Positions 1-64,000 of a DNA stretch of 64,000 nucleotides are shown here, piece after piece (positions within the stretch are counted from its first letter, which is position 1; every line of letters starts with the position of its first letter). The DNA is from Woeseia sp. (lineage in GTDB: Bacteria > Pseudomonadota > Gammaproteobacteria > Steroidobacterales > Woeseiaceae). The stretch spans positions 7,348-71,347 of the forward strand of contig JBHHWI010000001.1 in assembly GCA_046756445.1 (NCBI GenBank), in the 5' to 3' direction. Made by a program: the position numbers and the translations under genes. The notes under the pieces are model-generated. The model was not told the origin of the DNA. It saw only the letters and a program-made list of their open reading frames with translations, and ran no database searches.

Positions 1-147
1 GACGTGCTCGAATACGCGACCGCGTCGCTGATGAAGAAAATACTGCATCAGCCCAGTGTGCGCCTGCGCGAGGCCGGAGAGCAGTCCGACCGCGGCATGG
101 TCGACGCAGCGCGCGAGCTCTTTGGGATTCGGAAAAAAGACAAATGA
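1..147 (+). CDS. hemA: glutamyl-tRNA reductase, C-terminal fragment (gene begins upstream of the window)
   Basis: The frame is open from nt 1 to TGA at 145-147 ([27 protein letters not shown]...). The stop overlaps the prfA start (ATGA). hemA-prfA-prmC is a conserved arrangement. Confidence 0.7.
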
Positions 148-1226
148 AGGCGTCGATCAGACACCGGCTCGAATCTGTCCGGGACCGCTTCGAGGAACTA
201 TCGGGATTGTTATCGGATCCCGACATCATCGGTGACCAGAACCGGTTTCGGGACCTGTCACGCGAGTATTCGAAGCTCGAACCCGTTATGGGCATGTTCG
301 CAAGATACGAATCGTTGAGCGAGGACATCGCGGCGGCCGGGGAGATGGCGGACGATGCCGACGAGGAAATCCGCAGCATGGGGCAGGAGGAGCTGGCGGC
401 GCTTCAGGAAAGCCGCGACGAACTCTGGCTTGATCTGCAAAAGGCGCTCATCGCGCCGGATCCGCACGATGATGCCAACATCTATCTCGAGATACGGGCC
501 GGCACGGGAGGCGACGAGGCGGCGATATTTGCGGGCGACCTGTTTCGGATGTACTCGAAGTATGCCGAGGCAATGCGCTGGACCGTCGAAATCGTCAGTT
601 CCAAGGAAGGCGAGCACGGCGGTTACAAGGAGATTATCAGCCGCGTTACCGGAAAGGGGATTTACGCCCGCCTGAAATTCGAGTCCGGGGCACACCGCGT
701 GCAGCGGGTCCCGGCGACCGAGTCGCAGGGGCGCATTCATACGTCTGCCTGTACGGTGGCGGTGCTGCCGGAGGCAGACGAGGTCGAAGAGATCGAAATC
801 AATACGAGCGATCTTCGGGTCGACACCTATCGGGCTTCCGGCGCCGGCGGACAGCACGTCAACAAGACCGATTCCGCGGTTCGCCTGACGCATTTGCCGA
901 CGGGTATCGTCGTCGAGTGCCAGGACGAGCGGTCGCAGCACAAGAATCGCGCGCGCGCGTTGTCTTTGCTGCGCGCGAAACTGCTGGACGCCGAATTGAC
1001 GCAGCGCGCAAATGAGCAAGCAGAGAGCAGGAGGCTGCAGGTCGGCTCCGGTGACCGTTCGGAACGGATCCGCACCTATAATTATCCACAGGGCCGGGTG
1101 ACGGACCACCGCATCAACCTGACCTTGTACAAGCTTGCCGAGGTTCTGGAGGGCGACCTCGACCAGGTCGTCCAACCCCTCGTGAGTGAGTACCAGGCGG
1201 ATCAGCTCGCAGCCATCGGCGCATAA
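144..1226 (+). CDS. prfA: peptide chain release factor 1
   Basis: 360-aa ORF with a GGQ loop ([19 protein letters not shown]) and an RF1-type PAT tripeptide ([11 protein letters not shown]). Confidence 0.97.
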
Positions 1227-1228
1227 CG

Positions 1229-2245
1229 GTGAACGACGTTCGGCGACTTATCGAATGCATAGGCAATACGCCACTCATTCGCCTGAACCACCTGTCCGAC
1301 GCGACCGGCTGCGAGATCCTCGGCAAGGCCGAGTTCATGAACCCAGGCGGCTCCGTCAAGGACAGGGCGGCGCTCGGCATGATCCGCGACGCCCAGGAAA
1401 CCGGCAAGCTCAAGCCCGGCGGCGTCATCGTGGAGGGCACTGCCGGCAACACGGGAATTGGGCTCGCCATGCTGGGCAGTGCGCTTGGGCACCGCAGCAT
1501 CATCGTCATGCCCGACAATCAGAGCGACGAGAAAATCGCCACCCTCAGGACGTATGGCGCCGAAGTCAGGCTGGTCCCGGCCGCGCCGTACAAGGACCCG
1601 AACCATTTCGTTCATACCTCGGGAAGGCTCGCGGAGTCGCTCAACGAAACCGAGGAGAACGGCGCCTGGTGGGCTGACCAGTTCGAAAACCTGTCAAACC
1701 GCGAGTTTCACCGGCAGACGACCGGTCGCGAAATCTGGGAACAAACAGCCGGCGAGGTCGACGGCTTCGTCTGTTCGGTCGGCACCGGTGGCACCCTGGG
1801 CGGCGTGGCGCGGGCCCTTCGTTCCCGTAACCCCGATATTCGTATCGCGCTGTCCGATCCCTTCGGGTCCGCCCTGCACAACTACTTCGCCCACGGTCAG
1901 CTCAAGATCGAAGGCAACTCGATCTCGGAAGGCATCGGTAACAGCCGTGTGACCGCCAATCTCGCCGATACCGGGATTGATATCAGCTGGCAGATTCCCG
2001 ATCAGGAAGCGATCCCGATCGTCTACGACCTGATCCGGGACGAAGGCCTGGTCCTGGGCGGTTCGAGCGGCATCAATGTCGCCGGTGCATTGCGCCTCGC
2101 AAGAGAACTCGGCCGCGGACACACCATTGTCACCGTTCTCTGCGACTCCGGCGTCCGCTATCAGGCACGACTCTTTAATAAGGAGTTCCTGGCAAGCAAG
2201 AACTTGAGCCTGCCCGAGTGGCTGGATCCTGGTGCCGGGCACTGA
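1229..2245 (+). CDS. PLP-dependent cysteine synthase family protein (CysK/CysM-like)
   Basis: 338 aa with a GTG start 2 nt after the prfA stop. Carries the fold-type II PLP lysine motif MNPGGSVKDRAA and a GTAGNTGIGLA loop. Confidence 0.85.
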   Translation: MNDVRRLIECIGNTPLIRLNHLSDATGCEILGKAEFMNPGGSVKDRAALGMIRDAQETGKLKPGGVIVEGTAGNTGIGLAMLGSALGHRSIIVMPDNQSDEKIATLRTYGAEVRLVPAAPYKDPNHFVHTSGRLAESLNETEENGAWWADQFENLSNREFHRQTTGREIWEQTAGEVDGFVCSVGTGGTLGGVARALRSRNPDIRIALSDPFGSALHNYFAHGQLKIEGNSISEGIGNSRVTANLADTGIDISWQIPDQEAIPIVYDLIRDEGLVLGGSSGINVAGALRLARELGRGHTIVTVLCDSGVRYQARLFNKEFLASKNLSLPEWLDPGAGH

Positions 2246-2273
2246 CTCATTCGACTGATGGATCTCGGTGCCG

Positions 2274-3641
2274 TCATTGCATCTGCCGGCGCAAGTGGTT
2301 CAGGACGTCGGAACGGGTAATCAGGCCGAGAAAATCTTCGCCATCGACCACGGCAGCATAGGGCTGCACGTGCAGCATGGCGACCAGATTGTTGACGCTC
2401 GAATCCATGTCGAGTTGTATGAACGCTGTCTGCATCGCCTCCCTGACCGGTGCATTCATCAGTTCCGGCTTGCCGAACACGAAGCGAATGATTGAATCCT
2501 CGTCCAGGACGCCGACCAGCTTATTGTCCTCCATCACCGGCAGTTGTGAGATACCGGCATTGCGTAATCGATTGTGCGCGGTCGTGAGCAGGTCGGTCGG
2601 CCCGACCGTTATGGTTGCGCGCTCGCCATGTGGTCGTCCAATGAGGTCACGAAGGTCACCGGACTTCGCGCGCTCGCTGAAGCCCTGATCTTCCATCCAG
2701 AAGTCGTTATAGAGCTTTGACAGGTACTTGTTGCCCGTGTCGCAGGCAAAGCTGACGACGCGTTTCGGCTTTGTCTGTTCATGGCAGTACTTGAGCGCCG
2801 CCGAGACCAGTGTCCCGGTCGAGGACCCGGCCAGAAGCCCTTCCTTTTTCAGGAGCTCGCGGGCCATATCGAACGATTCCTGATCGGTTATGCTGTATGC
2901 CTTGCAGACCCGGTCGAAATCAGCGATCGACGGAATATAGTCCTCGCCAATGCCCTCGACCAGCCAGCCCCCTGTCTTCTCCCCGAGCTCGCCCTTGTTG
3001 ACGTAGTCGGCCAGAATCGACCCAACCGGGTCTGCGAGGATCAGCTCGACCTGCGGCGCCTGCTCGGCAAGGAACTTGCTGATGCCGCTGACCGTACCGC
3101 TGGTACCGACGCCGAGCACGATTGCATCGAGGTCACCCTCCATCTGCTCGAGGATTTCCGGTCCGGTCGTCTGCTCGTGCGCGAGCGGATTATCCGGATT
3201 GCCGAACTGGTTGATGAAATAGGCGCCCGTCTCGTCTGCGATCTTCCGGCCGAGATCCTGGTAGTACTCCGGATGCCCTTTGGAGACATCGGACCGGGTC
3301 AGGATGACCTCGGCGCCCATCGCCCGAAGATTGAATATCTTCTCCTGGCTCATCTTGTCCGGCAAAACGATGACCAGCCGATAGCCTTTCTGTGCCGCAA
3401 CCAGGGCCAGCCCCAAGCCTGTGTTACCGGCCGTGGCTTCGACAATCGTATCACCGGTCTTGATGTCCCCCCTTTTCTCGGCCTCTTCGATCATAGTGAC
3501 CCCGATGCGATCCTTGACGGATCCCGCGGGATTCATGAGCTCCAGCTTGAGAAACAGGCGACAGGGACCGGCGTCTATGTGCGTTACCTCGAGCATCGGG
3601 GTTCGCCCGACCATATCGAGGATATTGGAGAAGACTTTCAT
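2274..3641 (-). CDS. cystathionine beta-synthase-type enzyme (PLP domain plus C-terminal CBS pair)
   Basis: 455 aa. The N-terminal part has MNPAGSVKDRIG and ATAGNTGLGLA. The C-terminal ~120 aa look like a tandem CBS-domain pair (ISQLPVMEDNKLVGVLDE...AAVVDGEDFLGLITRSDVL). Confidence 0.85.
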   Translation of the reverse strand: MKVFSNILDMVGRTPMLEVTHIDAGPCRLFLKLELMNPAGSVKDRIGVTMIEEAEKRGDIKTGDTIVEATAGNTGLGLALVAAQKGYRLVIVLPDKMSQEKIFNLRAMGAEVILTRSDVSKGHPEYYQDLGRKIADETGAYFINQFGNPDNPLAHEQTTGPEILEQMEGDLDAIVLGVGTSGTVSGISKFLAEQAPQVELILADPVGSILADYVNKGELGEKTGGWLVEGIGEDYIPSIADFDRVCKAYSITDQESFDMARELLKKEGLLAGSSTGTLVSAALKYCHEQTKPKRVVSFACDTGNKYLSKLYNDFWMEDQGFSERAKSGDLRDLIGRPHGERATITVGPTDLLTTAHNRLRNAGISQLPVMEDNKLVGVLDEDSIIRFVFGKPELMNAPVREAMQTAFIQLDMDSSVNNLVAMLHVQPYAAVVDGEDFLGLITRSDVLNHLRRQMQ

Positions 3642-3689
3642 AGCACGGCTAGGCCTTTATTATTCTGCCAGTCATACTACCTGTACCGC

Positions 3690-4553
3690 ATGCCTGCAAC
3701 CACAATCGAAAACACATTGGCCGATGCAGCGAAGAAGCTTGCCGTGGTCAGCGAGAGTCCCGCACTCGATGCCGAGACATTGCTCGCCTGGGTCCTCGGC
3801 GTGTCGCGAAGCCATTTGTTTGCACACCCGGGGAGCGATCTGGGCAAAGAATCCGCGCGCCGGTTTTCGAACGCCCTCGCGCGCCGTCACGATGGTGAGC
3901 CGGTCGCCTATATCACTGGCGCGAGAGAGTTCTGGTCCCTGCGGCTGAGGGTCACCCCCGACACGCTCGTGCCGCGGCCCGAGACCGAGACGCTCGTCGA
4001 GCAGGCACTGAGTTTGATTCCCCGGGGCCGCGCTTGCCGGGTACTGGATCTCGGTACAGGCAGCGGCGCCATCGCGATTGCGCTCGCCAGCGAGCGCCCG
4101 GAAAGCGAGATTGTCGCGACCGACTCGAGCGGAGAGGCACTGAATGTGGCAAGACAAAACGCGGCGCAACACACGTTGGTCAATATTCATTTCCTGGAGG
4201 GTGACTGGATAGAACCCGTCGCCGATGAGGTATTCGAGTTCATCGTATCGAACCCGCCCTATGTGAAAGACGATGATCCGGCGCTCGATGAGCTCCGCTA
4301 CGAGCCCGGCCACGCGCTCCGCGCCGGCCCCGATGGCCTGGATGCGATACGGAATATCGCCGAAGCCGCCCCGAGAGTCATCAGCGACAATGGCACGCTG
4401 ATCCTCGAGCACGGCGCTGATCAGCGGGACGCGGTCGCCGGCATATTGCAAAACAACGGCTGGTCAGATATCGAGTGTTTCAGGGACTTGTCGGGACACC
4501 CTCGCGTTACAACAGCTAGAATCAAGCTATCTACAAGAGAGGCTATCCCATGA
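3690..4553 (+). CDS. prmC: release factor glutamine N5-methyltransferase
   Basis: Uses the in-frame ATG at 3690 inside the long 2781..4553 ORF. Has SAM motif VLDLGTGSGAIAIAL and an NPPY motif (IVSNPPYV). The upstream part of the ORF is antisense to the CBS gene. Confidence 0.9.
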   Translation: MPATTIENTLADAAKKLAVVSESPALDAETLLAWVLGVSRSHLFAHPGSDLGKESARRFSNALARRHDGEPVAYITGAREFWSLRLRVTPDTLVPRPETETLVEQALSLIPRGRACRVLDLGTGSGAIAIALASERPESEIVATDSSGEALNVARQNAAQHTLVNIHFLEGDWIEPVADEVFEFIVSNPPYVKDDDPALDELRYEPGHALRAGPDGLDAIRNIAEAAPRVISDNGTLILEHGADQRDAVAGILQNNGWSDIECFRDLSGHPRVTTARIKLSTREAIP

Positions 4554-5035
4554 TCCGGATCGTGACCAGCCACGGCGACATCATCGTCGAGCTTTTTGAA
4601 GATTCCGCACCGATCTCGACAGAAAATTTCGTGCGATACATCAATGACGGATTCTATGCCGAGACAGTCTTTCATCGCGTCATACCGAGCTTCATGATTC
4701 AGGGCGGCGGCATGACGGCGGACATGCAACGCAAGCAGACACATGCCCCGATCAAGAACGAGGCGGAAAACGGTGAGAAGAACGTTCGCGGTACGCTCGC
4801 GATGGCGCGAACGAGTGAGATAAACAGCGCCACGAGCCAGTTCTTCATCAATCTGCGCGATAATCACTTTCTCGATCATGGCGACGGTAATTTCGGTTAC
4901 GCCGTATTCGGTCGCGTCAGCGACGGCATGGATGTCGTCGATGCGATCGCCGGCGTAGATACCGGAACCGTGGCCGGACACCAGGACGTGCCCCTCAAAC
5001 CCGTGAAGATCATTGAAGTTCGTCGGGAAGACTGA
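4550..5035 (+). CDS. ppiB: cyclophilin-type peptidyl-prolyl cis-trans isomerase (cytoplasmic type)
   Basis: 161 aa with FHRVIPSFMIQGGG...SATSQFFINL and no signal peptide. ATGA overlap with prmC. Confidence 0.9.
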   Translation: MIRIVTSHGDIIVELFEDSAPISTENFVRYINDGFYAETVFHRVIPSFMIQGGGMTADMQRKQTHAPIKNEAENGEKNVRGTLAMARTSEINSATSQFFINLRDNHFLDHGDGNFGYAVFGRVSDGMDVVDAIAGVDTGTVAGHQDVPLKPVKIIEVRRED

Positions 5036-5788
5036 TTGAGTACCAACCGACAAGCCGGCCGTGAGGCGCGTCATTTCGCCCTGCCGCAAATCGGCGAGCA
5101 GGGCCAGAAGCGTATCGCGTCATCGACAGCATTGCTGATCGGACTCGGCGGCATCGGCTGTGCGGCGGCCAGTTACCTGGCAAGCAGCGGCGTCGGTCAT
5201 CTGATTCTCTGCGACTTCGACACTGTCGACGCCACCAACCTGGGCCGGCAGATACTTTACGGCCCGGCGGACATCGGCAAACTCAAAGCCAACCAGGCCG
5301 CGGCGCGTCTTGCCGCGATGAACCCGGACATCCGCCTCACCGAGATCACCGACCGGTTAAGTGATCACGCGCTTATCGAAGCCCTGCAGATGTCCGATGT
5401 CGTTCTCGACGGCTGCGACAATTTCGCAACCCGCTTCCAGGTCAGCGACGAATGCGTCAACAGCGACCGATGTCTGATCTCCGGCGCGGCTATTCGTTTC
5501 GAGGGCCAGATCGCCGTATTCGGACCCGACTACGGGAAATCGCCCTGCTACCGCTGCCTTTATCAGGAGGCGGACGAATCGCTCGACAACTGCGCTGGCA
5601 ACGGTGTGCTCGCACCGGTACCCGCCGTGATCGGCGCGATGATGGCAGTCGAAGCATTGAAATTTCTCGCGGCAGTTGCGGGAACCGAGGCCGGTCAACT
5701 CAACCTGTACGATGCTCTGACAGGACAGTGGCGGCGAGTCGCCGTCAGAAAACGAAAAAGTTGCCCCGGCTGCAACATAGCTGACTGA
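5036..5788 (+). CDS. moeB: ThiF/MoeB-family adenylyltransferase (molybdopterin-synthase adenylyltransferase-like)
   Basis: 250 aa with Rossmann motif LLIGLGGIGCAAASYLASSGVG and zinc CxxC pairs (CYRC, CPGC). TTG start directly after the ppiB stop. The prmC-moeB linkage matches Pseudomonas. Confidence 0.85.
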   Translation: MSTNRQAGREARHFALPQIGEQGQKRIASSTALLIGLGGIGCAAASYLASSGVGHLILCDFDTVDATNLGRQILYGPADIGKLKANQAAARLAAMNPDIRLTEITDRLSDHALIEALQMSDVVLDGCDNFATRFQVSDECVNSDRCLISGAAIRFEGQIAVFGPDYGKSPCYRCLYQEADESLDNCAGNGVLAPVPAVIGAMMAVEALKFLAAVAGTEAGQLNLYDALTGQWRRVAVRKRKSCPGCNIAD

Positions 5789-5955
5789 TATCAGTGCATC
5801 AGTCGGATTGAGCTGAATCATGGTCTTGCTGACGATTGATTCGTTGCGTACACATACGCACATAGCCCGGGCCGCGGCTACACAGTCCGGGACCAGTAGC
5901 TGGCCGCTTGCTCATCAACCCCCTGACGGCGCAATTGGCACAGAGAGAATCGAAT

Positions 5956-6444
5956 ATGAACAACAATACAGATTATCCGCATCTATTGAGAAGCGATGAC
6001 ATCAAGGCCGGTGAAGACACTTTTTCGCATCCGTGGAATCCGAACTCCGAGATCACGGGAACTCGCATGAGCGAGAAGGCAGGCCTGGGCCGCACAGGCG
6101 TCAGCCTGGTTCGCATCGCTCCGGGTAAGGAGTCATTTGTCTACCACCTGCACCACCGCGAAGAAGAATGGGTATATGTTCTTTCGGGTCGCGGCCTAGC
6201 AAGAATTGACGGCGCCGACTACGATATGGGCCCCGGTGACTTCGTTGCATTTCCGACGCCGTCAGTCGCACACCACATGACAAATCCGTTTCAGGATGAC
6301 CTGGTCTATTTGATGGGCGGGGAATGCTTGCAGCATGAAATCGCGGACTTTCCCGATCTCGACAAGCGAATGATCCGCCTTGGCGAGAATTACGCAGTTT
6401 ATACCTTGTCGGATGGCAGGCCTTTATTCGAATCCGATTCGTAG
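5956..6444 (+). CDS. cupin domain protein
   Basis: Cupin beta-barrel motifs (FVYHLHHREEEWVYVLSGRG...GDFVAFP). The ATG at 5956 is preceded by GAGAGA. The longer ORF starts at TTG 5908. Confidence 0.7.
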   Translation: MNNNTDYPHLLRSDDIKAGEDTFSHPWNPNSEITGTRMSEKAGLGRTGVSLVRIAPGKESFVYHLHHREEEWVYVLSGRGLARIDGADYDMGPGDFVAFPTPSVAHHMTNPFQDDLVYLMGGECLQHEIADFPDLDKRMIRLGENYAVYTLSDGRPLFESDS

Positions 6445-6568
6445 GCGAGCTTTCGGGACGAAACTACAATAACTGCGACGTTCTTGTCATTACGTATTCG
6501 GCTGCGATCATCACATGCATGCAGTAGCTTAGTCCTGGGCTCGGCCCCGTAGTCGGTGCCCGGCCCTT

Positions 6569-9500
6569 TCAGGCCGCGTCCGCTTTTGCCGGATCATAGC
6601 CGAGGTTGGGTGCGAGCCAGCGCTCGGCTTCGGCGATAGTCATGCCCTTTCGTTGCGCGAACGATTCGACCTGGTCGCGTGCGATCTTGCCGACCGAGAA
6701 GTATTTCGCGTCAGGATGTGAGTAATAGAACCCGCTGACCGCCGCCGTCGGGAACATCGCATAGCTGTCGGTCAGTTGCACACCGATGTTGTCATCCACA
6801 TCGAGCAGTTTCCAGAGCCTGCTTTTCTCGGTGTGGTCCGGGCATGCGGGGTAACCGGGCGCGGGCCGGATGCCACGGTACTCTTCGGCAATGAGCTGGT
6901 TGTTCGTCAGACTTTCTTCTTTGGCGTAACCCCAGTGTTCCCTGCGGACCGTTTCGTGCAGGTACTCGGCCAGGGCTTCGGCCAAACGGTCGGCCAGCGC
7001 TTTCAACAGGATGCTGCTGTAGTCGTCCTTGTCCGCCTTGAACCGCTCCAGGTGTGCGTCGATGCCGATGCCTGCCGTAACCGCGAAACCGCCGATGAAA
7101 TCCGCCACGCCACATTCGACGGGTGCAACGTAATCCGCCAGACAATTCTGCGCCTGGCCATCGGGTTTGCCGCGCTGCTGTCGGAGATGGCACAGGCGCA
7201 TGATCTCTTTTTGCCGGGCGTCGTCGCTGAACACCAGGATATCGTCGTGATCGGCGGTGTTCGCCGGATAAAAGCCGACGATCGCCCGGGCCTGCAACCA
7301 CTGCTCCTTGATGATCCTGTCGAGCATGACGGACGCATCGCCGAACAGGGCGCGGGCGGCCTCGCCGACGGTCGCATCGCTCAGGATCTGCGGAAATCTG
7401 CCGCGGAATTCCCAGGCGTTGAAGAACGGCATCCAGTCGATGTAGCCGCGAAGTGTCGCGAGATCGATGCCGTCGAAGACCCTGGTGCCGGTAAATGCCG
7501 GCTTCGGCGGCAGGTAGTGGTCCCAGTCGATGCGATGCTTTCTGTCCCGAGCCTGCGCCAGTGTCAATTGCGGGACCTGCCGTGTCTTGCCGGCATGGCG
7601 TTCGCGCCGACGTGCGTTGTCCTCCCGCGTCTTTTCTACGATCATCCTGCGGGATTCCGGTTCGATAAGCGCCTGCGCCACGCCGACCGAGCGCGACGCA
7701 TCTTTGACATAGATGACCGGACCTTCGTAATTCGGTTCGATCTTGACGGCCGTGTGTGCGGGAGAGGTCGTCGCGCCGCCGATCAACAAGGGCAATTCGA
7801 AGTCGAGGCGCTGCATCTCCTTGGCGACGAACACCATCTCATCGAGCGACGGCGTAATGAGTCCGGACAGGCCGATCATTTCCGCTCCCTCGCGTTTCGC
7901 CGTCTCGAGTATCTTCTGGCAGGGGACCATTACGCCGAGATCGATGACCTCGAAGTTATTACATTGCAGCACCACGCCGACAATGTTCTTGCCGATGTCG
8001 TGAACGTCCCCTTTCACGGTTGCCATGACGATCCTGCCGTTCGACTCGAGGGCACCGCCCTTCTGGTCTTCAATGAATGGCACGAGATGACCAACCGCCT
8101 TCTTCATCACGCGGGCGGACTTGACGACCTGCGGCAGGAACATCTTGCCGGCGCCGAACAGATCGCCAACGACGTTCATGCCGTCCATCAGTGGTCCTTC
8201 TATGACGTCGAGCGGCCGCGCGGCGGCAAGGCGTGCTTCCTCGGTGTCATCGATGACGAATTCATCGATGCCGTTCACAAGCGCGTGCTCGAGCCGCTTT
8301 TCGACGGCGAATTCCCGCCAGCTCAGGTCCTGTGTATCGTTACTCGGCCCTGATTTCTGTCCCTTGTATACGCCCGCAACCTCGAGAAGTCTCTCGGTGG
8401 CATCGTCTCTGCGATGGAGTACGGCGTCTTCGACGGCGTCTCTCAAGTCTGTCGGAAGGTCCTCGTAAATCGCAAGCTGTCCGGCATTGACGATCCCCAA
8501 ATCCATGCCGGCCCTGATCGCGTGATAAAGGAAGACGGAGTGGATCGCTTCGCGAACGACGTTATTGCCGCGGAACGAGAAAGATACGTTGCTGACCCCA
8601 CCGCTGACCAGTGCGTGCGGTAGCGTCTCCTTGATGCGACGCGTCGCTTCGATGAAATCGATGCCGTAGCAGTCGTGTTCCTCGATGCCTGTCGCAATCG
8701 CAAATATATTCGGATCGAAGATGATGTCGGCCGGATCGAAGCCGACGGTCTCGGTCAGAATCCTGTATGAACGCTGGCAGATCTCGACTTTTCGTTCGAC
8801 ATTGTCCGCCTGGCCCTGCTCGTCGAATGCCATGACGATAACGGCCGCCCCGTAGTCGCGAACCAGCTTCGCGCACTTGATGAATGTCTCTTCCCCTTCT
8901 TTCAGACTGATGGAGTTGACGACGGCCCTGCCCTGCACACAGCGCAGGCCGGCCTCGATGACTGACCACTTCGAGGAGTCGATCATCACCGGAACACGGG
9001 CGACATCGGGCTCTGAGGCGATGAGGTTGAGGAAAGTCACCATCTCCGCCTCCGAGTCCAGCATCCCTTCGTCCATGTTGACGTCGAGGATCTGGGCGCC
9101 GTTTTCGACCTGCTGCCGCGCAACCTGGACTGCCGCAGTATAGTCCTTCGCTTCGATCAGGCGCCGGAAGATCGCAGAGCCCGTGACATTGCACCGCTCA
9201 CCGACGTTGACGAACAGGTCGTCCGGTCCGATCGTTACCGGTTCGAGGCCGGACAACCGGCAACGGGCAGGTAATCCCGGGATCTTTCGCGACGCTTTGT
9301 CCTGTATCACTTCGGCCAGTGAGCGAATGTGATCCGGTGTCGTCCCGCAGCAGCCGCCGACCATGTTGACAATGCCGGCCTCCGCGAACTCGCCGACGAT
9401 CTGCGCCATGTCCTCGGGCGTCTCATCGTATTCGCCGAACTCGTTCGGCAATCCCGCATTCGGATGCGCGCTGACGCCCGTATCTGCAACGCGTGACAAC

Positions 9501-10282
9501 TCCGCAATGTAGGACCGCAGATCCGCCGCACCGAGGGCACAGTTCAGGCCGACCATGAACGGCTCGGCATGCCGGACCGAATGCCAGAATGCCTCGGTCG
9601 TCTGCCCGGACAGCGTGCGGCCGGATGCATCGGTGATCGTGCCCGAGATCATGACGGGCAGCTTCCGGCCGGCCGACTCGAAACTGCGGTGTATCGCAAA
9701 GATCGCCGCCTTGGCGTTCAGCGTATCGAATATGGTCTCCACCATCAGAAAGTCGACGCCCCCCTGGATCAGCGCCGTTGCTGCCTCGTGATACGTGCTG
9801 ACGAGTTCTTCGAAACCGACGTTTCTGAAACCGGGGTCGTTTACATCCGGCGAGATCGAGGCAGTCCGGTTCGTCGGCCCCAGGACGCCCGCCACGAATC
9901 TCGCTTGGCCGGATTTGGCGGTACAGCTGTCGGCGGATTCTCGTGCGATTCTCGCGGCCGCGAGATTGAGTTCCCCGACCAGCGATTCCATGCCGTAATC
10001 GCCCTGCGACGGCGCATTCGAGTTGAACGTGTTGGTCTCGATGATGTCCGCGCCGGCATCCAGAAACTGGCGATGAATATCGGCGACCACCTGCGGCTGC
10101 GTAATGGACAACAGGTCGTTGTTACCCTTCAGGTCCTGCTCCCAGTCGCGGAAACGATCGCCCCGGAAATCGTCCTCACCTAATCGTACGCTCTGGATCA
10201 TCGTGCCCATGGCACCGTCCAGGAGCAGAATTCGTTCGGATAGTCCGTTGTGCAGTGCGGTGATTCGTCTTGCGCGATCCAT
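6569..10282 (-). CDS. metH: cobalamin-dependent methionine synthase
   Basis: About 1237 aa with Hcy-, pterin-, B12- ([11 protein letters not shown], i.e. DxHxxG) and AdoMet-activation modules. Start set at ATG 10282 ([10 protein letters not shown]...). The ORF's upstream 20 codons would overlap metF. Confidence 0.97.
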
Positions 10283-10292
10283 CGTCAACTCC

Positions 10293-11183
<891 letters not shown>

Positions 11184-12080
11184 TCAGGCAGCTTCAATTT
11201 GACGATCCGAAACCGTGGCGACCGACAGGAGCCAGAGCGGATCCTTCTTTGGCGCCAGGCGTGCCGGCGCGAGCCTGAGCCCCGCGCCCGCGCTCCATTC
11301 GGCCAGTCGTTGCTGGATTTCGGCCGGCGGACGCCGGCCGGTCGAGAGCAGGATGAACAACCGTCCACCGCGGCGAAGAACCCGTCGCGCCTCGGTCAGC
11401 ACCCGAACCGGTTGCCTTGCGGCCGCGAGCACGTCGTCGAGAATGATCGTGTCGAACTCCCCTTCGCCGAAGGGCAGCCGGTACATGTCGCCACTGCGCA
11501 GGCTGCAGTTGGGCAGACCGGCCAGCATCAGTTCTGCGCGCGTCCGCCGGGTCGCGTCCGAGTCTATGTCGACGCCGACGGCGCGGCGAGCCCGGCTGGC
11601 GAGCAGTTTGAGGATCCGGCCCCTGCCGCAACCGATATCGAGCAGATCGCCCAGTTGTGCCGTCACGGTGAGTTCGACCAGTGCCTTGTGCAGCGCCCGG
11701 TCTCCCGGCCTCTCGACATCGACACCCGCAGCGGCAGCCGCCACCCGGTCGCCGCGCAGTACCTGCAGTCGGGCAATATCGTTATGGAACACGGCGTCGT
11801 CTTCGGGGAGCAGCCGCAGCAGGCGACGCTTCAGCGCGGCGTCGCCACCGCGTGCCGCGACGCGATAAAAGACCCATTGGCCGTCCCGGAAGTGGTTCAG
11901 GATTCCTGCGTCACAAAGCTGCTTCAGATGCTGAGAGATACGCGGCTGATTCAGCCCCACAACCTCGGTGAGCTCGGAAACGCTGCACTCGCCGTGGCGG
12001 CATAATGCAACGAGCCGCATGCGGACAGGGTCCGCAAGCGCCTTGAACTGCGCGGCAAGTTGTTCGGTTCGAGTTGACAT
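11184..12080 (-). CDS. sahR: ArsR-family HTH regulator fused to a SAM-methyltransferase-like sensor domain (SahR-type)
   Basis: 298 aa. The N-terminus has an ArsR winged helix (LADPVRMRLVALC...SVSELTEVVGLNQPRISQHLKQL). The C-terminus has MTase motif I (LLDIGCGRGRILKLLA). It is the first gene of a metF-metH operon, as expected for the SAH-responsive SahR family. Confidence 0.8.
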   Translation of the reverse strand: MSTRTEQLAAQFKALADPVRMRLVALCRHGECSVSELTEVVGLNQPRISQHLKQLCDAGILNHFRDGQWVFYRVAARGGDAALKRRLLRLLPEDDAVFHNDIARLQVLRGDRVAAAAAGVDVERPGDRALHKALVELTVTAQLGDLLDIGCGRGRILKLLASRARRAVGVDIDSDATRRTRAELMLAGLPNCSLRSGDMYRLPFGEGEFDTIILDDVLAAARQPVRVLTEARRVLRRGGRLFILLSTGRRPPAEIQQRLAEWSAGAGLRLAPARLAPKKDPLWLLSVATVSDRQIEAA

Positions 12081-12084
12081 AAAT

Positions 12085-12104
12085 ATATAATGATATCTTT
12101 ATAT
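12085..12104. promoter_or_regulatory. 20-bp AT-rich palindrome (candidate SahR operator) abutting the sahR start codon
   Basis: ATATAATGATATCTTTATAT matches its own reverse complement at 18 of 20 positions and is centred on GATATC. It lies 5-24 nt upstream of the sahR ATG, in otherwise GC-rich DNA. Confidence 0.55.
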
Positions 12105-12174
12105 CTACTGACAAAGCAGTCTAACACGATCGGGCCGGGAATGCCCGGGAGGGTCGCCCGTGCCGGGCGGCGGA

Positions 12175-13050
12175 TCAATGAATCTGGTCGCTGCCCTCCA
12201 GGGCGTAATCCGAGAACAGGCGCGAGATGTCGACGGCGTCGAAGGATCGGGTGCGGCCACAATACTCGCAGGTGACGTCGATTCTCCCTTTCTCCGAGAG
12301 TGCCGCGCCGGTCTCCGATTCCCCGATCATCCTGAGCACCTCTTCTGCCCGCCTTCTCGAACACCGGCACTTGAATGTCGCCGCCTGTGGCCTGAAGACG
12401 CGGACGTCGTCCTCGGCGAACAGCTTGCCGAGCAAGTCGATACCGACGCCGGCGGCGATATCATCCGGGCGAAGCGTCGCCGCCAGCAGGCCGAGCCGTC
12501 GCCAGTCGTCCTCGAGCGGGCTGTCCTTCTCCGGCATCTGCTGAAGCAGAATCCCGCCGCAGCTGGCAGGCTCGCTGACGAGATGAATGTGGCTGGGAAT
12601 CTGTGCGGAGCTCGCGTAGTAATGCTCCAGGCTGTCCGCGAGCGAGTCTCCCGTCACTTCGATGATCCCCTGACAGGGCCGCCGCATGGCGCCCGCATCG
12701 ACCGTGATGGCACAACGGGCCTGCGCGACAAGCTCTTCGAACGAGGCCTGCCTGGCGAGGTCCGGAGCGCTGGCCATGCCCCTCAGCTCCAGTGCGCTGG
12801 TGCATTGCATGACCAGCATGGCAAGCGGCCCATCGCCGCTTAGCTGCATCGTGATGGTGCCGTCGAAATCGAGGCTGTGGGCGATCAGTCCCGTGGCTGC
12901 AGCGGAATGGCCGAGCGTCTCGAGGACGCTCGTCTGATACGCGTGGCCGAGTTGCATGCGTTGCCAGGCCTTCTGCAACTGGATCAGAGCGCCCCGTACC
13001 GGCAACGACTCGAATACGAAGGGAACGACAGCGTCGCTATGCATCTGCAT
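12175..13050 (-). CDS. hslO: redox-regulated chaperone Hsp33
   Basis: 291 aa with the C-terminal zinc switch CRCSRRR...CEYCGR (CxC...CxxC). Confidence 0.92.
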   Translation of the reverse strand: MQMHSDAVVPFVFESLPVRGALIQLQKAWQRMQLGHAYQTSVLETLGHSAAATGLIAHSLDFDGTITMQLSGDGPLAMLVMQCTSALELRGMASAPDLARQASFEELVAQARCAITVDAGAMRRPCQGIIEVTGDSLADSLEHYYASSAQIPSHIHLVSEPASCGGILLQQMPEKDSPLEDDWRRLGLLAATLRPDDIAAGVGIDLLGKLFAEDDVRVFRPQAATFKCRCSRRRAEEVLRMIGESETGAALSEKGRIDVTCEYCGRTRSFDAVDISRLFSDYALEGSDQIH

Positions 13051-13051
13051 G

Positions 13052-14515
13052 CTAGTCCTTTTTCAGGCGGCGTTTCAGTATCTCGTTGACCTGGCCCGGA
13101 TTTGCCTTGCCGCCAGTGTCTTTCATGACCTGGCCAACAAAGTACCCCAGTACTTTGTCCTTGCCCGCTCTGTATTGTTCAACCTGAGCGGGGTTCGCCG
13201 CTATGACGGTGTCCACAATTGTCTCGATAGCGGTGCTGTCGGTGATCTGCCTCAATCCTCTTGCCTCGATGATGTCGTCGGCGCTGCCCTCGCCCGCCCA
13301 CATGGCTTCGAAGACGGTTTTGGCGATCTTTCCGGAGATGGTCCCATCGTCGATGCGCCTCAGGAGTCCGGCGAGGTTCGCCGGACCGATCTTGCTGTCG
13401 CCGATTTCCAGACCGTCACGGTGCAGAGCCGCTGACAGGTCCCCGATCACCCAGTTTGCGGGCATCCTGGCGCCGCCCTTGAATTCTGCCGCCGTCGCCT
13501 CGAAGTAATCGGCAACGGCGCGGCTCTGCGTCAGGATCTCGGCGTCGCCGGGCTTGAGTTCGTATTGCGCCACAAAGCGGGCCTGTTTCTGGTCGGGAAG
13601 TTCCGGCAGCGTCTTCTCGATCTCCGCAACAAAGGCGTCGTCTATTTCGACCGGGAGCAGATCCGGATCCGGAAAGTACCGGTAATCGTTTGCCTCTTCC
13701 TTGGTTCGCATCGGCCGCGTCTCGCCACGCTCGGCGTCGTACAGGCGCGTCTCCTGGACAACTTCGCCGCCTTCCTCGAGAACATCTATCTGACGCTCGA
13801 TTTCGTAGTTGATCGCCTTCTCGACGAAGCGGAACGAGTTGAGGTTTTTCAGCTCGGTCCGCGTGCCGAATGTTTCCCGACCACGCGGCCTGACCGACAC
13901 GTTGGCATCGCAGCGGAACGAGCCCTCCTGCATGTTGCCATCGGAAATTTCGAGGTAACGGACAATCGAATGGATCTTGCGCATGTAAGCGCCGGCTTCA
14001 CTGGCCGAGCGCAGATCGGGTTCCGAGACAATCTCCAGCAGTGGCGTGCCGGCCCGATTGAGGTCGATTCCCGACGAATGATTGAACCCTTCGTGAACCG
14101 ACTTGCCGGCATCTTCCTCGAGATGTGCACGGGTGATGCCGATACGTTTTTCTTCACCGTTATCGCCTTTGATCGTCAGCTCGCCGTCATGGACGATCGG
14201 CAATTCGTATTGACTGATCTGGTAACCCTTGGGCAAGTCCGGATAGAAGTAATTTTTTCTCGCAAAAACACAACGTGGCGCGATCGTGGCGCCAATGGCC
14301 AGACCGAACTTGCAGGCCATGCGTACGGCCTCGGCATTCAGGACCGGTAACACGCCCGGATAACCGAGGTCGACCAGGCAGGCCTGGGTGTTCGGATCCG
14401 CCCCGTACGCGGTGGACGCACTGGAAAAGATCTTGCTCTTCGTCGCGAGCTGCGTGTGAATCTCGAGCCCGATCACGACTTCCCAGTCGCCGCTCATTGG
14501 TAATCCCCCGGACAA
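13052..14515 (-). CDS. gatB: Asp-tRNA(Asn)/Glu-tRNA(Gln) amidotransferase subunit B
   Basis: 487 aa ([13 protein letters not shown]...DANVSVRP...). gatC-gatA-gatB order. Confidence 0.97.
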
Positions 14516-15969
14516 CGCTTATGCCATTCCGTCGATTGCTGGTACCTGTGCGCACAGGCAAGAACGGTCTCCTCGGCAAAATGCGGCCCGACGAGTTGCA
14601 GCCCGACCGGCAGATCATCGACGAAGCCACAGGGCGTCGAGATGCCGGGGAGCCCGGCCAGGTTCGCGCCTATCGTGTAGATGTCATTGAGATACATGGT
14701 GATCGGGTCGTCCATCTTGTCGCCGAGTCTGAATGCCGGTGTCGGCGCGGTCGGTCCGGCGATGACATCGACTTTGTCGAACGCATTCTTGAAGTCCCGG
14801 CTGATGAGCTGGCGCACTTTCTGTGCTTTCAGGTAGTACGCATCGTAGTATCCCGCAGACAGAACGTAGGTGCCGGTCATGATGCGGCGCTTTACCTCGG
14901 CGCCGAAACCCTCGCCGCGACTGCGGCAATACAGATCGAAAAGATCCCTGGCATTTTCGGCGCGACGCCCGAATCTGACGCCGTCGAAGCGGGACAGGTT
15001 GGATGAACACTCCGCCGGCGCAACCACGTAATAGGTCGGTACCGACAAGTCCAGGTTCGGCAGATCGACCTCGATCAGACTCGCACCCTGCTGCTCCAGC
15101 ACTTTCAGAGCATCCTTGACACGCGCGCCGCATTGCTCATCGAGCCCCTCGTCAAAGTGCTGTCGCACGATGCCGATCTTCAGGCCTTTCGGCGAACGCG
15201 TCAGGCCCGCGATGTAGTCGGGGACCGGATGATCAACGGATGTCGAGTCCCGTGCATCGAAACCGGCCATGACGGAAAGCAGCATCGCGGCATCTTCCGC
15301 CGTCCTAGTAATGACGCCGGCCTGATCGAGGCTCGAGGCGAACGCGATCATGCCGTAACGGGAGACGCGCCCGTAAGTCGGCTTGAGTCCGACGGTCCCC
15401 GTCAATGCGGCGGGCTGCCTGATCGATCCGCCGGTATCCGTGCCTGTCGCGGCCGGGGTCAGCCTTGCGGCGACGGCCGCCGCCGATCCCCCGGATGACC
15501 CGCCCGGCGAACGTTCCGTGTCCCACGGGTTTCGGACCGGACCGAACAAGCTGTTTTCGTTCGAGGAACCCATTGCGAACTCGTCCATGTTGGTCTTGCC
15601 GAGCATGACTGCGCCCGCCGCCGCCAGACGTTCGACTACCGTCGCGTCGTAAGGTGACACGAAGTTTTCCAGAATACGGGAGCCACAGGTGGTCAGAACG
15701 CCTTTGGTGCAAAAGATGTCCTTATGAACGAGCGGAAGACCGGCAAGCGCGCCGGCCTCACCTTTCAGCCTGGCCGAATCGCACGCATCGGCCCTCGCCA
15801 GCGCCAGGTCCGCCGTTACGTTAATGAAAGCGTTCAGCGACGAATCATGTTGCTCGATACGCGATAACAGTGCTTCGATCAGCTCGCGCGAGGAAAACTC
15901 CCGTTCGGAGAGGCCCTTTGACAGCTCCGCCAGTGTCAGCGTGTATAAATCCTGCCCTGCCATGATCAC
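14494..15969 (-). CDS. gatA: Asp-tRNA(Asn)/Glu-tRNA(Gln) amidotransferase subunit A
   Basis: 491 aa with the amidase signature ([13 protein letters not shown]). Overlaps gatB by 22 nt. Confidence 0.97.
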
Positions 15970-16259
15970 TCGATGACTTTGGGCACGAGGTAGAATCCGT
16001 CGGCCACGGCAGGGGCGTTTTCCTGGATCGCGTCCCGTTCGTTGTCCTCGTCGATCACGTCGGGCCGCAGACGCTGCGCCTGATCCAGCGGATGCGCCAT
16101 CGGCAGGACATCGTCGGTCGGCGCCTGCTGCAACTGATCCACGAATTCAACGATGTTCGACAGCTTCTCCACGACGTCGCCGAACTCCGCGTCTTGCAGC
16201 TGCAGGCGTGCAAGCGTCGCGATCTGTTGGACCTGTTCTTTGCTTAGTGACACGCTCAT
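15966..16259 (-). CDS. gatC: Asp-tRNA(Asn)/Glu-tRNA(Gln) amidotransferase subunit C
   Basis: 97 aa ([12 protein letters not shown]...). 4-nt overlap with gatA. Confidence 0.9.
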
Positions 16260-16351
16260 TTACCGGTATGCGAATGCTCCGGATGGCACCGGGCAGCGCG
16301 AGGGGCAGCAATCATACACGCCACCTTGTGCAATGTCCTGCGCATTGTTAG

Positions 16352-17434
<1,083 letters not shown>

Positions 17435-17475
17435 GCTTTCAGTAACCAGGGCGGTAGACCGGTATCATTCCCCAG

Positions 17476-18345
17476 ATGGTTACCGCAAGAACTGAAAATC
17501 AGCATCGATCCCAACGGACGCCGGCCCTCGGCCTCCGGCTGTTGCTGCTTGCCGGCCTGAGTATCCTGATTCTGGTCGTCGACCACCGTGATAATCACCT
17601 GGACGCCGTTCGCCGGGCTATCGGTGCGGCGGTTTATCCGCTGCGTATCGTTGTCGACGCACCCGTCGCGGCGTGGTACTGGTTGAGTGACTTCAATACA
17701 AGCCGCAACGATCTCAGGATGGAATTGAGCCGGTTGCAGGCCGAGCGCCTGCTGACCCATGCCAGGCTGCAGAGATTCGCATCGCTCGAGGCTGAAAACG
17801 CGCGGCTTCGCGCGATGCTCGAGGCACGAAACCGGGTTACCGACCAGGTCCGGGTCGCCGGCATCATGGCGGTCAGCGGCAACCCGTTTCGCCACGTACT
17901 CACTATCGACAAGGGACAAAATGATGGTGTGTATGACGGGCAGGCGATGGTCGATGCCGATGGAGTGATCGGCCAGGTCATCGGCACCGGTCTTTTCTCG
18001 GCGCAGGCGGTCCTGATCAGCGATCCCGATCACGCGCTGCCGGTCGAGATAAACCGAAACGGGCTTCGCACGATCGCGGTCGGCACGGGCGAATTCAATC
18101 GGCTGGACCTGCCCTTCCTGCCGAACAATGCAGACGTGCGCCAGGGCGACTTGCTGGTCACGTCGGGTCTCAGCGGCGCGTTCCCCCCCGGCTATCCGGT
18201 GGCGACGATCGACAGCGTCACCCGGATACCGCAGGAGCCGTTTGCGGCCGTATCCGCCGTACCGGCCGCCAAACTGAACCAGGTCCGGGAGATCATGCTG
18301 GTCTGGTCGATCGAGGGCGAAGATGAGCCGGAGGACACGGAATGA
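17476..18345 (+). CDS. mreC: rod shape-determining protein MreC
   Basis: 289 aa with an N-terminal TM segment, a coiled coil (LRMELSRLQAERLL) and beta-barrel domains. Position is between mreB and mreD. Confidence 0.9.
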   Translation: MVTARTENQHRSQRTPALGLRLLLLAGLSILILVVDHRDNHLDAVRRAIGAAVYPLRIVVDAPVAAWYWLSDFNTSRNDLRMELSRLQAERLLTHARLQRFASLEAENARLRAMLEARNRVTDQVRVAGIMAVSGNPFRHVLTIDKGQNDGVYDGQAMVDADGVIGQVIGTGLFSAQAVLISDPDHALPVEINRNGLRTIAVGTGEFNRLDLPFLPNNADVRQGDLLVTSGLSGAFPPGYPVATIDSVTRIPQEPFAAVSAVPAAKLNQVREIMLVWSIEGEDEPEDTE

Positions 18346-18833
18346 TTCGTGGCCGGGCATCGCGGCGATTACCCGTGATCGGTTGCATCGTTGCGGCTCT
18401 GATGCTCGCGATTGCGCCGATGCCGGACTGGGCCACTCCGTTCCGGCCGGACTGGGTGGCGCTGACACTTATATATTGGGCGATGATGCTGCCGCGAACA
18501 TACAGCGTCGGCACCGCCTGGATTGTCGGGATCATTCTCGATGTCGCCCACGGCACCTTACTCGGGCAACACGCCATCGCGCTCTGCTTCGTGGTGTACG
18601 TGACGGTCAAGATCCACCTGCAGCTGCGGGTATTTCCCGTCTCTCAGATGACGGCGACCGTGTTCGCGATTCTCGCCTTCTACCAGTTCATATTGTTCTG
18701 GATTAACGGTGTCGCCGGTGTGCAGGCACCCGCCATTTCCTACTGGGGGCCCGTTTTGACCGGCGCACTGATCTGGCCGGTGCTGACGGTGTTTTTCGGC
18801 GGTGTCCGTTATCAGACAAGACCCGGAGCCTGA
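18342..18833 (+). CDS. mreD: rod shape-determining protein MreD
   Basis: 163-aa polytopic membrane protein. ATGA overlap with mreC. Confidence 0.85.
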   Translation: MIRGRASRRLPVIGCIVAALMLAIAPMPDWATPFRPDWVALTLIYWAMMLPRTYSVGTAWIVGIILDVAHGTLLGQHAIALCFVVYVTVKIHLQLRVFPVSQMTATVFAILAFYQFILFWINGVAGVQAPAISYWGPVLTGALIWPVLTVFFGGVRYQTRPGA

Positions 18834-18841
18834 CGCGCATC

Positions 18842-20737
18842 ATGGACCTGCTCACACCGATCAAGGATCACTACTTGGAACGACGCATGTTCGTCGGGCG
18901 CGTGGTGATTTCCTCGATCGTCGGGCTGCTGATGTGCGGCAGCGTCGTTGCACGACTCGTCCAGTTACAGATAGTCGATCACGAGTTATTTGCCGAGAAA
19001 TCGCAGGGAAATCGCATCCGTATCGAGGCGATGCCGCCGACCCGCGGTCTTATCTTCGATCGCAAGGGGCGCATACTTGCCCAGAATCTGCCCGCCTTTC
19101 AGCTCGAGCTGATTCCGGAGCAGGTCGGAAACCTCGACGACACGCTGCAACGACTCGCCGACATCGATCTGATCGACGAGAAAGAGATCCCGCGAATCAG
19201 GTCAATCAGTCAAAGAGGGCCGCGCTTCAAACCGGTCACCCTGAGGTTTCGCCTGTCCGATGCCGAGATCGCGAACTTTGCCATCCAGCGCCCACGATTT
19301 CCGGGGGTGGACTTTCAGCCGAGGCTGGTTCGTCACTACCCCCACGGCGAAGCCGTGGCCCATGCGCTCGGCTATGTCGGCGCCATCGATCAGTCGGATC
19401 TCGACAGACTCGATCCGGCCGTATACGTCGGCACCGCACATACCGGCAAGACGGGCATCGAGCACAGCTTCGAGAAGAATCTGCACGGTGATCCGGGTTA
19501 CCGGCAGATCGTAACCAATGCGCGCGGCAGGCAGGTGCCACCCGACTCACGGGACCCCGCTGTTTTGCTGACCGAAAATGAATCCTCGGTACCGGGTGCA
19601 AATCTCTACCTCAGTCTGGATCTCGATCTGCAGTTTCTCGCGACGGAGACCTTGAGGGGCCGGCGCGGCTCGGTCGTCGCAATCGATCCGGAGAGCGGTG
19701 AAATACTCGCGCTTGTCAGTGCGCCCACGTTCGACCCGAACATTTTTGCGACCGGCATGAGCGCCGATGATTTCACGACACTGCAATCCGATGAGGGACA
19801 GCCGCTGTTCAATCGGGCAGTGCGTGGCACCTATCCCCCAGGCTCAACGATCAAGCCAATGCTGGCGCTCGCGGCGCTCGAGACAGGCGCCACCAATCTC
19901 ACGCGCCGCAATTTCTGCCGGGGATCTTATACGCTGCCCGGCAGCACACATCGCTACCGCGACTGGAAACCCGAAGGCCACGGTTCGATGGATCTGCATG
20001 ACGCGATTGCGCAGTCCTGCGACGTGTATTTCTATGAGATCAGTACCGCGATCGGTATCGATCACATGCATTCCTATCTCGATCAATTCGGGCTCGGGCA
20101 AAGGACAGGCATCGACATGGTGGGTGAACACCGCGGCCTGATGCCATCGCGCGAGTGGAAGAGACAGGCCTTCCGGGAACGAGCAGACCGGATCTGGTTT
20201 CCGGGGGAAACGGTCATCGCGTCGATTGGTCAGGGCTATATGCTGGCAACACCGCTGCAACTGGCGAACGCGGCGGCCGCCCTGGCGATGAGAGGCAAAC
20301 GGCTCAAGCCGCGTATCGTTGCGGCGGTGGAGGACCCGATCTCCGGTACACGTACGATCTTCCCGCCGGAGCGCCTGCCGGATGTCGATATCCAGAACGA
20401 GTTCTATTGGGAAAGCGTTCTCAATGCGATGCATGACGTCATGCAGAGCGAGGAAGGCACGGCCCGGGCGGCAGGCATGGGCGCCACGTACGAGATGGCT
20501 GGCAAGAGTGGCACCGCCCAGGTCTTTTCAATCGCGCAGGAGGAGCGTTACGAAGAGGAGGAAATTGACGAGCGTCTCAGAGACCATGCTTTGTTTATTT
20601 CGTTTGCGCCACTTCAGAACCCGAAGATCGCGGTCGCGGTCATTGTCGAGAACGGCAGCAGCGGAAGCCGGACGGCTGCGCCGATAGCGCGTGCGATCAT
20701 GGATCGCTACCTCGGGGTGAATCCTGATGCTCTTTAG
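18842..20737 (+). CDS. mrdA: penicillin-binding protein 2 (elongasome transpeptidase)
   Basis: 631 aa with transpeptidase motifs STIKP and KSGTAQ. Confidence 0.95.
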   Translation: MDLLTPIKDHYLERRMFVGRVVISSIVGLLMCGSVVARLVQLQIVDHELFAEKSQGNRIRIEAMPPTRGLIFDRKGRILAQNLPAFQLELIPEQVGNLDDTLQRLADIDLIDEKEIPRIRSISQRGPRFKPVTLRFRLSDAEIANFAIQRPRFPGVDFQPRLVRHYPHGEAVAHALGYVGAIDQSDLDRLDPAVYVGTAHTGKTGIEHSFEKNLHGDPGYRQIVTNARGRQVPPDSRDPAVLLTENESSVPGANLYLSLDLDLQFLATETLRGRRGSVVAIDPESGEILALVSAPTFDPNIFATGMSADDFTTLQSDEGQPLFNRAVRGTYPPGSTIKPMLALAALETGATNLTRRNFCRGSYTLPGSTHRYRDWKPEGHGSMDLHDAIAQSCDVYFYEISTAIGIDHMHSYLDQFGLGQRTGIDMVGEHRGLMPSREWKRQAFRERADRIWFPGETVIASIGQGYMLATPLQLANAAAALAMRGKRLKPRIVAAVEDPISGTRTIFPPERLPDVDIQNEFYWESVLNAMHDVMQSEEGTARAAGMGATYEMAGKSGTAQVFSIAQEERYEEEEIDERLRDHALFISFAPLQNPKIAVAVIVENGSSGSRTAAPIARAIMDRYLGVNPDAL

Positions 20738-21869
20738 CGATACGCCACGGCTATTCGAACGCAAGTCGGCGCCGCTGAGCGACGCCGCGCGGATTATGCG
20801 GCAACTGAACATCGATGGGCAGCTGCTCGGCGGACTGGTGCTTATCTGCGGCCTGGGACTCGTCGTCCTGTACAGCGCCGTCGGTGAAAGCGTTGACCTT
20901 CTGTTGCAGCAGGTGGCCAGGCTCAGCATCGCTATTGTCGGCATGTTTGTGGTTGCGCAGATACCGCCCGACGTGTTGCGGCACTGGACACCGTGGGGCT
21001 ATCTGCTGGGACTTGTCCTCCTGGGTCTGGTTCTGGTGCTGGGTGACGTCGGTCAGGGTGCCAGACGCTGGCTCGATATAGGGATCCGGTTCCAGCCTTC
21101 CGAGATCATGAAGCTCGCGGTGCCGATGATGGCCGCCTGGTACCTGCACGAGCGGCAGCTTCCGCCGAGGGCCGGCCCGCTGCTGATCATCGCCCTGATG
21201 GTGATCGTCCCGACCGCGCTGATCGCCATACAACCCGACCTCGGCACAGCATTGCTTATCGCAGCCGCCGGATTTGTCGTGCTGGTTCTTGCGGGCATGT
21301 CGGTGCGCTTGATGGCACTGCTCGGCGTGCTGTCGGTACCCGGTGCGCTGGTCCTGTGGCACTACGTCATGGCGGAATACCAGAAGCAGCGCGTGCTGAC
21401 GCTCCTGAATCCGGACAGCGACCCGCTGGGCGCGGGTTACAACATCATTCAGTCCAAAATTGCCATCGGCTCGGGCGGACTGTTCGGTAAGGGGTTGACG
21501 AACGGCAGCCAGGCGCAGCTCGAGTTCCTTCCGGAACGACAGACCGATTTCATCTTTGCGGTCATGGGCGAGGAGCTCGGCTTGCTGGGCGTGCTGAGTC
21601 TTCTGGGCCTCTACCTGTTCGTCGTCGGCAGGGGTCTGTATATCGCAATACAAGCCCGGGATACCTATTCACGGCTGCTTGCCGGCAGTATCAGCATGAC
21701 TTTTTTCGTCTATGTTTTCGTAAATACGGCAATGGTCACAGGAATTGTGCCGGTAGTCGGCATACCCTTACCGCTGGTCAGCTTTGGAGGCACGTCGATG
21801 GTGACGCTCATGGCCGGATTCGGTATTCTCATGTCGATCCACACGCACCGGAAGTTGCTACCGCACTGA
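20727..21869 (+). CDS. rodA: SEDS peptidoglycan polymerase RodA
   Basis: 380-aa polytopic FtsW/RodA family protein (...LPERQTDFIFAV...). The true start may be the internal ATG at 20796. Confidence 0.93.
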   Translation: MLFSDTPRLFERKSAPLSDAARIMRQLNIDGQLLGGLVLICGLGLVVLYSAVGESVDLLLQQVARLSIAIVGMFVVAQIPPDVLRHWTPWGYLLGLVLLGLVLVLGDVGQGARRWLDIGIRFQPSEIMKLAVPMMAAWYLHERQLPPRAGPLLIIALMVIVPTALIAIQPDLGTALLIAAAGFVVLVLAGMSVRLMALLGVLSVPGALVLWHYVMAEYQKQRVLTLLNPDSDPLGAGYNIIQSKIAIGSGGLFGKGLTNGSQAQLEFLPERQTDFIFAVMGEELGLLGVLSLLGLYLFVVGRGLYIAIQARDTYSRLLAGSISMTFFVYVFVNTAMVTGIVPVVGIPLPLVSFGGTSMVTLMAGFGILMSIHTHRKLLPH

Positions 21870-22870
21870 TGAAGTTCGCCAGGGAATCAAGGCAAGTAGG
21901 ATTTCTTATTCTGCTGATTCTCGGCGGGCAGTCCGCGTTCGCCATAAACACCGGCAGAACTGACGTCAGTCAATTCATTGATTCGATGGTGTCGAAGCAC
22001 GACTATGATCGCCGGACTTTGAAACGCCTGTTGCGAAATGCAAAGACGCAGAAATCGATTCTCGAAGCGATAGCCAAGCCCGCCGAGAAGACCAAATCCT
22101 GGAGCGAGTATCGCGCCATATTCGTGACCGAGAAGCGAATCGATGCCGGCGTGGACTTCTGGCGCGAGCACGAATCGGAACTGAGCAGAATCAGCCGGCA
22201 AACCGGCGTTCCGTGCGAAATCCTGGTCGGCATCATCGGTGTCGAGACCTATTTCGGTCGTATTACGGGCGGTTATCGCGTGATGGATGCGCTGACCACC
22301 CTGGCATTCGAGTACCCGCCGAGGGCCGCGTTCTTCCGGCGCGAGCTCGAGGAATTTCTGCTGATCGTGCGCGAGGAAAACATCGAGGCGTCCATGGCGA
22401 CGGGCTCATACGCCGGCGCGATGGGCGCGCCACAGTTCATGCCGTCGAGCTTTCGCGCCTATGCAATCGACGGCAGCGCCGATGGAAAAAGGGATATCTG
22501 GACCGATTGGTCGGATGTCATCGGCAGTGTCGCAAACTATTTTGTCGCCCACGGCTGGCAGCCAAGCAGTGAGATTGTTGCCCGGGCCACCCTCGGCACT
22601 ACCTGGCACGGCGAGATACCGGAGCATACCCTGTCACCGGCGGAGACCGTCAGCTCGCTGAGCCGGCAGGGCGTCTTGTTCGCCACCGACCTCCCCAACG
22701 ACCACGAAAGCCAATTGTTTGCGTTACAGGGGGCCAACGGCGACGAACACTGGGTCGGTTTTCACAACTTCTTCGTGATCACGCGCTATAACCGAAGCAT
22801 CATGTATGCCCTGGCCGTACATCAGCTCGGACAGGAAATCGCCATTGAGGTCAGCCGTCGTGAGACCTGA
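21869..22870 (+). CDS. mltB: lytic murein transglycosylase B family
   Basis: 333 aa with a signal peptide and MltB/SltB motifs (GIIGVETYFGR...GAMGAPQFMPSSF). Confidence 0.9.
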   Translation: MKFARESRQVGFLILLILGGQSAFAINTGRTDVSQFIDSMVSKHDYDRRTLKRLLRNAKTQKSILEAIAKPAEKTKSWSEYRAIFVTEKRIDAGVDFWREHESELSRISRQTGVPCEILVGIIGVETYFGRITGGYRVMDALTTLAFEYPPRAAFFRRELEEFLLIVREENIEASMATGSYAGAMGAPQFMPSSFRAYAIDGSADGKRDIWTDWSDVIGSVANYFVAHGWQPSSEIVARATLGTTWHGEIPEHTLSPAETVSSLSRQGVLFATDLPNDHESQLFALQGANGDEHWVGFHNFFVITRYNRSIMYALAVHQLGQEIAIEVSRRET

Positions 22871-23690
22871 GCGATATGCGTTGCTGTGGTCGCTCGCACT
22901 TGTGCTCCTGTCAGCCGGCTGTGCCGGCAATTTATCGAAAGACGGTCCACCCCGAACCGGCTCGGTGATTCCTCCCGACCTGCCCGATGACCCGGTGCCT
23001 CGCAAGGAACCCAGGAGCCGTCATGGCAACGGGCCTGTGTACAGGGTGAACGGGAACAGCTACGAAGTCATGGAATCGAGCTACGGTTACCGGGAGCGCG
23101 GCGTCGCGTCCTGGTACGGCAAGAAATTTCACGGTCGCCTTACATCGAGCCACGAGCCATATAACATGTATGCGATGACCGCGGCGCACAAGACGCTGCC
23201 GTTACCGAGCTATGTCCGCGTCAGGAACCTTCGCAACAACAAGAGTGTGATCGTCCGCGTCAACGACCGCGGGCCGTTTGTTCATAACCGCATCATCGAT
23301 CTCTCCTACTCGGCCGCGATAAAGCTGGACATGATTGGTACGGGCACGAGTCTGGTCGAGGTAACAGCGATCAGCTTCGATGCTCCGCCACGGCAGCCGG
23401 CCGTCGTGCGGGCGCCGACAGAGACACCGGAACCGGCGGCCCCGGCGGCGCGGGAATCCACCATCTTTGTCCAGGTCGGTGCGTTCGGCGACGCCGAGAA
23501 CGCGCGTCGCCGTTTTGCCCTGCTCAAGAGCGGCGGTATCGGTAATGCTGTCGTGCTCGAGGACTCGAGCCGCTCGCCGGTCTTGTACCGGATAAGGATC
23601 GGACCGATCGACGACGTTCTGCAATACGACTCGCTGGTCGGTCGGCTTCAACACCTCGGCATATTGGAGACGCATCTGGTTACGGAGTAA
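22860..23690 (+). CDS. rlpA: septal ring lytic transglycosylase RlpA (DPBB plus C-terminal SPOR domain), lipoprotein
   Basis: GTG at 22860 gives a lipoprotein signal (LALVLLSAGC). Has a DPBB core (GVASWYGKKFHGRLTSSHEPYNMYAMTAAHKTLPLPSYVRV) and a SPOR-like tail. The longest ORF starts at 22806. Confidence 0.9.
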   Translation: MRPERYALLWSLALVLLSAGCAGNLSKDGPPRTGSVIPPDLPDDPVPRKEPRSRHGNGPVYRVNGNSYEVMESSYGYRERGVASWYGKKFHGRLTSSHEPYNMYAMTAAHKTLPLPSYVRVRNLRNNKSVIVRVNDRGPFVHNRIIDLSYSAAIKLDMIGTGTSLVEVTAISFDAPPRQPAVVRAPTETPEPAAPAARESTIFVQVGAFGDAENARRRFALLKSGGIGNAVVLEDSSRSPVLYRIRIGPIDDVLQYDSLVGRLQHLGILETHLVTE

Positions 23691-23778
23691 CAGTTGCTCT
23701 GTGCCTGATCACGCGACCATCCTTTTTTTGCCGCAGGCGTTACAATACGCGCCTTTGCTTGCAGGCGATTCGACACCG

Positions 23779-24930
23779 ATGCGTTGTAGAGCTTCTATCT
23801 TACTGATTTCGCTCGCTTTATCGATACTACCCGTGTATGGCCTGGCGGCCGTCGAGATACGGCCCATTCCGGCCCCGCCGATCATCGGCGCCAAGAGCTT
23901 CCTCGTCATCGACGGCAACACAGGGGCCGAGCTGGCGTCTCTCAGGCCCGATCAGCGGCTTGCGCCGGCCAGCCTGACGAAGCTCATGGCGGCCTACGCG
24001 ATATTCAGGGCGCTGGATGAGAATCAGATCGCGCTCGAGGACCGGGTAACGGTCAGTGAGAAGGCCTGGCGCACACCCGGCTCACGCATGTTCATCGAGG
24101 TAGGCAGCCGGGTCACGGTGCAGGACCTGCTGTTCGGCATGATTATCCAGTCCGGCAACGACGCGGCCGTCGCACTTGCGGAACATGTGGCCGGCACCGA
24201 GTCCGTGTTTGCCGAAGTCATGAACCAATATGCGGGCGCACTCGGCATGCATTCCAGCCACTTCGAGAACGCCACCGGGCTGCCCGGCGAACGGCACTAT
24301 TCGACCGCCAGGGACATATCGACGCTGGCGCGAGCGATCATCAACGAGTTCCCCGACTACTATAAGTGGTATTCGGTAAAGAAATTCAAGTACAACGACA
24401 TCGAACAAAAGAACCGCAACCTGTTGCTATGGCGCGATTCCAGTGTCGACGGTATGAAGACCGGTCACACCGACGATGCCGGCTATTGTCTCGTATCGAG
24501 CGCAAGGCGGGATGGCATGCGCATCGTTTCCGTGGTGCTCGGCACGGCAAGCGCTAAATCACGCGTTGACGGGAGCCAGGCGCTCATCAACTACGGTTTC
24601 CGATTCTTCGAGACAAGATTGCTGTACAAAGCCGGTGAAGCCGTAACCAATGCCCGTATCTGGAAGGCCGCAAACGAATTTACGCCGCTTGGAGTAACCA
24701 ACGATCTGTACATCACGGTGCCACGCGGCAGCTATGACGCCGTCGAATCCGTGCTCAATATTCCTGCGGTGCTGGTCGCCCCGGTCGCGCAGGGCCAGCC
24801 GCTGGCCGAGCTCAGAGTCAGCCTGAACGGCACCGACCTGGTCAACGAGCCCCTGCGCGCGCTGGACAACAACCCGAGCGGGTCACTGTGGCAACGCGCC
24901 CGCGACGGCGTAAGGCTCTGGTTTGAATAA
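23779..24930 (+). CDS. dacA: D-alanyl-D-alanine carboxypeptidase (PBP5/6 class)
   Basis: ATG at 23779 gives a signal peptide (MRCRASILLISLALSILPVYGLAA). Has SxxK (PASLTKLM), SGN (QSGND) and KTG (MKTGHT) motifs. rlpA-dacA-ybeD-lipB synteny. Confidence 0.93.
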   Translation: MRCRASILLISLALSILPVYGLAAVEIRPIPAPPIIGAKSFLVIDGNTGAELASLRPDQRLAPASLTKLMAAYAIFRALDENQIALEDRVTVSEKAWRTPGSRMFIEVGSRVTVQDLLFGMIIQSGNDAAVALAEHVAGTESVFAEVMNQYAGALGMHSSHFENATGLPGERHYSTARDISTLARAIINEFPDYYKWYSVKKFKYNDIEQKNRNLLLWRDSSVDGMKTGHTDDAGYCLVSSARRDGMRIVSVVLGTASAKSRVDGSQALINYGFRFFETRLLYKAGEAVTNARIWKAANEFTPLGVTNDLYITVPRGSYDAVESVLNIPAVLVAPVAQGQPLAELRVSLNGTDLVNEPLRALDNNPSGSLWQRARDGVRLWFE

Positions 24931-25183
24931 AGACCTGCTCGAATTTCCCTGTGAGTTCTCGATCAAGATGATGGGCCGGGATCGGCCACAGTTTCGCGCC
25001 GCGGCAATCTCACTCATCGAGCAACACGCGGGAAAGATACACGACGATGCCATCCGCACGGCAGTGAGCCGCAACGGCAACTTTCTGTCTGTAACGATCA
25101 CCATAGAGGCGCAGCACCGGCAGCAGCTTGACGACATCTATCGTGATCTCGGCAATCACGACGATATTCTGATCGCGCTGTGA
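24923..25183 (+). CDS. ybeD: YbeD/DUF493 family protein
   Basis: 86 aa (LLEFPCEFSIKMMG...), located between dacA and lipB as in E. coli. Confidence 0.85.
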   Translation: MNKDLLEFPCEFSIKMMGRDRPQFRAAAISLIEQHAGKIHDDAIRTAVSRNGNFLSVTITIEAQHRQQLDDIYRDLGNHDDILIAL

Positions 25184-25824
25184 CGGCACCTGAAAAAACT
25201 CAGCCCCCGCGAGAGACCATGATCGGGATACGCTCGCTCGGGCGAAGGGAATACGAGCCGCTCTGGCGCGAGATGCAGGACTTCACCAACACGCGCAACC
25301 AGGCGACACCGGATGAGCTCTGGTTCGCTGAACACCCGCCGGTCTTCACGCTTGGCCTGAACGCGAGCCGCGAACACCTGCTCGCCCCGGGCAATATCCC
25401 CGTCGTGCAGATCGACCGTGGCGGCCAGGTCACCTATCACGGACCCGGTCAGCTCATGATCTACCCGCTCATCGACCTGAAACGAAAAGACATGGGAGTC
25501 CGCGACCTCGTCTCCGCACTCGAACAGTCGGTCGTTGACCTCGCCGGCCAATACGGCATCGACGCCGCGAGCAGAAAAGACGCCCCGGGCGTTTACGTAA
25601 AAGGAAAAAAACTGGCGAGCGTCGGCCTGCGCATACGCCGCAATGCCAGCTACCACGGCATGGCGCTGAACGTGGACATGGACCTCGAACCCTTCAGCCG
25701 CATCAACCCCTGCGGCTTCAGCGATCTCGAGGCCACCGACTTCAAGTCATTAGGCATCACCAAGGGTCTGCAAGAAGTCGAACAAGACCTGCAAGCGCAC
25801 CTGCTCGAGCAACTTGGATTCTGA
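25180..25824 (+). CDS. lipB: octanoyltransferase (lipoyl(octanoyl) transferase)
   Basis: 214 aa (WFAEHPPVFTLG...RGGQVTYHGPGQL...PCG). ATGA-type overlap with ybeD. Confidence 0.95.
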   Translation: MTAPEKTQPPRETMIGIRSLGRREYEPLWREMQDFTNTRNQATPDELWFAEHPPVFTLGLNASREHLLAPGNIPVVQIDRGGQVTYHGPGQLMIYPLIDLKRKDMGVRDLVSALEQSVVDLAGQYGIDAASRKDAPGVYVKGKKLASVGLRIRRNASYHGMALNVDMDLEPFSRINPCGFSDLEATDFKSLGITKGLQEVEQDLQAHLLEQLGF

Positions 25825-25884
25825 ACATCGGTCATTGCCGAACCGCGCGATTGTTTTCACATCATAGCTTTTCGGCACGAGGCC

Positions 25885-26427
25885 TCATACCAGGAATCTC
25901 CTGACGATCAGAGACCAGACGACGATAACGATCAGGAAGTACCATGCCAGCCAGCGGTGGAATACCGGTTTTTGCAGGAATACGCCGAGTAGTGCGAGCA
26001 GCGCGAAGTGCAGCACGAACGGCAGGTAGTACCACGGAACAAACAGACCACCGCGGGCTGCCGTCTGCAGGATGTCCATCAGCACGAGTCCCGCAAATGC
26101 CCACAGAAACCAGTTCCGCCGGTATTCGAAGGGACTTTCGGTCCCGGCAGCCTGTGGCGGATACAGCGTGATGGCGGCCAGATAGTGGGCCACGGACCAG
26201 AGTATGATGACCAGGAACTTGTAAAAGCTCCAGATCGTCTGTTCGGACCACGGGAACAGCGTCCACCAGTTGAGAATCATCACCATCAATATGAAGCCGG
26301 TCCACACCAGGTGGATGTCGTTGACGGTTCTCCGATAGACAGACCGAATCGCACCGCGAAGGACGTGCGTAAGACTGATGCCGAAGATTATCGAGACAAA
26401 TACGGCCAGGTACTCGAATTCGTTCAT
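25885..26427 (-). CDS. hypothetical polytopic membrane protein (about 6 TM)
   Basis: 180-aa ORF, strongly hydrophobic and Trp-rich (ILNWWTLFPW, LWSVAHYLAAITLYP). I recognise no family. Confidence 0.6.
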   Translation of the reverse strand: MNEFEYLAVFVSIIFGISLTHVLRGAIRSVYRRTVNDIHLVWTGFILMVMILNWWTLFPWSEQTIWSFYKFLVIILWSVAHYLAAITLYPPQAAGTESPFEYRRNWFLWAFAGLVLMDILQTAARGGLFVPWYYLPFVLHFALLALLGVFLQKPVFHRWLAWYFLIVIVVWSLIVRRFLV

Positions 26428-26478
26428 CGCAACTACGACTCCCCCTGCAGTCCGGTTCGCCGCCGCCGTCCCGGCGGC

Positions 26479-26895
26479 CTAATCCGTAGACAGTTTTCCA
26501 ATCGCCCTGAGGAAACCCTTTTTGTCCTCCGGTGAAATCATGATCCGCCGGTTGTTGCCGTAAGTGATCTTCAATCGATCCAGCGACAAGGCAGGCGACG
26601 AAAGCGGGCTGTGAGTCTCCGTGATATCGGTAATCTCCACGATCGATATGGTCTTGAAGAAGGGCCCACACACGATCCTGAGCTTGCCGTCGGAGACCGT
26701 ATAGTGCGTTCGCAGCAGGATCGAAACGATCAGCAAAATTCCCGGCATAGTCGTCGCAACGACTATGGTCTTTTCATTGCCCGTCGTGTCACTCAGCAAG
26801 GTCACGACAAGCGCATAAGCCATTCCCAGGATCCCGAAGAGCAGCAGTGTCAAAAGCCAGGCGTCGATTCTCGACCGAAAACGCATTGTCGTCAT
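26479..26895 (-). CDS. membrane-anchored bacterial PH (bPH/YdbS-like) domain protein
   Basis: Start at ATG 26895 (MTTMRFRSRIDAW...), 4 nt after the upstream ORF's stop. Two TM helices followed by YTVSDGKLRIVCGPFFKTISIVEITDI...LDRLKITYG, which is typical of bPH domains. Confidence 0.65.
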   Translation of the reverse strand: MTTMRFRSRIDAWLLTLLLFGILGMAYALVVTLLSDTTGNEKTIVVATTMPGILLIVSILLRTHYTVSDGKLRIVCGPFFKTISIVEITDITETHSPLSSPALSLDRLKITYGNNRRIMISPEDKKGFLRAIGKLSTD

Positions 26896-26899
26896 CGCC

Positions 26900-27091
26900 T
26901 TAGTGTTCGGACAGGAACTGCACGATCTCGGAACTGACATCGGCAAGCGCACCTGCGATCGCCATAAGAGCCGGTTTGCTATCGTGGAACACGCGGTGCA
27001 GTTCAGCATAACGAGGACGCAGTTCGTCGCCACTACAGGCGGCCAATATTCCCCATAATGCGGCGAACTGAATTACGGAACGGGGATTCAA
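26900..27091 (-). CDS. small hypothetical lipoprotein (63 aa)
   Basis: TTG start 5 nt from the left-hand attC-like repeat. Signal peptide with lipobox (FAALWGILAAC). The stop lies 4 nt before the bPH gene. Short ORF, so uncertain. Confidence 0.4.
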   Translation of the reverse strand: MNPRSVIQFAALWGILAACSGDELRPRYAELHRVFHDSKPALMAIAGALADVSSEIVQFLSEH

Positions 27092-27096
27092 GTGAC

Positions 27097-27200
27097 ACCT
27101 AACGGTTTAGCTAACTTGCGCCAAGTATCTGGCGCGAAGATCGCCGTTGCAAGCTTTGTGACAGATGCTGCCTGGCGGCAAGCTCAGCGATTTGTTAGGC
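27097..27200 (-). repeat. attC-like imperfect hairpin repeat, copy A (104 bp)
   Basis: Begins ACCTAAC and ends GTTAGGC (RYYYAAC / GTTRRRY). The arms pair with bulges and the centre is variable. It starts 2 nt after the ParE-type toxin's stop codon. Confidence 0.6.
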
Positions 27201-27202
27201 GG

Positions 27203-27529
27203 CTATTCCCGACCACGCCAGAAACCAGGGCGTCTGCGACGATGTGCAACGGCCACAATCACTATCTCATCATTTGACACTCGATATATGACCGAGTACG
27301 GAAAACGGTGAACCGGACGCCTTCGTAAATCACCGCGGATTAATCTCGCAGCCTTGGGTAGCTCAAGAATTCGCTCCCGCGTTCTTTTGAATTCGACGAG
27401 AAATGCTGCTCCAAGGCCCGGCTGCTGAGATTCGTAATAGGAAATTGAGGCTTCGAGTTCCTGGAAGCCTGCGGCAAGATACGAACAATGCTCATCCGAG
27501 TTTCTGTTCGATCTCGGAAACCACCTCAT
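27203..27529 (-). CDS. RelE/ParE-family toxin
   Basis: 108 aa. The C-terminal part (RRRPVHRFPYSVIYRVSNDEIVIVAVAHRRRRP) is a typical ParE/RelE fold signature. Overlaps the antitoxin gene by 38 nt. Confidence 0.8.
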   Translation of the reverse strand: MRWFPRSNRNSDEHCSYLAAGFQELEASISYYESQQPGLGAAFLVEFKRTRERILELPKAARLIRGDLRRRPVHRFPYSVIYRVSNDEIVIVAVAHRRRRPGFWRGRE

Positions 27530-27722
27530 CTACCGGACGTGCTTCGGTTCTTCCAGCATCATAGTCAGACAGCCGCCGCTCCGCTTCGTCCAACCATTGC
27601 TCTTCGGCGTCTTCGTCGGTGCCCGGGTCAAGGCTTTCAATCAGCCTAAGGGCGAGACGGGCTCTGTCTTTCGGTGCCAGTTCTTTCGCCTGTTTTTCAA
27701 GGTTTCGGGTCTCGGAAGGCAT
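27492..27722 (-). CDS. addiction-module antitoxin (short helical type that partners ParE/RelE)
   Basis: ATG at 27722 gives 76 aa (LAPKDRARLALRLIESLDPGTDEDAEEQWLDEAERRLSDYDAG). The longer ORF (GTG 27770) would include the predicted promoter. Confidence 0.7.
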   Translation of the reverse strand: MPSETRNLEKQAKELAPKDRARLALRLIESLDPGTDEDAEEQWLDEAERRLSDYDAGRTEARPVDEVVSEIEQKLG

Positions 27723-27728
27723 ACGGTC

Positions 27729-27757
27729 ACAATAGAAGCACAAGCGAAGTGAGTCAA
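27729..27757 (-). promoter_or_regulatory. sigma70-like promoter of the toxin/antitoxin cassette
   Basis: On the minus strand: TTGACT, 17 nt, TATTGT, then 6 nt to the antitoxin ATG. This implies a leaderless or near-leaderless transcript. Confidence 0.4.
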
Positions 27758-27789
27758 CGCCCAATTTCACGTAATTAGCTGAGAAAGCC

Positions 27790-27892
27790 GCCTAACGGTT
27801 TAGCTAACCTGCGCCAAGTATCTGGCGCGGCTATTGCCTTTGCAAGAGCCGTGACAGATACGTCCGGCGGCCAGCGCAGCGATTTGTTAGGC
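27790..27892 (-). repeat. attC-like imperfect hairpin repeat, copy B (103 bp)
   Basis: GCCTAAC...GTTAGGC termini form a 7-bp inverted repeat. The first 40 nt match copy A at 38/40 and the last 16 nt are identical, while the centre has diverged. It starts 4 nt after the stop of the 99-aa ORF. Confidence 0.6.
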
Positions 27893-27896
27893 GTCA

Positions 27897-28196
27897 TCAC
27901 TTTCTCGCATTTTTTCTCGAGCGGCGCAATACATTAAAACCACCTATGTTAGCGGCGAGCATAATTGCGGCATTCACAATTGTGGCAATACGATCCCCAG
28001 CAGCGACGAACCAAAATAGACCAAGCAAAGAAACAACCACAAAGAGTGTCATCAGCAGATGTTGTCCAGTAACTGGCGGTGCCTGTTCGTGCTTCGGTGC
28101 GGACCGCGTCATCCACCAGCGCATTGGAAAGAACAAAATGGCACCAATTGTTACGCTGCCAAGAACGAGAATGCCAATGACTAGTAGGTTGTCCAA
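27897..28196 (-). CDS. hypothetical small membrane protein (99 aa, about 3 TM)
   Basis: TTG start, hydrophobic (LLVIGILVLGSVTIGAILFF...LLMTLFVVVSLLGLFWFVAAG...) with a basic C-terminus. Lower-GC DNA. Confidence 0.5.
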   Translation of the reverse strand: MDNLLVIGILVLGSVTIGAILFFPMRWWMTRSAPKHEQAPPVTGQHLLMTLFVVVSLLGLFWFVAAGDRIATIVNAAIMLAANIGGFNVLRRSRKNARK

Positions 28197-28360
28197 ATTG
28201 ACGCCTGACTATTTATGAGGCGAAATAGCCATAGTTGTTGCAGGCGGAAGTGCGTTATAACTTGTCTTGGCATTGATGAGTGCCTGACAATTAGGAGTTT
28301 GCTTGGAATACTATATTGCACATCTAAGGAAGGATATCAGGCAATTGTGATGCACGGGAC

Positions 28361-29014
28361 TTACCGTCTGTTCAGTCGTTCCAGGCGCTCGGCTGTTCCC
28401 ACGTCCTCCCAGAGTCCTTCGTACAGGCTGCCGCTCAGTTTTCCGTTATCGGCGGCTCTGCGCAGAATCGGGGTTATCGGGAATCGGCCGGGCTTTTGAT
28501 CCATGAAGAGTTCCCGGCGATAGAGCGCGAAGCCGCTGAATGTCAGTGCCGGGCTTTTCGCGTTGCGAATGATCCCGTCCTGTAGCTCGAAGTCGACGTT
28601 GTTTCTGTCGGCGGGTGTCGGCACCAGGATCAGGTGGCCGAGCATGTCGCTGTCAAGTCTCGTTTCGGGTAGCCGGAAGTCGGTGTAGGTGTCGGCGTTG
28701 ATGACCCAGAAGGGTTCGCTGCCGAGTAATGGCAGGGCGCGGTGAATGCCCCCACCGGTATCGAGCACATTGTCGTATTCCGGGCTGTAGATGACGTTCA
28801 GCCCGAACCGCGATCCGGAGCCGACTCTCTCGACGATCTGTTCTCCCAGCCAACCGAGGTTGATGACAACAGTGTCGACGCCGCGTTCCCCGAGTGCTTT
28901 TAGATGGCGCTCGAGCAGGCTTTCACCGTTAACCTCGACCAGTGCCTTCGGCAGTTCGTCCGTCAGTGGACGAAGCCGCTCGCCGCGGCCGGCTGCAAGA
29001 ATCATCGCGATCAT
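28361..29014 (-). CDS. murU: N-acetylmuramate alpha-1-phosphate uridylyltransferase-type nucleotidyltransferase
   Basis: 217 aa with motif MILAAGRGERLRPLTDELPKALV. Overlaps the amgK-like kinase gene. The pair lies divergent from lptD, as in Pseudomonas. Confidence 0.8.
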   Translation of the reverse strand: MIAMILAAGRGERLRPLTDELPKALVEVNGESLLERHLKALGERGVDTVVINLGWLGEQIVERVGSGSRFGLNVIYSPEYDNVLDTGGGIHRALPLLGSEPFWVINADTYTDFRLPETRLDSDMLGHLILVPTPADRNNVDFELQDGIIRNAKSPALTFSGFALYRRELFMDQKPGRFPITPILRRAADNGKLSGSLYEGLWEDVGTAERLERLNRR

Positions 29015-29871
29015 CGGCTTTCTCTCAGCCCGGGCAGACAGCGCCGGCTGATCAGATTGGTCAGGAAACCCAGCTCCTCATACTTTGATTCGAGGGCCTC
29101 GATATATTCCAGCGTTCGCGGGATGTCGGGAATGAACCCGGATTTGCCGTCACGGTGCTTGAGGCGGGCGAATATACCCGCCGCCTTGAGGTGACGTTGT
29201 GCGCCCATCAGATCAAAATATCTGGCAAATTGCCGCGGGTCGATTTGCGCGGTGAGATGGTCGCCGAGCTGATCGTAGAACTGCATGGTCCACACCTGTA
29301 TTTTTTCTTCAGGCCAGCGGATATAACAATCCTTGAGCAGCGAAACGAGATCGTATGTCAGGGGGCCTTCTACGGCGTCCTGAAAATCCAGGATCCCGGG
29401 GTTGTCGTCTTCGGTCAGCATCAGGTTGCGCGAGTGATAGTCGCGGTGCACGAATACTCTTGGCTGCTCCAGTGCATTGTCAATGAGCAGCTGACAGGAC
29501 TCCTGCCATCGATCTTCGTCAGATTGCGTGAAATCGATGTTCAGGTGCCGTTCGCAAAGCCACTCCTTGAAAATTGACAACTCGAAGGCCAGCAGCCGCT
29601 CATCGTATGGCGGCAGCTCCGACTGAAATTCCTTTCCCCGGCGTTGCATGGTGACCAGCGCGGATATTGCATCGTCGTAGAGCTCGTCTGCTTTGGAGCG
29701 GTCGGTGCGCAACGCGGTCAGATAAAGCGTGGATCCGAGGTCCGTGAGCAGAAGGAAACCGAGATCGAGGTCCGATGCAAGGACGCGGGGGCTGTTCAGA
29801 TGCATTCGTTCCAGGAAACCCGCGACCTTGATGAATTGCGCGGAATCTTCCCTCTCGGGCGGTGCATCCAT
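29011..29871 (-). CDS. amgK: anomeric MurNAc/GlcNAc kinase (aminoglycoside-phosphotransferase fold). The true start is probably upstream, near 30033.
   Basis: APH-fold motifs (VFVHRDYHSRNLM, ILDFQDAV). The coordinates give the ATG-delimited ORF. Another 54-66 conserved in-frame codons lie upstream (see findings). Confidence 0.8.
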   Translation of the reverse strand: MDAPPEREDSAQFIKVAGFLERMHLNSPRVLASDLDLGFLLLTDLGSTLYLTALRTDRSKADELYDDAISALVTMQRRGKEFQSELPPYDERLLAFELSIFKEWLCERHLNIDFTQSDEDRWQESCQLLIDNALEQPRVFVHRDYHSRNLMLTEDDNPGILDFQDAVEGPLTYDLVSLLKDCYIRWPEEKIQVWTMQFYDQLGDHLTAQIDPRQFARYFDLMGAQRHLKAAGIFARLKHRDGKSGFIPDIPRTLEYIEALESKYEELGFLTNLISRRCLPGLRESR

Positions 29872-30163
29872 GACGATCCTCGTCGAGTCGCCGCTGGCCA
29901 GCCGGAGATAGCGGCGAAAGCTGGCGTCCTCGGATGCCGGCGCGAGCGTGGTAGCGTCAAGGCCGTCTATTCCTGCCAGCCAGCGCTTCAGCTGCTCGTG
30001 CCGGGGACTGGATTCTTCGTCGGTGGCGATGATTCGGGATCTCCGTTCCGCATTGAAGGCGCTAATGAACTATGCGAAGGTAGCAAATCGCAATAACTGA
30101 TAACATCTTTTCTCCCTAACATCCTGCAGCCATTGCATTTTGTCCGATAGCCCTGCACCACAC

Positions 30164-32377
30164 ATGACTGGCATTCCCGTTGCGCTTGCCGGCCTGCTCG
30201 CCGCGCTGGTGAGCGGCGTAGCGTATTCGCAGCAGGACTTGCAGTGTGACGCGGCCGATGCGGGCGAGCTGCTCGACCGGTCCCTGTTTGACGATATCGA
30301 TGCCGGTGACTCCAACGGCATGCTGTTCGAGGCCGGAGAGATGCAAGCGAAACTGGGCGACAGGCCGAGCGCAAGCATGACGGGCGGGGTGCTCGTGAAA
30401 CAGGGCGAACGGCTTGCAGGCGCCGATACCGCAAGTTACGACCCTGACACGCTGGCATTGCATCTTTCGGGCGACGTGCGGTACGAAGATCCGGGAACAC
30501 AAATCAGAAGCGACTCGGCGGAGTTTTCCTATACTTCGGGTCTTGTCCGTTTCGAAGGCGCGGAGTTCAAGCTCTCCGACGGCGGCGCTAGAGGCGCAGC
30601 CAGCGCCCTCGAGATCAATCAGGAAGGTATGCTCAAACTCGACGATGTCGAATACACGACCTGTCCCCCGGGGTCGAACGACTGGTTACTCGAAGCGGGC
30701 GACATCGACCTCGATACGGCGAAGGGCTCCGGCTCGGCCAAGAATGTGAAACTCAGGTTTCAGGGGGTGCCGATCATGTACGCGCCGTTCCTGTCGTTTC
30801 CGATCGGGGACGCGCGAAAGTCCGGAATCCTGACACCTGAGTTCGGGAGCGCCGGGCGGAGCGGACGGGCCGTCAGCGTTCCCTACTACTGGAACATCGC
30901 GCCAAATTACGATGTAACGTTTACGCCCCGGTATCTGACCGATCGTGGTCTTCAGGTGCAGTCGGAGTTTCGTTACCTGACAAGGGCTCATGACGGCGTT
31001 CTGCGGTTCGATTATCTGCCGGACGACAGTCTTATCGATTCCGATCGTCATTTGCTGAGCTTCAACCACAGAACACAAATTTCCAGCGGTTGGCGGGGCC
31101 TGGTCGACTACCGCGACGCCTCCGACAGCAGGTACTTCGAAGACCTGGGCGGCAGCCTGAGTGTTTCGAGTATCACCCACCTGAACCGGAGTGTTGTATT
31201 CGAATTTTACGGCGACCACCTCTCGATATTCGGCAGGTTTCAGGAATACCAGACCATTGACGAGACGATCCTGCCCGTGGACGAGCCGTACCAGCGCCTG
31301 CCGCAGATCCGGGTCACGGGCATGTGGCCCGATGGGGCGCTCGGCCTTCACTACAAGTTCGATGGAGAGTTTGTCTATTTCGATCGCGATATCGGCGTGA
31401 CCGGCTGGCGTTTCGACGTGGCGCCCGAGATCGAGTTGCCAATCGGGAATCCGGGCTGGTTCATAACACCCAACGTCATTCTCGAGCACACACGCTACGA
31501 ACTCGAGAATGTCCCGGCCGGACAACCGATCGACCCGTCGCGAACCTTGCCCATCGCCAGCCTTGACGTCGGCATGATACTGGAGCGCACGATGCGATCG
31601 TCCCGCGGGCGCATTCAGACGATCGAGCCGAGAGTCCTCTATGTTCATATCCCGCATCGCGAACAGTCCGGGCTGCCGGTATTCGATACGATCGTCCCGG
31701 ATCTCAATCTCGTGCAGCTATATCGCAAGAATCGGTATCTTGGTGTCGACCGAATCGCCGACACCGATCAGCTCAGCGTCGGTATCACATCCCGGATACT
31801 GAGCGTGTCGAACGGCAAGGAAATCGTTACGGCAACCATCGGGCAGGCCCTGTATCTCAGCACACAGGGCGTCACGCTGCCCGGACAGCCCGTGACTTTC
31901 AGCGACTCATCCGATTACATCGCGGAACTTCGGTTTCCGTTTTACGAGAAATTCAATTTCGATCTGGGCTACCAGTGGGGAACCGGGAATAACGGGACGA
32001 CCCAGTCCGAAGCGAGAATCCAGTTCCGGCCACAACGAAACAAGATCCTGAATCTGTCGTATCGCTTCCGCAAGCAATCACTCGAGCAGGGAGACGTGTC
32101 CTGGTCATGGCCATTGGCGAGGAGCTGGAACTTCGTCGGCAGATACAATTTCTCGTTCCGCGACGACGAGCCTCTCGAGCGGTTTTTCGGCCTCGAATAC
32201 GAAAACTGTTGCTGGGGCCTGCGACTCGTTACCCGTCGCTACATCAGCACCCGCGACGGAACGCAGGATTCATCTTTCGGTCTACAGCTGGTGCTCAAGG
32301 GAATGACCAGCGTGGGAACCAAGGCTGACAGACTTTTGGAGCGTGGTATCCTTGGCTATTCGCGCGACGTCTATTAA
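30164..32377 (+). CDS. lptD: LPS-assembly outer membrane protein LptD
   Basis: About 737 aa. ATG at 30164 gives the signal peptide MTGIPVALAGLLAALVSGVAYS. OstA N-terminal domain plus a large beta-barrel. The ORF opens at TTG 30140. Confidence 0.93.
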   Translation: MTGIPVALAGLLAALVSGVAYSQQDLQCDAADAGELLDRSLFDDIDAGDSNGMLFEAGEMQAKLGDRPSASMTGGVLVKQGERLAGADTASYDPDTLALHLSGDVRYEDPGTQIRSDSAEFSYTSGLVRFEGAEFKLSDGGARGAASALEINQEGMLKLDDVEYTTCPPGSNDWLLEAGDIDLDTAKGSGSAKNVKLRFQGVPIMYAPFLSFPIGDARKSGILTPEFGSAGRSGRAVSVPYYWNIAPNYDVTFTPRYLTDRGLQVQSEFRYLTRAHDGVLRFDYLPDDSLIDSDRHLLSFNHRTQISSGWRGLVDYRDASDSRYFEDLGGSLSVSSITHLNRSVVFEFYGDHLSIFGRFQEYQTIDETILPVDEPYQRLPQIRVTGMWPDGALGLHYKFDGEFVYFDRDIGVTGWRFDVAPEIELPIGNPGWFITPNVILEHTRYELENVPAGQPIDPSRTLPIASLDVGMILERTMRSSRGRIQTIEPRVLYVHIPHREQSGLPVFDTIVPDLNLVQLYRKNRYLGVDRIADTDQLSVGITSRILSVSNGKEIVTATIGQALYLSTQGVTLPGQPVTFSDSSDYIAELRFPFYEKFNFDLGYQWGTGNNGTTQSEARIQFRPQRNKILNLSYRFRKQSLEQGDVSWSWPLARSWNFVGRYNFSFRDDEPLERFFGLEYENCCWGLRLVTRRYISTRDGTQDSSFGLQLVLKGMTSVGTKADRLLERGILGYSRDVY

Positions 32378-32383
32378 GAATTT

Positions 32384-33679
32384 ATGAACAAAATCCGATA
32401 CTTTTGCCTGCTGTCGGGCCTGGCGACCTGCGCAGTCGCCGCGGAAGAGCTGTCGGCCACGGGTGAGATGCTCGACGGAATCGCCGCCATCGTCAACGAG
32501 GGTGTCGTGCTGAAGAGCGAGCTGAAGCTTCAACTGGAGACCGTAACGGAACGGGCGCAGAAGCAGGACATGCGGCTGCCACCGCCGAGCGTCCTGGAGG
32601 AACAGGTGCTCGAGAGCCTCATACTCAAGCAGATTCAGCTGCAGCGCGCCGAGCGCATCGGCATCCGGATTTCGGACCAGATGTTGAATGCCGCGATTGC
32701 GGGTGTTGCGGAGCAAAACGGCTTTGCATTCGAGGACATGCCCCGCGTACTTGCCGAGGATGGGATTTCATACGGCGTCTATCGCCGCGAGATGCGTGAG
32801 CAGCTGATCCTCGAACAGTTGCAGCGAATCGACGTCGTCGGACGGATTTCGGTCGCACCACGCGAGATAGATCAGTGTCTCGCCGACCTCGAAGACAACG
32901 TCGTGATCAACTCTGAATACAAACTGTCACACATACTGATATCGGTGCCGCCGTCCGCGACTCAGGAGGAGTTCGCGGAAGCAGAGACTGAAGCGAATTA
33001 CGTGTACAAACAACTTCAGGACGGCGCCGACTTTGCCGAGATGGCGATTCGATACTCGGATCTTCAGACCGCGCTCGAAGGCGGCAATCTCGGTTGGCGC
33101 AAAGGCGATCAGCTTCCGACTATTTTTTCCAATATCGTCGGTTCGATGGCAGCAGGCGACTTCTCGGATCCGATCCGGACCGTGAGTGGTTATCACATCG
33201 TCAAGGTCAACGACCTGCGTGGCGCGAATCAGCGCAGTGAAGTCGAGCAGGTAAAGCTTCGCCATATCCTGATTACGCCTGACGAGATCATCGATGACGA
33301 AACCGCCAAGCAGCAGCTCGAACAGGCAGTCGCCGATCTCGGCTCCGGCAAGGACTTCGGCGAGCTTGCGAAGCTTCTGTCCGATGATCCCGGTTCTGCG
33401 AACCAGGGCGGGGAAATGGACTGGGCCAGCCCGGGCTCGTTTGTGCCCGAATTCGAGGAAGTCGCCAATAATGCGGAAATCGGCGTCGTGACCGAGCCTT
33501 TCCGGACCAGATTCGGCTGGCACATTCTCGAAGTCATGGATCGTCGCATTCACGACAACACGGAGGAACTCAAGGAAAACGGCTGCATACAGCGCGTCAG
33601 GAACAGCAAGCTGGCAGAAGAGACGGAGCTCTACATGCGGCGAATCCGTGACGAAGCATTCGTAGACACACGCATCTGA
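32384..33679 (+). CDS. surA: periplasmic chaperone/PPIase SurA
   Basis: 431 aa with a signal peptide, an N-terminal chaperone domain and two parvulin domains (GGNLGW, GGEMDW...GWHIL). Confidence 0.95.
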   Translation: MNKIRYFCLLSGLATCAVAAEELSATGEMLDGIAAIVNEGVVLKSELKLQLETVTERAQKQDMRLPPPSVLEEQVLESLILKQIQLQRAERIGIRISDQMLNAAIAGVAEQNGFAFEDMPRVLAEDGISYGVYRREMREQLILEQLQRIDVVGRISVAPREIDQCLADLEDNVVINSEYKLSHILISVPPSATQEEFAEAETEANYVYKQLQDGADFAEMAIRYSDLQTALEGGNLGWRKGDQLPTIFSNIVGSMAAGDFSDPIRTVSGYHIVKVNDLRGANQRSEVEQVKLRHILITPDEIIDDETAKQQLEQAVADLGSGKDFGELAKLLSDDPGSANQGGEMDWASPGSFVPEFEEVANNAEIGVVTEPFRTRFGWHILEVMDRRIHDNTEELKENGCIQRVRNSKLAEETELYMRRIRDEAFVDTRI

Positions 33680-34650
33680 CAAGCAAACGGACAAACCCTC
33701 TCGTAATCACCGCCGGAGAACCCGCCGGTATCGGGCCCGACCTGTGCCTTGCTCTGGCGAATACACAGTGGTCAGACCGGGTGATTGTCGTTGCAGATCC
33801 ACAGACGCTGGAAGCGAGGGCCCGTCGACTCGGCGTCGACGTCTCGATCCTGGATGCGGAATCAGGCGGTTCGGCCCGAAACGGTCTGAGGGTGATCGCA
33901 GAAGCCCTGCCCAACGCCTCCGTCTGTGGCACGCCGGATCCGGCCAATGCCCAATCGCTGCTGTCGGGGCTGAAGAGGGCGGTACAAGCTTGCCTCGACG
34001 GCAGGTTCTCCGGGCTTGTTACGGCGCCGCTGCAGAAGAGCACAATCAACGATGCGGGAATCTCCTTTACCGGCCACACGGAGTACCTCGCAGAATTAAC
34101 CTCGATTCGAACACCCGTAATGATGCTGGTCGCGGACCAGTTGCGGGTGGCGCTCGCCAGCACGCACCTGCCGCTTCGGGAGGTCCCGGACTATCTGACG
34201 CAGGAGCGACTTCGCGACGTGCTCGAAGTCCTGCATGCCGACCTCGTCGGAAGATTCGACATCGCCGAGCCGGAGATCGTCGTCTGCGGGCTCAATCCGC
34301 ACGCCGGTGAAGGCGGTTATCTGGGCACGGAGGACGTCGCCGTGATCGAGCCGGTCGTCAGCGCATTACGGCTGGAGGGCATCGATGTCCGCGGTCCGTT
34401 AGCCGCGGATACAGCGTTCACACCGGCCGCCGGGCATGCCGATGCGGTACTGGCCATGTATCACGATCAGGGTCTGCCCGCCTTGAAGATGGCCGGGTTC
34501 GGTCACTCGGTAAATGTGACGCTCGGCCTGCCGATCGTTCGGACCTCCGTCGATCACGGCACGGCCCTCGGTATAGCCGGCACGGGCAGGGCCGATGCCG
34601 GCAGCATGATTGCGGCGGTGGAACTGGCCGCCACATTGGCAACCGCATGA
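33676..34650 (+). CDS. pdxA: 4-hydroxythreonine-4-phosphate dehydrogenase
   Basis: The PdxA signature LVITAGEPAGIGPDL lies in frame upstream of the first canonical start (GTG 33781). The proposed start is CTG 33676, overlapping the surA stop (CTGA), which gives 324 aa. Confidence 0.85.
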   Translation: MTSKRTNPLVITAGEPAGIGPDLCLALANTQWSDRVIVVADPQTLEARARRLGVDVSILDAESGGSARNGLRVIAEALPNASVCGTPDPANAQSLLSGLKRAVQACLDGRFSGLVTAPLQKSTINDAGISFTGHTEYLAELTSIRTPVMMLVADQLRVALASTHLPLREVPDYLTQERLRDVLEVLHADLVGRFDIAEPEIVVCGLNPHAGEGGYLGTEDVAVIEPVVSALRLEGIDVRGPLAADTAFTPAAGHADAVLAMYHDQGLPALKMAGFGHSVNVTLGLPIVRTSVDHGTALGIAGTGRADAGSMIAAVELAATLATA

Positions 34651-35426
34651 GCCGGCGCCACCGCCCGCGCAGGCGATTCGGGCAGCACTTTCTGGTTGAC
34701 CGGATGACGATCGACAGAATCATCGCGGCAATCGAGCCCGGGGCCGGGGAGATAATCGTTGAGATAGGGCCGGGCCGGGGTGCGATCAGCGAACCGCTGG
34801 CGCGCAGCGCCGGCAGGTTCCACGCTATCGAGCTGGACCGCGATCTGGCAGCGGCGCTCACGCGGCAATTCGAATCGCAACCCAATGTAACGATTCACCA
34901 GGCGGATGCGCTGAAGTTCGATTTCGCCGCGCTGGGAGAGAATCTTCGAGTCGTCGGCAATCTGCCCTACAACATCTCGACGCCGCTGCTGTTTCACCTC
35001 ATCGATTGCAGAGAAACCATCAACGACATGCATCTGATGCTGCAAAAAGAAGTCGTCGACCGAATGGCGGCGGTGCCGCATAACAAGACGTATGGCCGGC
35101 TGACCATAATGCTCGGTTGCTACATGGCAGTTGAACCGTTGTTCGATGTGCCGCCGTCGGCTTTCAGGCCATCGCCGAAAGTCTCGTCCTCGGTCGTGCG
35201 GTTATCGCCGCTGCCGAAAGACACCCATGCGATTGCCGATCACACAGCACTATCCGAAATCGTCACCGTGGCATTCAGTCAACGCCGAAAGACATTGCGC
35301 AACGCGCTCAAGGCCTGTGTGACGGAGGAAGATCTCGTCGCTTCGGGCATGGATCCCGGATCACGACCGGAACACGTATCGATCGCAGACTATGTGGCCC
35401 TTGCCAACCGGATTGCCCGCACGTGA
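34647..35426 (+). CDS. rsmA: 16S rRNA (adenine1518/1519-N6)-dimethyltransferase
   Basis: 259 aa (FGQHFLVD...VEIGPGRGAI...GNLPYNISTP). ATGA overlap with pdxA. Confidence 0.95.
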   Translation: MSRRHRPRRRFGQHFLVDRMTIDRIIAAIEPGAGEIIVEIGPGRGAISEPLARSAGRFHAIELDRDLAAALTRQFESQPNVTIHQADALKFDFAALGENLRVVGNLPYNISTPLLFHLIDCRETINDMHLMLQKEVVDRMAAVPHNKTYGRLTIMLGCYMAVEPLFDVPPSAFRPSPKVSSSVVRLSPLPKDTHAIADHTALSEIVTVAFSQRRKTLRNALKACVTEEDLVASGMDPGSRPEHVSIADYVALANRIART

Positions 35427-35521
35427 AGCGGCAAGGTGGTTCCCGAGGAACGTTGAGATAGGATCTGGTTACGTTAGAATGCGGGCACCCGGGTACTGCC
35501 CGGACGGGCTTGCGGTGACTA

Positions 35522-35902
35522 ATGGATAAGATGAATTGCGAAATCAGTATCGAAGTCGCAACGGATTATGTCGATGAGCAGTCCGAGCCCGATGACGGCC
35601 GTTACGTATTCGCCTACACGATCACCATTGCCAACCTGGGCGAGGTTCCGGCCCGTTTGCTGAGCCGTCACTGGGTTATAACGGATGCCAACGGCAAGGT
35701 TCAGGAAGTCAGCGGCGACGGCGTCGTGGGCGAACAGCCCCGCCTGAATCCCGGCGAGAAATACCGCTACTCGAGCGGCGCTGTCCTCGAGACACCGGTC
35801 GGGTCGATGCAGGGCAGCTACCGGATGGAAGCGGACAACGGCACCAATTTCGATGCTCCGATCCCTCCGTTCACGCTCGCCGTACCGGGGGTTATTCATT
35901 AG
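35522..35902 (+). CDS. apaG: ApaG (DUF525) protein
   Basis: 126 aa (YVFAYTITIANLG...LLSRHWVITDANG...GEQP). Confidence 0.9.
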   Translation: MDKMNCEISIEVATDYVDEQSEPDDGRYVFAYTITIANLGEVPARLLSRHWVITDANGKVQEVSGDGVVGEQPRLNPGEKYRYSSGAVLETPVGSMQGSYRMEADNGTNFDAPIPPFTLAVPGVIH

Positions 35903-35908
35903 GCCAGA

Positions 35909-36727
35909 ATGGCAACCTACGCGATAGGCGATCTGCAGGGTTGTTACGATCCGTTTCGACGCCTGCTCGACAAGCTCAAATTCGATCCGGACAAAGACCG
36001 TCTCTGGCTGACAGGGGATCTCGTCAATCGTGGCCCCAAATCGCTGAAGACGGTTCGCTTCGTCAGGAACCTGGGCAAATCCGCAAAGGTCGTCCTCGGA
36101 AACCATGACCTTCATTTGCTCGCGCTCGCGTACGGAATCGGTGATACATCGGACAGATTCGGCTCGCTGACCAAGCTCCTGGACGCGAAGGACGCCGATG
36201 ATCTGATCGATTGGTTGCGGCGCCAGCCGCTCGCACACTACAGCAAGAAACTGAACACCCTGCTTGTGCACGCAGGTCTCCCGCCGCAATGGAGCGTCAA
36301 GAAAACGCTGGCGCGCGCCGCCGAGGTCGAAGCCGAACTCGGGAGTAAGACGTTCGTGAAATTCCTGGAGAAGCTCTACGGTAATTCGCCGAACCGGTGG
36401 TCGGGCGACCTCAGTGGCTACAAGAGACTTCGATTCATCGTAAACTGCCTGACACGCATCCGGATGATCGACAAAAAGGGTCGCCTCGATTTCGAGCACA
36501 AGGGGCCGCCAGCGAACGCGAGAAAAGGGCTGGTGCCCTGGTTCGATGCCGATGATGCTGCCTGGAAAGGCACCCGAATCGTGTTCGGCCACTGGTCCGC
36601 CCTGGGACTGGTCATCAGTCCCGAGCTTGTCTGCGTCGATACGGGCTGCGTATGGGGCCGTCAGCTAACGGCCGTCCAGCTGGTCAAGCGACCGAGGGTC
36701 ACACAGGTGAAGTGCCGCTGCCGATAA
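35909..36727 (+). CDS. apaH: bis(5'-nucleosyl)-tetraphosphatase (symmetrical)
   Basis: 272 aa with metallophosphatase motifs (YAIGDLQGC, LTGDLVNRGP, GNHDLHLL). Confidence 0.93.
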   Translation: MATYAIGDLQGCYDPFRRLLDKLKFDPDKDRLWLTGDLVNRGPKSLKTVRFVRNLGKSAKVVLGNHDLHLLALAYGIGDTSDRFGSLTKLLDAKDADDLIDWLRRQPLAHYSKKLNTLLVHAGLPPQWSVKKTLARAAEVEAELGSKTFVKFLEKLYGNSPNRWSGDLSGYKRLRFIVNCLTRIRMIDKKGRLDFEHKGPPANARKGLVPWFDADDAAWKGTRIVFGHWSALGLVISPELVCVDTGCVWGRQLTAVQLVKRPRVTQVKCRCR

Positions 36728-36736
36728 CCAGAAATA

Positions 36737-38089
36737 ATGAAGCGAAAATCAGTTCGGATATTTGGCGCGGGTCTTTGTGGAAGCCTGCTGAGCATCATTC
36801 TCGCCCGGCGCGGCTTCTGTGTGACGGTGTACGAGCGCGAGAACGACCCGCGCAGCGAAGCGGCGCGGGCCGGCCGGTCGATCAACCTCGCCATGTCTGC
36901 CAGGGGAATTCGGGCGCTGAAGCATGCCGGCATTTTTTCGCTCGTCGAGCCCTTGCTCGTGCCAATGCGCGGCCGATTCGTACACCATGAAGACGGCGCT
37001 ACCGAGATGCTGAAATACGGCCAGCGTCCCGAGGAACAAATCTACTCGGTATCGCGGGCCGGACTGAATCAGCTGTTGCTCAGTGCGGCCGAAAAAGACC
37101 ACGGCATCGACATTCACTTTCAACACGAGGCCATCGCGCTCGATGCCGGAGGCGTTCGAATCGGCAGATATGCCGACGGTGCCGAGCTGCTGGTACCGGA
37201 CACGCCGGTCATTGCGGCCGATGGCGCCGGTTCGATCTTTCGGCGATCGCTGGATTATTCCGGCGCGATATCGGCGACCGAGACGTTGCTGGATCACAGC
37301 TACAAGGAACTGAATGTGCCGCCAGGCCCCGCCGGCGAGTTCCGGATGGAGCCCGGCGCGCTGCACATCTGGCCACGCGGCGGGTTCATGCTGATCGCGC
37401 TGCCCAACCCGGGCGGCGATTTCACGCTGACGCTGTTTCTTCCGAACGAGAGCCCGAACAGCTTTTCGAATCTGCGCACGCCGCAGGAGATTGCTGCGTT
37501 TTTTGAGACGCACTTCGCCGACGTGACAGAGCTTATGCCCGATCTGATCGCAACGTTTGAGCGGAATCCGGTCGGTATTCTCGGTACCGTCCGATGCGAT
37601 CGATGGCACGATGACGGCCGGGTCCTGCTCGTCGGTGATGCCGCGCACGCGGTCGTGCCGTTTCACGGACAGGGAATGAACCTCGCCTTCGAGGACTGTG
37701 TGGTGCTGGACCAGATCCTCGAAGACGCGGATTCCTCGTGGCAGGACGTCTTCGCCCGTTTCGAGTCCGCGCAGCTCGCCAATGCGAATGCCATCGCCGC
37801 CATGGCGCTGGAGAACTATGTCGAAATGCGGGACACGGTCAGGAATCCGAAGTACCTGCTGCAGAAGGAGCTCGGCTTCGAGCTGGAGCGGCGTTTGCCG
37901 AAGGTGTTCATTCCGCGCTATTCGATGGTGATGTTTCACGCCGAAATTCCCTACGCGATCGCCCAGCAGCGGGGCAACGTCCAGGCCGAGCTCCTCGACG
38001 AGCTCACTCGCGACGCCGATGAGCTCGGCCAGATCGATATCGATGGCGCGGAACGCGAAGCGGCGTCCAGACTCACGCCGCTGAGTTGA
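36737..38089 (+). CDS. kmo: FAD-dependent kynurenine 3-monooxygenase-like hydroxylase
   Basis: 450 aa with a dinucleotide fold (IFGAGLCGSLLSIILARRG) plus RSINLAMSARG, GDAAHAVVPFHGQGMN and a KMO-like C-terminal part. Confidence 0.75.
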   Translation: MKRKSVRIFGAGLCGSLLSIILARRGFCVTVYERENDPRSEAARAGRSINLAMSARGIRALKHAGIFSLVEPLLVPMRGRFVHHEDGATEMLKYGQRPEEQIYSVSRAGLNQLLLSAAEKDHGIDIHFQHEAIALDAGGVRIGRYADGAELLVPDTPVIAADGAGSIFRRSLDYSGAISATETLLDHSYKELNVPPGPAGEFRMEPGALHIWPRGGFMLIALPNPGGDFTLTLFLPNESPNSFSNLRTPQEIAAFFETHFADVTELMPDLIATFERNPVGILGTVRCDRWHDDGRVLLVGDAAHAVVPFHGQGMNLAFEDCVVLDQILEDADSSWQDVFARFESAQLANANAIAAMALENYVEMRDTVRNPKYLLQKELGFELERRLPKVFIPRYSMVMFHAEIPYAIAQQRGNVQAELLDELTRDADELGQIDIDGAEREAASRLTPLS

Positions 38090-38570
38090 CGCGGTCCATT
38101 GTGATGAACGAGAACCCGAATTGTCGCGAGTCGGATTCGGCAAAGTCCTCGCGATCGGTTATCCGCCACTCGCTCTCGTCGATCCCGGGGAAATAGGCAT
38201 CGCCTTCCACCTCGGCGTTTACGCGGGTCATGTAGATCCGGTCCGCCATCGGCAACATCTGCTCGTAGATCTTCCCGCCGCCGATGACCATCACTTCTTC
38301 GGCGTCTCCTGAAAGCTCCAGCGCATTGTCCGTGCTGACCGCGACCTCGCAGCCATCGATCTCGAGCCCGGGGCGCGTGCTCAAAACGATGTTTTGCCGC
38401 TCTGGCAGCGGTTTGCCGATCGATTCAAAGGTCCGTCGCCCCATGATCACGGGTTTGCCGGTTGTCAGACGCTTGAATCGTTTCAGGTCGTCAGGCAGGC
38501 GCCAGGGCAGTTGTCCGTGTTGACCGATTACGTTATTCGTCGAGGCGGCAACGATGATGCTGATTTTCAC
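38073..38570 (-). CDS. folA: dihydrofolate reductase
   Basis: GTG at 38570 gives about 165 aa (KISIIVAASTNNVIGQHGQLPWRLPDDLKRFKRLTTGKPVIMGRRTFESIG). The upstream 78 codons of the ORF are Arg-rich and not protein-like. Confidence 0.9.
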   Translation of the reverse strand: MKISIIVAASTNNVIGQHGQLPWRLPDDLKRFKRLTTGKPVIMGRRTFESIGKPLPERQNIVLSTRPGLEIDGCEVAVSTDNALELSGDAEEVMVIGGGKIYEQMLPMADRIYMTRVNAEVEGDAYFPGIDESEWRITDREDFAESDSRQFGFSFITMDRVNSAA

Positions 38571-38846
38571 TAGAAGCGGTCTCAATAATATCCGCGAGCC
38601 GCGTTTCTGCGACCACTGGCTTCGATGGCGAGGCGCGCGGCGCGTCCAAATCGTAAGGTCATTGGCAAGGCGCGCAACAAAGCCGTCGGGGCAGTGGCGC
38701 GAAACCGGTACGGGAAGCGCCTTTGCGGGCGATCCACTTTGTCGCTCGTCGTTCATATGGAATGACCATTTCTCACTCCTCGCTTCGCGCGGCTCATCCC
38801 GCAAAGGCTGCTTCGCGACCGCAGATATTTTTGAGATCGCTTCTAA

Positions 38847-39641
38847 CTAGACGGCGACGGCGGCGCGGATATGCGGATGGCACTCGTAATTGAGGATCTC
38901 GAAATCCTCGAAGCGGTAGTCGAAGATGCTGTCCGGCCGGCGCTTGATCGCCAGACGCGGCAGCGCCAGCGGCTCACGCCCGAGTTGTTCATCTGCCTGC
39001 TCGAGATGATTCAGATAGAGATGGCAGTCGCCGCCGATCCAGACGAAATCGCCGACGTTGAGATCTGCCTGCTGCGCCAGCATGTGCGTCAGCAAAGCGT
39101 AAGATGCGATGTTGAACGGCACCCCGAGAAAGATATCGGCGCTTCGCTGATACAGCTGGCATGAGAGCCGGCCGTCGGCGACGTAAAACTGAAACATACA
39201 GTGGCACGGAGGCAGCGCCATCTTCGGTATGTCGGCAACGTTCCAGGCATTGACTATCAGCCGCCGCGAGTCGGGGTCATTCCGCAGGTCTTCCACGAGC
39301 TGACCGATCTGATCGACCGTTTGTCCATCGGGCGCAGCCCAGCTGCGCCACTGCACGCCGTACACGGGGCCGAGTTCGCCATTCTCGTCCGCCCAGTCGT
39401 TCCAGATCGACACCCCGTTTTCCTCGAGGTACCGGATGTTCGAGTCGCCACTCAAAAACCACAGCAGCTCGTGAATAATGGAACGCAGATGCAGCTTCTT
39501 GGTCGTGACGACCGGAAAGCCCCTGGCAAGATCGAAGCGCATCTGATAACCGAACATGCTCAGCGTGCCGGTCCCGGTCCGGTCCTCCTTGCGGACGCCG
39601 TTGTCGCGCGCATAGCGCATCATCGACAGAAACTGCTGCAT
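38847..39641 (-). CDS. thyA: thymidylate synthase (ThyA type)
   Basis: 264 aa with the active-site region [13 protein letters not shown] and DRTGTGT. Confidence 0.97.
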
Positions 39642-40438
39642 CAGGCGGCCTCCTCGGGCTTCGGCCTGTACGCCATTATCAGCATTGTAATCGCGGCCAC
39701 GATCATTGGCACGCTCAACACCTGTCCCATCGTAATCCAGCCGAAGGCGAGGTAGCCACCATCCTCACTCAAGTGCGCGTCCGGCACGCGGTAAAACTCG
39801 ATGAACACGCGGAAAACACCGTACCAGAGCAGGAACATGGCGGACACTGCCATGTAAGGCCGTCGCTTGGCCGAAAACCACCAGACGATGACGAACAATA
39901 CCAGTCCCTCGAGTAATGCCTCATAGAGTTGCGAAGGGTGCAGCACCTCGTCGCCGACCCTGAATCCCCATGGCGCGTCGGTCGGCTTTCCCCAGAGCTC
40001 GTTGTTGATGAAGTTGCCGATGCGCCCGAAGCCCAGCCCCAGCGGGCATAGCGGTGCCACAAAATCAGTCATCTGCCACATGGTCCTGCCGAGCGAGCGC
40101 CCGTAGAGCCACATCGCCACCAGCACGCCGGCCAGCCCGCCGTGAAACGACATGCCGCCTTCCCAGATCTTGAAGATGTAAAGGAGATCGTCGGCCATCT
40201 CGTCCCAGCCGTACACCAGGCAGTAGCCGGTCCGGCCGCCGATGATCACACCGAGCATCATGTAGAAGACGAGATCGTCGGTCTGAGCGGTATTTACCGG
40301 CGCATGACTCCTGGCGGCTCGCTTTCGCGCCAGGATCCAGCCGATCACGAATCCCAGGACATACATCATTCCGTACCAGCGAACCTTCAGGAATCCGATT
40401 GAGAAGATGACGGGGTCGAATTGGGGGTAGTCGATCAT
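39641..40438 (-). CDS. lgt: phosphatidylglycerol-prolipoprotein diacylglyceryl transferase
   Basis: ATG at 40438 ([26 protein letters not shown]...) gives 265 aa, with GGMSFHGG and [13 protein letters not shown] motifs. The longer ORF's N-terminus is not Lgt-like. Confidence 0.93.
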
Positions 40439-40496
40439 CGGCGCTAGTCTATCACCGCAACCGGACGACGCGCCGTTTGAGTTATAGTGCAACGAA

Positions 40497-42578
40497 ATGA
40501 GTGCGTCGGCGAAACACGAAAACCGTTTGTGTTCCGAATCCAGCCCGTATCTGCTGCAACATGCCGGCAATCCGGTCGACTGGTATCCGTGGGGCGACGA
40601 TGCGCTCGAACTCGCCAGAGATTCCGGCAAGCCCATCCTGCTGTCGGTCGGATACTCGGCCTGTCACTGGTGCCACGTCATGGCGCACGAATCCTTCGAG
40701 GACGAGGAAACGGCGTCGTTGATGAACGAGCTGTTCGTGAATATCAAGGTCGATCGCGAGGAGCGTCCCGACATCGACAGGATCTACCAGACGGCGCATC
40801 AGTTGCTGACACAGCGGCCCGGCGGCTGGCCGCTGACCGTTTTCATCAACCCGGAAGATCAGCGGCCTTTCTTCGCCGGCACCTACTTTCCGAAGCAGGC
40901 GCGCTACGGCATGCCGGCGTTTTCGGATCTGTTGCAGCGCGTGGCCGCTTACTTTGCCGAGAACCGGGACGAGGTAGTCGATCAGGGCAGGCAGCTAGAG
41001 CTGGGCCTGGGCAGGCTCGAGCCCGAGGCGGTTGCCGGTGACCACGAGCTGACCGCCGAACCGATCACGGCCGCCAGGCAGAGGATTGCAGACGGTTTCG
41101 ATCGGGATTTCGGCGGCATCGGCACCGCCCCCAAGTTTCCGCACCCCGAAAACCTGGATCGCCTGTTGCGGCACTGGCGCGCGGGCGCCGGCGGCCCCGA
41201 GCCGGACGTCGATGCGTTACACATGGTGTCGCTGACGCTCACCCGCATGGCCGAGGGCGGCATCTACGATCAGCTCGGCGGCGGCTTTTGCCGCTATTCG
41301 GTCGACCGTTGCTGGCAGATTCCACATTTCGAGAAGATGCTGTACGACAACGGGCCGTTGCTGGCGCTTTACGCGCAGGCGTTTCTGGCCACCGGCGACG
41401 CGCTGTTCGCGCGCATTGCCGGTGAAACGGCAGACTGGATGATCTCCGACATGCAATCGCCGGAAGGCGGTTTCTATGCGGCACGCGACGCCGACTCGGA
41501 GGGCGAGGAAGGCCGTTACTATGTCTGGACGCCTGAACAAGCCGGGAGCCTCCTCGATCGCGAGACCTATGATCTCCTGGCAACCCGATTCGGGCTGGAC
41601 GCGGATGCGAATTTCGAGGGCAGGTGGCACCTCACGGTGCGCCATCGCATCGACACTATTGCGGAGGCGGCCGGGTTGAGACAAAGCGACGTCGAAGAAA
41701 AGATCGACGACGCGAGAAAGATCCTGCTCGACGCGCGCGGTCAGCGTGTCGCCCCCGGCAGAGACGACAAGCAACTGACATCGTGGAATGCGCTCGCGAT
41801 CCGCGGCCTGGCCATAGCCGGCATGGTGCTCGACCGGCCCGGGTTGATCGACGCGGCCGCAAGGGCCGCGGATTTCATCGAGCGGGAGCTTGTCCGTGAC
41901 GGACGCCTGATGGCCAGCTACAAGGACGGCGAGTCGCGCTTCGCCGCGTATCTGGACGATCACGTTTTCATGCTCGATGCCCTGCTGTACCTCTTGCAGG
42001 CTCGCTGGAGCGGCCGTCACCTCGAGCTGGCGATCCGGCTCGCCGATCTGACGCTGGAGCACTTTCAGGATCGGGACAAAGGGGGCTTCTACTTCACCGC
42101 AGACGACCATGAGACGTTGATGCACCGGCCCAAGCCGCTGCCGGACGAAGCGATGCCCTCGGGCAACGGCATCGCCGCCTATTCATTGCAGCGGCTCGGC
42201 TATCTGCTGGCCCGGCCGCGATACCTGGAAGCCGCCGAGGGCACGCTCAGAAGTGCCTGGCGGGCGATGAGCGAGTATCCGCATGGCCACGTCAGCCTGA
42301 TCACCGCGCTTGAAGAATACCTGTCGCCGCCGGAAATCATCATCATTCGGGGCGATGAGGCACAAGCCAGCCGGTGGCGCGGTACGGCCGCGAACACTTA
42401 CGCACCGCGGCGGCTGATTTTCGCCATCGACAGGGACGCCGAAGATCTGCCGGCCGCGTTGATGGAGAAGCGCGCCATTGAAAACGGGATCACTGCCTAC
42501 CGCTGCGTCGGTAGCCGCTGTTCCCCGCCCATCAAGAGCGTGAACGAACTAGTAGTCGAACTTGCGGGCGCCAAATAG
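40497..42578 (+). CDS. thioredoxin-domain (DUF255/YyaL-like) protein with a C-terminal alpha/alpha-toroid domain
   Basis: 693 aa. N-terminus reads [18 protein letters not shown]...[11 protein letters not shown]. The long helical C-terminal part is typical of this family. Confidence 0.8.
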
Positions 42579-43388
42579 CCGCTGCGCGGTTCCCCATGCC
42601 GGACCGACCGCGCCGCTCCCGACCGGGTTGCCATCCAGTTCGACGACGGGCGCGACGTTCCTGCTGGAACTCGTCAGCCAGATCTCGTCCGCATCGCGGG
42701 CTTCCGCCATACTCACAACACGTTCCTCGACGTGCATGGAGCCGTCGTTGCGCAGCATGTCCAGCAACATCAGGCGTGTGATGCCCGGCAGGACCTGGTG
42801 GTCCAGGGGCGGCGTGATGACGATTCCGTCCTTGATGATGAACGCATTGCTGGCACTGCCCTCGGTAATCTCGCCGGCCGCGTTGTAAAGCAGCGTCTCA
42901 TCGTTTCCCTCGGCCTGGCCTTTCTGGAAATGAATGATATTACCCAGGAGCGCGGTGGATTTGATGTTGCACCGGCGCCAGCGTTTGTCCTCGGCGCTGG
43001 AAATCTTCAGGGGAGTCGCCGGCGTCGTGGAAAGCTCCGATGCGAACCCGAAGACGGTCGGCGTGATGCCTTCGGGATACGCGTGATGCCGCTTCGTGTC
43101 GGCGCCGCGACTGACCTGGAGATAGATCGCCAGATCACCGCCACCGTTGCGCTCGATCAACTGGTCGCAGACCTCGCGCCACTGCCGGTGCGACCATCCC
43201 AGGCGGATTTCCACTGCGGCCAGGCCTTCGGCCATGCGGTTCATGTGCAGCTTGAAGCCGATCGGCCTGCCGTCGTGGACGGGAACCACTTCGTATATGC
43301 CGTCGCCGAACAGGAAGCCGCGGTCCATCGGGGAAATCCGTGCATCTTCCAGGGGCAGGTACTCGCCATTCAGGTATGCAACAGTCAT
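42549..43388 (-). CDS. class IV (fold-type IV) aminotransferase, D-amino-acid aminotransferase-like
   Basis: 279 aa ([15 protein letters not shown]...[10 protein letters not shown]...EGSASNAFI...PGITR). Confidence 0.75.
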
Positions 43389-43393
43389 CGTCT

Positions 43394-44125
43394 CTATCTG
43401 ATCGCAACGCGTGCAAGCGCATCATAGTAGGGCATGCACTCGCCGAACAGGGCCTCGAGACGTTCTGGAAAAGGTTCGGTCTTGGGCTCGTAGGGTTGGA
43501 ACCCTGTCGAGCGATGCACGCCGGCGTACCAGTACTCCGCCCAGATCCCGTCTTCGGTCCTGGCGCCGGCCGGCCACGACAGCATCGCCTCGTCGAAGGA
43601 AATGCCGACATGCCCGCACAGTTTCTCGAGAACACCGCGCGGATCCTCCAGTGTCGCTCTGGCATCCAGTACCGGAGGCTCCTGGCCGAGCGACTGCAGA
43701 TACTCGAGGAGGTCCAGATGCATTTTATAGCCGACGTCCGCGAGCGTCGGATCGCTGACCTGCTCGGCATAGGAGGGCAGCATGTCGCGAGGGTGCCGGG
43801 TGAGCAAGACGTTGACGGTCCGGCTCATGAACGACTGATCCAGTTCGACCAGGTGGTGAGTCATCTGCTTGAAAAAGGCGACCGGTGTCGGTTGCGGCCC
43901 GAGGATGATATCGGCGACCACTTTTTCGCCGTCGTTTTCCATTGTGGCGATGATGTCGTCGGCACCCGGATGATATTCCCGGGCCCCGGTGTTGACGAGG
44001 TAATGCGCGTACAGCGGTTCATCATATACGGTGGTGTCCGCGCGTTGGGCGAACGAATACATCAAGGCTGTCGATATGTTCCTCGGGCCGCTCCAGACGC
44101 ATAGACGTACCGGGTCGTCTGACAC
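43394..44125 (-). CDS. sulfotransferase-like P-loop family protein (function unknown)
   Basis: 243 aa. The N-terminal VWSGPRNISTALMYSF resembles the PAPS-binding loop of sulfotransferases. Lies 5 and 9 nt from the flanking aminotransferase genes. Confidence 0.5.
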   Translation of the reverse strand: MSDDPVRLCVWSGPRNISTALMYSFAQRADTTVYDEPLYAHYLVNTGAREYHPGADDIIATMENDGEKVVADIILGPQPTPVAFFKQMTHHLVELDQSFMSRTVNVLLTRHPRDMLPSYAEQVSDPTLADVGYKMHLDLLEYLQSLGQEPPVLDARATLEDPRGVLEKLCGHVGISFDEAMLSWPAGARTEDGIWAEYWYAGVHRSTGFQPYEPKTEPFPERLEALFGECMPYYDALARVAIR

Positions 44126-44134
44126 GCCCGCTGC

Positions 44135-45082
44135 CTACTTTGCCTCTCGTGCGGCGAGCACTGCGGCATTGATCGCATCCCGGTACAGCGACTCGAGCCG
44201 ACGCGTCACCGGACCGGGGCCGCCGTCCCCGATGCTGCGGCCGTCAACGGCCGTCACCGGCGTAAGCCCACCGAATGTACCCGTAACGAATGCCTCATCC
44301 GCGCCGTAGACGTCAAAAAGCGAGAAGTTTTTTTGCAGGCACAGGATATCGTCTTCGCCGCATGCTTTGATGATTTTGCCGCGGGTGATCCCATTCATGC
44401 AGTACTGCCCCGTTGATGTCCATACTTCCCCGTCCCTGACCATGAAGAAATTGGTTGCGTTGCAGGTCGAGACGAAGCCGTGAACATCGAGCATCAGCGC
44501 CTCGTCCGCCCCGGCCTCGATTGCCTGAATCAGCGCCAGGACCTCGTGCAGCTTGCTGTGGCAGTTCAGCCGCGGGTCGAGATAGTCCGGCGACCCGCGC
44601 CGTATGCTGCTGGTGAACAGGGTTATTCCGTTCTCCCTGCTCTCCGGGCTGGCCTGTTTGTGCTCGGCGATGATAACGAGATTGGGACCGCCGACGACGA
44701 AACGCGGGTCCTGCGACGGCGTTTTTTTGGCGCCGCGCGTCAGCATGAAACGCACATGCACATTATCGTGCATGTCGTTGGCGTCGATCGTGCGCCTGAG
44801 TTCCGCGATAAGCTCATCGCGGCTCATGCCGATATCCATGCCGACCGTCGCGGCCGACTGCCAGAGCCGGTCCAGGTGCTCATCGAGAAACACGAGAACA
44901 CCGTCATGCAGGCGCAATGCTTCCCAGATACCGTCGCCTATCAGGTAGCCGCTGTCGAAGACGGATATCTTTGCTTTGTCACGCGGTACCAGGTCGCCGT
45001 TGACGTATATCAGGACCTTGTCGTTGCGTTCGTCAGCGACCGCGTTGTGCGTCCCATGAAACATTAGGCTGCGAACATACAC
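44135..45082 (-). CDS. class IV aminotransferase (branched-chain/ADC-lyase-like)
   Basis: 315 aa (SGYLIGDGIWEALR...HSKLHEVLALIQA...TCNATNFFMV...NGITRG). The start may be an internal ATG. Confidence 0.75.
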   Translation of the reverse strand: MYVRSLMFHGTHNAVADERNDKVLIYVNGDLVPRDKAKISVFDSGYLIGDGIWEALRLHDGVLVFLDEHLDRLWQSAATVGMDIGMSRDELIAELRRTIDANDMHDNVHVRFMLTRGAKKTPSQDPRFVVGGPNLVIIAEHKQASPESRENGITLFTSSIRRGSPDYLDPRLNCHSKLHEVLALIQAIEAGADEALMLDVHGFVSTCNATNFFMVRDGEVWTSTGQYCMNGITRGKIIKACGEDDILCLQKNFSLFDVYGADEAFVTGTFGGLTPVTAVDGRSIGDGGPGPVTRRLESLYRDAINAAVLAAREAK

Positions 45083-45147
45083 GCTTAAGAGCGGAATGCA
45101 ATCGAAACTGATACCCTTATGCGAAACCGGGAGAACAGGATTTCTTC

Positions 45148-46254
45148 ATGCATCGCCCGACTGTTGTTGTCACCTGTCTGTTGCTCGCTGCCTCGGGTTC
45201 GATGGCCGATAGTCGCGGTGCATTTGTCGCCACGCCGGTCGCGAGCTTCGATGAACCCTGGGCGATGAGCTTTCTGCCCGACGGCCGGCTGCTCGTCACC
45301 GAGAAAGCGGGCCGATTGTTCGTCGTTACCTCGGACGGCGACAAGTCCGGGCCCGTATCCGGCGTTCCCGACGTCGCCTACGGCGGCCAGGGTGGCTTTG
45401 GCGACGTGGTCCCGCATCCCGATTACGCATCCAACGGACTGGTCTATATCAGCTACGCGGAAGCGGGTGAGGGCGAGCTGCGCGGCGCCGCCGTGGCGCG
45501 AGCCAGGCTCGTCTTCGATGCCGCGGGTGGCCGGCTGGAAGGCCTCAAAGTTATCTGGCGGCAAGTTCCGAAAGTGACCGGAGGCGGCCATTTTGGGCAC
45601 CGGATCGCATTCTCGCCGGACGGCTGCCTGTTCATTTCCTCGGGCGAGCGGCAGAAATTCGATCCGTCTCAGGACATGCAGCAAAACCTCGGCAAGCTGG
45701 TGCGACTGAATGATGACGGCTCCGTGCCGGATGACAATCCGTTTTTTGACCAGGGTGGCGTCGCCGCACAGGTCTGGTCGCTCGGCCACCGCAATCCACT
45801 GGGGCTTGCATTCGATCAGCAAGGCCGGCTGTGGAATGTCGAGATGGGACCGAAAGGCGGTGACGAACTCAACCTCGTCGTTCGTGGCGAGAATTACGGA
45901 TATCCGATCGTCTCCAACGGCGATCACTACGACGGCACCGACATTCCGGACCACGACACGCGACCGGAGTTTGCGGCGCCCAGGGCCTGGTGGACGCCGG
46001 TGATATCGCCCGGCGGACTGATGATTTATACGGGCGACCTTTTTCCGCGGTGGAAAGGCGACGCGTTCATCGCCGGCCTGTCATCGAAGTCCCTCGTGCG
46101 GGTAGACATCGACGGCGACGCCGCCTCGGAAGCGGAGCGATTCGACATGAAAGAACGGATTCGCGGCGTCAGACAGGGGCCGGACGGTGCGATCTGGCTG
46201 ATCGAGGACGGTGCGGGCGGACGGCTGCTGAAGCTCACGCCGGAAAGCCAGTGA
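45148..46254 (+). CDS. PQQ-dependent soluble sugar (aldose/sorbosone) dehydrogenase-like beta-propeller
   Basis: 368 aa with a signal peptide and YliI-like motifs ([21 protein letters not shown]...[11 protein letters not shown]...GPKGGDELN). Confidence 0.8.
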
Positions 46255-46667
46255 GTGCAGCCAGCGGCAAGTGTCTGTGCGGCGCCGTTCGCTTCACGGT
46301 TGACAGCATGAAGCCCCGCCATTACGCCTGCCATTGCGGCATGTGCCGCCGCTGGAGCGGCGGTCCGCTACTCGCTGTATCGGTTTCAGGCGTGAAGTTC
46401 GAGGGTGACGACGATATCACGGTCTACGATTCCTCGGACTGGGCCCAGCGGGGATTCTGCCGCATTTGCGGGACGAATCTCTTCTACCGTCTCAAAGAGA
46501 CCGGCGATTACGGGATCTGTGCCGGCGCCTTCGACGATGCCCCGGACCTGAAACTGACCGGCGAGCTGTTCATCGACAACAAGCCCGATGGCTATGACTT
46601 CGCCGGTGATCATCCCCGGCTGACCGAGGCCGAGACAATCGCGAAATTTTCGTCCTCCGGCGACTGA
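46251..46667 (+). CDS. GFA (glutathione-dependent formaldehyde-activating/CENP-V-like) zinc protein
   Basis: GTG at 46251 (GTGA overlap). Cys clusters [14 protein letters not shown] and CRICGTNL. Confidence 0.75.
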
Positions 46668-47326
46668 TGGCTGTTCCTGAACTCGACCTGGTCGTGTTCG
46701 ACATGGCGGGCACGACGCTGCACGCTTCCGACGAGGTCCTTGATGCATTCAGGGCGGCTTTTGCGCACTTCGATATCGAGTTGTCCGAGGAGGAGATTCG
46801 CGGGATTCGTGGCAAATCCAAACGTGAAACGATTGCCGATCTGCTTATCGGCCACGAAGGATTGGATGCGGAGGAGGTTTACGCAGACTTCGAACAGATC
46901 CTCATGGACAGATTCGAGGCGCAGGATGTCGTGGCAATCGACGGCGCAGAAGAGACCTTCGCCTGGTTGAAATCACGGAACGCGAACATTGCCCTGAATA
47001 CGGGATTCGATCGGGCGATTGCCGACATGCTGATTCGAAGGGTCGGTTGGGACACCATGGTCGACGCTGTCGTAACCAACAGTGACGTTCCGACAGGACG
47101 CCCTGCGCCATTCCTGCTGTTTCGAGCTATGGAATGGACGGCTTGCAAGAGCGTTGACCGGGTCGCCGCAGTGGGCGACACAATCGCTGATTTGCAGGCC
47201 GCCAGCAACGCCGGCGTCAAATGGCGCATCGGCGTGCTGTCGGGGGCCCATAGTGAAGCCCGGCTAAGGTCGTATCCGCACACTGCGATCGTCGAAACCG
47301 TCGCGGATCTGCCCGAGGTCCTTTAG
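46667..47326 (+). CDS. HAD-superfamily hydrolase (phosphonatase-like subfamily)
   Basis: 219 aa with DxD motif I (LVVFDMAGTT) and motif IV (VGDTIADLQAA). Confidence 0.8.
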   Translation: MAVPELDLVVFDMAGTTLHASDEVLDAFRAAFAHFDIELSEEEIRGIRGKSKRETIADLLIGHEGLDAEEVYADFEQILMDRFEAQDVVAIDGAEETFAWLKSRNANIALNTGFDRAIADMLIRRVGWDTMVDAVVTNSDVPTGRPAPFLLFRAMEWTACKSVDRVAAVGDTIADLQAASNAGVKWRIGVLSGAHSEARLRSYPHTAIVETVADLPEVL

Positions 47327-48345
47327 TACGCCACGAGTTCCTGCCCGACTTCCGGCGTAACCGCCGAGCCATTTGCCCCTTCGAACACGATCGGAACCGA
47401 CACCAGACGCAGCCCGCGATTGCGCAAAACGGCAAAATGCAGATGTGGCCCGGTTGAAAAACCGGTGTTGCCGGAATCGGCGATGTATTGCCCGCGCTGT
47501 ACCTGATCTCCTGGTTTGACGCGAATCGTGTTCCAGTTCAGATGCGCATACACACCCATCGTCCCGTCGTCGTGCAGCACCCGAATCAGGTTCGCCGACG
47601 CGCCCTCCTCTGCAGGATCCGGGCCCGCCCGGAAATTGGTACTGGCTACTTCGAAAACGGTGCCACTCCGAGCGGCATAGACGTCCGTCCCGATGGGCAT
47701 GGAAATGTCGACTGCATAGTAACTATCAGGTGTCGAATGGGTTACGCCTACCGGAAATGCCTGCGACACCATGAATTTGTTAGCCGTCGCAAACGGCGCG
47801 CGATACTGCTGACCGGTATCGTGCTCTGCCTGCGGGTCGCCGGGCAGATATAGAAACCGATAGCTTACGTAGGGTGCGTCCACACCATCAAGGGCATCGA
47901 GCTGCAGCAGCTCCGTTTCGCTGCGGGCCGGCAGGACCCAGCTCATCGACTGGTCGGGCGCCGGCAATTCAACGTTTTGGATCTCGTCGAGGGCAAGTAT
48001 GACCTCGATCGGCGCATGAAACTCGTTTGACGCATGGAACCGAATCTGTTTGCCGACCGTGCGATGTCCCACCCACACTTGCGGCTTGCCGGTTCCGGTC
48101 GGCAGATCACGTACTTCGGCTCCCGCCTCGGTGTCGGGAGCCCGGTCCGTGTATACCCACTCGCCATCGGGTCCGCGGTATTTGTATAGCGCCTGCGCCA
48201 TGCCGATCCCGGAGACGGTAATCAGGATTGCTGTGATCAGAAGCCCTGACGGAATGGAATGCAGGGAGACCCTATCCGATGTCGATGCGCTGCCACCCGT
48301 CTTCCGTGCGTCGAATTTCATAGGCCGGCCAATATTGGTTGTCAA
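47323..48345 (-). CDS. M23-family peptidase with an N-terminal DUF4124-like module
   Basis: 340 aa with a signal/TM segment, LYKYRGPDGEWVYTDRAPD, then the M23 core (DISMPIGTDVYAA...GNTGFSTGPHLHFAV). The start (48345 or 48321) overlaps the protease gene's 3' end. Confidence 0.85.
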   Translation of the reverse strand: MTTNIGRPMKFDARKTGGSASTSDRVSLHSIPSGLLITAILITVSGIGMAQALYKYRGPDGEWVYTDRAPDTEAGAEVRDLPTGTGKPQVWVGHRTVGKQIRFHASNEFHAPIEVILALDEIQNVELPAPDQSMSWVLPARSETELLQLDALDGVDAPYVSYRFLYLPGDPQAEHDTGQQYRAPFATANKFMVSQAFPVGVTHSTPDSYYAVDISMPIGTDVYAARSGTVFEVASTNFRAGPDPAEEGASANLIRVLHDDGTMGVYAHLNWNTIRVKPGDQVQRGQYIADSGNTGFSTGPHLHFAVLRNRGLRLVSVPIVFEGANGSAVTPEVGQELVAY

Positions 48346-51061
48346 GCTTCAATGTGATGACTTCTGCCGCGCCATTCCATGTGATTGTCTTCAGGCGCAC
48401 CGACGTCCTGTCCCGCTTGCCCCGGACGACGTCGACGAATGTCTGCAAATCCGGTGTTGCCCTGTCGTCCACTTCGACGATCCGTCGTCCCGCCCACAAT
48501 CCGTAACGGGTCGCGGGAGACCCGTAGCTGAAGAACGCCACATACACGCCGTACGGACTGATACTCCGTTGCGCGGCCATCGCCCGGTGCGGGTCCTGCA
48601 GCAACGCGCCAGCCCAGGATACTGCGCGTTGCAATCCCAGCCCGTCCAGTGCAACGGTCTCGATTTCGAGGTCGTGCCGGGCGTCGTCTCGCCAGATCGT
48701 TACCGCGACTTCCGGCTTCTGAACGGCGCGCTCGAGCTCGCGAAACGTCGTAACCAACCGACCGTCGATCGCCAGGATCATGTCGCCGTTGCGCAGCTTT
48801 CCGGCAGCCGGCGATCCGGCGACGATGCGGCTTATGCTCAACACGCGCCGGCCTTGCGCGTCGTAGTCCTCCAGTCTCGACAGCCACTCCTCGTCCAGAC
48901 CCAGTTTGCGTGCCGCAAACAGCGGGGCATACGCAACTTCCGTTTCCAGGGAATAAAGCGGCTTGCCTTCGCGCACCAGGTCGACCAGTTCGGCGACCAG
49001 ATCGCTCCCGATGCCGCGATTAAACTGACCGGAATCGTTGCCCGTCTGATACGAAAAACTGGACCACAGACCGGACACGTGCCCGCGCTTATCGAGCAGC
49101 ACGCCGTCGACATCCGCCGGCGCATTAACGAGTGCAATTCCTTCGAGGTTCGAATCCCGAAACCGCAGCGTCCGTGACAGCGGCAGCGTCAATGGATCAA
49201 CTGACGAGACCGTGCTTGCCTGATGCACGAGTTGGTGGTCACCTCTGAGTCCAACGACCCAGACCTCGTCTCCGGGTTCGACACCCTCCGTATTGAACAT
49301 GCCTGACTTGACGGGAGTGTCTCCGATAGACCGGGGATCATAGGAAACCATCGCCAGGTTATGCAGCGGGTGAACATAGACAACCCGCCCGGGAACTTCC
49401 AGGGAGCCGGCAAAGGTAATGGTCACATCCCCCATTGCGACCGGCACCGTGTTTCTGTCGACCACGACGAAGCCCCGTTCGGTGTCGACGATCAGGCCGG
49501 TGCCGTAGTAATGCCGGTCGGCCACGCCTGACACCGTATAGGGCAGGTCGAAATTCACGACCACAAGCGACGGCACTATCTTTCGAACCCTTGGATCGCT
49601 GTGGCCATTGAACCGCGTGCTGCCCGATTCGGTCTGCGAGCTGCCGGGGCCCGGTGCCAGGTCCCTGCAGGGCCAGATCCCTGTGGAATCATCCCGCCGA
49701 CAGTGCCGCGCCGGGAACCATCTCCTGTCCATCTCGAATGAACGCACGATACTGTTACGCGGGTCTTCAATCGTCTTGTAGCGGATAGTCGTCTTGTCGC
49801 GATCACCAAGACCGTTCAGGATCTCTTCGAGGTCGACGATGCTTGCGACAGCCTCGCCGCCTATCTCGGTGATGACCGCACCGCGCGGAATTGCGGATCT
49901 CGAAAGCGCGTAGCCGGGGTTGGCAACATATACGCCGCTCACCGAACGGTTGTAATGGCGCGCCTGCTGATACGAAAGGTCGTGAACAATTGCATCGCCG
50001 AATTCAACGTACTCGGCGGGAGAAATGGCGTGAAGGTCGCCGACCAGTACGTGTTCGGTTACCCTGCGCCCGCCCCTTTCGACTTCGATCGTGATTTCAT
50101 TGCCGACGTTATCATCGAGGATTGTGGCCAACGGCACGAATTCGCTGATGAGCTCGCCGTTGATTCGGATCAGTATGTCACCCGGTGCCAGTTTGCCGGC
50201 CGAATCGGAATCGGGAATGACCTGCGCTACCGTGAGCATACCGGTCTGGTCCGGGTTCGTTGTGCGGGCAAGCTGCTCAATGTCTTCCGACAGTCCGAGT
50301 CGTCGCAGCTCGTCGTAGGCCTTGCGCTCAAACACGGATTGCAGCGTGCCGCGAGACACGGGTTTGCCTGCCTGCAGCAACTTCAATGCACGATCGATTC
50401 TGTCCAGCGGCAGGAAGAAGCTGCTCGCGGCCGAGTTATTGGCGCCGGCGTTAAGCGCAATCACCTCGCCCTCGATATTGACCACCGGCGATCCGGAAGA
50501 GCCACCGGACGTGCCCGAGGCAGCCTGAAAATAAAATGTATTGAAGTCGTTGTACTTGCCCCGACCGTAGTCCGGTGCCTTACGGTCGAGGCGCGCGATC
50601 GTCCCGGAAAGAATCGACAGTTGCTCGCCGGCATCGTTGCCGACGACTCGAATCTCGCGACCGATGCTGGCTGCACCCGGTGCGAGCGGCAGCTCGGTCG
50701 GCTCTATGTATCGTAACTCGCCCGGATCGTATCCGAAAAAACCGAAGTCATGCACCGGGTCGCGGTAAATCGGTGTTAAGCGCACTTCCTCGTTATTGAC
50801 GAAAATCGCTTCCGCCACAACCGGTCCGGGCGTCACGACGTGCCGGTTCGTCAGAATCAGGCCGCGTTTTGCATCGACGACGAAGCCCGTCGCCTGCGTC
50901 GAGGAATTCCACTCGGTATCGAATGCGCGGGTGCTGTCAACGCGGATGGAGACGACGCCCGACGAAATCCGCTCCAGCGTGCCGACCCACGCCGGCTTTT
51001 CGCCGAAGCACGGCGACGTCGCGCAAACCGCGACAATAGTGAGAATAACTTTCCCTTTCAT
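48272..51061 (-). CDS. large secreted trypsin-fold serine protease with multiple PDZ domains (duplicated HtrA-like, Nma111-like architecture)
   Basis: 929 aa with a signal peptide. The first protease domain has TNRHV...GTSGGSSGSPV. The second HtrA-like domain lacks the GxSGG serine (DGVLLDKRGHVSGLW). PDZ-like segments follow each domain. Confidence 0.8.
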   Translation of the reverse strand: MKGKVILTIVAVCATSPCFGEKPAWVGTLERISSGVVSIRVDSTRAFDTEWNSSTQATGFVVDAKRGLILTNRHVVTPGPVVAEAIFVNNEEVRLTPIYRDPVHDFGFFGYDPGELRYIEPTELPLAPGAASIGREIRVVGNDAGEQLSILSGTIARLDRKAPDYGRGKYNDFNTFYFQAASGTSGGSSGSPVVNIEGEVIALNAGANNSAASSFFLPLDRIDRALKLLQAGKPVSRGTLQSVFERKAYDELRRLGLSEDIEQLARTTNPDQTGMLTVAQVIPDSDSAGKLAPGDILIRINGELISEFVPLATILDDNVGNEITIEVERGGRRVTEHVLVGDLHAISPAEYVEFGDAIVHDLSYQQARHYNRSVSGVYVANPGYALSRSAIPRGAVITEIGGEAVASIVDLEEILNGLGDRDKTTIRYKTIEDPRNSIVRSFEMDRRWFPARHCRRDDSTGIWPCRDLAPGPGSSQTESGSTRFNGHSDPRVRKIVPSLVVVNFDLPYTVSGVADRHYYGTGLIVDTERGFVVVDRNTVPVAMGDVTITFAGSLEVPGRVVYVHPLHNLAMVSYDPRSIGDTPVKSGMFNTEGVEPGDEVWVVGLRGDHQLVHQASTVSSVDPLTLPLSRTLRFRDSNLEGIALVNAPADVDGVLLDKRGHVSGLWSSFSYQTGNDSGQFNRGIGSDLVAELVDLVREGKPLYSLETEVAYAPLFAARKLGLDEEWLSRLEDYDAQGRRVLSISRIVAGSPAAGKLRNGDMILAIDGRLVTTFRELERAVQKPEVAVTIWRDDARHDLEIETVALDGLGLQRAVSWAGALLQDPHRAMAAQRSISPYGVYVAFFSYGSPATRYGLWAGRRIVEVDDRATPDLQTFVDVVRGKRDRTSVRLKTITWNGAAEVITLKLDNQYWPAYEIRRTEDGWQRIDIG

Positions 51062-51083
51062 ACTCTTCTGGACTCGGAGAATT

Positions 51084-52568
51084 CTATCCGGTTCCCTCTC
51101 CCGTCGGCGGCCTGTAGGCGAGATCCAGATTCCTCGCGGCCTTCACGTCGTCCAGCCGCCGCACAGGCATGCGGTGCGGCGCGTCCTTGTGACCCGCCGA
51201 TCCGCTCTTTGCATCCTCGGCAATCTCGATCATCGCGTCAACGAACCGGTCGAGGATTTCCCTGGTTTCTGTCTCGGTCGGCTCAATCAGCAGGCATTCG
51301 GGAACGAGCAGTGGAAAATAGGTCGTTGGCGCATGGAAGCCATGGTCCAGCAGCACCTTGGCGACATCCATCGCCGTGAGATCGATCGATTGCGCCTCCG
51401 CCTTCAGCGTAATGATGAACTCGTGGCTTGCTCTGCGCTGGGGAAATGCGGGTTCGAAGCCGGCAGCTTTGAGGCGGGCCTGAAGGTAGTTTGCGTTCAG
51501 CGTCGCGAATTCGGCGATCCGACGCATGCCATCCCGCCCCACGATGCGCATGTAGACGTAGGCGCGCAGCAGCACGCCGGCGTTACCCATGAAGCCCGAG
51601 AGTCGGCCTATGCTTTGCGGCAGATCATCTTCGGTCAACCAGTCGAAGAAAACCTCGCCATCCACCTCGGTTCTGCCGACCACCGGCACCGGCATGTACG
51701 GCAGCAGGCGCTCGCCGACGCCCACGGCGCCGGAGCCGGGGCCGCCACCGCCATGCGGTGTCGAGAAGGTCTTGTGGAGATTCAGGTGGATGACGTCGAA
51801 ACCCATGTCGGCGGGGCGGGCCTTGCCGAGGATCGCATTCAGGTTGGCGCCGTCGTAATACAGAAGTCCACCGGCGTCGTGCACCAGTTTCTGGATTTCC
51901 AGAATCCTTCGTTCGAACACGCCGAGCGTAGACGGATTGGTAAGCATTATGCCGGCCGTGTTGGGTCCCAGCGCCTCATCGAGCGCCTTGACATCGACAT
52001 CGCCATGCTCGCTTGTCGGCACCTCACGAACAACGCAGCCGCACATCGTCGCCGTGGCCGGGTTCGTGCCGTGCGCCGCGTCCGGGACGATGATCTCGTT
52101 ACGTTCGTGATCGCCCCGCGCACGGTGATACGCGCGAATCATCGCCACGCCGGCCAGCTCTCCCTGTGCCCCGGCCATCGGCGTCAGGGAAACGCCTTTC
52201 ATGCCGGTGACCGCCTTCAGCATTTGCTGAAGCTCGTACATGCACTCGAGAAAGCCCTGGCCGTGGCTTGCCGGAGCCAGCGGGTGCCGGTTTGCGAAGC
52301 CCGGCAACAATGCGAGCGCATTGCAGATCCTGGGGTTGTATTTCATCGTGCATGATCCGAGCGGATAGAAGTGCGTGTCTATCGAGAAATTCTGCTGGGA
52401 CAATCTGGTGAAATGCCTCAGGACCTGCAGTTCCGACACCTCGGGCAACAGAGCCGGTTCATCCCGCAGAAACGGATCCGGAATACCGGCTTCACCGGGC
52501 TGCCGTGGAGCCTGGGCGATAGCCCTGCGGCCGGGTCGCGATTTCTCGAAGATCAGTGGCTCACCCAT
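51084..52568 (-). CDS. gcvPB: glycine dehydrogenase (decarboxylating) subunit 2
   Basis: 494 aa, the PLP-binding half of a split P-protein ([16 protein letters not shown]). Confidence 0.95.
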
Positions 52569-52574
52569 GCTCGA

Positions 52575-53090
52575 TTACTCTTCTATCCTTTGGCCCAGCG
52601 CCAGGTACGCCGCCTTGTAATTCGGTTCCTGTCCGATGTCGTCTATCTGCTCCCGGTGTACGACCGTGTTGTTTTCGTCGAGCACGACAACCGCTCTGGA
52701 AAACATGCCTGCAAGCGGCCCTTCCATGATTTGCACGCCATAGTTTTCGCCGAAGCCCATATGACGTATCGCTGATAATCCGACAACCCGCTTCAGTGAA
52801 TGCTTGTCACGAAACCTCGCGTGCGCAAATGGCAAATCATAGGAGATCATCAGCTCCGCGATGTCGTCGAAGTCCTTGGAATACCTGTCGAACGCGATGA
52901 CTGACGCCGCGCATACCGGCGTGTCGATGCTGGGGAAGATATTGAAAATCTTGCGCAGGCCGAGCCAGTTCGCGAGCGTGACGTCCTTCAGCTCCGTGTT
53001 TACCAGCGAGAAGTCCGGCGCCCTGCTGCCGACCGTCGGTAGCTCTCCGTGAGTCCGGTACGTCCCGCCCTGGTACCTTATCCTGGCCAT
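52575..53090 (-). CDS. tpx: thiol peroxidase (atypical 2-Cys peroxiredoxin Tpx)
   Basis: 171 aa (FPSIDTPVCAASV...). Located between gcvPA and gcvPB. Confidence 0.9.
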   Translation of the reverse strand: MARIRYQGGTYRTHGELPTVGSRAPDFSLVNTELKDVTLANWLGLRKIFNIFPSIDTPVCAASVIAFDRYSKDFDDIAELMISYDLPFAHARFRDKHSLKRVVGLSAIRHMGFGENYGVQIMEGPLAGMFSRAVVVLDENNTVVHREQIDDIGQEPNYKAAYLALGQRIEE

Positions 53091-53093
53091 CGC

Positions 53094-54467
53094 TCAGGCG
53101 CTCTTTACATTGCCGGCGTTCATGATTTCCCGCAGGGCCGTTGCGTATGACTCAAGGTCTGCCTGCGTCTTGGTTTCCGTTGCACAGACCAGCAAGGCGT
53201 TACCGAGCTCGGGAAAATCTTTCGACAGGTCAATGCCTCCGAGGATGTCCCTGACTGCCAGCGCCTCCAGCACCGGACAGACGGGGCGGTCCAGACGGAG
53301 CCCCGCCTCGTGAAAATGCGGTCCGGCAAAAAGCGGCTCCACACCGTCAATCTGCGTGAGCAGGCCGATCAGCTCCGCCGTACGACGGTGCGATGCGAGC
53401 GCCACGCTGGACAGGCCCCGATGTCCCAGCAGAGACATGTATATCGTAGCTGCCGTGACCATGAGCCCCTGGTTCGTGCATATGTTCGATGTCGCCTTGG
53501 AGCGCCGGATATGCTGCTCCCGTGCCTGCAAGGTGAGGGTGTAACCGCTGTTGCCGTCGAGGTCGGTGGTGCGCCCGACGATGCGGCCCGGCATCTGCCG
53601 CACCAGCCTTTGCTTGCAGGCCATGATCCCGAAGTAGGGGCCGCCGGAGGACAGCGGCACGCCAAGCGGCTGCCCTTCGCCGCAGGCGATGTCGGCGCCT
53701 TCGGTCCCCCAGTCACCCGGCGCATTGAGAATCGCAAGTGAAGTCGGATTCACAATCGCGATAACGAACGCTCCCCGAGAATGCGCCCAGTCGGTAATCC
53801 GGTCGATTCTCTCGAGCGTGCCGAAAAACGACGGCTGCTGAATGACGACGGCGACGGGCGCTTCGGTGTCATCCAGGCAATCCACATCCGTCGTGCCGGT
53901 TGTGGCGTCTAGCTGCATACGATCGAAGGTCAGCCCCTGACTGCCGGCGATCGCTGTCGCTACCTTCTGATAGACGGGCGTGACTCCAGAGGAGAGCAGG
54001 ACGCGTCTGGACGTTGCGGCCCGATTCGCCCTGACGGCCATCAGTGCGGCTTCGGCGAGCGCCGAGGCACCGTCGTACAGCGATGCATTGCTGGCATCCA
54101 GACCGGTAAGGCCTGTGATCATCGTCTGGTATTCGTATATCGTCTGCAGCGTTCCCTGGCTCGCCTCGGCCTGGTACGGCGTATAGGCGCTGTAGAACTC
54201 TCCGCGCGTCGCAATATCCCAGACCACAGCCGGAATGTGATGTTCGTAGGCTCCGGCACCGATGAACGAGAGCGGTAATCCGTCCCGCGCCGCACGGGCA
54301 TGCATCAGACGGGCGATCTCCATTTCGGTCAGCGCTTCGGGTACGCCGTCGAGATCATCGATCAGAAGCTCGGCCGGAATCTCTTCGAAAAGATCCTCGA
54401 TCCTCGACGCACCGATCGCGTCCAGCATCTCTCTTACGTCTTGTTCGGTATGCGGTATGAATGGCAT
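53094..54467 (-). CDS. gcvPA: glycine dehydrogenase (decarboxylating) subunit 1
   Basis: Start at ATG 54467 ([19 protein letters not shown]). The ORF's first ATG, at 54491, abuts the gcvH stop. Confidence 0.95.
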
Positions 54468-54490
54468 TCGGGTATCACCGTTCAGGAGCA

Positions 54491-54880
54491 CTAGGCGTCT
54501 ATGCCGTCCAGAAGGGCCTGATAAGCATCGGGATCCATCGTGTTTTCTGCATCGCCCGATGGTTGCACACGAACGATCCAGCCATCCCCGTACGGGTCGG
54601 CATTGATTCTCTCAGGGTCATCCGCCAGATCCGCGTTCACTTCGAGGACGGATCCGGAAACCGGTGCATAGACGTCCGCTGCGGCTTTCACGGACTCGAC
54701 AACCGCCATGTCACCACCGGCCTCGATCGCCTGCCCCACCTCGGGCAACTCGACATAGACCAGGTCACCTAGCGTGGATTGCGCGTGGTCCGTAATTCCC
54801 ACCGTGATGCTGCCATCCTCTTCCTGGCGCAGCCACTCGTGTTCACTCGTGTAACGCAGATCGCCTGGTAATTCGCTCAT
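54491..54880 (-). CDS. gcvH: glycine cleavage system H protein
   Basis: 129 aa with the lipoyl-lysine motif [14 protein letters not shown]. Confidence 0.96.
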
Positions 54881-54894
54881 TCTTGTTCTCCCGG

Positions 54895-55989
54895 TTACTC
54901 AAGTTCGACACAGGATTTTCCGTTGCGCACGAAAGGCGGCCGTATGATTCTTGCAGCGAGCATTTTACCCCTCACCTCGACCGTTGCCCGTTCGTAGTTT
55001 CCGGCAGGCAGCCGCGCAAGCGCGATGGATCGCTGCAGCGTCGGCGAGAAGCCGCCGCTGGTGATTTCGCCGTCGCCGATTCCCTCGACGAAAACCCGCT
55101 GGCGATTTCGCAGAACTCCTCGATCCTCCAGCAGAAGGCCCGTGAATTTTCGCCTGTCCTTATTCTCACGGAGTCTGGACAAAGCGGCCCTGCCGATGAA
55201 ATCCCGATCCTCGGGACCCCACGCAATCGTCCATCCGAGGCCGGATTCCAGCGGCGAAGTCGTCTCGTCCATGTCCGTGCCGTACAGATTCATGCCGGCC
55301 TCGAGACGCAATGTGTCGCGGGCACCGAGACCGCAGGGCGCAACCCCGGAATCGAGCAGTTGCTGCCATATTGCCTCGCTGTCGGCTGCCGGAATGACGA
55401 TCTCCCAACCGTCCTCCCCCGTATAGCCCGTGCGCGCTACGAACCGGCTTCCTGCTTCGAGCCCGTAGAACGGTTTCAAGGCGAGTGCTGCATCACGCCA
55501 TTCTTCAGGCACGACACCGGCCGCCAACTGCCGGGCGTGCGGTCCCTGCACGGCAATCATTGCCAGGTCCCCGCGCTCGTCGATGTCGACCGCACAGGCA
55601 CGCGCCTGCCGCGTGATCCAGGCAATATCCTTGTCCCGGGTCGCGGAATTGACGACCATACGATAACGGACGGGTTCCAGAGAATAGACGATCAGGTCAT
55701 CGATCACGCCACCGTCGTCGTTCAACATGCAGGTGTACAGCGCTTTGCCCCTGTCAGCCAGTCTTGCGACGTCGTTGGCCAGGAGATGACGCAGAAACTC
55801 CATCGCTTTTTCGCCGTGTATGTCGACGACAGTCATGTGCGAGACGTCGAACGCACCCGCATGATTTCGTACGGCGTGGTGTTCTTCGATTTGCGAACCA
55901 TAATGCAGCGGCATGTCCCAGCCGCCGAAGTCGACCATGCGCGCGCCCGCCTCTACATGTCTGGCATAAAGTGGCGTTTGCTGTCCCAT
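54895..55989 (-). CDS. gcvT: glycine cleavage system aminomethyltransferase T
   Basis: 364 aa ([28 protein letters not shown]...). Confidence 0.96.
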
Positions 55990-56007
55990 TCTTGCTCCCG
56001 GCGTTCA

Positions 56008-56058
56008 CAAACAAAGAAGGCGGCGGATCGAATCCCATGAACAATTCGATCTGCCGCC
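56008..56058 (-). terminator. intrinsic terminator forming the glycine riboswitch expression platform
   Basis: Minus strand: GGCGGCAGATCGAAT, a 10-nt loop, ATTCGATCCGCCGCC (15-bp stem with one non-canonical pair), followed by TTCTTTGTTTG. The 5' arm abuts the P1 3' strand of aptamer 2. Confidence 0.7.
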
Positions 56059-56240
56059 CCTCTGTCCGGTAACCTGAGAGATCGCGCCGCGTGTCTCGCC
56101 AGGCGGCTGCATTCCCCTTCGGTGGGCCAAAAGCTGCCTCTCTCCAGAGCTGATCAGGATGTTCAGTCCGTCTGCCTGAGCGTTTCCGGGCGAGTTGCGC
56201 CTTCGGCGCCCCGTGTTACCGGGGTCTCTTCTGCACACCC
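56055..56240 (-). promoter_or_regulatory. tandem glycine riboswitch (two aptamers) in the gcvT leader
   Basis: The minus strand reads ...AGAGACCCCGGTAACACGGGGCGCCGAAGGCGCAA...CTCAGGCAGACGGAC... then CTCTGGAGAGAGGCAG...CCCACCGAAGGGGAA...CTCAGGTTACCGGACAGAGG. These match the conserved cores of glycine aptamers 1 and 2. Confidence 0.85.
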
Positions 56241-56337
56241 TATGGATCAGTGGGCGCAATCATAGCCAAGTGTCTCGACAGTTGCCAGCAGCCCGCAAGC
56301 TCGTAACAATGCGGGCACAACGCGCGGGAGAATACCG

Positions 56338-58128
56338 ATGCCAATTAAGCCCCGACTTACTGTTTGCTTGATATTCCTCACAATTACATGCGTCCACGCG
56401 GCCCCGCCGGACGACTTCCATGCATTGCTCGATGAGGCCTGGGAGTGGCAACTCGTGCAATACCCTGTTTTCGCGTCATCCCTCGGCGATCGCCGTTTCA
56501 ACGACCGGTGGGGCGACTCCAGTGTCGAGGCGATCCAGGCACGCCACGATCAGCGGCAGATGTTCCTCGATCGTCTGCGCGCGATCGATCCCGCGGCATT
56601 GAGCGATACCGATCAACTCAATTACGACTTGTTTCGCCGCGAGCTACAAAACGATATCGACGGCCATCGATTCAAGTCTTATCTGATGCCGATCAACCAG
56701 CGCGGCGGCGTCCAGTCGCTCGAGACCACTGCCGAACAGCTTCGCCTGCAAACGGTAAAGGACTACGAGGACTGGCTTGCCCGAATGGCAAGAGTGGAAC
56801 ACGTCATCGAGCAGACGATGGCGCTGGCGGAGCGGGGCCGGAAGGAGGGCTACGTCTCGCCAAAAATCCTGATGGAACGTATTCCCGATCAACTGGCATT
56901 GCAGACGGTCGAAAACCCCGAAGAGAGTCCATTCTTCAAGGCATTCGAGAATATGCCTGACTCGATGTCCGAAGAAGACAAGATACGTTTGCAGAGCAAA
57001 GCGAAAGAGATCATCGATGAGTCGATCGTGCCGGCCTATCGTGATTTCAGCCGCTACTTTGCCGATACCTATTATCCCGCGGGCCGGGAAAGCATCGGCG
57101 CATCGGAGCTGCCGAACGGTGAAGCGTTTTACGAGTACCGCACGCGTCTCTTCACGACGACGCCGATGACGCCGGATGAGATTCATCGTCTGGGTCTCAA
57201 TGAAGTAAAACGCATCCGTGACGAGATGCAGCTGATTATCGACGCGCTTGAATTCGAGGGCAGCTTTGCGGATTTCCTGGCATTTCTCCGAACCGACCCG
57301 CAGTTCTATTACGAGGACCCGGACGAACTGTTCGAGGCCTACCTGGCAACCTGCAAGCGCATCGACCCCGAGCTCGTCAAGCTGTTCGGACGACTGCCGC
57401 GCATGCCGTACGGCCTGAGGCCTATTCCCGATAACATCGCGCCTGACACGACGACCGCGTACTACAGCCGTCCTGCTGCCGACGGCAGCCGCGCCGGCTA
57501 CTACTACGTCAATCTCTACAAGCCCGAAGTCAGGCCCAAGTACGAGATCGAGGTCCTGAGCGTGCACGAGGCCATGCCGGGCCACCATCTGCAAATCGCG
57601 CTCGCGCAGGAACTCGAGGGGGTGCCGAATTTCCGGCGTTTCTCGGGATTCACGGCATTCGTCGAGGGCTGGGGCCTTTACAGCGAGGCCCTCGGTCACG
57701 ACCTGGGCCTTTACAAAGATCCGTATTCGAAGTTCGGTGCCCTGACGTACGAAATGTGGCGTGCCGTTCGGCTGGTCGTCGACACGGGCATGCATTACAA
57801 AGGCTGGACACGCCAGCAGGCGATCGATTTTTTCAAAGACAACGCCGCAAAAACAGAGCTCGACATCATCAACGAGATCGATCGCTACATCGCATGGCCC
57901 GGTCAGGCTCTTGCCTACAAGATCGGGCAGCTCAAGATGCTCGACCTTCGCAAGAAAGCCGAGCAGTCGTTAGGTGACCAATTCGACATCCGCGCATTTC
58001 ATGACGAGCTGCTCGGTGCCGGCGCGATTCCGCTGGAAGTCCTCGAAACAAGGATGAATCGCTGGCTGATACGACAGATGGAAGACTCCCGCCCGATCGA
58101 TCAGACTACGGAGGCGGAGCGCCGTTGA
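56338..58128 (+). CDS. secreted DUF885-family protein (metallopeptidase-like fold)
   Basis: 596 aa with a signal peptide (LIFLTITCVHAAP) and DUF885 hallmarks, including HEAMPGHHLQ. Its 3' end overlaps the convergent ATP-grasp gene by 23 nt. Confidence 0.75.
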   Translation: MPIKPRLTVCLIFLTITCVHAAPPDDFHALLDEAWEWQLVQYPVFASSLGDRRFNDRWGDSSVEAIQARHDQRQMFLDRLRAIDPAALSDTDQLNYDLFRRELQNDIDGHRFKSYLMPINQRGGVQSLETTAEQLRLQTVKDYEDWLARMARVEHVIEQTMALAERGRKEGYVSPKILMERIPDQLALQTVENPEESPFFKAFENMPDSMSEEDKIRLQSKAKEIIDESIVPAYRDFSRYFADTYYPAGRESIGASELPNGEAFYEYRTRLFTTTPMTPDEIHRLGLNEVKRIRDEMQLIIDALEFEGSFADFLAFLRTDPQFYYEDPDELFEAYLATCKRIDPELVKLFGRLPRMPYGLRPIPDNIAPDTTTAYYSRPAADGSRAGYYYVNLYKPEVRPKYEIEVLSVHEAMPGHHLQIALAQELEGVPNFRRFSGFTAFVEGWGLYSEALGHDLGLYKDPYSKFGALTYEMWRAVRLVVDTGMHYKGWTRQQAIDFFKDNAAKTELDIINEIDRYIAWPGQALAYKIGQLKMLDLRKKAEQSLGDQFDIRAFHDELLGAGAIPLEVLETRMNRWLIRQMEDSRPIDQTTEAERR

Positions 58129-59098
58129 GCGGCAACGCCGTCTGTCGTTCCGCCGCGAACTCACGGCGGGCGAACTTGGCGCGGGCGACTGGATCGGATT
58201 CTGAATCGAAGATCTCATCGATCCGTTTCAGGCGGTGAGAGAGGCCCGCGCAGTTCGCGATCTGAATATTGAGGCCGGGTCTCGCGTTCATTTCCAGGAT
58301 CAACGGGCCGCGATCGCGATCGATGACGATATCGACGCCGAGATAGCCGAGTCCGGTAACGTCGAGTCCGCGCGCTGCCGACTGCAGGATGAAGTCCCAG
58401 TGAGGAATGTACAGACCAGCGATCAATGCACCCGTGTCCGGGTGTTCGTCGACGACGTCATTCCCGAGCACACCCGTTAATGTCTCACCCGAACTGAGAT
58501 CGACGCCGGCACCGACTGCGCCCTGATGAAGGTTTGCCTTGCCGTCAGAGGTCCTCGTCGGCAGGCGGACCATCGCCATGATCGGATAGCCGCGGTAGAC
58601 AATGACTCGGATATCGGGCACACCCTGGTAGCTGACCTCTGCGAACAGCGGGTCGAACTTGACACAATACTCGATCAGCGCCGTATCGGGGTTGCCGCTC
58701 AGGCTGTACTGCCCGCTGACGATATTCGATACATGGTGATTGAGATCGGATTCCGTCAGCAGCAGCCCGTTGATCATCCGATAACTGCCGCGTCTGCGGT
58801 AGCTCTGCCCGGCGATGACGAGGATACCGTCGCCGCCCGATCCGCGTGCAGGTTTGATGACGAAGCTTTCCCGGTCGGCGACGATGTCGGGAAAGTTGCG
58901 AATTTCCGACTGGCTGTGGATCAGCCCGTACAGCTCCGGCACCGCCATGCCGGCGTCCAGCGCCAGTCGCTTGGTCAGGACTTTGTCGTCGACCCGAGGA
59001 TAGAGTCGCCGGGGATTGAGTCTCATTATGAACTCGGCGTTGCGCTGGTTCAGCCCGAGCACGCCAGCGGTGTTCATTCTCCTGGCGAAGCCGAGCAT
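58106..59098 (-). CDS. RimK-related ATP-grasp ligase (alpha-L-glutamate ligase-like family)
   Basis: 330 aa. The N-terminus (GVLGLNQRNAEFIMRLNPRRLYPRVDDKVLTKRLA) is the RimK-like ATP-grasp N-terminal module, followed by FVIKPARGSGGDGILVI. The start lies 1 nt after the upstream stop. Confidence 0.8.
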   Translation of the reverse strand: MLGFARRMNTAGVLGLNQRNAEFIMRLNPRRLYPRVDDKVLTKRLALDAGMAVPELYGLIHSQSEIRNFPDIVADRESFVIKPARGSGGDGILVIAGQSYRRRGSYRMINGLLLTESDLNHHVSNIVSGQYSLSGNPDTALIEYCVKFDPLFAEVSYQGVPDIRVIVYRGYPIMAMVRLPTRTSDGKANLHQGAVGAGVDLSSGETLTGVLGNDVVDEHPDTGALIAGLYIPHWDFILQSAARGLDVTGLGYLGVDIVIDRDRGPLILEMNARPGLNIQIANCAGLSHRLKRIDEIFDSESDPVARAKFARREFAAERQTALPLNGAPPP

Positions 59099-59099
59099 C

Positions 59100-60620
59100 T
59101 CAGTTGCCTGCCAAAGCCTTGAACCGGCTGAGTTCGACGAGCCGGTAACCCGTGTACCGCCCCAAGAGCATCACTGCGGCGAGAATGACCAGCAGCAACT
59201 CAGGGAAATTAAATACGATGTGCTCGAGCCAATTCATGCCCATGGCGAGGTAGGCGAATATCGCGACGATGAGGCTGCCGGCGCCCGCTCGCATCGCGTC
59301 GGTCGGGCCTCGCTCTTCCCAGACGACCGACATGCGCTCGATCGTCATCGCGATGATGACCATCGGAAAGAGGGCAACGGAGAGACCGGTCTCCATCCCC
59401 AGCTTGTGCGAGACGACGCTTATCACGAGCATCAGCAGTACCACGACGATCAGGACGGCGCCAAGCCGTGGCACGAGCAATAGCCTGAGGCGCTCGAGGA
59501 AGAAGCGAATGCTCAAGCCCAGGGTCACGAGTAACGTGAACAGGATGACTCCCCAGAACAGCTGCGTCTCGCGGAAAGAAAGGGCGATCAACACAGGCAT
59601 GAATGTGCCGAAAGCATCGATGCCGACGACATTGCGAAGAAAAACCATGACCAGCGCACCGATCGGGATCATAAGCAACACGGCGTACACCGCCTGGGTC
59701 GAGATCGGCAGGCTGAACAGGGAAAAGTCGACCAGCCCGGACAGCTCTGCTGCCGCACGTTGTTCCGCAATGGCGATTGAATCGAGGTGATTCTTTTGCA
59801 CGGCAAAATTCACCTCGACGTTGCTGCCACCCTCGACCCTGACGAGCGGTTCGCTGCCGCGCCACCAGATCAGGTAACGATCCGGCAGGCTTTCTTCGCC
59901 GGTATTCGGATTGAAGTAGCGCCACCGGTCCCCGTCGTGGATCTCGAGCCACGGCAGCGGTTCGACTCGGCGCTGCTGATCCTGCAGCACGATACCGCGG
60001 ATCATCCGCGCGGGTATCCGCGCCGACGCCAGAATGGTCGTTATTGTCTGCACGAAGTGGGCCGAGCTTTCCGCTTCAGCAAAAAGCAGTTCGACATTGG
60101 CATCGGGCGACGGGTCGTTAACAAGGCGCAGTAACTCGGTTGCAAATGACGACGCATCCGCCGAGTGTTCCCGCACGTCGGAGACAATGACATTGACCGC
60201 CGTCTTGAAGGGTTCGTTGATGACAGGCGGTGGCGGGAACGGCGGTGTCGTGTCCGACTGATCGCTACCCGTATCTTCATACACGACGCGACGGTAATAG
60301 AGGGTCTGTGGGCCGTCGGAACGGCGCACGGCCCATTGCGCCTCCCGCCCACCGCTGACGTAGTTGAGGCTGAATCCGTATCCCTTCGATACGTTGTACT
60401 CGCGCAGCATGCGAAAGCCGGGCGTCAGCGTCGGAATCTGAAGGTTCGCCTTGATCGAGCCCGGCCCGCTATCGAAATGAATCGATGTCTCAACCGTCCA
60501 TACCGGAGTCTTCTGATTATCCGTGACGGGGAACCCGAGCACCTGCCACTTATACATAAAAATCGAGAGGCCGATCGTCGTGAGTATCGCGGCCAGGGCA
60601 AATACGTATCGCAAGGTCAT
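59100..60620 (-). CDS. inactive transglutaminase-like domain fused to a 7-TM module (UUP1-type membrane protein)
   Basis: 506 aa: N-terminal TM segment, an extracytoplasmic ~270-aa domain with a transglutaminase-like ...SAHFVQTITTILASARIPARMIRG (Ala where the catalytic Cys would be), then 7 predicted TM helices. 4-nt overlap with ubiI. Confidence 0.75.
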   Translation of the reverse strand: MTLRYVFALAAILTTIGLSIFMYKWQVLGFPVTDNQKTPVWTVETSIHFDSGPGSIKANLQIPTLTPGFRMLREYNVSKGYGFSLNYVSGGREAQWAVRRSDGPQTLYYRRVVYEDTGSDQSDTTPPFPPPPVINEPFKTAVNVIVSDVREHSADASSFATELLRLVNDPSPDANVELLFAEAESSAHFVQTITTILASARIPARMIRGIVLQDQQRRVEPLPWLEIHDGDRWRYFNPNTGEESLPDRYLIWWRGSEPLVRVEGGSNVEVNFAVQKNHLDSIAIAEQRAAAELSGLVDFSLFSLPISTQAVYAVLLMIPIGALVMVFLRNVVGIDAFGTFMPVLIALSFRETQLFWGVILFTLLVTLGLSIRFFLERLRLLLVPRLGAVLIVVVLLMLVISVVSHKLGMETGLSVALFPMVIIAMTIERMSVVWEERGPTDAMRAGAGSLIVAIFAYLAMGMNWLEHIVFNFPELLLVILAAVMLLGRYTGYRLVELSRFKALAGN

Positions 60621-61825
60621 CGCGTATTAATCCCGAGGGCTACCTGCACGGCGTGTTCCCGAATCGGCCCGCTTCTGTTGAAGAGCCGCATGCCGCTGCC
60701 GCGTAGCTTCTCGATTGAAGACGACCCGGATGAGAAGAGGCGGTTCAGGCTGTCGACGAAGTAAAGCATCGTCGAGTTGGCGCCCTTGCGGGCGCGTTCA
60801 TAGCGACGCAACACGGGCAGGTCTCCCGGATGCTGCCCCTCACCGATGGCACTGTCGATGACGCTGACCAGTTTCGCCGCATCGGCCAGGCCGAGGTTTG
60901 CGCCCTGTCCCGCAAGCGGATGAACCGCGTGCGCCGCGTCGCCGATGAGCGCGAGACCGGGGCACGCGTACTTGCTCGCGTGCTGCGCCTTGAGTGGGAA
61001 AGACCCCCGCGGACCTTCGGGCGTGAGCTGCCCGAGCACAAAGTCGCTTGCTTCGCTCAGCATCACCGACAATTCGTCGTCTGACGCCGCCATCGCAAGC
61101 TCTGCCTGTCGCGGGCTCGTCGACCACACGACGGACACCCGACCGTCGGCAAGCGGCAACAGGGCAACGGGGCCGCTGCGCAGGAAGCGTTGCCACGCCG
61201 TGTGCCGGTGACAGAATTCCGGCCGCAGGTGAGTCACGAATGCGGTCTGTGGATAGCGCCAGGCATCGACGGAGATATTGGCGCACCGGCGAACAACTGA
61301 GCCCGCCCCGTCGGCGCCGATGACGAGGTCTGCGGTGATACCCCTGCCAGTCTCGACATCGACGGAGAACCGATCCTTCGATTTCATCATTGACTTGATC
61401 GGCGTTTCGAATAGCACCGACTGATCGACCAAGTCGAGCTTTCCGAGCAGCGCGTGCCGTATCAGCTTGTTCTCGACGATGAAGCCGAGCTCGGCAACGG
61501 CAAATTCGGCTGCATCGAAGTGAAGCGTGTCGGGCCCATCGGCGCAGCCGCTCGAATCCCACACCCGCATGCCGCGATACGGGCAGGCACGTCCATTCTC
61601 GATCGCCTTCCAGACACCGATCGATGCAAGAATATCTGTCGAACCCGATGCAATTGCGGACACACGGAGTGAAATGTCGCTCGATATATCGAAATCCGGT
61701 CTCGTGCCTGCGTCAATGACCGTGACGTTCATCTGCGCCCGGTGTTTGCTATGCGCCAGCAGTGCAGCGGCCGTCAGTCCGGTAATGCCGGCGCCGACGA
61801 CGACGATGTCGTATGTGCGGTTCAC
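60617..61825 (-). CDS. ubiI: UbiH/UbiF/VisC/COQ6-family ubiquinone biosynthesis hydroxylase
   Basis: 402 aa with FAD motifs (DIVVVGAGITGLTAA, LIGDAAHAVHPLAGQGANLG). Positioned after ubiH, as visC is in E. coli. Confidence 0.88.
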   Translation of the reverse strand: MNRTYDIVVVGAGITGLTAAALLAHSKHRAQMNVTVIDAGTRPDFDISSDISLRVSAIASGSTDILASIGVWKAIENGRACPYRGMRVWDSSGCADGPDTLHFDAAEFAVAELGFIVENKLIRHALLGKLDLVDQSVLFETPIKSMMKSKDRFSVDVETGRGITADLVIGADGAGSVVRRCANISVDAWRYPQTAFVTHLRPEFCHRHTAWQRFLRSGPVALLPLADGRVSVVWSTSPRQAELAMAASDDELSVMLSEASDFVLGQLTPEGPRGSFPLKAQHASKYACPGLALIGDAAHAVHPLAGQGANLGLADAAKLVSVIDSAIGEGQHPGDLPVLRRYERARKGANSTMLYFVDSLNRLFSSGSSSIEKLRGSGMRLFNRSGPIREHAVQVALGINTR

Positions 61826-63066
61826 TCGAGCGGCACCCCGCGGGATAGCCTGGGCAGCCGTCCGGCGAGACCCATCATGTGCCTGGCGAAAAGCGATCGG
61901 ACCCCGGGCACGAGATCGAAGCCCAGCATCCCCAGGTTTCTAAGCAGCCCTACCGGCGCAATCGCGCTACCGAACAGGCGAACGATGCCGTCGGTGATGC
62001 GTACGAGCTTGCTCTGATCGGCGCGCCGCCAGTCGGCGAATCTGTCCAGGATGGCCGCGTGGCCGGCGTCGAAAACAGCACCCGGCCCGGGCCGTGCGTC
62101 GGCAATGCAATCCGACAAGGCTGCGACATCCCGTAATCCGAGATTGAATCCCTGGGCGGCAACCGGGTGCAGTCCGTGCGCGGCATTGCCGACCAGTACG
62201 CATCGCCCCGCCACGAGCCTGCTTGCCTTGCTCAGGGCCAGCGGATATGCAGCCCTGCGCCCGACCCGCGAGAATCTACCCAGGCGCCAACCGAAAACCT
62301 CCTGTAACTCCCTGGTGAATGCCTCGTCGGTGAGTTGCATGACTTCGTCTGCTTTGGCAGGCGGCAAAGTCCATACGAACGCCGCGCGGTCGTCGGCCAC
62401 CGGCAGCAACGCGAGTGGGCCGCTGTCGGTGAATCGCTCGAAAGCGCGATTCATCGGCGGTATCTCCGGGCGCAAATTGCCGACCACGGCGAGTTGGTCG
62501 TAATCGACGCGCGAAGCGCCGATTCCGGCCAGTTTACGGACTATCGAGTTTGCCCCGTCGGCAGCGACCAGCAGTTTGCAGTTCAGACCTTGTGATTTAC
62601 CGTCCGGCTTCTCGATGCAGACGGTCGTCAAGTCCTTGCCGATGCTGACGGCAGTCACTTTGCCGGGGCAAATTGTCTCGAGTCCGGCGGCCTCGTCCAG
62701 CGCCTCGCGGAGTACTCCGCCGAGTGCGTGATTGATGACGACATAGCCCAATGCATCGACACCCTGTTGATCCGCATCGATATGTGAAAACCCGAAGCGT
62801 CCTTTATCGGACACGTGAATGCTCGTGATCGGCGTCGAGCAATCTTCGATCTTCGGCCAAATGCCGATCGCAACGAACATCCGCTGGCTGCTGCGCGACA
62901 AGGCCGTCGAGCGGTCGTCGAAACTCGGCTGACTTGCGTCACCGCGCGCGACGGCCTCGACCACGGCAATACGCAGACCGAGCGGCGTCAGCGCCACGGC
63001 CAGGCTGCTGCCGATCATGCCGCCACCGGCAATGACGATGTCGTAGTCGTGTGTTTCCCGGGTCAT
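61822..63066 (-). CDS. ubiH: 2-octaprenyl-6-methoxyphenol hydroxylase
   Basis: 414 aa (DIVIAGGGMIGSSLA, LVGNAAHGLHPVAAQGFNLG). pepP-ubiH-ubiI order. Confidence 0.88.
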   Translation of the reverse strand: MTRETHDYDIVIAGGGMIGSSLAVALTPLGLRIAVVEAVARGDASQPSFDDRSTALSRSSQRMFVAIGIWPKIEDCSTPITSIHVSDKGRFGFSHIDADQQGVDALGYVVINHALGGVLREALDEAAGLETICPGKVTAVSIGKDLTTVCIEKPDGKSQGLNCKLLVAADGANSIVRKLAGIGASRVDYDQLAVVGNLRPEIPPMNRAFERFTDSGPLALLPVADDRAAFVWTLPPAKADEVMQLTDEAFTRELQEVFGWRLGRFSRVGRRAAYPLALSKASRLVAGRCVLVGNAAHGLHPVAAQGFNLGLRDVAALSDCIADARPGPGAVFDAGHAAILDRFADWRRADQSKLVRITDGIVRLFGSAIAPVGLLRNLGMLGFDLVPGVRSLFARHMMGLAGRLPRLSRGVPLE

Positions 63067-64000
63067 GCAGCCATCAGATTCTCGATATCATCCGCTTCTT
63101 TTACGAGGCCCTTGCTGAGGACGTCCGGACCCGTGTTGGTTACGGCGACATCGTCTTCGATGCGAACGCCTATATTACGCCAGCGGGCGGGTACTTTGCG
63201 GCTTGCCGGGATGTAAATTCCCGGCTCGACGGTCATGACCATGCCGGACTCGAGCAGGCGCCATTCGTCACCGACCTTGTAATCACCTACGTCATGCACG
63301 TCCATGCCGATCCAGTGCCCGGTTCGATGCATGAAGAACTGCCGGTAAGCGCCCTCGCGCAGGAGTCGGGGCAATGAGCCTTCGAGGAGCCCGTTCTTCC
63401 TGAGCCCGCGGGTAATCACCCGCACCGCCGCATCATGCGGGTCATTCCAGTGATTGCCCTTGCAGGTCTTTCCTATGGCGGCCAGCTGCGCTTCGAGGAC
63501 AATCTCGTAGATCTCCCTTTGCGCAGGTTCAAAGCGCCCGCTAACGGGGACCGTTCGGGTCACGTCAGACGCGTAGTAGTCATACTCGCAGCCTGCATCG
63601 ATCAGCAGCAACTCCCCGTTCGCGAGCCGCGCATTGTTGTCGATGTAGTGCAGCGTGCAGGCATTGATGCCCGTGCCTACGATGGGCGGGTAGGAGATCG
63701 TCGCACCCCGGCGGCGAAACTCGTGGACGTACTCGGCCTCGACCTCGTACTCGAACATGCCCGGCTGAACGATTGCGATCGCTCTTTTGTGCGCGCTGAC
63801 AGTAATCTTGGCGGACCTGCGCATCGCGGAGATCTCTGCGCGACTCTTGTACAGGCGCATGTCGTGCAGAATGTGATCCAGTGCGACGAACTCATCCGGC
63901 GTGTGGATGCCTTTCGCGTTTCGCGAGCGAAGTGACCTTACCCAATCGGCCATGCGGCGATCGAAATCAGTGTATGCGCCCATCGTGTAATAGACGCTGC
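63063..64000 (-). CDS. pepP: Xaa-Pro aminopeptidase, C-terminal catalytic part (gene continues beyond the window end)
   Basis: Pita-bread fold motifs (DAGCEYDYYASDVTRT, HRTGHWIGMDVHD, TVEPGIY, RIEDDV). The frame stays open through nt 64000. Confidence 0.92.
   Translation of the reverse strand, partial: SVYYTMGAYTDFDRRMADWVRSLRSRNAKGIHTPDEFVALDHILHDMRLYKSRAEISAMRRSAKITVSAHKRAIAIVQPGMFEYEVEAEYVHEFRRRGATISYPPIVGTGINACTLHYIDNNARLANGELLLIDAGCEYDYYASDVTRTVPVSGRFEPAQREIYEIVLEAQLAAIGKTCKGNHWNDPHDAAVRVITRGLRKNGLLEGSLPRLLREGAYRQFFMHRTGHWIGMDVHDVGDYKVGDEWRLLESGMVMTVEPGIYIPASRKVPARWRNIGVRIEDDVAVTNTGPDVLSKGLVKEADDIENLMAA

What the first reader, a model, noticed from the sequence alone, without database searches (positions are those of the whole stretch)
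27097..27892. Two attC-like imperfect-hairpin repeats bracket a ParE/antitoxin module: an integron-style cassette array with no integrase in the window
Seen: the 104-bp (27097-27200) and 103-bp (27790-27892) direct repeats are about 83% identical. The first 40 nt match at 38/40 and the last 16 nt at 16/16, but the centres have diverged. Each starts (A/G)CCTAAC and ends GTTAGGC, matching the RYYYAAC inverse core and GTTRRRY core. The two arms pair into a long stem with an unpaired spacer next to the terminal box and single-base bulges. On the minus strand each repeat begins 2-4 nt after an ORF stop (the toxin and the 99-aa ORF), and the next ORF starts shortly after its end. Known: this is the architecture of integron attC sites (conserved ends, variable centre, a folded single strand with extrahelical bases). 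TA modules with their own promoters are typical cassettes of chromosomal integrons. Arrays without intI are known as CALINs. Inference: the minus strand is the cassette top strand. The extra bulged bases lie on the right-hand arm, consistent with that polarity. The array reads from 28.2 kb down to 27.1 kb, downstream of murU, and the integrase is either lost or elsewhere.
Basis: partly seen in the sequence, partly recalled or inferred. Interest (0 to 1): 0.7.

Follow-up and report, generated by a model that had tools for sequence, protein, structure and literature searches.

The report
Integrase-less integron cassette array in Woeseia
The two repeats are genuine integron cassette recombination sites (attC) in a marine-sediment Woeseia genome, forming a short gene-cassette array with no integrase gene nearby, and the array begins at a conserved 145-base attI-like "leader" that also heads integrase-less arrays at other chromosomal positions in related bacteria.

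Summary

- **The repeats.** Window 27097-27200 and 27790-27892 are 87/104 identical. They are the only two copies in the 64 kb.
- **The family.** About 130 full-length copies were recovered from Woeseiaceae MAGs and sediment metagenomes. They lie in same-strand arrays with a median period of 567 nt, usually just after a small ORF.
- **attC evidence.**
  - The ends are RYYYAAC and GTTRRRY.
  - The R-to-L spacers are 5 and 6 nt, and the extra bases lie on one arm.
  - The centre varies in length and shows compensatory changes.
  - The bases after G|TT of one site complement the start of the next site, which is the cassette-boundary signature.
  - The same family sits beside verified integron integrases (TIGR02249, 451 bits) at a conserved trpS locus in relatives.
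- **Integrase.** The window holds no intI or intI remnant, so the array is a CALIN.
- **Layout, minus strand.** murU, a 145-nt leader, a 99-aa ORF cassette, attC, an antitoxin/ParE cassette, attC, then three ORFs with no attC, then lipB. A more distant relative has murU and lipB abutting, which is the empty site.
- **New point.** The leader recurs at array heads beside murU, rnd and purD. It is weakly homologous to the intI-linked attI region, and first cassettes differ between strains exactly at its G|TT. This suggests orphan attI platforms served in trans.

Overall this is a known kind of element with an unusual architecture.

The parts
27790..27892 (-). attC site 2, which closes the 99-aa ORF cassette. 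Top strand reads GCCTAAC-AAATC-GCTGCGC...GTTAGC-TAAACC-G|TTAGGC, with the crossover G at 27796.
   Evidence: The family covariance model R1 scores it 115.3 bits, E 1e-27, on the minus strand. Its R' extension GTTAGGCGGCT is complementary to the R'' extension AGCCGCCTAAC of the next site.
27097..27200 (-). attC site 1, which closes the antitoxin/ParE cassette. Its R' is G|TTAGGT, with the crossover G at 27103. The bases TTAGGTGTCAC that follow look like the start of a further cassette.
   Evidence: R1 scores it 121.3 bits, E 2.7e-29. The R' extension GTTAGGTGTCAC is identical over 12 nt to cassette starts in L026 and L034.
28200..28344 (-). A 145-nt array leader, a candidate orphan attI-like site. 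It starts about 17 nt after the murU stop and ends ...CGCCTCATAAATAG|TCAGGCGTCA, with the junction G at 28209. In this lineage the crossover triplet reads GTC instead of GTT, and 3 nt are missing relative to other copies.
   Evidence: The leader HMM scores 139.9 bits here. Full-length homologues (125-139 bits) occur only at array heads beside murU, rnd and purD. It aligns collinearly with intI-linked attI regions, with weak reciprocal HMM hits at E 0.004-0.03. Similarity between strains ends exactly at the junction.
27897..28196 (-). Cassette 1 ORF: a 99-aa predicted membrane protein with no family assignment. The whole cassette spans 28208-27796.
   Evidence: ORF list. The only Pfam match is a sub-threshold LNT_N hit. 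The cassette start GTCAGGCGTCA matches the reverse complement of the attC2 R'' extension (TGACGCCTAAC) at 10 of 11 positions.
27492..27722 (-). Cassette 2, antitoxin gene (76 aa from the ATG at 27722; an upstream GTG at 27770 is also possible).
   Evidence: Pfam Unstab_antitox PF09720, 50.7 bits against a cut-off of 23.3.
27203..27529 (-). Cassette 2, ParE-family toxin gene, probably carrying a 1-nt frameshift near codon 10. The ATG at 27495 overlaps the antitoxin stop as ATGA and opens a different frame.
   Evidence: Pfam ParE_toxin PF05016 scores 34.6 bits over profile positions 9-88 for the ORF as it stands. A frame-corrected protein starting MSIVRILPQAFQELE... scores 41.2 bits over positions 1-88.
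27729..27757 (-). Promoter-like site inside cassette 2, upstream of the antitoxin (TTGACT-17-TATTGT).
   Evidence: Consensus scan only. There were 3 promoter-like sites in the region against 1.6 expected, so this is weak evidence.
25885..27102 (-). Distal part of the insertion. It opens with a cassette-type start (TTAGGTGTCAC) and holds three co-oriented ORFs with no attC after them: 63 aa (26900-27091), a bPH_4 domain protein (26479-26892) and a 180-aa membrane protein (25885-26427).
   Evidence: ORFs and Pfam bPH_4 at 82 bits. No R1 hit was found. No RYYYAAC or further GTTRRRY occurs on this strand. The 180-aa protein has a weak homologue (27% identity, E 1e-4) inside an attC-flanked cassette of L031. 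GC is 0.48-0.57 against about 0.60 in the flanks.
28361..29014 (-). murU, the housekeeping gene directly upstream of the array and co-oriented with it. This is context and a possible source of read-through transcription, not part of the element.
   Evidence: Pfam NTP_transferase. It is 100% identical to MFQ5546678.1 from a Woeseia sp. MAG.
25180..25824 (+). lipB, the convergent housekeeping gene that bounds the insertion on the far side (context only).
   Evidence: Pfam LplA-B_cat at 124 bits. In L050, murU and lipB converge with nothing between them.

Best explanation
**What it is.** The two repeats are attC sites of the chromosomal-integron family of Woeseia/Woeseiaceae, which are marine-sediment Gammaproteobacteria.

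**Layout on the minus strand.** The insertion is about 2.5 kb and lies between the convergent genes murU and lipB. It reads:
- a 145-nt attI-like leader;
- cassette 1, a 99-aa membrane ORF, closed by attC2;
- cassette 2, an antitoxin/ParE module with its own promoter-like site, closed by attC1;
- a third cassette start, followed by three ORFs whose attC sites are gone.

No integrase gene is nearby, so the element is a CALIN.

**Mechanism (inferred from integron biology).**
- The bottom strand of each attC is the window + strand. It folds into an imperfect hairpin with an R box, an unpaired spacer, an L box, extrahelical bases and a variable tip.
- An IntI tyrosine recombinase cuts between G and TT of the R' core.
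- attC x attC recombination would excise the toxin-antitoxin cassette as a circle. Recombination at the leader's G|TT would insert or remove first-position cassettes.
- IntI must come in trans. In relatives it is encoded at a conserved trpS-ggt locus that carries large arrays of the same attC family.
- The cassettes face the same way as murU and could be transcribed by read-through.

**Shown versus inferred.** Shown here are the site anatomy, family membership, cassette boundaries, the link to IntI in relatives, the absence of intI in the window, the empty site, and strain-specific first cassettes. Inferred are present-day activity, the source of IntI, and expression.
For: 1. **Repeats.** They are real and occur only twice in the window.
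2. **Family.** A genome scan and a metagenome scan with conserved repeat words returned a Woeseiaceae MAG and 29 metagenome contigs carrying arrays. The covariance and profile models find about 130 full-length sites, always on one strand within a contig. There are 67 unique cassettes with a median period of 567 nt. The longest ORF is on the top strand in 49 of 67, and its stop is within 20 nt of the site in 30 of those 49.
3. **Cassette-boundary signature.** The 8 nt following GTTAG of site n-1 complement the 8 nt preceding CTAAC of site n at 6.3 of 8 positions. The figure is 3.8 within one site and 4.0 for random pairs. The window pair fits: GTTAGGCGGCT against AGCCGCCTAAC.
4. **Structure.** Four pairs in the central stem carry 4-14 double (compensatory) changes, and the centre has insertions of about 12 and 18 nt. 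The bottom strand is more stable in 47 of 48 members, mean -25.9 against -20.7 kcal/mol.
5. **Link to IntI.** L020 4655-5611 scores 451 bits on TIGR02249 integron integrase (cut-off 265), and L026 scores 362 bits. Both are divergent from arrays of this attC family. L046, L047 and L049 show intI at a conserved trpS-ggt-pepQ locus. The sources name these proteins integron integrase of Woeseia or Woeseiaceae.
6. **No intI in the window**.
7. **Insertion.** GC dips across 25.8-28.4 kb. In L050, murU and lipB abut.
8. **Leader.** It occurs full-length at murU, rnd and purD array heads. It is collinear with intI-linked attI regions, with weak reciprocal hits. In L036 the first cassette starts exactly at the leader's G|TTAGACAGCGC, and its own attC begins with the complementary sequence GCGCTGTCTAAC. 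At the murU locus the window, L036 and L042 carry different first cassettes. At purD, L031 and L021 differ as well.
Against: - The IntegronFinder attC model could not be run. My model was built from the family itself, including the two window sites, so its scores on those sites are not independent.
- The metagenome copies were retrieved with a 30-nt pattern taken from the window repeats. Conservation of that end is therefore ascertained, not measured.
- Nothing shows that the source genome still has a working IntI. Relatives include a C-terminal IntI remnant (L025) and a 160-aa truncated IntI in Woeseia oceani.
- In this lineage the leader's crossover triplet is GTC, not GTT, and 3 nt are deleted. 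The toxin looks frameshifted. The distal ORFs have lost their attC sites. Together these suggest that part of the array is a fossil.
- Leader-to-attI homology is statistically weak. E-values are 0.004-0.03 and identity is 39-55%. The attI HMM does not hit the window's own leader.
Confidence: 0.88

Rival explanations
1. The array is the stump of a complete integron that once sat at this spot. On this reading intI was deleted in place, and the leader is simply its old attI region with no present role.
For: intI decay does occur in this group. L025 keeps only IntI residues 244-319 next to an attC at the trpS locus. Woeseia oceani has a 160-aa truncated IntI. The leader aligns collinearly with the whole intI-attI intergenic region, up to the position of the intI start codon. 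Cury et al. 2016 (PMC4889954) list integrase loss as one origin of CALINs.
Against: In four lineages with murU 75-100% identical, the leader starts 4-25 nt after the murU stop codon. No IntI-like fragment lies beside any leader. The same 5' boundary recurs beside rnd and purD. Independent deletions would not all end at the same base. First cassettes differ between lineages that share the murU-leader junction, so recombination at the leader occurred after that junction existed.
Confidence: 0.12
2. The cassettes were inserted by IntI directly into an ordinary chromosomal secondary site (attG, consensus G|WT) downstream of murU. This is the route proposed for small CALINs and SALINs, and on this reading no attI-like site is involved.
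For: Two-attC CALINs are the commonest class (1362 of 2961). Most CALINs are not near intI pseudogenes. Cassette insertion at GWT sites was shown experimentally (bioRxiv 10.1101/2022.09.11.507474). The window array is small and lies in an intergenic region downstream of a transcribed gene.
Against: The sequence upstream of the first cassette is not locus-specific DNA. It is a 145-nt element shared by arrays at three different loci (125-140 bits). L050 has no such sequence between murU and lipB. An attG insertion would leave native sequence up to the G.
Confidence: 0.06
3. The repeats are a REP-, MITE- or terminator-type intergenic repeat that merely resembles attC.
For: They are imperfect palindromes about 100 nt long, placed after ORFs, with conserved ends.
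Against: Only two copies occur in 64 kb. Elsewhere they form same-strand arrays next to integron integrases. The flanking-base covariation between successive copies is specific to cassettes. No T-run follows the hairpins, and neither repeat is listed among the terminator-like sites. Rfam has no match there.
Confidence: 0.02

Closest known systems
CALIN (cluster of attC sites lacking an integron integrase; Cury et al. 2016, PMC4889954)
   Same: It has two attC sites on one strand with cassette ORFs. No intI lies within 4 kb, and in fact none lies in the 27 kb and 36 kb on either side. A size of two attC sites is the commonest CALIN class.
   Different: The array is headed by a conserved attI-like leader that recurs at other integrase-less arrays. 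CALIN descriptions do not include an attI, and IntegronFinder annotates attI only for classes 1-3.
Sedentary chromosomal integrons with species-specific attC families, such as the Vibrio cholerae VCR repeats and Xanthomonas ilvD-linked integrons (from memory; Xanthomonas: bioRxiv 10.1101/2025.06.18.660453, seen in the search listing only)
   Same: The attC sites are highly similar within the lineage (window copies 84% identical to each other) and about 104-122 nt long. Cassettes are small and mostly of unknown function. Toxin-antitoxin cassettes are present. The chromosomal location is conserved (intI at trpS in Woeseiaceae). intI is decayed in some lineages.
   Different: The window locus is not the intI locus. 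It is a separate short array at murU/lipB with its own attI-like head and no integrase.
Cassette insertion at genomic attG sites / SALINs (bioRxiv 10.1101/2022.09.11.507474)
   Same: Cassettes lie outside the main integron, in an intergenic region, co-oriented with an upstream gene, and would depend on IntI acting in trans.
   Different: The entry point is a 145-nt conserved element related to attI, not a minimal G|WT site in native DNA.
attI1 of class 1 integrons (simple site plus upstream direct repeats; from memory)
   Same: The leader ends in a core-type R box at the crossover. An imperfect inverted L box (CGCCTCA) lies 7-10 nt upstream, and core-like repeats (TCAGGCA, GTTATAA) lie further upstream. 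The leader does not fold into an attC-like hairpin.
   Different: There is no sequence similarity to attI1, no adjacent intI, and IntI binding is untested.

Membership tests
attC site (integron cassette recombination site) | Inverse core R'' (RYYYAAC) at the 5' end and core R' (GTTRRRY) at the 3' end of the top strand | tested here: met
   On the minus strand the sites read GCCTAAC...GTTAGGT and GCCTAAC...GTTAGGC. The ends are conserved across 48 unique family members.
attC site (integron cassette recombination site) | A single long imperfect hairpin with an R box, an unpaired spacer, an L box and extrahelical bases on the R''/L'' arm | tested here: met
   The bottom-strand fold shows a 7-8 bp R box, unpaired spacers of 5-6 and 4-5 nt, the L box GCT/AGC with an extra base, and a bulged G in TGGC[G]GCAA on the same arm. 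The spacers are 5 nt on the R'' side and 6 nt on the R' side, as I recall for attC of aadA7. The L-box extra base on the bottom strand is C rather than the usual G.
attC site (integron cassette recombination site) | A central region variable in length and sequence, with pairing maintained | tested here: met
   Four stem pairs carry 4-14 double changes (for example GAAG/CTTC to GGCT/AGCC), and the centre has insertions of about 12 and 18 nt.
attC site (integron cassette recombination site) | Crossover at G|TT, so that bases 3' of GTT belong to the next cassette and pair with that cassette's own R'' | tested here: met
   Adjacent sites match at 6.3 of 8 positions, against 3.8 within a site and 4.0 at random. 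The window pair matches over 11 nt.
attC site (integron cassette recombination site) | Recognition by the generic attC covariance model of IntegronFinder | not testable with these tools
   That model is not available here and Rfam has no attC family. A family-specific model gives 121 and 115 bits, but it was trained on these sites among others.
attC site (integron cassette recombination site) | Association of the same site family with an integron integrase and an attI | tested here: met
   L020, L026/L046 and L047 have IntI (TIGR02249, 451 and 362 bits for the two scanned) divergent from arrays of 6 to 12 or more sites of this family.
attC site (integron cassette recombination site) | Recombination by IntI on the folded bottom strand | not testable with these tools
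   This needs an experiment. The only indirect support is that the bottom strand is more stable in 47 of 48 members.
CALIN | At least two attC sites clustered, with no integron integrase within 4 kb | tested here: met
   Two sites lie 693 nt apart. tblastn with IntI finds nothing in 64 kb, best E 0.14.
Complete integron | An intI gene adjacent to attI and the cassette array | tested here: not met
   murU ends 17 nt before the leader, and there is no intI or fragment of one.
attI site | A double-stranded site at the head of the array, ending in the crossover G|TT, where first-position cassettes are exchanged | tested here: met
   Strain-specific first cassettes begin exactly at the leader's G|T. 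There is no attC-like hairpin: the consensus fold is -3.5 and -12.5 kcal/mol.
attI site | Homology to an attI that is linked to the cognate intI | tested here: inconclusive
   The 150-nt alignment is collinear. The leader HMM hits the L047 attI at E 0.004. The attI HMM hits the L031 and L016 leaders at E 0.006 and 0.028 but does not hit the window leader. Identity is 39-55%.
attI site | Canonical GTT at the crossover, and IntI binding | tested here: not met
   The window, L038 and L042 read GTC at the junction, whereas L036, L016, L031 and L021 read GTT. IntI binding cannot be tested here.
Type II toxin-antitoxin module (ParE toxin with PF09720 antitoxin) | Adjacent small antitoxin and toxin genes with family matches above the cut-offs | tested here: met
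   Unstab_antitox scores 50.7 bits and ParE_toxin 34.6 bits. The toxin reading frame is probably broken near codon 10.
REP/MITE dispersed repeat | Many copies scattered in intergenic regions in either orientation | tested here: not met
   There are two copies in 64 kb. Elsewhere the copies occur only in same-strand arrays.

The most novel reading that the evidence does not exclude
Woeseia genomes may run a distributed integron. One integrase gene sits at the trpS locus, and several integrase-less recruitment platforms are scattered around the chromosome. Each platform is a 145-nt copy of the intI-attI intergenic region that stops at the position of the intI start codon. The copies found so far lie downstream of murU, rnd and purD and face the same way as those genes. 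On this reading IntI acts on these orphan attI sites in trans, so cassettes are captured and exchanged at several transcribed chromosomal positions, and the window shows one such platform. How the leader itself spread to new loci with an identical 5' boundary is unexplained.
Probability: 0.4. Interest if true: 0.7.

Novelty: new variant of a known kind. Interest (0 to 1): 0.5.

Why it matters
On its own, the finding adds a well-documented CALIN and a lineage-specific attC family for Woeseiaceae. These are among the most abundant bacteria of marine sediments, and my literature search found no paper whose title or abstract deals with integrons of this group.

The origin of CALINs is an open question. 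Most are not near intI remnants, and secondary-site insertion has been proposed. Here the head of the array is a repeated attI-like element, and first cassettes differ between strains exactly at its crossover point.

If IntI uses such orphan attI sites in trans, some CALINs would be working satellite platforms and not debris. attI copies would then be worth searching for in other genomes. Such platforms would also place captured genes under the transcription of housekeeping operons.

Tried and rejected
- **Rfam scan of the whole window.** The only hit is a glycine riboswitch at 56154-56243; nothing lies at the repeats or the leader.
- **Exact-protein look-up of murU.** It returned nothing, although a 100% identical protein exists in the homologue database.
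- **Genome-collection 18-mer scan.** It gave six hits. Only L001 was real; L002-L006 are chance matches with no covariance-model hit.
- **Direct local alignment of the window leader to the L020 and L026 attI regions.** It was not significant beyond ATAGT[T/C]AGGCG. Homology emerged only with profiles and with L047.
- **The leader as a long attC.** I rejected this because there is no single hairpin and the consensus fold is weak. A 5-7 bp pairing between its 5' end and the junction is present in 4 of 7 copies, with one compensatory change. I leave that pairing unexplained.
- **A further or degenerate attC between 25.8 and 27.1 kb.** I found no model hit up to E = 10, no RYYYAAC, and no match to the expected R'' extension GTGACACCTAAC.
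- **A sigma-70-type promoter in the leader pointing into the cassettes.** None was found. The only consensus match points the other way.
- **IntI remnants next to leaders.** None was found.
- **Whether the source MAG encodes IntI.** Protein accessions did not let me decide.
Full report
**1. Observation**

Window 27097-27200 and 27790-27892 align at 87 of 104 positions. The first 40 nt match 38/40 and the last 16 match 16/16, with a diverged centre.

The + strand copies read ACCTAAC...GTTAGGC and GCCTAAC...GTTAGGC. The conserved 18-mer occurs twice in the window, against 0.01 expected from shuffles.

On the minus strand, the stop codon of the ParE-family ORF lies 2 nt before repeat 1. The stop codon of a 99-aa ORF lies 4 nt before repeat 2.

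Pfam assigns the two genes between the repeats to Unstab_antitox (PF09720) and ParE_toxin (PF05016). The flanking genes are murU and amgK on one side and lipB on the other.

GC content falls to 0.48-0.57 across 25.8-28.4 kb, against about 0.60 outside.

**2. The repeat belongs to a large family that forms cassette arrays**

A scan of one genome per species for GTTAGCTAAACCGTTAGG found a Woeseiaceae MAG contig, L001. It carries at least three copies in a row, each after a small ORF. The other five hits of that scan were chance matches.

A metagenome scan with a 30-nt degenerate pattern returned 29 contigs with up to six exact matches each.

I built covariance model R1 from 48 unique copies, and a sequence profile from the same alignment. 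Together they find about 130 full-length sites, all on one strand within each contig.
- There are 67 unique cassettes, with a median period of 567 nt and a range of 404-1373 nt.
- The longest ORF lies on the same strand as the site's top strand in 49 of 67.
- In 30 of those 49, the ORF ends within 20 nt of the site.

In the window, R1 with filters off finds only the two sites. They score 121 and 115 bits on the minus strand and 29-37 bits on the plus strand.

**3. Tests of attC identity**

*Anatomy.* The top (minus) strand reads R'' GCCTAAC, a 5-nt spacer, L'' GCTGAGC with one extra base, a variable centre, L' GTTAGC, a 6-nt spacer, and R' GTTAGGY. The bottom strand folds into one long imperfect hairpin with an R box, an unpaired spacer, an L box and bulged bases on the R''/L'' arm.

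*Covariation.* Four pairs of the central stem show 4-14 double changes. The centre also carries insertions of about 12 and 18 nt.

*Cassette-boundary signature.* In integrons the crossover lies between G and TT of R'. The bases after GTT therefore belong to the next cassette and pair with that cassette's own R''.
- Across 28 adjacent site pairs, the 8 nt after GTTAG of site n-1 complement the 8 nt before CTAAC of site n at 6.3 positions on average.
- The comparable figures are 3.8 within one site and 4.0 for random pairs.
- The window pair fits: GTTAGGCGGCT, then AGCCGCCTAAC.

*Link to the recombinase.* L020 and L026 carry, divergent from arrays of this family, proteins that score 451 and 362 bits on TIGR02249 integron integrase, whose cut-off is 265. 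Their homologues are named integron integrase of Woeseia or Woeseiaceae by the sources. Contigs L045/L046, L047/L048 and L049 show intI at a conserved trpS-ggt-pepQ locus, with 12 and 6 sites respectively on the contigs that include the array side. This is a sedentary chromosomal integron.

*Strand.* The bottom strand is the more stable fold in 47 of 48 members, mean -25.9 against -20.7 kcal/mol.

*Caveat.* I could not run the generic IntegronFinder attC model. R1 was trained on the family, so its scores on the window sites are not independent. The boundary test and the IntI association are the independent evidence.

**4. No integrase in the window**

tblastn with both IntI proteins finds nothing in the window; the best E-value is 0.14. 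The nearest window edges are 27 kb and 36 kb away. By definition the element is a CALIN.

The source is a Woeseia sp. MAG, since murU is 100% identical to MFQ5546678.1 on a 73-kb contig.

**5. Extent of the element and the empty site**

Reading the minus strand:

| Feature | Window coordinates | Note |
|---|---|---|
| murU | ends at 28361 | upstream housekeeping gene |
| Leader | 28344-28200 | ends ...CATAAATAG\|TCAGGCGTCA, junction G at 28209 |
| Cassette 1 | 28208-27796 | 99-aa ORF plus attC2 |
| Cassette 2 | 27795-27103 | antitoxin, ParE, attC1 |
| Third cassette start | from 27102 | TTAGGTGTCAC, identical over 12 nt (with the preceding G) to cassette starts in L026 and L034 |
| Distal ORFs | 27091-25885 | 63 aa, bPH_4 domain protein, 180-aa membrane protein; no attC after them |
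| lipB | 25180-25824 (+) | convergent housekeeping gene |

The start of cassette 1 matches the reverse complement of its own attC's R'' extension at 10 of 11 positions.

After the third cassette start there is no model hit, no RYYYAAC and no further GTTRRRY on that strand. The 180-aa protein has a weak homologue inside an attC-flanked cassette of L031.

In a more distant relative, L050 (murU 68% identical, on a 3.1-Mb scaffold), murU and lipB converge with nothing between them. The 2.5 kb in the window is therefore an insertion. L040 and L051 carry other genes there and have no leader or attC.

**6. The leader**

The about 145 nt between murU and the first cassette is conserved in the window, L038/L039 (murU 92%), L036 (87%) and L041/L042/L044 (75%). 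Similarity stops exactly at the junction.

In L036 the junction reads ...AAATACAAG|TTAGACAGCGC. The first attC downstream begins GCGCTGTCTAAC, the exact complement. The cassette boundary therefore coincides with the end of the leader. L042 shows the same arrangement with decayed sites.

The same 145-nt element also heads arrays downstream of rnd (L016) and purD (L031, L021). The upstream flanks at those loci are unrelated. A leader profile gives 125-140 bits at these places and nothing comparable elsewhere.

First cassettes differ between strains that share a locus. At murU, the window, L036 and L042 all differ. At purD, L031 and L021 differ. At the murU locus the leader abuts the murU stop in all four lineages, so those exchanges occurred after the murU-leader junction existed, and they occurred without a cis intI.

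The leader does not fold like an attC.

It aligns collinearly over its whole length with the intI-attI intergenic regions of L047, L020, L026 and L049, up to the position of the intI start codon. The support is statistically weak:
- the leader profile hits the L047 attI at E 0.004;
- an attI profile hits the L031 leader at E 0.006 and the L016 leader at E 0.028, at the expected places, but does not hit the window's own leader;
- identity between leaders and attI regions is 39-55%, against 57-84% among leaders.

No IntI fragment lies beside any leader.

I read the leader as an attI-derived head of the array, most likely used by IntI in trans. How it came to lie at three loci with the same 5' boundary is unexplained.

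**7. State of the window copy**

Both attC sites look intact, with scores inside the family range and canonical GTTAGGY cores. Other parts look decayed:
- The leader's crossover triplet is GTC, not GTT. This is shared with L038 and L042, and the window and L038 also lack 3 nt of the spacer.
- The toxin ORF scores better when one base is restored near codon 10: 41.2 bits over profile positions 1-88, against 34.6 bits over positions 9-88. The ATG at 27495 overlaps the antitoxin stop as ATGA, which is the usual arrangement in such operons.
- The distal ORFs have no attC.

In principle the toxin-antitoxin cassette is still excisable by attC x attC recombination. The rest may be fixed in place.

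**8. Comparison with what is known**

The element is a CALIN in the sense of Cury et al. 2016. That paper lists integrase loss, rearrangement and secondary-site insertion as possible origins (PMC4889954).

The attG work shows that two-attC CALINs are the commonest class, and that IntI can insert cassettes at G|WT sites (bioRxiv 10.1101/2022.09.11.507474).

The window differs from a plain attG insertion because its entry point is a repeated attI-like element. It differs from a decayed integron because there is no room for, or trace of, an intI. My literature search found no paper whose title or abstract deals with Woeseia integrons.

**9. Verdict**

As an attC/CALIN call this is an ordinary member of a known kind in an under-studied lineage. 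The repeated orphan attI-like leader makes it an unusual variant worth an experiment. Interest 0.5.

Noticed in passing
window 27460-27530 (minus strand): The ParE toxin gene appears to carry a 1-nt frameshift. An ATG at 27495 overlaps the antitoxin stop (ATGA) and reads MSIVRILPQA in one frame, while the rest of the toxin continues in another. A frame-corrected protein scores 41.2 bits over ParE_toxin profile positions 1-88, against 34.6 bits over positions 9-88 for the ORF as it stands. This could be a real pseudogene or a MAG assembly error.
   Followed up: partly
window 56154-56243 (minus strand): Glycine riboswitch aptamer (RF00504, 61 bits). It is unrelated to the finding.
   Followed up: no
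L047 3560-3620 (intI-attI intergenic region); compare leaders in alignment A8: The intI-linked attI region of L047 contains CTGTTACTCGCAACAG, which has the CTGT-N8-ACAG form of a LexA box (recalled from memory). L020 and L026 have one-mismatch versions. The homologous part of the integrase-less leaders has lost the motif.
   Followed up: no
L025 1113-1340; Woeseia oceani protein ANO50661.1: intI decays at the trpS locus in some lineages. L025 keeps only IntI residues 244-319 (76% identity) next to an attC. The type strain Woeseia oceani has a 160-aa N-terminal fragment that falls in the same 90% cluster as a full-length Woeseia IntI.
   Followed up: partly
window 28207; L038 and L042 junctions; L042 about 6000: The second T of the crossover triplet is C (GTC) at the leader junction in the window, L038 and L042. 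It is also C in the R' of L042's degenerate attC (CCG|TCAAT). The same position of the recombination core is mutated in several decayed sites, which may reflect fixation of cassettes.
   Followed up: no
leader 5' end (window 28338-28343) against the junction (28203-28208): The leader's 5' end (GCCTGA) is complementary to the start of the first cassette (TCAGGC) in the window, L038, L042 and L031. There is one compensatory change (CTGA:TCAG in the window against CGGA:TCCG in L042). The pairing is absent in L036, L016 and L021. Its meaning is unknown.
   Followed up: partly
L038 and L039 contig ends, 204 nt after murU: Two independent short-read assemblies break at the same point, about 45 nt into the first cassette, after diverging from the window sequence over their last 20 nt or so. 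This is consistent with strain-level variation or repeats at this locus.
   Followed up: no
alignment A8 and the identity table: Leaders do not cluster by locus. The purD leader of L031 is 79% identical to the window's murU leader but only 63% identical to the purD leader of L021, which in turn is closest to the rnd leader of L016 (75%). This could reflect homogenisation of leader copies within genomes.
   Followed up: no
window 25885-26427 and L031 2087-2371: The attC-less 180-aa membrane ORF next to lipB has a weak homologue (27% identity over 96 aa, E 1e-4) inside an attC-flanked cassette of L031. This hints that the distal ORFs are former cassettes.
   Followed up: partly

Follow-up and report, generated by a model that had tools for sequence, protein, structure and literature searches.

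A probable protease-less variant of the Rlo envelope system at the ubiI/gcvT site of a Woeseia genome

The window analyzed here, 64,000 nt of a Woeseia genome, carries between ubiI and gcvT two genes, encoding a 506-residue membrane protein and a 330-residue ATP-grasp protein, which an earlier note took for an uncharacterized system chained to quinone synthesis genes and possibly served by an adjoining peptidase-like DUF885 gene. To which system do these genes belong, how did they come to abut ubiI, and does anything replace the protease that usually accompanies them? The best overall explanation, to which we assign a probability of roughly 75%, is that they represent the rloB-rloC core of the Rlo system, that rloA was lost at the ubiI/gcvT site, and that the DUF885 gene is a separate unit.

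The locus and its relation to known systems

The gene chain lies on the minus strand and is headed by pepP, for an M24-family Xaa-Pro aminopeptidase (63063–64000; PF00557, 1.8e-64), whose reading frame is still open at the window end at 64000, so that the gene is cut there. It continues with ubiH, for the 2-octaprenyl-6-methoxyphenyl hydroxylase (61822–63066; NF004356, 455.2 bits against a cut-off of 384; TIGR01984, 420.3 against 392.2), and a FAD hydroxylase gene in the ubiI position (60617–61825). The product of the latter exceeds the cut-off of the UbiH/UbiF/VisC/COQ6 subfamily model TIGR01988 (391.8 versus 224.65 bits) and stays below both UbiI equivalog cut-offs (PRK08850, 293 versus 633 bits; PRK08013, 278.6 versus 620); the previous assignment thus holds at the subfamily level, and "ubiI" is used here as a name by position. 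The rloB (59100–60620) and rloC (58106–59098) homologues follow. Read base by base, the ubiI stop overlaps the rloB start via ATGA (60617–60620), and the TGA of rloB is separated by the single base 59099 from the ATG of rloC; the remaining two 4-nt overlaps (ubiI/ubiH and ubiH/pepP) are derived from the ORF coordinates. On the plus strand, an ORF matching PF05960, the DUF885 gene (56338–58128), converges on rloC, and the two stop codons (58126–58128 and 58106–58108, also read base by base) delimit a 23-nt overlap, as had been described. Beyond it lies gcvT (54895–55989, minus strand; PF01571, 3.1e-89), with which the flanking glycine cleavage operon begins. ORF coordinates, junction readings and domain matches agree in placing all genes where they had been reported and, given the E. 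coli K-12 order pepP-ubiH-ubiI-(yqfI)-gcvTHP, the pair does occupy an insertion point within a conserved neighborhood.

RloB matches PF14400 (1.3e-44) and PF14402 (1.6e-104), and it aligns over its full length with the NCBIfam model NF052267 (inact_TG_RloB; E 3.9e-150, residues 8–503 against 10–505 of 508), with a score of 500.9 bits that is below the curated cut-off of 900 bits of this narrow, NCBI "exception"-type model. The protein consists of an N-terminal transmembrane helix (3–28), a periplasmic β-sandwich (37–115), an inactive transglutaminase-like domain (138–280) and a 7TM domain (306–503), the region of which (residues 304–500) contains 34 of the 54 invariant residues. A Foldseek search with the AF2 model (pLDDT 84.9) matched the transglutaminase-like structure 3isr (E 3.6e-9) and found no counterpart of the 7TM half in the PDB. 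Since none of the 506 residues is a cysteine, as is also the case in 64 of 103 homologues, RloB cannot be a cysteine transglutaminase, and an active transglutaminase-like cysteine peptidase, with its Cys-His-Asp triad, was rejected as well. The inactivity proposed earlier is therefore upheld. The segment around SSAHF (185–189) is not conserved, and the residue at the catalytic position can be assigned within it to about one residue at best.

RloC matches PF14397 (1.6e-87) and scores above the threshold of TIGR02291 (434.6 versus 314.2 bits). It is predicted to be a cytoplasmic, RimK-related ATP-grasp ligase of the α-L-glutamate ligase-like type, and residues K82, E269, N271 and R273 are invariant among 50 homologues. 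Like the RimK/RimB system of S6 polyglutamylation, the Rlo system combines a ligase of the RimK-related ATP-grasp group with a protease of the PF05618 family, which is common to RimB and RloA. Membership of RloC in the RimK family of α-L-glutamate ligases proper was nevertheless rejected, as it is far below the cut-offs (TIGR00768, 48.9 versus 143.4 bits; PRK10446, 22.3 versus 331); moreover, a membrane partner is present, and neither RimK nor RimB was found in the Woeseia genome. Comparison with the RimK structures 7qys, 5zct and 4iwx yielded weak matches limited to 30–40 C-terminal residues. A neighborhood comprising ATP-grasp, inactive transglutaminase-7TM and retropepsin-like genes was reportedly predicted by Iyer, Abhiman, Burroughs and Aravind in 2009 (Mol Biosyst 5:1636; reference 26 of PMC12096838); the domain pair in Woeseia is the one attributed to that prediction, and the protease member is missing.

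By their sequences, then, the two genes appear to be rloB and rloC, the core pair of the Rlo envelope system, and the locus is a variant of a known system rather than an uncharacterized one. The rloABC operon has been studied genetically in Pseudomonas aeruginosa (Lormand et al., mBio 2025; PMC12239564), where it is reported to play a role in hypo-osmotic tolerance, cell shape, β-lactam tolerance and biofilm formation, and where RloA (PA14_41690 in strain PA14, next to RloB, PA14_41710, and RloC, PA14_41730) is a secreted retropepsin that cleaves polyglutamate. In Shewanella vesiculosa HM13, disruption of hm2192, an inactive transglutaminase-7TM gene with the same architecture as Woeseia RloB by annotation rather than by sequence comparison, increases the production of membrane vesicles and alters the uniformity of their size (PMC12096838). 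The earlier statement that no experimental function exists is, accordingly, outdated. Woeseia resembles P. aeruginosa in the full-length match of RloB to the NCBI model, in the above-threshold score of RloC and in the position of rloC directly after rloB. It differs in that rloA is missing from the operon and the genome yielded no PF05618 protease, in that the pair is appended to pepP-ubiH-ubiI instead of forming part of a three-gene operon of its own, and in that the host is a marine-sediment member of the Woeseiaceae.

The missing protease and the ubiI junction

The lack of the usual retropepsin-like protease, first noticed at the locus, extends to the whole genome (G000). A profile search detected no PF05618 protein in G000 or its four congeners, and it was a sensitive one, since 20 of 41 relatives scored; a custom RloA/RimB HMM run against the six-frame translated genome gave a best E-value of 0.96, and no RimK was found above the cut-off. 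At 95.7% genome completeness this absence is not absolute, but it is supported by complete relatives: the complete chromosomes G043 and G045, like a Steroidobacter genome of 7.1 Mb, contain rloBC and no PF05618. The PF05618 genes that occur unlinked in relatives encode no signal peptides.

In a survey of 103 rlo loci, every ubiI-adjacent locus falls into a single clade (60 rows, SH-aLRT 98), which comprises Woeseiaceae, Steroidobacter and allied gammaproteobacterial MAGs. The canonical rloABC loci of other orders are not ubiI-adjacent. Within the clade, 52 ubiI-adjacent loci have no rloA, whereas three (L050, L053 and L054) retain the order ubiI-rloA-rloB-rloC; the rloA-positive rows branch near the base, and a single loss of rloA is not rejected (AU p = 0.31). 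With these near-basal members as a guide, the most plausible view is that rloB became chained to ubiI when rloA was deleted between them. The ancestral order pepP-ubiH-ubiI-rloA-rloB-rloC, facing gcvTHP, would have lost rloA, which would have brought rloB against ubiI, and the spacer would then have shrunk to the ATGA overlap in this genus. The tight chaining, from which co-regulation with the ubi genes had been deduced, would itself be accounted for by this deletion. The spacers between ubiI and rloB yielded no remnant of a decayed rloA, so that the deletion is deduced from the phylogeny and not seen directly; as support for the tree's backbone is weak, a separate, later gain of rloA at the three near-basal loci is a less probable alternative.

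Alternatively, the chaining could reflect a functional link, beyond shared transcription, that ties the product of RloBC to membrane energetics or to the synthesis of respiratory quinones. The co-directional adjacency to ubiI is indeed kept throughout the 60-row clade, the spacer (median, 20 nt) measures at most 30 nt in 30 of the 52 loci, including 10 overlaps distributed over several subclades, and both Guyparkeria and a Halothiobacillaceae MAG have rloABC about 5.6 kb from pepP-ubiH-ubiI. However, the spacer exceeds 100 nt in 9 of the 52 loci, an acyl-CoA-dehydrogenase-like gene is inserted between ubiI and rloB in Steroidobacter, and three genomes (G005, G021 and G040) keep both pepP-ubiH-ubiI and DUF885-gcvT without rloBC. 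Outside the clade, ubiI adjoins none of the 29 rloABC loci whose two flanks are known, nor is it known to adjoin the P. aeruginosa operon. Shared descent alone would be expected to preserve gene order among kin. We consider such a link unlikely.

Constraint on the pair and the fate of its product

Both genes are under strong purifying selection, with dN/dS values of 0.054/0.058 for RloB and 0.078/0.088 for RloC, compared with 0.21/0.12 for UbiI. With one of the three canonical components gone, the pair might be viewed as a decaying, functionless remnant, but both genes have intact frames in roughly 100 loci, their dN/dS, at 0.05–0.09, is lower than that of the neighboring ubi genes, and the ATP-grasp residues show no variation; the selection data rule this possibility out, leaving it a negligible chance.

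The persistence of a constrained rloBC pair without its protease would be surprising unless something compensates, given that P. aeruginosa needs RloA when RloBC is present: the loss of all RloA is deleterious in that background, a protease-null mutant is rescued by the loss of RloB or RloC, and the genetics imply that the untrimmed RloBC output is harmful at low osmolarity (PMC12239564). By analogy with these data and with RimK/RimB, cytoplasmic RloC may attach glutamate-type residues, at the expense of ATP, to a peptide or an envelope-bound acceptor. RloB would pass or present the product at the inner membrane, using its conserved, charged 7TM domain and the periplasmic, non-catalytic transglutaminase-like domain as a binding module, and in canonical systems RloA would trim the product in the periplasm. 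In Woeseia, the product would either stay untrimmed or be handled by an unrelated peptidase.

The latter alternative, in which a non-homologous periplasmic peptidase encoded elsewhere does the job of RloA and the pairing of synthesis with trimming still works, would account for the strong conservation of rloBC without PF05618 in the face of the harm implied for the untrimmed product. It also gains from the lack of PF05618 in non-marine Steroidobacter, since a host that never sees low osmolarity cannot then be the whole answer. On the other hand, no candidate gene was found, nothing at the locus co-varies with the loss of rloA, and the RloB and RloC single mutants of P. aeruginosa show phenotypes of their own (PMC12239564), which makes a protease-independent role of the two proteins plausible. 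We regard this alternative as conceivable, although rather doubtful. More tentatively than the deletion of rloA itself, and as a minority possibility, we suggest that the RloBC product might be a functional end-product, for instance a periplasmic or membrane-attached polyanionic peptide, and not an intermediate that needs trimming, as the clade keeps RloB and RloC constrained in many genomes that are devoid of the retropepsin. If this is true, attachment of the pair to the housekeeping operon pepP-ubiH-ubiI would entail constitutive synthesis of the product, the simple view of the Pseudomonas genetics, that what the ligase makes the protease must remove, would be overturned, and these bacteria would offer a natural protease-free background for identifying the product of RloC.

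The DUF885 neighbor

The neighboring plus-strand gene encodes a full-length DUF885 domain (PF05960, 4.1e-182, 607.9 bits, residues 43–573) that matches PDB structure 3o0y (1.5e-82) and is preceded by a signal-peptide-like N-terminus (MPIKPRLTVCLIFLTITCVHA). Its motif, HEAMPGHH (410–417), follows the pattern HExxPGHH, not HExxGHH as first described, and differs in spacing from the canonical HExxH. DUF885 is assigned to the Peptidase_MA clan (PMC12572635), and the literature searched yielded no report of its activity.

A predicted secreted member of a zinc-peptidase clan that adjoins rloC in a 31-row Woeseiaceae subclade is a candidate for having taken over the role of RloA, as had been proposed, and DUF885 is absent from the stretch of every locus that visibly carries rloA. 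The distribution among genomes, however, ties the ortholog to gcvT and not to rloBC. It stays divergently paired with gcvT, at 56–76% identity, in the three rloBC-less genomes mentioned above, and it is also present in G037, where rloB is absent; it lies beside gcvT in the rloA-positive G028 and in G018, whose own rloABC is located elsewhere. In at least five genomes, insertions of 3.4–6 kb separate it from rloC while it remains beside gcvT. Conversely, six protease-less rloBC genomes (G006, G020, G017, G014, G012 and G025) have only DUF885 paralogs (36–43%). G000 itself encodes four DUF885 paralogs, and the loss of rloA extends through the clade well beyond the subclade in which DUF885 adjoins rloC. 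Substitution of RloA by this protein is thus largely refuted and, in our estimation, highly improbable.

Judging from this distribution, the DUF885 gene, which is transcribed toward rloC and away from gcvT, appears to form a transcription unit of its own, associated with gcvT and not with the Rlo module. The gcvT leader that had been noted beside it is real and contains a glycine riboswitch aptamer (56154–56243, minus strand; Rfam RF00504, 61.1 bits, E 3.6e-12), which delimits the insertion site on its downstream side.

Identity and structure of the RloB and RloC homologues

The gene set and coordinates of the earlier note were exactly reproduced by the six-frame ORF list: a minus-strand run of pepP (63063 to the window end), ubiH (61822–63066), a hydroxylase gene in the ubiI position (60617–61825), the 506-aa rloB homologue (59100–60620) and the 330-aa rloC homologue (58106–59098), together with a plus-strand gene for a 596-aa DUF885 protein (Pfam; 56338–58128). 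Its junctions were likewise borne out by direct reading, with an ATGA common to the ubiI stop and the rloB start, a single base (59099) between the rloB TGA and the rloC ATG, and a 23-nt overlap of the convergent rloC and DUF885 genes. Where a leader of gcvT had been claimed, Rfam places a glycine riboswitch aptamer (56154–56243, minus strand), the only one at gathering score within 55800–56500. In the annotated record of E. coli K-12 the order is pepP-ubiH-ubiI-(yqfI)-gcvT-gcvH-gcvP, so the description of the site of the pair as an insertion point in a pepP-ubiH-ubiI/gcvTHP neighbourhood holds. The identity of ubiI itself stands for the hydroxylase family, with an NCBIfam match that reaches the subfamily cut-off only.

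The domains that the earlier note expected were found in both proteins, PF14400 and PF14402 in the 506-aa product and PF14397 (Pfam) and TIGR02291 (NCBIfam, above cut-off) in the 330-aa product. The best NCBIfam match of the former, over its full length and with an E-value of 3.9e-150, is "osmotic stress tolerance membrane protein RloB", at a score below the 900-bit cut-off of this narrow model. In the rloABC system of Pseudomonas aeruginosa, RloA is a secreted retropepsin-like protease, RloB an inner-membrane inactive-transglutaminase/7TM protein and RloC a cytoplasmic ATP-grasp protein (Lormand et al., mBio 2025; PMC12239564). In vitro, RloA cuts stretches of eight or ten glutamates. When all three RloA paralogs are missing, the strain fails to grow in low-salt medium and has defects in biofilm, beta-lactam tolerance and cell shape, and deletion of rloB or rloC rescues the low-salt growth of the RloA-null strain fully and the other defects partly (PMC12239564). 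In Shewanella vesiculosa, disruption of an inactive-transglutaminase/7TM gene leads to more membrane vesicles (PMC12096838). In view of these two studies, the statement that no experimental function exists is out of date where genetics is concerned; our literature search found no later work on the RloB/RloC system. Whereas canonical rloABC includes the RloA protease, the pair in the window is without it and otherwise consists of RloB and RloC family members, and we class it as a protease-less form of the known rloABC system.

The AlphaFold2 model of RloB, built from 79 homologues (mean pLDDT 84.9), consists of an N-terminal transmembrane helix (residues 3–28), a beta-sandwich (37–115), an alpha/beta domain (138–280) and a helical membrane bundle (306–503). 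In a Foldseek comparison with the PDB, the soluble part matches 3isr, a putative cysteine protease of transglutaminase-like type (E 3.6e-9), and, less strongly, true transglutaminases. The proposal that the transglutaminase-like domain is inactive is upheld by the lack of any cysteine in the 506-aa protein; the SSAHF segment (185–189), where the catalytic cysteine is expected, is not conserved among homologues. For the 7TM half (residues 306–503; window 59100–59705), Foldseek gave no significant PDB match and hence no structure-based analogy to a transporter or enzyme, and this fold appears to be without a counterpart among solved structures. Of 54 residues invariant among the 79 homologues, the 7TM part (304–500) holds 34, the charged ones including R329, R372, R385, E428, E435, E436, R493 and R499. 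RloC, only distantly related to RimK, retains the invariant ATP-grasp hallmarks, K82 in VIKPxxGSGG and E269/N271/R273 in LEMNARPG. Comparison with two congeners yielded dN/dS values of 0.054 and 0.058 for RloB and 0.078 and 0.088 for RloC, next to 0.050 and 0.064 for PepP, 0.21 and 0.12 for UbiI, and 0.22 and 0.15 for UbiH, so that rloB and rloC count among the genes under the tightest constraint at the locus, even without a protease partner.

The missing protease and the history of the locus

That the usual retropepsin-like protease is missing, as noted from the window, proved true genome-wide. The RloA/RimB family (PF05618) has no match in the source genome, which is 95.7% complete, nor in any of four congeners; the sensitivity of the search is borne out by matches in 20 of 41 relatives. 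An RloA/RimB HMM built from 19 sequences of relatives, run unfiltered against all six frames of the source genome, gave a best E-value of 0.96, and no RimK was found in that genome. Presence of rloBC and absence of PF05618 also coincide in two complete chromosomes of relatives (genomes G043 and G045) and in a 7.1-Mb Steroidobacter genome. Where family members do have PF05618 genes, these are unlinked to rloBC, encode no signal peptide and adjoin a RimK-like or AstE/AspA-like gene, features that mark them as RimB-like and cytoplasmic. In two complete Woeseiaceae chromosomes (L148:1471-2942, L149:473-1935), the sole PF05618 gene of each genome, without a signal peptide, overlaps or abuts a gene of 333–339 aa that by eye looks AstE/AspA-like (succinylglutamate desuccinylase/aspartoacylase) rather than RimK-like.

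The history of the locus was traced in 27 annotated loci from relatives and 80 from a collection of species-representative genomes, the closest named loci being those of Woeseiaceae MAGs. At an RloB identity of at least 53% (40 of the 80 loci), every copy has (ubiH-)ubiI or pepP on one side and gcvT on the other, and rloA accompanies none of them; among the 40 more distant loci, which include Methylococcus, Thioalkalivibrio, Guyparkeria, Nitrosomonas and Oceanococcus, 34 have canonical rloA-rloB(-rloC) away from ubiI. Three genomes of the same order (loci L050, L053, L054) display the order pepP-ubiH-ubiI-rloA-rloB-rloC. In the tree of RloB plus RloC, the ubiI-site loci form one 60-row clade (SH-aLRT 98) with these three near its base, and within it a 43-row Woeseiaceae clade (support 100) has no rloA at all. 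The simplest history would be an ancestral ubiI-rloA-rloB-rloC arrangement from which rloA was lost; the free tree counts several losses, and a single loss is not rejected (AU p = 0.31). A search of eleven ubiI-rloB spacers for decayed rloA relics gave nothing above noise, the best E-values being 0.057 with tblastn and 1.6 with the HMM.

In 52 rloA-less loci, the median distance from the ubiI stop to the rloB start is 20 nt: ten overlap, 20 have 0–30 nt, 13 have 31–100 nt and nine exceed 100 nt, two of these nine with an inserted gene. An ATGA overlap as in the window is also present in the closest congener and reappears in a few further subclades. A 1.75-kb ubiI-rloB gap in Steroidobacter was considered as a protease gene and rejected; in L093:8319-10004 it holds, by eye from the translation, a 561-aa acyl-CoA-dehydrogenase-like gene that breaks the chain, and a similar gap in a second Steroidobacter locus (L095) suggests the same insertion.

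A possible role for the pair without RloA

The maintenance of rloBC under strong selection without an RloA/RimB-type protease points to a protease-independent role of the pair. Drawing on the biochemistry of RimK/RimB and on epistasis in P. aeruginosa, we suggest that RloC would ligate glutamate-type residues in the cytoplasm and that RloB would pass or present the product at the inner membrane via its conserved 7TM part and periplasmic binding domain, the product being trimmed by RloA in canonical systems. In the lineage of the window, the RloBC product may be the functional end form, or an unrelated enzyme may process it. A stable marine osmolarity does not by itself suffice as an explanation, because Steroidobacter, a soil and freshwater genus, is protease-less as well. 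The protease-less variant bears, through comparative evidence, on what RloBC makes and whether that product needs trimming, in a system with effects on osmotic and antibiotic tolerance, on cell shape and on biofilm in P. aeruginosa (PMC12239564). Natural protease-less systems, including those of cultured Woeseia and Steroidobacter, are where the product, left untrimmed, might build up and become identifiable.

Ubiquinone, DUF885 and gcv neighbours

The more novel suggestions of the earlier note do not hold up. The co-directional ubiI-rloBC chain is real and old within the ubiI-site clade, and co-transcription is likely in most clade members, given the short spacers. The chain is explained by descent together with the deletion of rloA; a tight, operon-like junction such as ubiI-ATGA-rloB can arise just by removal of an intervening gene, and translational coupling alone is a poor guide to function. 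Canonical rloABC outside the clade is not adjacent to ubiI, and in relatives rloBC can be lost with both flanks remaining in place. Scans for consensus promoters and terminators gave counts at the chance level of shuffled sequence and are uninformative. A functional tie of rloBC to quinone synthesis is unsupported and rather unlikely. Three loci, L150 (genome G021), L151 (G005) and L155 (G040), keep pepP-ubiH-ubiI and DUF885-gcvT without rloBC, with 1.6–3.7 kb of other sequence between the flanks. In Guyparkeria and a Halothiobacillaceae MAG (L108, L114, L120), about 5.6 kb separate canonical rloABC from a pepP-ubiH-ubiI block of opposite orientation, a loose association in a different order.

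The DUF885 protein was proposed to stand in for RloA. It is of the secreted type, its family belongs to the zinc-peptidase MA clan of Pfam (quoted in PMC12572635), and its gene adjoins rloC throughout a 31-row Woeseiaceae subclade and in G039; the motif described as HExxGHH actually reads HEAMPGHH. Structures of the family come from structural genomics only (3o0y, 3iuk, 3u24), and the literature searched contained no functional work on it. Orthologs (56–76% identity) stand divergently beside gcvT in G005, G021 and G040, which have no rloB; G037 has an ortholog and no rloB, and the ortholog also adjoins gcvT in G018, with its own divergent rloABC elsewhere, and in rloA-positive G028. Six protease-less rloBC genomes (G006, G020, G017, G014, G012, G025) have DUF885 paralogs only (36–43% identity), with unrelated genes or nothing between rloC and gcvT. 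The 1.7–2.3 kb rloC-gcvT gaps of relatives without DUF885 there contain no divergent DUF885 gene; they are occupied by phenylalanine hydroxylase and an Lrp-type regulator, or by a LOG-like gene and ispG. In at least five genomes, inserts of 3.4–6 kb separate rloC from DUF885, which still adjoins gcvT. This distribution, with gcvT-linked orthologs in rloB-less genomes, none in the six protease-less rloBC genomes, and tolerated inserts, leads us to reject the replacement of RloA by DUF885; the gene is a neighbour of gcvT and has a promoter region of its own, which it shares with the riboswitch leader.

The inserts were seen in L037, L041, L073, L079 and L100, those of L037 and L041 having a similar gene set (products of about 137, 345 and 427 aa). 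The source genome has four DUF885 copies. In L099:10093-11991 (minus strand), a distant paralog (32% identity) lies convergently between rloC and gcvT and has HGAPGRH in place of HEAMPGHH, with loss of the glutamate. Further along, a tpx-like peroxiredoxin gene (window 52575–53090, minus strand) sits between gcvPA and gcvPB, an insertion kept in most surveyed Woeseiaceae loci and absent from Steroidobacter and several other families.
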